From Candidatus Micrarchaeia archaeon (GTDB taxonomy: Archaea > Micrarchaeota > Micrarchaeia > Micrarchaeales > CABMGC01): DNA of 21,270 bases. A program made the translations under genes and the position numbers. The first letter of the stretch is position 1; each line of letters begins with the position of its first letter. Where the stretch lies: assembly GCA_049964835.1 (NCBI GenBank), contig JBMFWW010000012.1:1-21270 (forward strand). Direction: 5' to 3'. This document shows, piece after piece, positions 1-21,270 of the stretch. A model generated the notes under the pieces. That model did not search any database, had not been told where the DNA came from, and saw nothing but the letters and a program-made list of their open reading frames with translations.

Positions 1-167
1 ACCTTTTCCTTCGAATAATGTTTTCATCTGAAGCCATCATCTTTACAAAATGTATTACTACATCTTTTGCAGTTATATCTTTTAATAAATCCTATGTCTT
101 TTGTCTTACGTTTCTCAAACTTTATTATATTCTCTGATTTACAGTATACACAGATATCTTTCATCAT
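1..167 (-). pseudogene. Degenerate IS transposase N-terminal Zn-ribbon fragment (IS6/IS1-like), interrupted by an in-frame TGA and running off the window
   Basis: Manual translation from ATG at 167 gives MMKDICVYCKSENIIKFEKRKTKDIGFIKRYNCKRCSNTFCKDDGFR*KHYSKEK. The CxxC...RYxCKxC...F pattern is typical of IS transposase zinc ribbons. The TGA at 24-26 probably replaced TGG (GFRWKH), and the frame stays open after it. Not in the ORF track. Confidence 0.7.
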
Positions 168-213
168 GTAGTCGCCAAAACTACTATGAAAGACATCTAC
201 TTATTATCAACCG

Positions 214-230
214 TATTTAGGGATAGTGCC
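214..230 (-). mobile_element. Putative terminal inverted repeat (left end) of an IS6-family-like element
   Basis: Minus strand reads GGCACTATCCCTAAATA, pointing toward the transposase fragment about 60 nt away. The GGCACT start resembles IS6-family ends such as IS26 GGCACTGT. The partner end would lie outside the window. Confidence 0.5.
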
Positions 231-276
231 AGGATGAATGTATTTAAAAGAAGTAGATATTAAATACGATAAAGTA

Positions 277-585
277 CTAAACAGGTATATCGTATTTCTT
301 AGAATTATTAAGGTTAGGAAAAGTAACTGTTATAGAATTACTTGTTTTGTGCACTACAAGAGTATTATTTTGACCTGAGTTTGAATTTGAAGAGGAGGTG
401 TTGGGTAAATTTGAAGTTTTATTTATTTTTGTAGAGGAGTTATAAATTGTGGCCTTACTAAATGTTTGAACAGTTGAAGTAATATTTTCACTAGTTACTG
501 TATGTACTGGTTGTGCTACAAAATAGATAACTTCTGCTAAAAATATTATTGTAAGTGCAAATAATAACAGTAGTTTTTTGCCCAT
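277..585 (-). CDS. Hypothetical membrane-anchored or secreted Ser/Thr/Asn-rich protein
   Basis: MGKK followed by a hydrophobic helix, then an S/T/N-rich tail with six N-x-S/T sequons. GTGA SD lies 4 nt before the ATG. Confidence 0.7.
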   Translation of the reverse strand: MGKKLLLLFALTIIFLAEVIYFVAQPVHTVTSENITSTVQTFSKATIYNSSTKINKTSNLPNTSSSNSNSGQNNTLVVHKTSNSITVTFPNLNNSKKYDIPV

Positions 586-672
586 TTATTCACAATTTAC
601 TTATTCTTTTTAGATATATTAAACTTTGTATGACTTTGACATATTGTCTTATCCCGAAATAAATTATTAAAT

Positions 673-921
673 TTAATTCTTATCTTTATGTTGATTTTTC
701 TCATTTATTTCTAATAAAGTATTAAGCTGTTCTTTATTCTTAACATCTATCTTTTCGTTTATAAACTCTAAATGTTTTATATTACATTTCCTTTCTTTAG
801 GTCTAGAATGACTCATTATCATTACAAAACTTTTGTCTATGACCTTTGTAACGACTGCTTTGTCGCCAGAATCTCTTCCAAGTTTTTTCACACATACTCT
901 TCCTTCTTCTAATAATACCAT
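673..921 (-). CDS. rpl14e: 50S ribosomal protein L14e
   Basis: GRVCVKKLGRDSG.KAVV...ID..FV...R.CNIKHLE KOW-type signature; conserved position after cmk. Confidence 0.95.
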   Translation of the reverse strand: MVLLEEGRVCVKKLGRDSGDKAVVTKVIDKSFVMIMSHSRPKERKCNIKHLEFINEKIDVKNKEQLNTLLEINEKNQHKDKN

Positions 922-930
922 AATCTCACT

Positions 931-1494
931 TCATATATTGTTTTTTTCTTTGTATTTCTTAATTATTAAATCTGCCACTTCTTCAGGTTTTTTATTATCT
1001 GTATTTATTATCATATCAAATGGGCTTTTATCTACGCCGAAGTCTATTTTATAAAGACTCATATAAAGCTTGTGATTTTCCTGATCTCTTAATTTTACTA
1101 TTTCATTTGTTTTTGATTTTTCCATTTCGTCTCTGTCTGACATTCTTTTTGTTCGATTTTCTACACTAGCATCAAGCCATACCTTGAATCCGAACTTGAA
1201 TAGCCAAGGGGCAGTATAGCTTGTAACTACAACATCTCCTGCGCGTATCTTTTTCTCCATTCGTATATCTACTTCTTTGTCAAACTCTGGATTTCGCTCA
1301 CGTTCTTTAAGAAATTTGATACCATCTGGCGTGTCCCACCAGTCATTTCCAGTAGGTTTATAACCTCGCTCTGAAGCCATCTCTTTTAATATCTCTCCGC
1401 CACCTATGTTTTCTATTTTTAATAACTTTCCTATTATAGTAGCTACTGTTGTTTTTCCTGCAGCAGGTTGGCCTGATATCACTATGGCTTCCAG
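931..1494 (-). CDS. cmk: Cytidylate kinase (archaeal type); start probably CTG at 1494 (ORF track uses GTG at 1482)
   Basis: P-loop ISGQPAAGKTT, FDKEVD, KVWLDAS..NR..R, YKID...FDMIINT; lies between rpl34e and rpl14e as in other archaea. Confidence 0.93.
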   Translation of the reverse strand: MEAIVISGQPAAGKTTVATIIGKLLKIENIGGGEILKEMASERGYKPTGNDWWDTPDGIKFLKERERNPEFDKEVDIRMEKKIRAGDVVVTSYTAPWLFKFGFKVWLDASVENRTKRMSDRDEMEKSKTNEIVKLRDQENHKLYMSLYKIDFGVDKSPFDMIINTDNKKPEEVADLIIKKYKEKNNI

Positions 1495-1504
1495 AAGAAC
1501 ACCT

Positions 1505-1828
1505 TTAGTGAGATATCATTTGAAGAACGTATGCTTTTTGCTTTATGCTTATATCGTTTAGCTTCATCTCTCCGTGTTCTATCCTGCTTGCTGCTTTCAC
1601 TACACTGCTTGTACAGCTTGAGCACAAGACTCCTCCAAACAGTCTAGCATTTGTTCTTCTTGATTTACCTCCGGTCCTAGTAATTGATATACCGTTTAGC
1701 TCTGCTTTGCATATTGCACAGTGTGGAAAATTATTCTTTCTCCTAACGTAATGGATTACCTTCTTTCCTGATTTAGTAACCCTTTGAACTCTCCGTTTAC
1801 TTCTAGATCTTTGCATTGGTTTTGGCAC
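1505..1828 (-). CDS. rpl34e: 50S ribosomal protein L34e
   Basis: MPKP..RSRS.RR, CAIC...L.G, R.FGG.LCS.C zinc motif; GTG start 5 nt after a GGTG SD. Confidence 0.95.
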   Translation of the reverse strand: MPKPMQRSRSKRRVQRVTKSGKKVIHYVRRKNNFPHCAICKAELNGISITRTGGKSRRTNARLFGGVLCSSCTSSVVKAASRIEHGEMKLNDISIKQKAYVLQMISH

Positions 1829-1925
1829 TTTGACACCTTTTATAAATATGATTTATAAGATATTAAGCATTAGCTCAAATACTCAAACATACATAACTTA
1901 TATTAATAAAGTTATTTAGACTTTT

Positions 1926-2447
1926 TTACTGTGCTTCTTGTGTTCTTGCTACAATTGTATCTTCTTTAAATGAGGGTTGCATAAGTCCGAAGTTATATTT
2001 ATCCTTTAAGCGCTTTCTATCTCTAAGTGAGAATATTATTGAAAGGCATATTCCTGAAACAAATGTCACAACTATAAACAAAAGCTGATAATTTAATGTA
2101 AATCCTAAAAGATTTACTAATATTCCAGATTTTGAAAAGCCCATGGGAACAAGAAGATAGTATACAACTGCAAATATTGGAAATATTATTAGCATTGGCT
2201 TCATCTGAAGTTTCATACTTGACATACTTGCATCTGTAAGCTCCTTTTGTTTTGTGCTTATCTTGTCCTTTGTTGCGTTACTTTTTGTAAGCTCCATTAA
2301 CTCCTTTGTACTTTTATTCATCTTTGCTCTTAACTCATACATCTTGTCTATATTTGACAATCTTCTTTGCACTATTATTGCAAATATGGCATAAAAAATT
2401 CCTGCAGTTACGAGCTCTATCAAAAAAATATTTATCAAATTATTCAC
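1926..2447 (-). CDS. EMC3/TMCO1 (DUF106) family membrane protein, Oxa1-superfamily insertase-like; true start may be TTG at 2438
   Basis: TM helix, then a coiled coil, then MKPML..FP and two more TM helices; conserved position between adkA and rpl34e. Confidence 0.85.
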   Translation of the reverse strand: MNNLINIFLIELVTAGIFYAIFAIIVQRRLSNIDKMYELRAKMNKSTKELMELTKSNATKDKISTKQKELTDASMSSMKLQMKPMLIIFPIFAVVYYLLVPMGFSKSGILVNLLGFTLNYQLLFIVVTFVSGICLSIIFSLRDRKRLKDKYNFGLMQPSFKEDTIVARTQEAQ

Positions 2448-2454
2448 TTTTTAA

Positions 2455-3015
2455 TTATTTTCGAAATGACTCTTCAAGGGCATTTTTAACATCGGTCCTC
2501 GCTTCTTCTAATCTATCTTGTCTGTTTCTTATGATATATAAAGGTACGCCTAAATTGACAGCGTAATAACTGGCAAGACCCAAGTTTACTGTTCTGTGCT
2601 CTTCTATCTCTTCAGCAGTTTCATCCTCTCTTTTTCTTGTTTTATCTCCAACCCTTCTTAGAAGTATATCAACCGCTAACGCATCTAGATATATTATTGA
2701 ACGTACATCCTTCAACATTGAAAGATCTACCTTAGAAAATCCAGGAATGTATCTTTTGCCTACCTTTACAGATGTGTGTGTATCTATTATTGTATTTGTT
2801 TTTATAGAAGCTAGCTCGTTAAATACCTTTTCCCTTGATTTTAAAACTTCAGAATACTCCAATTTGCTTCTTAACTCATCTCTATTTATTGACTTATCTT
2901 TTATGTACTTCATCATTTCTGTTCCGATATTGAATATCTTATATTCATTTTGAAGTTTTGATATTATTGTTGATTTGCCGCAGCCCGGAGTACCTGTAAT
3001 TATTACCTTTGCCAT
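2455..3015 (-). CDS. adkA: Adenylate kinase (archaeal AdkA type)
   Basis: IITGTPGCGKST P-loop, RDELR, IIDTH, YIPG, RR..DKTR.R motifs; gene context. Confidence 0.93.
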   Translation of the reverse strand: MAKVIITGTPGCGKSTIISKLQNEYKIFNIGTEMMKYIKDKSINRDELRSKLEYSEVLKSREKVFNELASIKTNTIIDTHTSVKVGKRYIPGFSKVDLSMLKDVRSIIYLDALAVDILLRRVGDKTRKREDETAEEIEEHRTVNLGLASYYAVNLGVPLYIIRNRQDRLEEARTDVKNALEESFRK

Positions 3016-3041
3016 TTAATTCACAATATAATCTATAAGAT

Positions 3042-3070
3042 AAAAAATAAAATACTGCCGATTTGGCAGT
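3042..3070 (-). terminator. Hairpin plus U-tract terminator downstream of the thermosome gene
   Basis: Minus strand ACTGCC-AAATC-GGCAGT (6-bp stem, 3054-3070) followed by ATTTTATTTTTT, 8 nt after the thermosome stop. Confidence 0.6.
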
Positions 3071-3078
3071 TAAGTTTT

Positions 3079-4728
3079 TTAGTCATCCATACCAGGCATT
3101 CCTGGTGGCATTCCGCCACCGCCTGATGGACCTCTTCCCTTTGCACTTATCATATCGTCTATTCGTAGTATTGACGCTGACGCTTCTGTTGCACTTGAGT
3201 AAGCCTGTATTTTTACCTTTAATGGCTCTATAACTCCAAGTTTTTCCATGTCTCCTATAGTATTTTTGTATACATCTATTCCAAATGTTCTGCCTTCTTT
3301 ATTTTTGTGCTTTGTTCTTAATGAAACGAGTGTATCTATAGGATCCATTCCTGCACTATCAGCAAGAGTTTTTGGTATTACTTCTAATGAGTCTGCAAAT
3401 GCTTGAATTGCAAGTTGCTCTCTTCCACCAACATCCGTTGCGTAGTCTCTCAACTTCATAGAGACCTCCATTTCAATACTTCCTCCGCCAGTTACGTACT
3501 TTCCGGATTCTATTGCGCTTGACAATGCTCCTAGAACATCTGTCATTGCTCTTTCTACCTCGTCTATAGCTTGCTTTGTTCCTCCTCTTATGAAGATAGT
3601 GACACTTTTTGGATCTTTACACTTTTCAACGAAAAGCATCTGTTCACCAGATATCTTTCTCTCTTCAACGATTCCTGCAAATCCTAAATCCTTTTCAGTT
3701 AGATCATCAAGGCTTGTTACTAACTTTGCGCCTGTTGCCTTTCCTAATTTTTCCATATCGCTCTTCTTTACTCTTCTAACTGCAATTATTCCTGCCTTTG
3801 ACAAGTAGTGCTGTGCAACATCATCTATTCCCTTTTGTACAAAGATGACATTTGCTTTGCTCTTTACTATCTTATCAACCATATCTTTTAACATCTTTTC
3901 TTCTTGCATTAAGAATGCTTGCATCTGCTCAGGAGAAGTTATCTCTATTCTTGCATCTGTTTCTGTCTTTTCAATCTCAAGAGCAACGTCTAAAAGAGCT
4001 ATTGATGCATTTTTAAGTACTTTTGGCATTCCAGGATGTGCTATCTCTTTGTCTATTAGTACACCATTTATGAATGTTGTGTCGTCTATTCCGCCTCCTT
4101 CTTTTTTCTCTAGCTTTATGAAATCTCTATCAATATTTACTTTGTTGCCTTCTTTTATTGAAACCTGCTTTAGTGCCTGTATTGCTAACTTAGAAAGTTC
4201 TTTTTTAGTTGCATCGCTTCCTATGTTTTTAGAGCCCATTGAGATCATTGCTATTCTGTCTAATTTGTCCTCATCAGACATACTTATGTTTCCTGCCATA
4301 GTCTCTAAAACCTCTATTGCTCTATCTCTTGCCATTTCATATCCTTTTATTATAGAAGCTGGAGGTATTCCTTGATCTAAAAGATTTCCTGCGTGCTTTA
4401 GCATGTCTCCCGCCACTATTACTGCTGTTGTTGTTCCGTCCCCTACCTCTTTGTCTTGAGTTTTTGCTATCTCCACCATTATCTTTGCTACTGGATGTTC
4501 AACATTCATCTCTTCCAATATTGTTGCGCCATCATTAGTTATTGATATGTCCCCAAGCTCGCTTACAAGCATCTTGTCCATTCCTTTAGGACCCAATGTC
4601 GTTCTTACTATACTTGCAACGGCATAGCCCACAGCTATGTTTGTTCTCTGTGCTTCTTTACCTATAAGTCTACTTGTACCCTCGGGTAAAATTAAATACT
4701 GTTGTCCACCTAATTGATTTTCTGCCAT
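3079..4728 (-). CDS. ths: Thermosome subunit (group II chaperonin)
   Basis: [30 protein letters not shown] and a C-terminal [11 protein letters not shown] tail. Start refined to ATG 4728, 6 nt after a GGTG SD. Confidence 0.98.
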
Positions 4729-4934
4729 TTCATACACCTTTTTTATTAATTATAAAAATCCACGATATGATATTGACTATTTAATATATCAAAACCACAA
4801 TTATATATTACTTATAAAAATATTTAAAAGTTTCTTTGTAAACACTATATACACGCCTAACCTTCGTAGCTTACATATGTCATACTTATTGATAAGCTAT
4901 ATATATGAGAAAAAACCTATTTATATTGATTGTT

Positions 4935-6137
4935 ATGGAAATAGAAAAAAAGAGTGGGGAAAGAAATAGCAATTCAACTTTAAATATTATTAAAAAGCCT
5001 AAGACGCTTGTTACTGCAACTGTTATTGCAGCTTCATTAATGGGTGCATTAAGACCTTCTGAAAAACCTGCAGAGGCAAGAATAAATCCAATAGTTGGTG
5101 GTTTAATAATAGGAACACTGAATGGTCTTGAAGCCGGAGTAAATTATGATATAGCAAGAAATATAGGAGGCATTTATGAAGGATATGGATATGGCTACAC
5201 TCCTTATTGTGGAGGAATAGAAGGTTCGTATCCTGTTTATTCTAATTGTGCACCAGCGTATGTTTCTCCTTATAATGGATATAATTATGCACCTGCGTAT
5301 GTAAGTCCATATAATGGATATAATGATGCACCTGCATACGTAACACCATATAATGGATATAACAACGCACCGACATATATTTCACCTTATAGCACAGAGG
5401 GTTCTTATCCTGTTTATCAAAATTCAGCACCTGCGTATGTAACACCGTATAATAATACAGTAGGACCAACATCATATGCTGCACCACAGAGTACTGAGAC
5501 GTATGTAGCTCCAACTAATTACACAAATACAAATATGCAACAAGGATATACTGCTACATTATTTCCAAAGCCAAAGGTAGTTATGACTTGGCCTGAAAAG
5601 CGTGCTCTTGAATTGCAATATGCTATGAGAAACAACGCAATACAAAAACAGCAAGCACAACAAATAGTAAACCCTACGCAAATAGAAAACAATAATAACA
5701 ACATACAAGTAGTATCATTAAAGGTTCAGACTCCTAACGTAAAGAGTAGCAATGGAAAGTATATGGAAGTTAATGAAAGTATATCAAAGCAGGAAAGTCC
5801 AGCAAACTCAACGACTGTTAAAAAATATGTTTACAGATATGAAGATAAAAATGGGGAAGAGGTTACAAAGACACAGACCGTAACAAAAAAAGTAAGAACA
5901 TATGTAATTGAGCCTGCGTCGTATGAAAAACCTTCCGATTCTAATGCAGCTTCAGCAGTTTCAGGAAATATAGCATATGGCAATTTAATGAATAACAATG
6001 TTGTTGCCCAAGAAGTTGATAACTTAAGTTACATGCCAAAGAATCTTAATGGTGTTGTTGTAGATGCCGCAGTATTTTTAGGAATTGGAGGAGGAATTTT
6101 TGCTGGATTAACATTATTAAAACGTAAATCAGCATAA
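4935..6137 (+). CDS. Hypothetical cell-surface protein with signal peptide, Tyr/Pro/Asn-rich repeats and a C-terminal TM anchor
   Basis: Basic N-region, hydrophobic stretch and an AEA-like cleavage site; APAYV(S/T)PYNGYN repeats; C-terminal hydrophobic helix followed by KRK. The ORF track starts at 4905; ATG 4935 fits better with the TATA-like run at about 4898-4905. Confidence 0.8.
   Translation: MEIEKKSGERNSNSTLNIIKKPKTLVTATVIAASLMGALRPSEKPAEARINPIVGGLIIGTLNGLEAGVNYDIARNIGGIYEGYGYGYTPYCGGIEGSYPVYSNCAPAYVSPYNGYNYAPAYVSPYNGYNDAPAYVTPYNGYNNAPTYISPYSTEGSYPVYQNSAPAYVTPYNNTVGPTSYAAPQSTETYVAPTNYTNTNMQQGYTATLFPKPKVVMTWPEKRALELQYAMRNNAIQKQQAQQIVNPTQIENNNNNIQVVSLKVQTPNVKSSNGKYMEVNESISKQESPANSTTVKKYVYRYEDKNGEEVTKTQTVTKKVRTYVIEPASYEKPSDSNAASAVSGNIAYGNLMNNNVVAQEVDNLSYMPKNLNGVVVDAAVFLGIGGGIFAGLTLLKRKSA
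5220..5453 (+). repeat. Intragenic 39-bp (13-aa) tandem repeat nested within a larger duplication
   Basis: Units start at 5250, 5289, 5328 and 5367 (partial), with another copy at 5427. EGSYPVY is encoded at both 5220-5240 and 5397-5417. Confidence 0.9.
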
Positions 6138-6145
6138 AGTTTGAG

Positions 6146-6177
6146 AACCCTTTTAAATAGAGTAATTTAAAAAGGTT
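6146..6177. promoter_or_regulatory. 13-bp imperfect inverted repeat made of two opposed TATA-like elements upstream of the single-repeat TBP
   Basis: AACCCTTTTAAAT (6146-6158), a 6-nt spacer, then ATTTAAAAAGGTT (6165-6177); 12 of 13 positions complementary. Confidence 0.5.
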
Positions 6178-6193
6178 TGCTTACAATAATAAT

Positions 6194-6526
6194 ATGGTTT
6201 TTATGCCAAAATCTAAACCGACAAAAAATGTAGCTAAAATAGTTAAGATTAATCCACAGATAAAAATACAGAACATTGTGGTGAGCGCAGACCTTCATGC
6301 AAATATAGATTTATTCTCTTTGACCAAAGATGTCAAAGAGGTATCATATGAGCCTGAGCAGTTCCCAGGTGCAATATTTAGAATGAAGGAGCCGAAGGCA
6401 GTAATTATATTATTCAAAAACGGCAAACTTATATGTACGGGATCTAATAATACAAAGAACATAAAAGAAGTTCTAGAAAGAGCAGCAAAGATAATATCCG
6501 AGTACGTTATTGAGGGTACGAGTTAG
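6194..6526 (+). CDS. tbp: TATA-box-binding protein homologue with a single TBP repeat
   Basis: IKIQNIVVSADL...IDL, YEPEQFPGAIFRMKEPKAVIILFKNGKLICTG. Only 110 aa, ending after one repeat; its 3' end overlaps the convergent GT4 gene by 20 nt. Confidence 0.88.
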   Translation: MVFMPKSKPTKNVAKIVKINPQIKIQNIVVSADLHANIDLFSLTKDVKEVSYEPEQFPGAIFRMKEPKAVIILFKNGKLICTGSNNTKNIKEVLERAAKIISEYVIEGTS

Positions 6527-7661
6527 TATCTTTCTTTGTTTTTTCCAATAATATATCAAAGTTTTTGAAAAAGTTATTCCACGAATATCTTTTAATTACG
6601 CGGTTTCTGCCATTTTTACCTAACTCTTCAGCTAAAGCTGGATTCTGTACTATTTCGAGCATTCTTTTTGCCATTTCTTCTTCTGAGTTTACAAGAAAAC
6701 CGTCTTTATTGTTTCTTATAGTTTCTTTAGGGCCACCTTCATTTATTGATATGACTGGTTTTGAACTTGCCATTCCTTCGAGAGGGACAAGGCCATAATC
6801 CTCGTTCTTAGAAGCAAAGAGAACAGCAGTACAAGATGAATAAAGAGATCTGAGTCTTTCCTCGCTTGCATTTGTAATGAATTTTACATTTAAGTTGTTT
6901 GATAATGATTTTAATCTTTTTAAGTACTCTTTATGTTCGGGGTCATTAGAAAGAGTTCCTGCAAGAACAAGAGAGTATTTTTTATCGTTTTTTATGAGTT
7001 TAGAAAATACTTTAAAGGCTCTTATTACATAATCTTGTTGCTTGTTTACAATTATCCTCGAAGGATACAGAAAGTATCTTTCATCTCCTTTATTGTTAAA
7101 TGCTTTGTAATCTATTCCAGGAGGTATTACAACCGCACTTCTTGAAAAGTAAGTTTCTATTCTTTTTCTTGTGTTTTCACTGTTTGTTGCTATGTTGTCT
7201 ATTTTTTTTATCGTCTTTGATGCTATAAACTTGTAAGTACCAACCATACTAGAATAAAGAAGCTTGTCCTTTATAGAACGACCCTGCATGCGTACTTTAT
7301 ATAAATCATAAACCTCTCTAGGCGGAGTATGGCAGTACCAAAGAATATTTTTATTTTTATGACTTACCCATTCACTAGGAGATATATGTGGATTTAAAAC
7401 GTCGTAATCCTCTTTTATTTTTAAATTATAAAAATTATAGCCATAACGCAAGCCTTGCGATGCTCTGTAAGGTAGTATGTTTGAAAACGGAACCTTTTTG
7501 CCTATTATTTTTATATCTACATCTTCAAATTCTGAATACGTTTTATTTTTTTCATACTCTAATGTGTATATTTGTGCAGTATAATGTTTTGCCACTTCTA
7601 AAATAACCTTTTCTGCTCCGCCTTTAATATTAAGATAAGGTTGTAAAATTATCAACTTCAT
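6507..7661 (-). CDS. Glycosyltransferase family 4 (GT-B, retaining)
   Basis: GGAEKV, YCHTP, NS..T, SRI...KQQ, EDYGLVPLEGMASSKPVI (Ex7E), GGPKE; directly downstream of aglB. Confidence 0.92.
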   Translation of the reverse strand: MKLIILQPYLNIKGGAEKVILEVAKHYTAQIYTLEYEKNKTYSEFEDVDIKIIGKKVPFSNILPYRASQGLRYGYNFYNLKIKEDYDVLNPHISPSEWVSHKNKNILWYCHTPPREVYDLYKVRMQGRSIKDKLLYSSMVGTYKFIASKTIKKIDNIATNSENTRKRIETYFSRSAVVIPPGIDYKAFNNKGDERYFLYPSRIIVNKQQDYVIRAFKVFSKLIKNDKKYSLVLAGTLSNDPEHKEYLKRLKSLSNNLNVKFITNASEERLRSLYSSCTAVLFASKNEDYGLVPLEGMASSKPVISINEGGPKETIRNNKDGFLVNSEEEMAKRMLEIVQNPALAEELGKNGRNRVIKRYSWNNFFKNFDILLEKTKKDTNSYPQ

Positions 7662-7712
7662 AAGACCAATATTAAATTGCTGAAAAGGTATTTATTGATG
7701 ACTTTAATAGAA

Positions 7713-10700
7713 TTAGCCTGGAACGCTGAAGTTGTTTGTTATATAGCTTGGCTTTTGTATGTATGGCGGAACTCCATCAGAGTAATTATTTAGTTTGTAT
7801 ATTATGACATCATTTGTTGAATTGATTAGATTAATTCCTGAAAAGCCATTTACCGGATAAACCATTGTAAATCCAGGCAGATGACCAAGGAAGAATCCTC
7901 TGTAGTAATTTGAGCTGTAGAAAAGTGATGGAGCGTCGGTAACTGTATAGTTTGGTCCATTAGGTAGATATATTGCCATAGCGCTGAAGAAGGTTCCTGC
8001 ACTACCATAATTAACATAACCATTAACCAAATCAGTATTGTTTAAATCTATTATTATATTAGTACGAGTTCCGTTAACTGTATACAAAGGAAGTACCCCA
8101 TTGGAACTGCCAGTAGTAGGTACACAGTAACTCTGATTTATTGCTTGTGGCACAGTTTGTCCTACAGTCAATAACACCTGAACCGCTTGTATTGAACTAT
8201 TCTTAAAGTTGCAGTAATCGCTTACAGTTGGATTTGAAGGAATATTTACTTCTATAGGATCATGAGAAATTTCACATTGAGATGTTCCAGTGAGGAATGT
8301 TGATAGACCATACTTTGAACCTTGTGCTACTGCATAAGCTTTGCTTGTTTCATTAGCATAAACACATCCTAAGAAATCAAGCGCACCCCATTTTGGAACT
8401 AGTTGGTCATCAAATAACACATATCCAGTTTGAGTAGTCTGCATTAGCTGAGCTAATTTTACAGGACCATACGAGTCATTAGGACTAAGGATATAATTTG
8501 CAGCTACGCGATAATCAAATGATGCTACCGAGTTATCTCCTCTTATTACTGCGTTGCTGTTTCCGAACCAATTGATCCAATCACCATAGTCCCACCATGA
8601 AAGTATTCTTGGACCGCGTGGACCTACATTTGATGCTGCCCATGCCATAGCCGAAAGCCATTGTTGAGGAACAGAGTTACAGAATAGGTTTGCGCCCATT
8701 ACATTGTTTGAATTGAAGATCTGCGTACATGTGCTTCCTAAAGCGGCCATTATCTGAAATACTGCGCTTGACTCTGAAATTAGAGCTATTATCAATATTA
8801 AATAAAGCATATAATATAGCTTGTTTCTGCTGTAATAGCGATTAATTAGGTATGCTACCAAAACTCCTATCACTACACTTACTATTGCACCTATTACCAA
8901 TGTTATTGAAGCTATTATTGATGCTAATGCAAATATCAAAAAGAGAGTTTCCATTATAAATATTAAACTGTTTAAGTTAGTTGTTTTGTTCTTGTTTTCA
9001 TTTAGGTATATAAATAATGTTCCAAGTATTACGCCTATTGCAAGAATATACGCAACTCCAAAGTGTGGTAAATACTTCACCTCGCTTAATCCTGCAACTG
9101 CAAGTACAGCAACTATTGCTATTGCAAGCATTGCAGATTTTGAGTTTGTAGCAAAAACAGAATATATTTCTATTATTGCAAATATTATTAAAATAATGAA
9201 TAGGAACATAGGAAATCCTAATATTGAAGCACCTATAGAACCAAATCCATTAGAACCAAAATTAAATGTAAGACCAGTTGGAGCATACTCTTGAACTGTC
9301 ATGAATAAAGGCGATGATGGAGTTGTAAACTTTTGGCTTAATTGTAAATAATCAATAACTGGTTTGCCTAAAGGCGTGAATACTATCAAAAGAATTACTA
9401 TTATTATTAACAAGATAAGCCATTCGAGATAAAGCATTCTTCCAGTGTTTTTAATGTACTTTTTCTCTTTAGCAAACTTTGGCAGATAATCATAAAGAAA
9501 TACAATTACGAGTGCAAATAGAGGGAATGCGACTATTGTTGGTATTCCTAAAAGAGAAGGTATTCTATTTGTTAATGATGCACCATAAGGAGCGTATATT
9601 ATGTAAAATAATGTTATAACAGCAATTACAACAATATTCATTTTATAGAAATCTATTGTTATCTTTCCTTTGAATACATCTATTATTCCCTGTGCAACTA
9701 TGTAAAATGCTAGAATTCCTGCATCTACTGTGTAGTAGTGTGCTCCAAGGAATGTTGATGCAAATGCTATTCCTGCAAGTATCGCATATCTTTTCTGTTC
9801 AGGGTACTTTACTGCAAGAAGATATGTTGCAAAGAAGAAGAATAATGTAAAGATTCCCCATGGTTCTAAAAGCTGTTCTCCAGCTATAAAAGTTGAGATA
9901 AGTGTTGGCATTAAAAAGGTTAAACCGGCAGCAAATAATGCAGGGATATCTCCATACTCAGTATATATAAATAAGAATATTACAAATACAAGAAGCGCCG
10001 CAACAATTGGTGGATAGAAACTGCTTACATCACTTAGAAGTGTGTTATTTAGTTTTTGTGTATTTGTTGTGGCTAGCTCATACCAATACGCTTCTAGATA
10101 AGGAACTAATGGTTGTATTCTATGTACAGTTCCATTAACTAATGTAGGCCACGCAGCATGCTCATACAAAGGTTGGTAACCATAAGTAAGTATATATTGA
10201 GTGCTTACCATATCGAAATATGGGTCGAACTCAAAAAACTTAGGCGCAACACCTATGTTTGAGATTCTAGTTGCAAAGGTAGCTAGTATTATTAAGAATA
10301 ATAATGACCATATAATTAAACTTCGTTTATTGCTTAAAAATGAGGTACTTTTATTGACTTGAATATTATTAGAATACGAGAGAAGATCCTTTTCTTCATT
10401 TTCATGCTGTCTGTAAAGACGCTTTTCTTGCTCCGTGTGTGATTCGGTTACAATTTCTAACTCTTCTGAACCTGCTCCTTTTTCTTTTAGTAATCTAATT
10501 TCTTCTTTGTGTTTTGATTCTAGTTCTCTTTCTTCCTGTTCATGTATCTTTACTACTGACAAATCTATATTTAATGATTTTAACTTTTCCCTTATCTCTT
10601 CGACTCTTGCCTTGTGATCAGAACTTGTTATTTGAACTGTACTTGTACTTTTCTTGCTTTTTGAAATGAAGTTGAAACTTAAATCCTCCTTTGTTATTGC

Positions 10701-10967
10701 ACCTTGCCATATGCAAAGAAGTATTCCTAAAATTGTCAAAAAAATAACATTTGCACCATATAAAGCTGATGAAAAAGAAAATGCGCTGCTTACAGGTATT
10801 AAATACGATTCACCCCAAACAAATGCCGGAGGGAATATCAAACCAAAGATGAATCCCATCATAGTTATTTGAAAAAGGCCCATCTTTGTTTTTCTAAGTA
10901 GTGCAAGGGACAGGAAAAATCCTGGCACTAGAATAGAGAGAAAACCTATTATAATTGCAGTAATCAT
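7713..10967 (-). CDS. aglB: Oligosaccharyltransferase AglB (STT3 family) with an N-terminal extension
   Basis: EFDPY, many TM helices, TVQE (TIXE-like), WWDYG, GDN, DDQLVPK (DK motif). Confidence 0.95.
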   Translation of the reverse strand: MITAIIIGFLSILVPGFFLSLALLRKTKMGLFQITMMGFIFGLIFPPAFVWGESYLIPVSSAFSFSSALYGANVIFLTILGILLCIWQGAITKEDLSFNFISKSKKSTSTVQITSSDHKARVEEIREKLKSLNIDLSVVKIHEQEERELESKHKEEIRLLKEKGAGSEELEIVTESHTEQEKRLYRQHENEEKDLLSYSNNIQVNKSTSFLSNKRSLIIWSLLFLIILATFATRISNIGVAPKFFEFDPYFDMVSTQYILTYGYQPLYEHAAWPTLVNGTVHRIQPLVPYLEAYWYELATTNTQKLNNTLLSDVSSFYPPIVAALLVFVIFLFIYTEYGDIPALFAAGLTFLMPTLISTFIAGEQLLEPWGIFTLFFFFATYLLAVKYPEQKRYAILAGIAFASTFLGAHYYTVDAGILAFYIVAQGIIDVFKGKITIDFYKMNIVVIAVITLFYIIYAPYGASLTNRIPSLLGIPTIVAFPLFALVIVFLYDYLPKFAKEKKYIKNTGRMLYLEWLILLIIIVILLIVFTPLGKPVIDYLQLSQKFTTPSSPLFMTVQEYAPTGLTFNFGSNGFGSIGASILGFPMFLFIILIIFAIIEIYSVFATNSKSAMLAIAIVAVLAVAGLSEVKYLPHFGVAYILAIGVILGTLFIYLNENKNKTTNLNSLIFIMETLFLIFALASIIASITLVIGAIVSVVIGVLVAYLINRYYSRNKLYYMLYLILIIALISESSAVFQIMAALGSTCTQIFNSNNVMGANLFCNSVPQQWLSAMAWAASNVGPRGPRILSWWDYGDWINWFGNSNAVIRGDNSVASFDYRVAANYILSPNDSYGPVKLAQLMQTTQTGYVLFDDQLVPKWGALDFLGCVYANETSKAYAVAQGSKYGLSTFLTGTSQCEISHDPIEVNIPSNPTVSDYCNFKNSSIQAVQVLLTVGQTVPQAINQSYCVPTTGSSNGVLPLYTVNGTRTNIIIDLNNTDLVNGYVNYGSAGTFFSAMAIYLPNGPNYTVTDAPSLFYSSNYYRGFFLGHLPGFTMVYPVNGFSGINLINSTNDVIIYKLNNYSDGVPPYIQKPSYITNNFSVPG

Positions 10968-11102
10968 AAATCCACAGTACTATGCTTTTTACTAAAACCT
11001 TAAGTAATACAATAATTTATTAAGTTTTTAAATTAATATAATTACACATTAGTTATTTAAAGAAAAGGTTATTAAAGTTTTGTTTTGATTTTGGTTTGTT
11101 CT

Positions 11103-12206
11103 ATGGACAAAGAGGTTTTTATTGTAGGTGCTGGTACTGCTGGACTTATACTTGCTAGAGAACTTTCTAAAAAAGGCATATCGTGTACTGTTTTTGACCA
11201 GAAAAAACAACCTGGAACTCCAGCTAGCGCTTCAGGCATTATATCTATAAATGGACTTAAATCTATAAAAACAGGCTATGAAGATGCTGTAACTAATACG
11301 TTGTATGGAGCAAGACTTCATGCAGGAAAAAATACTATGTCAGTAATGTCTAAAACACCAGTAGCGTACATTTTAGATAGAGTTTTATTTAATAAAATTC
11401 TTTTAAATGAAGCAAAAGAGGCTGGAGCCAAAATCAATTTAGGCAAAAGGATAACTAATGAAGAGTTAGATGAACTTTCTTCAAAAGGAATAGTTGTGGG
11501 AGCGGATGGGGCGGTTTCAACAGTCGCAAAGCACTTTTCTATGGGTTCTGTAGATAATTATGTACTAACATATAAGGCCGAGTATGAAATTACTTTAGAT
11601 GATATAAAAAATGTTGATTTATTTTTTGATAAGGATAATTCGAAGGGTCTTTTTGCATGGCTTTGCCCCAATTCAGATAAAATTCTAGAGATAGGGGTAG
11701 GAGTAAATTCTGAAGTACACAACAGCAAAGTTGCATTTGAAAGATTTGTTTCAAAAAAAGAGATTTCTGAGAGAATTGCCGACGCTATGTTGATGAACGA
11801 AAATGCAAGCATTATACCTATGAAATTAAGAAAAAAGATAGTTGATGATGAAAAAAATGTTTTGCTTGTTGGGGATGCTGCTGGACAGATTAAGCCTTCT
11901 ACAGGTGGAGGAATTGTTTTTGGAGGAAATGCAGCGATAATTGCATCTGAGGTAATATCGAAACACATTAAAACTGGGATAAAACTTTCGGAATATGAAA
12001 AGATATACAAGAAAAAATATGTGTTTGATACAAAATTGCATAATATACTTAATAAGTTTTACACAAACATAGGAGAAAATGGTCTTGGCTTGACTATACG
12101 GGTACTGAACAATTTAGGCATGTCTGGATTTTTAAGCCAATATGGAGATATGGATAGTCCTAAAAATACATTTAAGAATGCATTCTTAAGAAAACGTGCT
12201 AGGTAG
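11103..12206 (+). CDS. Geranylgeranyl reductase family FAD-dependent oxidoreductase
   Basis: VGAGTAG, LDR..F, GADG..S.VA, FAWLCP, VGDAAGQIKP.TGGGI. Start refined to ATG 11103. Confidence 0.88.
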   Translation: MDKEVFIVGAGTAGLILARELSKKGISCTVFDQKKQPGTPASASGIISINGLKSIKTGYEDAVTNTLYGARLHAGKNTMSVMSKTPVAYILDRVLFNKILLNEAKEAGAKINLGKRITNEELDELSSKGIVVGADGAVSTVAKHFSMGSVDNYVLTYKAEYEITLDDIKNVDLFFDKDNSKGLFAWLCPNSDKILEIGVGVNSEVHNSKVAFERFVSKKEISERIADAMLMNENASIIPMKLRKKIVDDEKNVLLVGDAAGQIKPSTGGGIVFGGNAAIIASEVISKHIKTGIKLSEYEKIYKKKYVFDTKLHNILNKFYTNIGENGLGLTIRVLNNLGMSGFLSQYGDMDSPKNTFKNAFLRKRAR

Positions 12207-12359
12207 ATATTGTTTGTGTTTTGCAGGGTTACGTTAAGACTTCGTTTGTATTTATATAATTTTTAGATGATGCAAATGATTATTGTTTTTTATATGCAAA
12301 TAGAACTACTTGTAATCAACAAAGCCAATATTTTCGAAATATGCTGATAAGATATAATA

Positions 12360-12472
12360 TGGGCCCGGTGAGATTTGAACTCACGACATCTGGCTATCTT
12401 ACTTTTAATCAAACTTTTAATAAAAGTTTGGGATATAAGACCAGCGCTCTGACCATGCTGAGCTACGAGCCC
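12360..12472 (-). tRNA. tRNA-Ile (anticodon UAU) with a 38-nt intron at position 37/38 (intron 12396-12433)
   Basis: Minus strand GGGCTCG-TA-GCTC/GAGC D arm, CTGGT/GCCAG anticodon stem with loop CT-TAT-A^A, GTGAG-TTCAAAT-CTCAC T arm, CGGGCCC-A. BHB motif: CTTA/TAAG central helix with two 3-nt bulges. CCA is not encoded. Confidence 0.93.
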
Positions 12473-12499
12473 TAAACAGGTATATTTTAATATGAGTAA

Positions 12500-12509
12500 T
12501 TATATATAA
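12500..12509. promoter_or_regulatory. Palindromic TATA box between the divergent tRNA-Ile and srp54 genes
   Basis: TTATATATAA is a perfect palindrome, centred about 32 nt from the tRNA 5' end and about 37 nt from the srp54 ATG in a 69-nt spacer. Confidence 0.55.
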
Positions 12510-12541
12510 AACTTACACATAAATATATTTATCGTGAAATT

Positions 12542-13846
12542 ATGGATTTAGGAGAAGGACTCAGGAAAGCTATAGCTAAACTTCAAGGCTCTACAATAAT
12601 AGATTTAAAAACCATTCGTGAGTTTAACAAGGAACTTCAGAGAGCATTAATAAGTGCAGATGTAGAGCTTAAGTTAGTTTCTGAACTTACAAAAAAAATA
12701 GAAAACGCAGCGGTTAAGGAAAAAATGCCTGACGGAGTTAGTCCTAAAGATTACATAACTAATATGGTTTACGAAGAGTTAGTTAAGTTAATGGGTAAGA
12801 GCTATGAAGCTGAGATAAAACCAAAAAGAATACTTATGTTAGGTATGTATGGTGCTGGAAAGACCACAACATCAGGGAAATTAGCTAAATTTTATCAAGA
12901 TAGAGGACTTAGCGTCGGACTTATATGTTGTGATGTCGCAAGACCTGCAGCTTATGAACAGTTAGAAACTCTTGCAAAGCAGGTAAATGTTTCTTTCTTC
13001 GGTATAAAAAACGAAAAGAATGTACGCAAGATAATCTCAGAAGGCATGAAAGTGTTAAAAGATAGAAAGGTAGTAATCTGCGATTCAAGTGGGAGAAGTG
13101 CTTTGGACGAAGTTTTAATAAAAGAAATAAAGGAGATATCGGACGAATTTAAACCTAATGAAAAATTTCTAGTTATAAGCGCAGATATAGGACAGGTAGC
13201 TGGTAAACAAGCTTATGAATTTAACAACGCAATAGGCCTTACTGGAGTAATAGTTACAAAAATGGATGGCTCTGGAAGAGGAGGAGGAGCATTGAGCGCT
13301 GTTAACGCAGCTAAGGCAAATATAACATTTATAGGAGTAGGAGAAAAGATGAACTCCTTAGAGCAGTACAACTCTGAAAAGTTTGTTGGTAGGCTTTTAG
13401 GCGTACCGGACATAGAGTCATTGATAAAAAATGTCAATGAAGCAATTAAAGAAGCTAATGTGAAACCAGAGGAAATGAATCCTGAAGAGCTAAACTTCAA
13501 TACATTTTATACACAGTTGAAGACTATGTCAAAGATGGGACCTATGAAAAATATGCTTGGTATGATGGGCGTTAGCGATCTTCCAAAGAATGTAGTAGAA
13601 CAAGGAGAGGAAAAGCTCGCCAGATATAAAGTAATAATAGGATCAATGACAAATGAGGAACGAAACAACGATAAATTACTAAAAGATCATGGAAGAATAA
13701 CGAGGATTGCAAAGGGAAGTGGAACTCAAGAAAAAGATGTTAGAATGTTAATAAGCGAGTTCAACAAGATGAAAAAATTCTATGAGATGTTCAAAAACGA
13801 CAGGAATGTTAAGAAAAATTTATCAAAGTTTATGAAAATGGGATAA
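12542..13846 (+). CDS. srp54: Signal recognition particle protein SRP54
   Basis: N domain (LQRALISADV), G1 GMYGAGKTT, RPAAYEQL, DSSGR, TKMDGSGRGGGALS, M domain (KMGP, SMT.EER, RI.RIA.GSG). Confidence 0.97.
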   Translation: MDLGEGLRKAIAKLQGSTIIDLKTIREFNKELQRALISADVELKLVSELTKKIENAAVKEKMPDGVSPKDYITNMVYEELVKLMGKSYEAEIKPKRILMLGMYGAGKTTTSGKLAKFYQDRGLSVGLICCDVARPAAYEQLETLAKQVNVSFFGIKNEKNVRKIISEGMKVLKDRKVVICDSSGRSALDEVLIKEIKEISDEFKPNEKFLVISADIGQVAGKQAYEFNNAIGLTGVIVTKMDGSGRGGGALSAVNAAKANITFIGVGEKMNSLEQYNSEKFVGRLLGVPDIESLIKNVNEAIKEANVKPEEMNPEELNFNTFYTQLKTMSKMGPMKNMLGMMGVSDLPKNVVEQGEEKLARYKVIIGSMTNEERNNDKLLKDHGRITRIAKGSGTQEKDVRMLISEFNKMKKFYEMFKNDRNVKKNLSKFMKMG

Positions 13847-13878
13847 AAAATAAAATTAAAAAAAAGAAATGAAGACCT

Positions 13879-13956
13879 TTATCTTCTGCTCTTGCTTTTT
13901 TTAGAGGCCTTTGAAGTTTTTGACGACTTCTTTGACTTCTTTGCCATTTTTTTCAT
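13879..13956 (-). CDS. Small highly basic Lys/Ser-rich protein (25 aa), not in the ORF track
   Basis: MKKMAKKSKKSSKTSKASKKSKSRR*. GTGA SD 5 nt before the ATG, TTTAAATA about 35-42 nt upstream, and a T-rich tract right after the stop. Confidence 0.65.
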   Translation of the reverse strand: MKKMAKKSKKSSKTSKASKKSKSRR

Positions 13957-14153
13957 TTATTTCACTGATATAAAGTAAATGATAAAATTTATTTAAATTA
14001 AACTAATAACAAAGTATATTTTGATATTTAAAGTAATATTAGAATAAAAACTTTATACAGTTGTAAATGAACTACTATTTAATTCTGCAAATTAAAAAAT
14101 ATAAAGATTGTGGAATTTTATATAGAACTAAATAGAAAATTGAATTTTAGTAT

Positions 14154-15548
14154 TTATCCTTGACTTTCTTCTACAAATTTATAATAATTATATAATGCAG
14201 CTAAAGAATTTATTGCAGATGCTGGCGAATCATAGACTGGAAGACCACCACTTTCCATCATTATTTTATGCATCTTTGTATACTCTGAACCTATGCTTAT
14301 TATTATCATAGGCTTTTTCATTGACTGTTTTATTCTTATCAACTCGGATGCGAGCCTTGAGTCTGCACCAGGAGTTTGAAAAAGTGCTATTACAAGTACT
14401 ATATCTATTTTCTCATCATCTTTAAGTAGATTAATTGCATCGCCATATCTTTTGCTGTCAGCATCCCCCGCAAGATCTAGTGGATTGCGTATGTTTACAA
14501 GGCTTGGCATTATTTTTCTTAATTTTTTTGCTACATCGTCAGAGAACTCTCCCAACTTCATATTTAAAGATGAACCTATTGCATCTGCAGTAAGGACTCC
14601 TGTACCCCCTCCGTCGGTAATTATTGCTATGTTTGGCCCCTTTGGAGCAGGTTCCGATTCGAAGATCTTTGCATAGTAGAGTAATTCGCTAATGTCATTT
14701 GCTATTGTAAACCCAAACTGCCTAAATATAGCTTCGTGTGCTTCGTAACTGCCAGCTAAAGATGCAGTATGCGATTTTGCAGCAGAAGCACCTGCTTGAG
14801 TTCTTCCCGCTTTAAGAACAACAACAGGTTTTATTCTAGTTATCTTTTTAGCAATTTCTACAAACTCTCTACCTCTTTTTATTCCTTCTATGTACATAAT
14901 AATGACTTTTGTTTCTTTGTCATTCATAAGATAGTTTAGAATATCTACTTCGTCTACCTGGGCAGCATTACCATAGGAGACGAACTTGGAGAGACCAAAG
15001 CCTTCTCCAGAGATAAGATCTAAAATTGTACTTCCTACGGCACCACTTTGCGCTACGAAACTAACGCCGCCTATTGAAGCTTTGCTTAATTTATAAGTAG
15101 GCAAAAATAAGGTATCAACCCTAGAACGTGGATCGACAACACCTAAACAGTTGGGGCCCAATAAAGGTATATTGTATTTATCAGCTATACTTACCATTTT
15201 ATCCTGAAGCTCTTTTTCTCCTATCTCTGCAAAACCTCCGCTGACTACTATTATACTCTTTGCTTTTGCCTTGCCACATTCATCAACGACATCTGGAACA
15301 AAAGCCGCAGGGATTGCTATGACAACCAGATCTACAGATTTTTTAATATCCAGTATGCTCTTGTAAACCTTCATACCGTTTATCTCATCTGCATTTTTAT
15401 TTACAAGATAAAGTTCTCCAGAATAACCAGCATTAATATAATTTTGCAGAATTATGTTTCCGACTTTATCTGGATCTCTTGAAGCGCCTATTATTGCTAC
15501 GCTTTTTGGTTTGAACATATGCTCTAAATTTTTGAAATTTTTATCCAT
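14154..15548 (-). CDS. acdA: Acetate--CoA ligase (ADP-forming) alpha subunit
   Basis: F.PKSVAIIGASRDP.KVG CoA-binding domain, GPNCLG, QSGA, GN..QVDE, SHTASLAG phospho-His, NPLDL.GDA. Confidence 0.95.
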   Translation of the reverse strand: MDKNFKNLEHMFKPKSVAIIGASRDPDKVGNIILQNYINAGYSGELYLVNKNADEINGMKVYKSILDIKKSVDLVVIAIPAAFVPDVVDECGKAKAKSIIVVSGGFAEIGEKELQDKMVSIADKYNIPLLGPNCLGVVDPRSRVDTLFLPTYKLSKASIGGVSFVAQSGAVGSTILDLISGEGFGLSKFVSYGNAAQVDEVDILNYLMNDKETKVIIMYIEGIKRGREFVEIAKKITRIKPVVVLKAGRTQAGASAAKSHTASLAGSYEAHEAIFRQFGFTIANDISELLYYAKIFESEPAPKGPNIAIITDGGGTGVLTADAIGSSLNMKLGEFSDDVAKKLRKIMPSLVNIRNPLDLAGDADSKRYGDAINLLKDDEKIDIVLVIALFQTPGADSRLASELIRIKQSMKKPMIIISIGSEYTKMHKIMMESGGLPVYDSPASAINSLAALYNYYKFVEESQG

Positions 15549-15555
15549 ATAATCA

Positions 15556-16167
15556 TCAAATTATCATTCTTATATCGACCATTTCATAGCCATCTTTATA
15601 AATGATTGCTGGATTTAGGTCTAATTCTTTTATTTCCTTGTGATCGATTAATAATTTTGAAACCTTCATTAGAAGTTTTATTAATTGTGCCTCTGCTTCT
15701 CCATTGTAAGTAATGACATTTTTAGATCTTAGTTGGTCTAGCATGCTTTTTGCATCGTACTCTTTTATTGGACATAACCTTAGTGCAAAATCCTTGAAAG
15801 CTTCCACATATATGCCTCCAAGGCCTATTAGTATTAATCTGCCAAATTGTGCATCATCTCTGCCTCCGATTATTATCTCTATTCCTTTTTTTGACATTTT
15901 CTGAGCGATTATTTTGTATGGTTTTACCTTTTCTGCTAATTTAACTAGTTCATTATAGCCTCTCTCGACACTTTCTTTATCTAAATCAAGAATTACAAGG
16001 CCGGCTTTTGATTTGTGTACTGCTTTTTCTGAAATTGCTTTTAGTACTATTTTAGAGTTACCGCAGAATTTTTTGGCTTCTTCTGCATTGTTTACGTATT
16101 TACTTTCTATGCTTTTTATATTATAGTCATCCAATATCTTCTTTGCTTTAAAATACTCTAATTGCAT
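15556..16167 (-). CDS. acdB: Acetate--CoA ligase (ADP-forming) beta subunit (ATP-grasp)
   Basis: VLK...HKS..G.V, E.IIGG..D.QFG, GLGGIYVE.FKD, ELDLNP; 7 nt from acdA. Confidence 0.92.
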   Translation of the reverse strand: MQLEYFKAKKILDDYNIKSIESKYVNNAEEAKKFCGNSKIVLKAISEKAVHKSKAGLVILDLDKESVERGYNELVKLAEKVKPYKIIAQKMSKKGIEIIIGGRDDAQFGRLILIGLGGIYVEAFKDFALRLCPIKEYDAKSMLDQLRSKNVITYNGEAEAQLIKLLMKVSKLLIDHKEIKELDLNPAIIYKDGYEMVDIRMII

Positions 16168-16177
16168 ATTAACACTA

Positions 16178-17008
16178 TCACAAAAATACTTTGGCTATTA
16201 CAAAAACTATTATTAGTATTATTACTAAAAGTATTATTATTTCCCATTTTTTCTTCTCGCTTTTTAGACCAGATGACATATTTTGACTTTGCGTAGTACT
16301 AGTTCCAACATTAGGATTAATTATATTACTACTTTGAGCTTGAGATTGTTGTTCTATATTCATATTAGGGGCTGTTTGCGCAGAAGGTCCAGGATTTGTA
16401 GTTTTAGTTGAATCCCACGCTCCTCCAACTTGGTTTTGCATTACGCTATTTATACTACTTGCTGCTCTTGAGAGAGTATTACCCTGGGCTTGAGGTGCAC
16501 TAGGCATATTTTGATTTTGAGATTGGACTTGTCCTTGTTGTATTGGTTGATTTGTATCTGCTTTTACCTTAAGAAAGCCTTTTTCAGTAAGCATTAGTTC
16601 TATAGAACCATTCTTTATTTCATATGTTAAAAAACCTTGTTTGTTTAGCTTGAAAATTCTAAAAGCTAGATCCTTTGGTCTTATGTTTAATGTGCTTTGA
16701 AGCTCGTTTGGAAGACGCTTTCCGCCAGATAACTGACTCAGAACGCTATCATCTAGCTTATCAAAAGGAGCATTAGTATGATCTGTGGCTTCTTTTATTA
16801 GAGCAGTTCCTTGCTCAGTTATATTCATAGCATTAGGTCCAGGATAATTTGCGGAAAACTCTATTAGTCCTTTTTGTTTTAAAGTTCCGGCTATATTTGA
16901 AGCATCAAAAATACTTGAGTTTATAAGTCCACCCAGCTTTTCCAGAGGAGTGTTTGTTGGTATTTTTGTAAGTACAGCTAAGTCTAGAAAATTTATTTCA
17001 TCAGGCAT
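16178..17008 (-). CDS. Hypothetical protein: two tandem winged-helix-like repeats, a Gln/Asn/Ser-rich linker and a C-terminal TM anchor
   Basis: Repeats LD..VL...L...KGLI...ITEQG and LD..VL...L...QGFL...LTEKG; low-complexity linker; KKKW followed by about 19 hydrophobic residues at the C-terminus. Start refined to ATG 17008 because the longer ORF overlaps the divergent gene. Confidence 0.8.
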   Translation of the reverse strand: MPDEINFLDLAVLTKIPTNTPLEKLGGLINSSIFDASNIAGTLKQKGLIEFSANYPGPNAMNITEQGTALIKEATDHTNAPFDKLDDSVLSQLSGGKRLPNELQSTLNIRPKDLAFRIFKLNKQGFLTYEIKNGSIELMLTEKGFLKVKADTNQPIQQGQVQSQNQNMPSAPQAQGNTLSRAASSINSVMQNQVGGAWDSTKTTNPGPSAQTAPNMNIEQQSQAQSSNIINPNVGTSTTQSQNMSSGLKSEKKKWEIIILLVIILIIVFVIAKVFL

Positions 17009-17090
17009 ATAATCAAGTATTAAATACATACAAACAAATAAAAAGATTATTACATATTTAGTAGCAATTATTAATACATGTAGTGATTTT

Positions 17091-18341
17091 TTGGAATTGA
17101 GTTTTTTAGGGGGAGCAGGAGAGGTTGGAAGATCAGGCATACTTTTACGTGGTGAAAAGAAGCTATTATTAGATTACGGAGTAAAAATAAATGGTAAGAT
17201 AGAGTATCCGCTACCAGCAGGAAACATAGATGCTTTTATTCTCAGCCACGCCCATTTGGACCATTGCGGTGATGCTCCTTCTCTATATCATTATGGATCA
17301 CCACCAACATTTGGTACTCCGCCAACATTAAAACTTGCAGAGATACTTATACAAGATTCAATAAAAATAAATATTAAAAACCACACTAAATTAAGATACA
17401 ACAAGAAGGATGCACAGCATTTTTCAAATAAATACTTCTCTTATGATTACAAATCAAGAATAGAGTTTGGAGATTACAACATAGAGTTTAGTGATGCAGG
17501 ACATATATGTGGTAGCGCTATAACAAAAATAGAAAATAGTAAAAATGGTAGAACTCTTGTTTATACTGGAGATTTGAAGGTTTCGCCACAGCTATTGCAT
17601 AAGGGTGCAGATATTGTTCATGGAGATACACTTATAATAGAATCAACCTATGGTTCAAGAGACCACCCTGACAGAAACACACTAGAAAAACTTTTTATAG
17701 AAAATATAAAGGAGGTTATAGAAAATAACGGTATTGCACTTCTTCCGGTTTTTGCCGTTGGAAGATCACAGGAAATGATTGCATTATTGGAAAAACATGG
17801 GTTAACTGATGTGACATATATAGATGGGATGTCAAGAAAGGCTACGGGAATTGTAATGGATCATCTTGAATATATACAAAATTATGATTTGCTCTCCAAA
17901 GCGGTTGAGAAAATCAATCAAATAGTTAAACCTCATGATAGAGTAGAGGCTTTGCATAGTGGCAATATAGTAGTAACTACCGCTGGAATGTTAAACGGAG
18001 GCCCAGTATTAGATTATATTACAAGACTTAACAATAATTCAATGATATTTTTGACAGGATATCAAGCTGAAGATACAAACGGAAGAAAGTTAATGGACCA
18101 TAAGCCGTTAGATATAGATGGTAAAAAGTTCCATGTCAAAAATCCATTTGCATTTTATGATTTTTCAGCTCATGCCGGACAAGCAGATCTTTATAAATAT
18201 ATAAAGGAATCTTCTCCTGAGGAAGTAATATGTGTACATGGAGATGAAGAGAGTTCTGTGGCATTAAAGGAATGGCTTGAACTTGAAGGATATAAAGCTC
18301 ACGCACCAAAAACCGGAGAAAAAATAAAAATAGATATGTAA
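17091..18341 (+). CDS. MBL-fold beta-CASP ribonuclease (CPSF-like, no KH domains; aCPSF2-like)
   Basis: LGGAGEVGRS, LDYG, SHAHLDHCG, AGHICG, YTGD, ESTYG, FAVGRSQE, GYQ, SAH, VHG; TTG start with GTGA SD. Confidence 0.92.
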   Translation: MELSFLGGAGEVGRSGILLRGEKKLLLDYGVKINGKIEYPLPAGNIDAFILSHAHLDHCGDAPSLYHYGSPPTFGTPPTLKLAEILIQDSIKINIKNHTKLRYNKKDAQHFSNKYFSYDYKSRIEFGDYNIEFSDAGHICGSAITKIENSKNGRTLVYTGDLKVSPQLLHKGADIVHGDTLIIESTYGSRDHPDRNTLEKLFIENIKEVIENNGIALLPVFAVGRSQEMIALLEKHGLTDVTYIDGMSRKATGIVMDHLEYIQNYDLLSKAVEKINQIVKPHDRVEALHSGNIVVTTAGMLNGGPVLDYITRLNNNSMIFLTGYQAEDTNGRKLMDHKPLDIDGKKFHVKNPFAFYDFSAHAGQADLYKYIKESSPEEVICVHGDEESSVALKEWLELEGYKAHAPKTGEKIKIDM

Positions 18342-18447
18342 TATTTTACTCAGTAAAGAACTAATTGATTCATAAAATCAATTTATAGCATACGAAAATA
18401 AGAAATAAAAATAAGAATAAATAAAAAATAAAAGAAATATTAGAAAA

Positions 18448-18801
18448 TTATATCTCTTCTTCTGATTCTTCGTCTGCTTGCTCTTCTGAAGCCTGAACTT
18501 CTCCGGATCCTTTTTCTATTACTTCGATTTTTCCGTACTTTCCTGTAGATAGTTGAGGTGTTCCTCTAAACTCTCCAACATAACCATTTGTTACTTTTAC
18601 TTTATCTCCTACTTCGATAGTATTTATGTCATTTCCCCAAAGAGAGATAGCTATGCTTCCAGTATCGTCTTTTAAAACCGCATTAGCAACATTTAATCTT
18701 TTTCCGTATTTTGTTACTACTTCTCTAGGTTCAGATTTCTCTGAAACTACTGCTTCTATTTGAACATTTGATGCTCCTGCTTTCAATTCGCTTATATTCA
18801 T
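18448..18801 (-). CDS. ssb: Single-stranded DNA-binding protein: one OB fold plus an acidic C-terminal tail
   Basis: I.ELK.G, DDTGSI.ISLW, GD.V...NGYV.EFRG..QL..GKYG.IE; tail EEQADEESEEEI; GGTGA SD. Confidence 0.88.
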   Translation of the reverse strand: MNISELKAGASNVQIEAVVSEKSEPREVVTKYGKRLNVANAVLKDDTGSIAISLWGNDINTIEVGDKVKVTNGYVGEFRGTPQLSTGKYGKIEVIEKGSGEVQASEEQADEESEEEI

Positions 18802-18863
18802 CGATTCACCAATAAGAATATAGAATACTCTATTACTTTAATAGATTTAAATAAAAAAATATA

Positions 18864-19190
18864 TTAAGCTTTGTCTTTTTGGTATGATTTTCTTATAAAA
18901 TCAGATATTGAATTTATTGTTCCGGATGTTTTAATTGTATAGAAGCCTATTTTTAGATTCGGATCTTTTATGAAAGCTGCGCCTAAAATCACATTTTTCT
19001 CTGAACCTCTATTCACCTGTATAAGAAACATGTTGTCAAGATATGTTTTTACTATTTTAGGATTTGCATTTGCATACTCCTTCGAACCAATAAAAGTATG
19101 TAAATTTGAATAGAAGTAATCCATTATATTTTCATTAAGTTTAGTACTGCACTCCATAAGTATATATCTGTTTTTTCTTTTTGTTATCAA
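18864..19190 (-). CDS. rnp2: Ribonuclease P protein component 2 (Rpp14/Pop5)
   Basis: KRKNRYI at the N-terminus, a central F.G and C-terminal TSGTI; TTG start overlaps the upstream TGA. Confidence 0.82.
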   Translation of the reverse strand: MITKRKNRYILMECSTKLNENIMDYFYSNLHTFIGSKEYANANPKIVKTYLDNMFLIQVNRGSEKNVILGAAFIKDPNLKIGFYTIKTSGTINSISDFIRKSYQKDKA

Positions 19191-19705
19191 ATATAAAACC
19201 TTTTTTCATTGGACAGAACAGTTTTTGTTAGTTTTATTTCATCACATACAAAAGAAACTATTGATAAAAACTGACTTGATGATATTAATTCGTAGTTTTC
19301 CTTTGCAAATGTTGCAAATTTTGTATTTAAACCATATATTTTAGAATTTTTGAGAAGAGTTCTTATTTTACTCAAATTCCTTGGCAGCTCACTTCTCCTG
19401 TTATTTGTAAGCAAAGAGATGTTTATAAAAATCAATTTCTCTGAAGAGCTTAATTGTTCAAGAATTTTTTTCATCAGTATATTCTCTTTAAATAGTATTC
19501 CTATACATTTTTCATCTCTTATAGCTTTTTTAATTTCATTCTCATCAGATGAAATTAGTATGTATTTTAAAACTGAATTTTGTTTTGTTTTTTCTAAAAG
19601 CAAAATGTCTTTGCTTGTATAAATTTTATTAAAACCAAGCCTTTCGGTAACTGTTTTGTCTATTTTGTCAATACATACAATATCAAAAAGTTTCATGTAA
19701 AACAT
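19187..19705 (-). CDS. rnp3: Probable divergent ribonuclease P protein component 3 (Rpp30-like)
   Basis: FD....RLGF N-terminus, IN...L....R...L..IR....K.....FA....EL.S pattern; coupled to Pop5. The similarity is weak and judged by eye. Confidence 0.55.
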   Translation of the reverse strand: MFYMKLFDIVCIDKIDKTVTERLGFNKIYTSKDILLLEKTKQNSVLKYILISSDENEIKKAIRDEKCIGILFKENILMKKILEQLSSSEKLIFINISLLTNNRRSELPRNLSKIRTLLKNSKIYGLNTKFATFAKENYELISSSQFLSIVSFVCDEIKLTKTVLSNEKRFYI

Positions 19706-20808
19706 TATTTCTCGTATATTAATGTTATTATGTCTTGGTCTTTTAATACATGTTCTTTTCCAACCCTCTGATTTTCAAACTTTACACTTTTCCCTGAAAC
19801 ATAAGCATACTTTAGATTATTTACTTTTTTTGTATGGAGGCTTTTTGCTGCTGTTAAAACTGTGCTTTCTTTTTTAAGAATGAGTGGATTTTCTAAATCT
19901 GGATTACCGGTTTTAGGTTTTAGGTATATGCGCATTATACTTAATTTATGGAATATTGCATTTTTTGCCTCTTCTAGATTTAATCCTTTACCCGCACTTA
20001 TTGGAACTACTTTCATTTGGGTTGTTTTTTCAAGCTCAGATACAAGTGGTAAAACATAAGATTTATCTACAGTGTCTATTTTGTTTAAGAGAACTATTGC
20101 ATCTACATAGGTTATAGAATCATCTAGAAAATCAGATAAATCTTCTAGAGTACAATCTTGGTGGAATATAACATTTGCATTGAATATTTTATACTCGTTT
20201 AATATTTCGATTATGCTTCTCTTATCAGGAACTTTATGTTTATTTGATTCTACATTAATTCCTCCGGCTTTAAGTTTTTCTACTCTTATTTTAGGTCTTG
20301 TTAAATTTACCCGTATATCCAATGAATATAGTTCGTCTAATAATTTGTAAATTTGATCAGGAGCATTAATATCAACCATAAAAACTATGAGATCGGCAAC
20401 CCTTATTACGCTTACAATCTTCCTTCCGCCACCTTTGCCTATACTTGCACCTTCTATTAATCCAGGAACATCAAGAATTTGTATTTTTGCACCGTTGTGT
20501 ATGAGCATGCCAGGAACAACAGTAAGTGTTGTAAATGCGTAATCTGCAACCTTTGATTCAGCATCTGTTACCATTCCAAGAAAAGATGATTTTCCCGCAT
20601 TTGGAAAACCTACTAATGCAACAGTCGCATCCCCAGTTTTTTTTACTGCAAATCCTATTCCTCCCGAACCTTTTTTTTCGCTAAGCTCTTTCGTAATTCT
20701 AGCTATCTTTTTTCTTAAAATACCTAAATGTTTATTTGTGGCTTTGTTGTACTTTGTCTTTGAGTACTCGTATCTTAGCTGCTCTAACTTTTCTTCTAAA
20801 CCAGGCAT
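19705..20808 (-). CDS. DRG/OBG-family GTP-binding protein with a TGS domain
   Basis: KYNKAT..H.G.L, GFAVKKTGDATVALVGFPNAGKS, YAFTT, DVPG, NKID, QRVG.EH.L.D.DI. Confidence 0.95.
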   Translation of the reverse strand: MPGLEEKLEQLRYEYSKTKYNKATNKHLGILRKKIARITKELSEKKGSGGIGFAVKKTGDATVALVGFPNAGKSSFLGMVTDAESKVADYAFTTLTVVPGMLIHNGAKIQILDVPGLIEGASIGKGGGRKIVSVIRVADLIVFMVDINAPDQIYKLLDELYSLDIRVNLTRPKIRVEKLKAGGINVESNKHKVPDKRSIIEILNEYKIFNANVIFHQDCTLEDLSDFLDDSITYVDAIVLLNKIDTVDKSYVLPLVSELEKTTQMKVVPISAGKGLNLEEAKNAIFHKLSIMRIYLKPKTGNPDLENPLILKKESTVLTAAKSLHTKKVNNLKYAYVSGKSVKFENQRVGKEHVLKDQDIITLIYEK

Positions 20809-20861
20809 TCTCTCACATATATATAATTATAAAGATTTTTATTTCTGAGTAAGTTAAAGAA

Positions 20862-21269
20862 TTAGCCTTTTTCTTTTAAAACCTCGTCTAATGCCTTTTT
20901 AACTACAACATCTTTTTTTTCTTCAGAGCTTAATATATCAAATAAAATAGAGGGATTTGCCTTAAGTTCGTATTTATTTGAAGATAATTTTTCAAGAAAT
21001 ACAGAAACTCCAAAATCGTGTATTGACATATTTTCGACCATACCTGATCTAAGCTCTTCTGCTTGATCAGATTTTGTTTCTTCTATACCAGATTTAGAAA
21101 CCTCTATTATTGCCAAATCTTTTTCTGTTGAAGAAATATCTTGCAGATTAAGATCAATAGATTTAAATCCTTCTTTTAGTTTACCTGATATTTCTACTTT
21201 TATTATTGGTTTAATATTCGTTTTATTCTCGTTTATTTTTTTCTCTATTAATTTGTTTAGTTCCTCGCT
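20862..21269 (-). CDS. mre11: 3' part of a probable Mre11/SbcD DNA repair nuclease (gene starts beyond the window)
   Basis: The frame is open from the window edge: SEELNKLIEKKINENKTNIKPIIKVEISGKLKEGFKSIDLNL..., resembling the Mre11 capping domain followed by a helical tail. The nuclease motifs are not visible. The 84-aa ORF in the track is only its tail. Confidence 0.55.
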   Translation of the reverse strand, partial: SEELNKLIEKKINENKTNIKPIIKVEISGKLKEGFKSIDLNLQDISSTEKDLAIIEVSKSGIEETKSDQAEELRSGMVENMSIHDFGVSVFLEKLSSNKYELKANPSILFDILSSEEKKDVVVKKALDEVLKEKG

Positions 21270-21270
21270 T

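Follow-up and report, generated by a model that had tools for sequence, protein, structure and literature searches.

TBP is a textbook case of pseudo-symmetry, and its presumed origin is a homodimer of one-repeat chains. Every organism studied has, to our knowledge, the fused form, so that the one-repeat ancestor has so far been hypothetical. The window analysed here (the whole stretch of 21,270 nucleotides, from a genome of the Micrarchaeales) carries a gene, hereafter beta, that encodes a single TBP repeat. It raises the question of whether such a lone repeat is a damaged two-repeat TBP, an accessory to a normal TBP, as the original prediction presumed, or a part of the TBP itself. The features of the locus are as follows.

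6166 to 6173, plus strand: putative TATA box TTTAAAAA of beta's own promoter, about 33 nt 5' of ATG 6203.
6194, plus strand: alternative upstream ATG of beta, which would yield 110 aa.
6203 to 6526, plus strand: coding sequence of the single-repeat TBP beta, 107 aa from ATG 6203, with stop codon TAG at 6524 to 6526 (from the ORF list).
6203 to 6256, plus strand: basic N-terminal arm of beta, MPKSKPTKNVAKIVKINP, which aligns to the inter-repeat linker of two-repeat TBPs.
6257 to 6505, plus strand: single TBP repeat (PF00352, profile positions 1 to 85 of 85; 92 bits in a genome-wide profile search).
6507 to 7661, minus strand: convergent GT4 glycosyltransferase gene (Pfam Glycos_transf_1, E 4e-33), used as a marker of the orthologous locus.

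The original prediction described a 110-aa ORF (6194 to 6526, plus strand) with exactly one TBP repeat, and the profile searches bear this out. In the 110-aa frame, PF00352 matches residues 22 to 104 (E 2.2e-26; 91.9 bits for a cut-off of 22.9), i.e. above the curated cut-off and over the full profile, which places beta in the TBP repeat family. Ten NCBIfam models of full-length TBPs (PRK00394 equivalogs and subfamilies) give only 71–89 bits for cut-offs of 181–347 and match one repeat, so that beta does not classify as a canonical TBP with two tandem repeats. The solved archaeal TBPs 1mp9, 2z8u, 1pcz, 1ais and 1d3u are found with whole-sequence E-values of 6e-37 to 4e-35, and beta shares 40–50% identity with either of their repeats; those of 1mp9 score 65.8 and 62.1 bits, i.e. 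both align equally well. The 3' end of beta lies within the convergent GT4 gene, as had been stated (the two 3' ends overlap by 20 nt), and a filter-free hmmsearch of the contig finds no second repeat in any frame.

The N-terminus needs one correction. Translation most likely begins at ATG 6203 (MPKSK..., 107 aa) rather than at ATG 6194, because the N-terminus M[A/P]KS is kept in beta orthologues (two of them, in G006 and G009, have TTG at that codon) and because the conserved putative TATA box at 6166 to 6173 would be too near ATG 6194. Either TTTAAAAA or TTTATAAA occurs at the same upstream distance in most of 18 orthologous beta loci, which suggests that this sequence acts as a TATA box; located about 33 nt before ATG 6203, it would imply a leaderless mRNA or one with a very short leader. 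Residues 11–21 of the arm align with chain residues 88–98 of 1pcz, residues 14–21 are part of the dimer interface predicted below, and P18 is invariant across 57 beta sequences. An AlphaFold2 monomer of beta, computed from a 57-row alignment, is poor (mean pLDDT 59.5, residues 1–33 below 50); a poorly modelled strand S1 in a monomer does not by itself argue for dimerization being obligate.

The motifs pointed out in the original prediction (NIV, QFPG, ILF, CTG and YEPEQ) are all present and are invariant or nearly so in the 57 beta sequences. Invariant columns number 31 and include N24, F54, F71, T79 and the acidic stirrup Y49-E-P-E-Q-F-P-G. The Asn of S1, the two intercalating Phe of each repeat and the Thr of S5 are taken here, from yeast and archaeal structures, to be the DNA contacts of the concave sheet. 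The corresponding columns of beta (N24, F54, F71 and T79) are also conserved in outgroup repeats. Judged by its residues, beta therefore appears to carry the DNA contacts of a canonical TBP. The acidic stirrup is presumably the binding site of TFB/TFIIB.

What else the genome of the window encodes decides how beta has to be viewed. This assembly (G000; 805,809 bp in 46 contigs, 94.4% complete, 32% G+C, 3,569 N) contains exactly two matches to PF00352, each in its own frame of 121–129 aa. One is beta, on contig C12. The other, hereafter alpha, is also a single-repeat TBP gene:

Contig C13, about 12841 to 13161, minus strand: alpha, single-repeat TBP (PF00352, repeat match 12865 to 13107).

A filter-free hmmsearch of 10,525 six-frame ORFs of at least 30 aa with a profile of single-repeat homologues recovers both genes, at E 5e-57 and 1e-37, and no other ORF falls below E 0.8. 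Neither this search nor PF00352 reveals a two-repeat TBP in the genome. Contig C23 carries a single TFB gene, whose 355-aa frame includes two cyclin repeats. Alpha and beta share 44% identity over 104 aa, the YEPEQFPG stirrup is the same in both, and alpha resembles beta in its length, architecture, basic arm and invariant core (EYEPEQFPGAI...LFKNGK.ICTG). Beta differs from alpha by fixed substitutions at Q23, V27, H32, R60, V67, I68, I69 and L91.

The two genes also differ in their surroundings. The neighbours of alpha encode products that resemble, as judged by eye, L21e, Rpo4/F, DUF655 proteins and KsgA. The same neighbourhood holds the sole single-repeat TBP in G045 (family f8) and the fused TBP in G042 (family f5); hence alpha appears, by position, to be the orthologue of the main TBP and beta a dispersed extra copy. 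The beta–GT4 convergent pair was found in 7/7 genomes checked, from families f1 and f3, and the f1 beta loci also have AglB and a thermosome gene close by. Since the genome has no two-repeat TBP and a second single-repeat paralogue occupies the canonical locus, beta is part of the basic TBP equipment of this lineage. The picture of beta as an accessory to a normal TBP, which the original prediction had in mind, is thus not borne out.

The possibility that beta is a truncated or misassembled two-repeat TBP, or a pseudogene, has to be weighed against its conservation. In all seven genomes, i.e. in two families, the one-repeat gene ends at the same position and faces the same GT4 gene, and a scan of species representatives identified 55 beta loci (63–97% identity), all 55 with a one-domain frame and a beta-type score. 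The 25 loci that follow have no more than 54% identity and include 19 two-domain TBPs, mostly labelled Iainarchaeum or Diapherotrites. Among the best 120 homologues (60–193 aa), 114 have at most 150 aa and six have 183–189 aa. Judged by the names of their sources, homologues assign the lineage to Micrarchaeota, Micrarchaeia and Micrarchaeales. In the single-contig assemblies G032 and G039, alpha and beta are 210–760 kb apart and there is no two-repeat gene.

Selection points in the same direction. In the comparison of G000 with G002, pN of beta is 0.072 and much lower than pS (0.758). The median dN/dS of beta is 0.153 (maximum 0.362) from the 40/210 pairs with dS between 0.05 and 2, and that of alpha is 0.143 from 32/210 usable pairs, values to be read with the caveat that dS is saturated in most pairs and that some non-coding codons 5' of the start in the codon set inflate dN. 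These data suggest that beta is under purifying selection, as the original prediction expected of a genuine stand-alone repeat with orthologues in the same context. An assembly artefact or a decaying gene is refuted by the conserved locus, the single-contig relatives and the selection, and its probability can be considered negligible.

The absence of a two-repeat TBP extends to the whole order. The sample includes G000 and 40 relatives from three families, all metagenome assemblies and most of them drafts (G038, flagged as unpublished, is counted in the tallies for the order and the class, and no other claim depends on it). All 41 genomes have a match to PF00352, two matches in 33 of them and one in the other eight. 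The 74 matches are all lone repeats in frames of 100–274 aa, and adjacent repeats were not found among them. The separate full-length TBP that related genomes might have been expected to encode is therefore missing from G000 and from 40/40 of its relatives.

The beta family is defined here by three features: membership of the beta clade, at least 140 bits with the beta profile and a convergent GT4 gene. The profile gives 141–202 bits with beta-type genes and 50–135 with other Micrarchaeial repeats; the protein of the window scores 189.8 bits and has all three features. Within the genomes sampled, beta is found solely in the order of the window and is confined there to families f1 and f3, whereas alpha is class-wide at the canonical TBP locus. 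All 21 beta genes of the set come from genomes that also carry alpha, and no genome with beta only was seen. Conversely, beta is missing from five f1 genomes that are 92–97% complete (G013, G124, G136, G020 and G021). In the first four, a search for the GT4 neighbour gave no match at E 1e-20 or better, and in G021 it is present (62% identity) and directly followed by a convergent membrane-protein gene. It follows that alpha should be able to homodimerize and that beta is dispensable in these genomes, a dispensability that would fit an accessory role equally well.

More widely, 118 of 121 genomes of the class (completeness of at least 80%) have a TBP-repeat match, as counted by hand among the matches listed (35 others lie outside). 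Among the same matches, 56/121 genomes have one repeat in total, including G045 (98% complete) and the single-contig assemblies G124 and G136. Fused two-repeat TBPs, with adjacent matches in one frame of 187–307 aa, occur in at least 21 genomes of the class, from families f5, f10, f13, f14 and f16 and one from f7, and two genes of f19 were separately confirmed to be two-domain. With one repeat in total in 56/121 genomes, a single repeat must be able to make a working TBP, which would be a homodimer serving as TBP in these Micrarchaeia.

This leads to a first way of viewing beta, that of the original prediction, which proposed a homodimeric saddle. Beta–beta would be an alternative general TBP that acts beside alpha–alpha, shares the single TFB with it and serves different promoters or conditions. 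Polarity of the archaeal pre-initiation complex is set by TFB and BRE, so that a symmetric saddle would be tolerable. The genomes with a sole repeat (56/121, among the matches listed) indicate that homodimeric saddles work in the class, beta retains every DNA-contact and stirrup motif as well as a conserved promoter and locus of its own, and its loss from some genera has no visible effect on alpha. Such a division of labour would nevertheless have to operate with just one TFB for both forms, and no genome relies on beta only, all 21 beta genes co-occurring with alpha. What stands of the prediction is the need for pairing with another repeat; the symmetric saddle is no more likely than a heterodimer with alpha, and a beta homodimer as general TBP, though rather unlikely on the whole, is the foremost rival of that pairing.

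A second possibility is that beta is a regulator that caps alpha in an unproductive TATA-bound heterodimer or titrates TFB, in line with the repressor or TFB-decoy role also envisaged by the original prediction. It would agree with the dispensability of beta in some genera, and the single-domain TbpA of Halobacteria is reported to be non-essential in the part of PMC3597702 consulted. However, the whole DNA-binding and stirrup surface of beta is invariant, whereas a decoy would need it only in part. Furthermore, beta is conserved over two families in which dS is saturated, its one-domain frame is intact at 55/55 species-representative loci and its sequence bears no sign of the loss of any TBP function. 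A regulatory role thus seems quite improbable.

The origin of beta was examined with two trees of TBP repeats. The first includes 180 repeats; the second (LG+C20 PMSF) is a reduced set of 94 rows, from which 25 near-duplicate loci and L108 were removed and in which 14 outgroup proteins were kept. The 85 alignment columns are too few to settle deep branching. The 66 Micrarchaeial repeats (alpha, beta, and both repeats of fused TBPs) form one clan that excludes the N and C repeats of the outgroup (support 100/96). Beta forms a clade in both trees (support 99 with 180 repeats; 100/94, with a stem of 0.42, with 94 rows) and is placed as sister to all other Micrarchaeial repeats in the 94-row tree (97/86). 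A clade of beta with alpha of f1 and f3, i.e. a duplication within the order, is not rejected by the AU test (p-AU 0.337), and a grouping of beta with outgroup C repeats is disfavoured without being rejected (lnL cost 27.5, p-AU 0.089). The long stem (0.42, 100/94) followed by tight conservation is what would be expected after neofunctionalization, which is in favour of a beta homodimer.

The fused TBPs of the class have a history of their own. The AU test rejects a constraint that places their C repeats with those of the outgroup (p-AU 0.0016, lnL difference 73; the C-repeat group was named after the tree was seen). Their N and C repeats cluster by lineage: f13 with f14 (95/84), f16 with f19 (94/89), and the repeats of the fused gene of G074 (f7) with the single-repeat gene of G044 (100/92). 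Within one Micrarchaeial fused protein, the two repeats have 48–78% identity and a core of about 40 aa that is the same in both, and third-codon identity at identical residues reaches 0.87. Lineage clustering, identity within proteins and third-codon identity together suggest that tandem duplication took place repeatedly or that gene conversion is ongoing. The single repeats might also be relics from before the duplication of TBP; this would require the two-repeat form of other archaea and eukaryotes to have arisen without Micrarchaeia, in a tree that cannot be rooted, and is very improbable.

Whether beta resembles one half of a two-repeat TBP more than the other was assessed with N- and C-repeat profiles built from outgroup repeats, by the C-minus-N difference in bits. 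The outgroup means (−13.9 for N repeats and +15.7 for C repeats) are inflated, as these very rows had served to build the profiles. Means are near neutral for alpha (+0.2 and −0.2), as they are for Micrarchaeial fused TBPs (+1.0 for N repeats, +3.3 for C repeats). Beta has a mean of +4.9 bits and positive values in 21/21 cases, with +2.7 for the protein of the window. Column 10 of S1, which precedes the DNA-contacting Asn, is Q in 19/21 beta, E in 20/26 alpha and E in 21/21 repeats from families with a sole repeat. In two-repeat TBPs, the (N,C) combination (E,Q) occurs in 11/41 outgroup and 5/14 Micrarchaeial proteins, and the reverse (Q,E) in only 1/41 and 0/14. In the same way, column 54 is V in 17/21 beta and A in 25/26 alpha, V in 25/41 outgroup C repeats and A in 21/41 outgroup N repeats. 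This E/Q and A/V pattern mirrors the N and C roles inside one saddle, which argues against a beta homodimer. Two observations go against pairing with alpha: the N/C-like signal amounts to two columns and about 5 bits, and the stirrup is shared, so that neither paralogue gave up its TFB site as an obligate subunit in the N role might have done.

A model of the alpha–beta complex, the one pair modelled, has a score of 0.68, for 0.32 in the best control and a mark that was reached by 116/157 solved complexes and by 2/215 mismatched pairs. At least 74% of the contacts are shared between runs, and the pLDDT of the partner is at least 80. The predicted interface consists of S1 on S1, antiparallel about residue 25, together with arm residues 14–21 and helix H2. 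S1 on S1, the arm and H2 also form the junction of the two repeats within a normal TBP. As the predicted geometry is that of this junction, the pass may reflect the memory of solved TBP structures and would then indicate likeness rather than binding; the model, like the rest of the evidence, does not tell an alpha–beta pair from beta–beta or alpha–alpha. Positions diagnostic of alpha and beta are not enriched in the predicted interface (4/11 for 29/85 aligned positions), which counts against an obligate heterodimer, as do the shared stirrup and the sufficiency of alpha in sister genera.

Taken together, beta is best viewed as one subunit of a two-chain TBP saddle, most probably in partnership with alpha and in the role of the C repeat, a reading to which we give a probability of roughly 0.55. 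It is favoured by the occurrence of beta only with alpha in the set, the N/C pattern of columns 10 and 54 and the complex model. In this Micrarchaeales genome, alpha and beta, two single-repeat TBPs, would jointly take the place of the usual two-repeat TBP, according to the following scheme. Strand S1 of beta would pair in antiparallel orientation with S1 of a second repeat, its arm and helix H2 packing on the partner. The paired repeats would form a ten-stranded DNA-binding saddle on the TATA box and would present the acidic stirrup to the single TFB of the genome. With alpha in the N-repeat role and beta in the C-repeat role, the asymmetry of TBP would have evolved again in trans.

A stronger version can be put forward, tentatively and with some doubt. 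It holds that the only TBP of the order is an obligate alpha–beta heterodimer, whose N/C asymmetry re-evolved in trans after ancestors with symmetric homodimers, and that Micrarchaeia went back and forth several times between saddles of one chain and of two while gene conversion kept the repeats alike.

The whole order and much of the class appear to run transcription on unfused TBP repeats. Genomes with one gene imply a homodimer, and two diverged genes, as in the genome of the window, allow a heterodimer. Natural proteins thereby open the question of whether initiation can be directed by a symmetric saddle with two stirrups, with TFB and BRE alone, and make it testable what the N/C asymmetry adds and how easily repeats fuse and split. 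If the stronger version above is true, Micrarchaeia would be a living replay of the duplication–fusion step that created TBP, accessible to biochemistry. There is also a consequence for annotation: single-repeat TBPs fall below the cut-off of full-length TBP models, and the NCBI-derived names of family members are "hypothetical protein".

Single TBP domains as such are known. In the part of Brindefalk et al. 2013 (PMC3597702) consulted, halobacterial TbpA is said to resemble full-length TBP and to be non-essential, and a monopartite TBP-domain group of Thermococcales to be far diverged from TBP and to form a separate cluster; such proteins are discussed there as evidence that the TBP domain can work alone. 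Like beta, they are stand-alone ORFs (about 80–140 aa) with a single TBP domain. They nevertheless co-exist with a full-length TBP, Table 3 of that paper listing each monopartite candidate beside one of 174–192 aa from the same genome, whereas the single repeats of Micrarchaeales are the only TBP genes of theirs. The Thermococcales group is far diverged, whereas beta is 40–50% identical to TBP repeats, a comparison made by description rather than by direct alignment. As regards DPANN, the part of the comparative paper PMC8407392 consulted says of TBP only that about 88.8% of the genomes conserve it, and the main text of PMC8975820 does not mention TBP. Neither single-repeat TBPs from Micrarchaeota or other DPANN nor an archaeon devoid of a two-repeat TBP were met in the literature searched (main texts, outside subscription journals). 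The repeat family is thus known, and its use as the only TBP, as well as the alpha/beta pair, is not described in that literature.

Beta shares with the canonical archaeal TBP the repeat itself, the Asn, Phe and Thr contact positions and the YEPEQFPG stirrup, and the intramolecular repeat junction of the canonical protein corresponds to the predicted chain–chain interface of beta. The canonical protein differs in having about 180 aa with two repeats per chain, whereas beta has about 107 aa and one repeat, and in its strongly differentiated N and C repeats (−13.9 and +15.7 bits, on profiles trained on the same rows), beta being nearly undifferentiated (+2.7). The closest sequence relatives of beta are the two-repeat TBPs of the Micrarchaeial families f5, f10, f13, f14, f16 and f19, which belong to the same clan (100/96). 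These are single chains of 187–220 aa, whereas alpha and beta have one repeat per chain, so that Micrarchaeia would hold both the one-chain and the two-chain forms of the same saddle.

Several families of Micrarchaeia carry fused TBPs, which hold two repeats (N and C) in one chain. Such loci are L094 (genome G042), L097 (G052), L098 (G057) and L104 (G104), together with L095, L106 and L107 in family f5 and L099, L100 and L105 in family f16. The N and C repeats of these proteins share 48–78% identity with each other, and a core of about 40 aa, EYEPEQFPGAI..LFKNGK.ICTG, is identical between them. At identical residues, third-codon identity between the two repeats reaches up to 0.87. Taken together, this likeness and the third-codon identity suggest that the repeats have undergone intragenic gene conversion or arose by recent tandem duplication on repeated occasions. 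Recombination between the identical cores of a fused TBP would remove exactly one repeat, and such a deletion would provide a simple path from fused TBPs to single-repeat genes.

Some genomes of family f8 possess three dispersed single-repeat TBP genes. Contig C1 of G065 carries L075, L076 and L077, and two of the three single-repeat TBPs of this genome are identical across 85 aligned columns. Contig C62 of G075 harbours two separate single-repeat genes (704–943 and 1973–2215) located about 1 kb apart. The copy number of the half-size TBP gene is thus variable within the class.

Some proteins of the protein representative library contain three or four TBP-repeat stretches per chain (P0121, 376 aa; P0122, 272 aa; P0125, 702 aa; P0253, 329 aa); these might be fusion proteins, TBPs in tandem or run-ons from gene calling. 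The locus L085 (G080, contig C15, family f17) is an open frame of 182 aa whose sole TBP repeat occupies residues 91–182. The approximately 90 residues upstream have no profile match and could be an N-terminal extension or merely a stop-free upstream stretch.

L108, on a 3.7-kb contig (C77) of G101, encodes a canonical-type two-repeat TBP in a genome of family f1 that also bears beta, the single-repeat gene of the window, and its paralogue alpha. The repeats of L108 cluster with the N and C repeats of TBPs from outside Micrarchaeia, and this locus probably reflects bin contamination; the careful tree (94 repeat rows) was built without it. Clear orthologues of beta (76–89% identity) are found in L135, L136, L138, L139 and L149, whose record titles read Actinomycetota bacterium, Saccharimonadales bacterium, Marsarchaeota archaeon or plain 'bacterium'; these bins are probably mislabelled. 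One-domain TBP frames of 95–132 aa (L194, L193, L195, L190 and L179) are labelled Iainarchaeum or only 'archaeon', so that single-repeat TBPs may range past Micrarchaeia, or these labels may be loose.

Two further genes of the window are as follows.

4905–6137, + strand: ORF of 410 aa without Pfam match
7713–10967, − strand: multi-pass membrane protein of 1084 aa, without Pfam match at E ≤ 0.001

The 410-aa ORF includes a tandem repeat (5243–5362; 39-nt unit, 3.1 copies) coding for APAYV(S/T)PYNGYN-like units, and its product has a hydrophobic tail at the C terminus as well as stretches rich in Tyr/Pro/Asn and in Asn/Gln. It shares only 42% identity over 203 aa with its counterpart in G002, against 72–95% for its neighbours. 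The product is likely to be a surface protein that evolves fast. The gene of the 1084-aa protein adjoins the glycosyltransferase gene GT4 and is kept there in f1 genomes. This protein contains a WWDYGDW motif, a mark of AglB/STT3 oligosaccharyltransferases.
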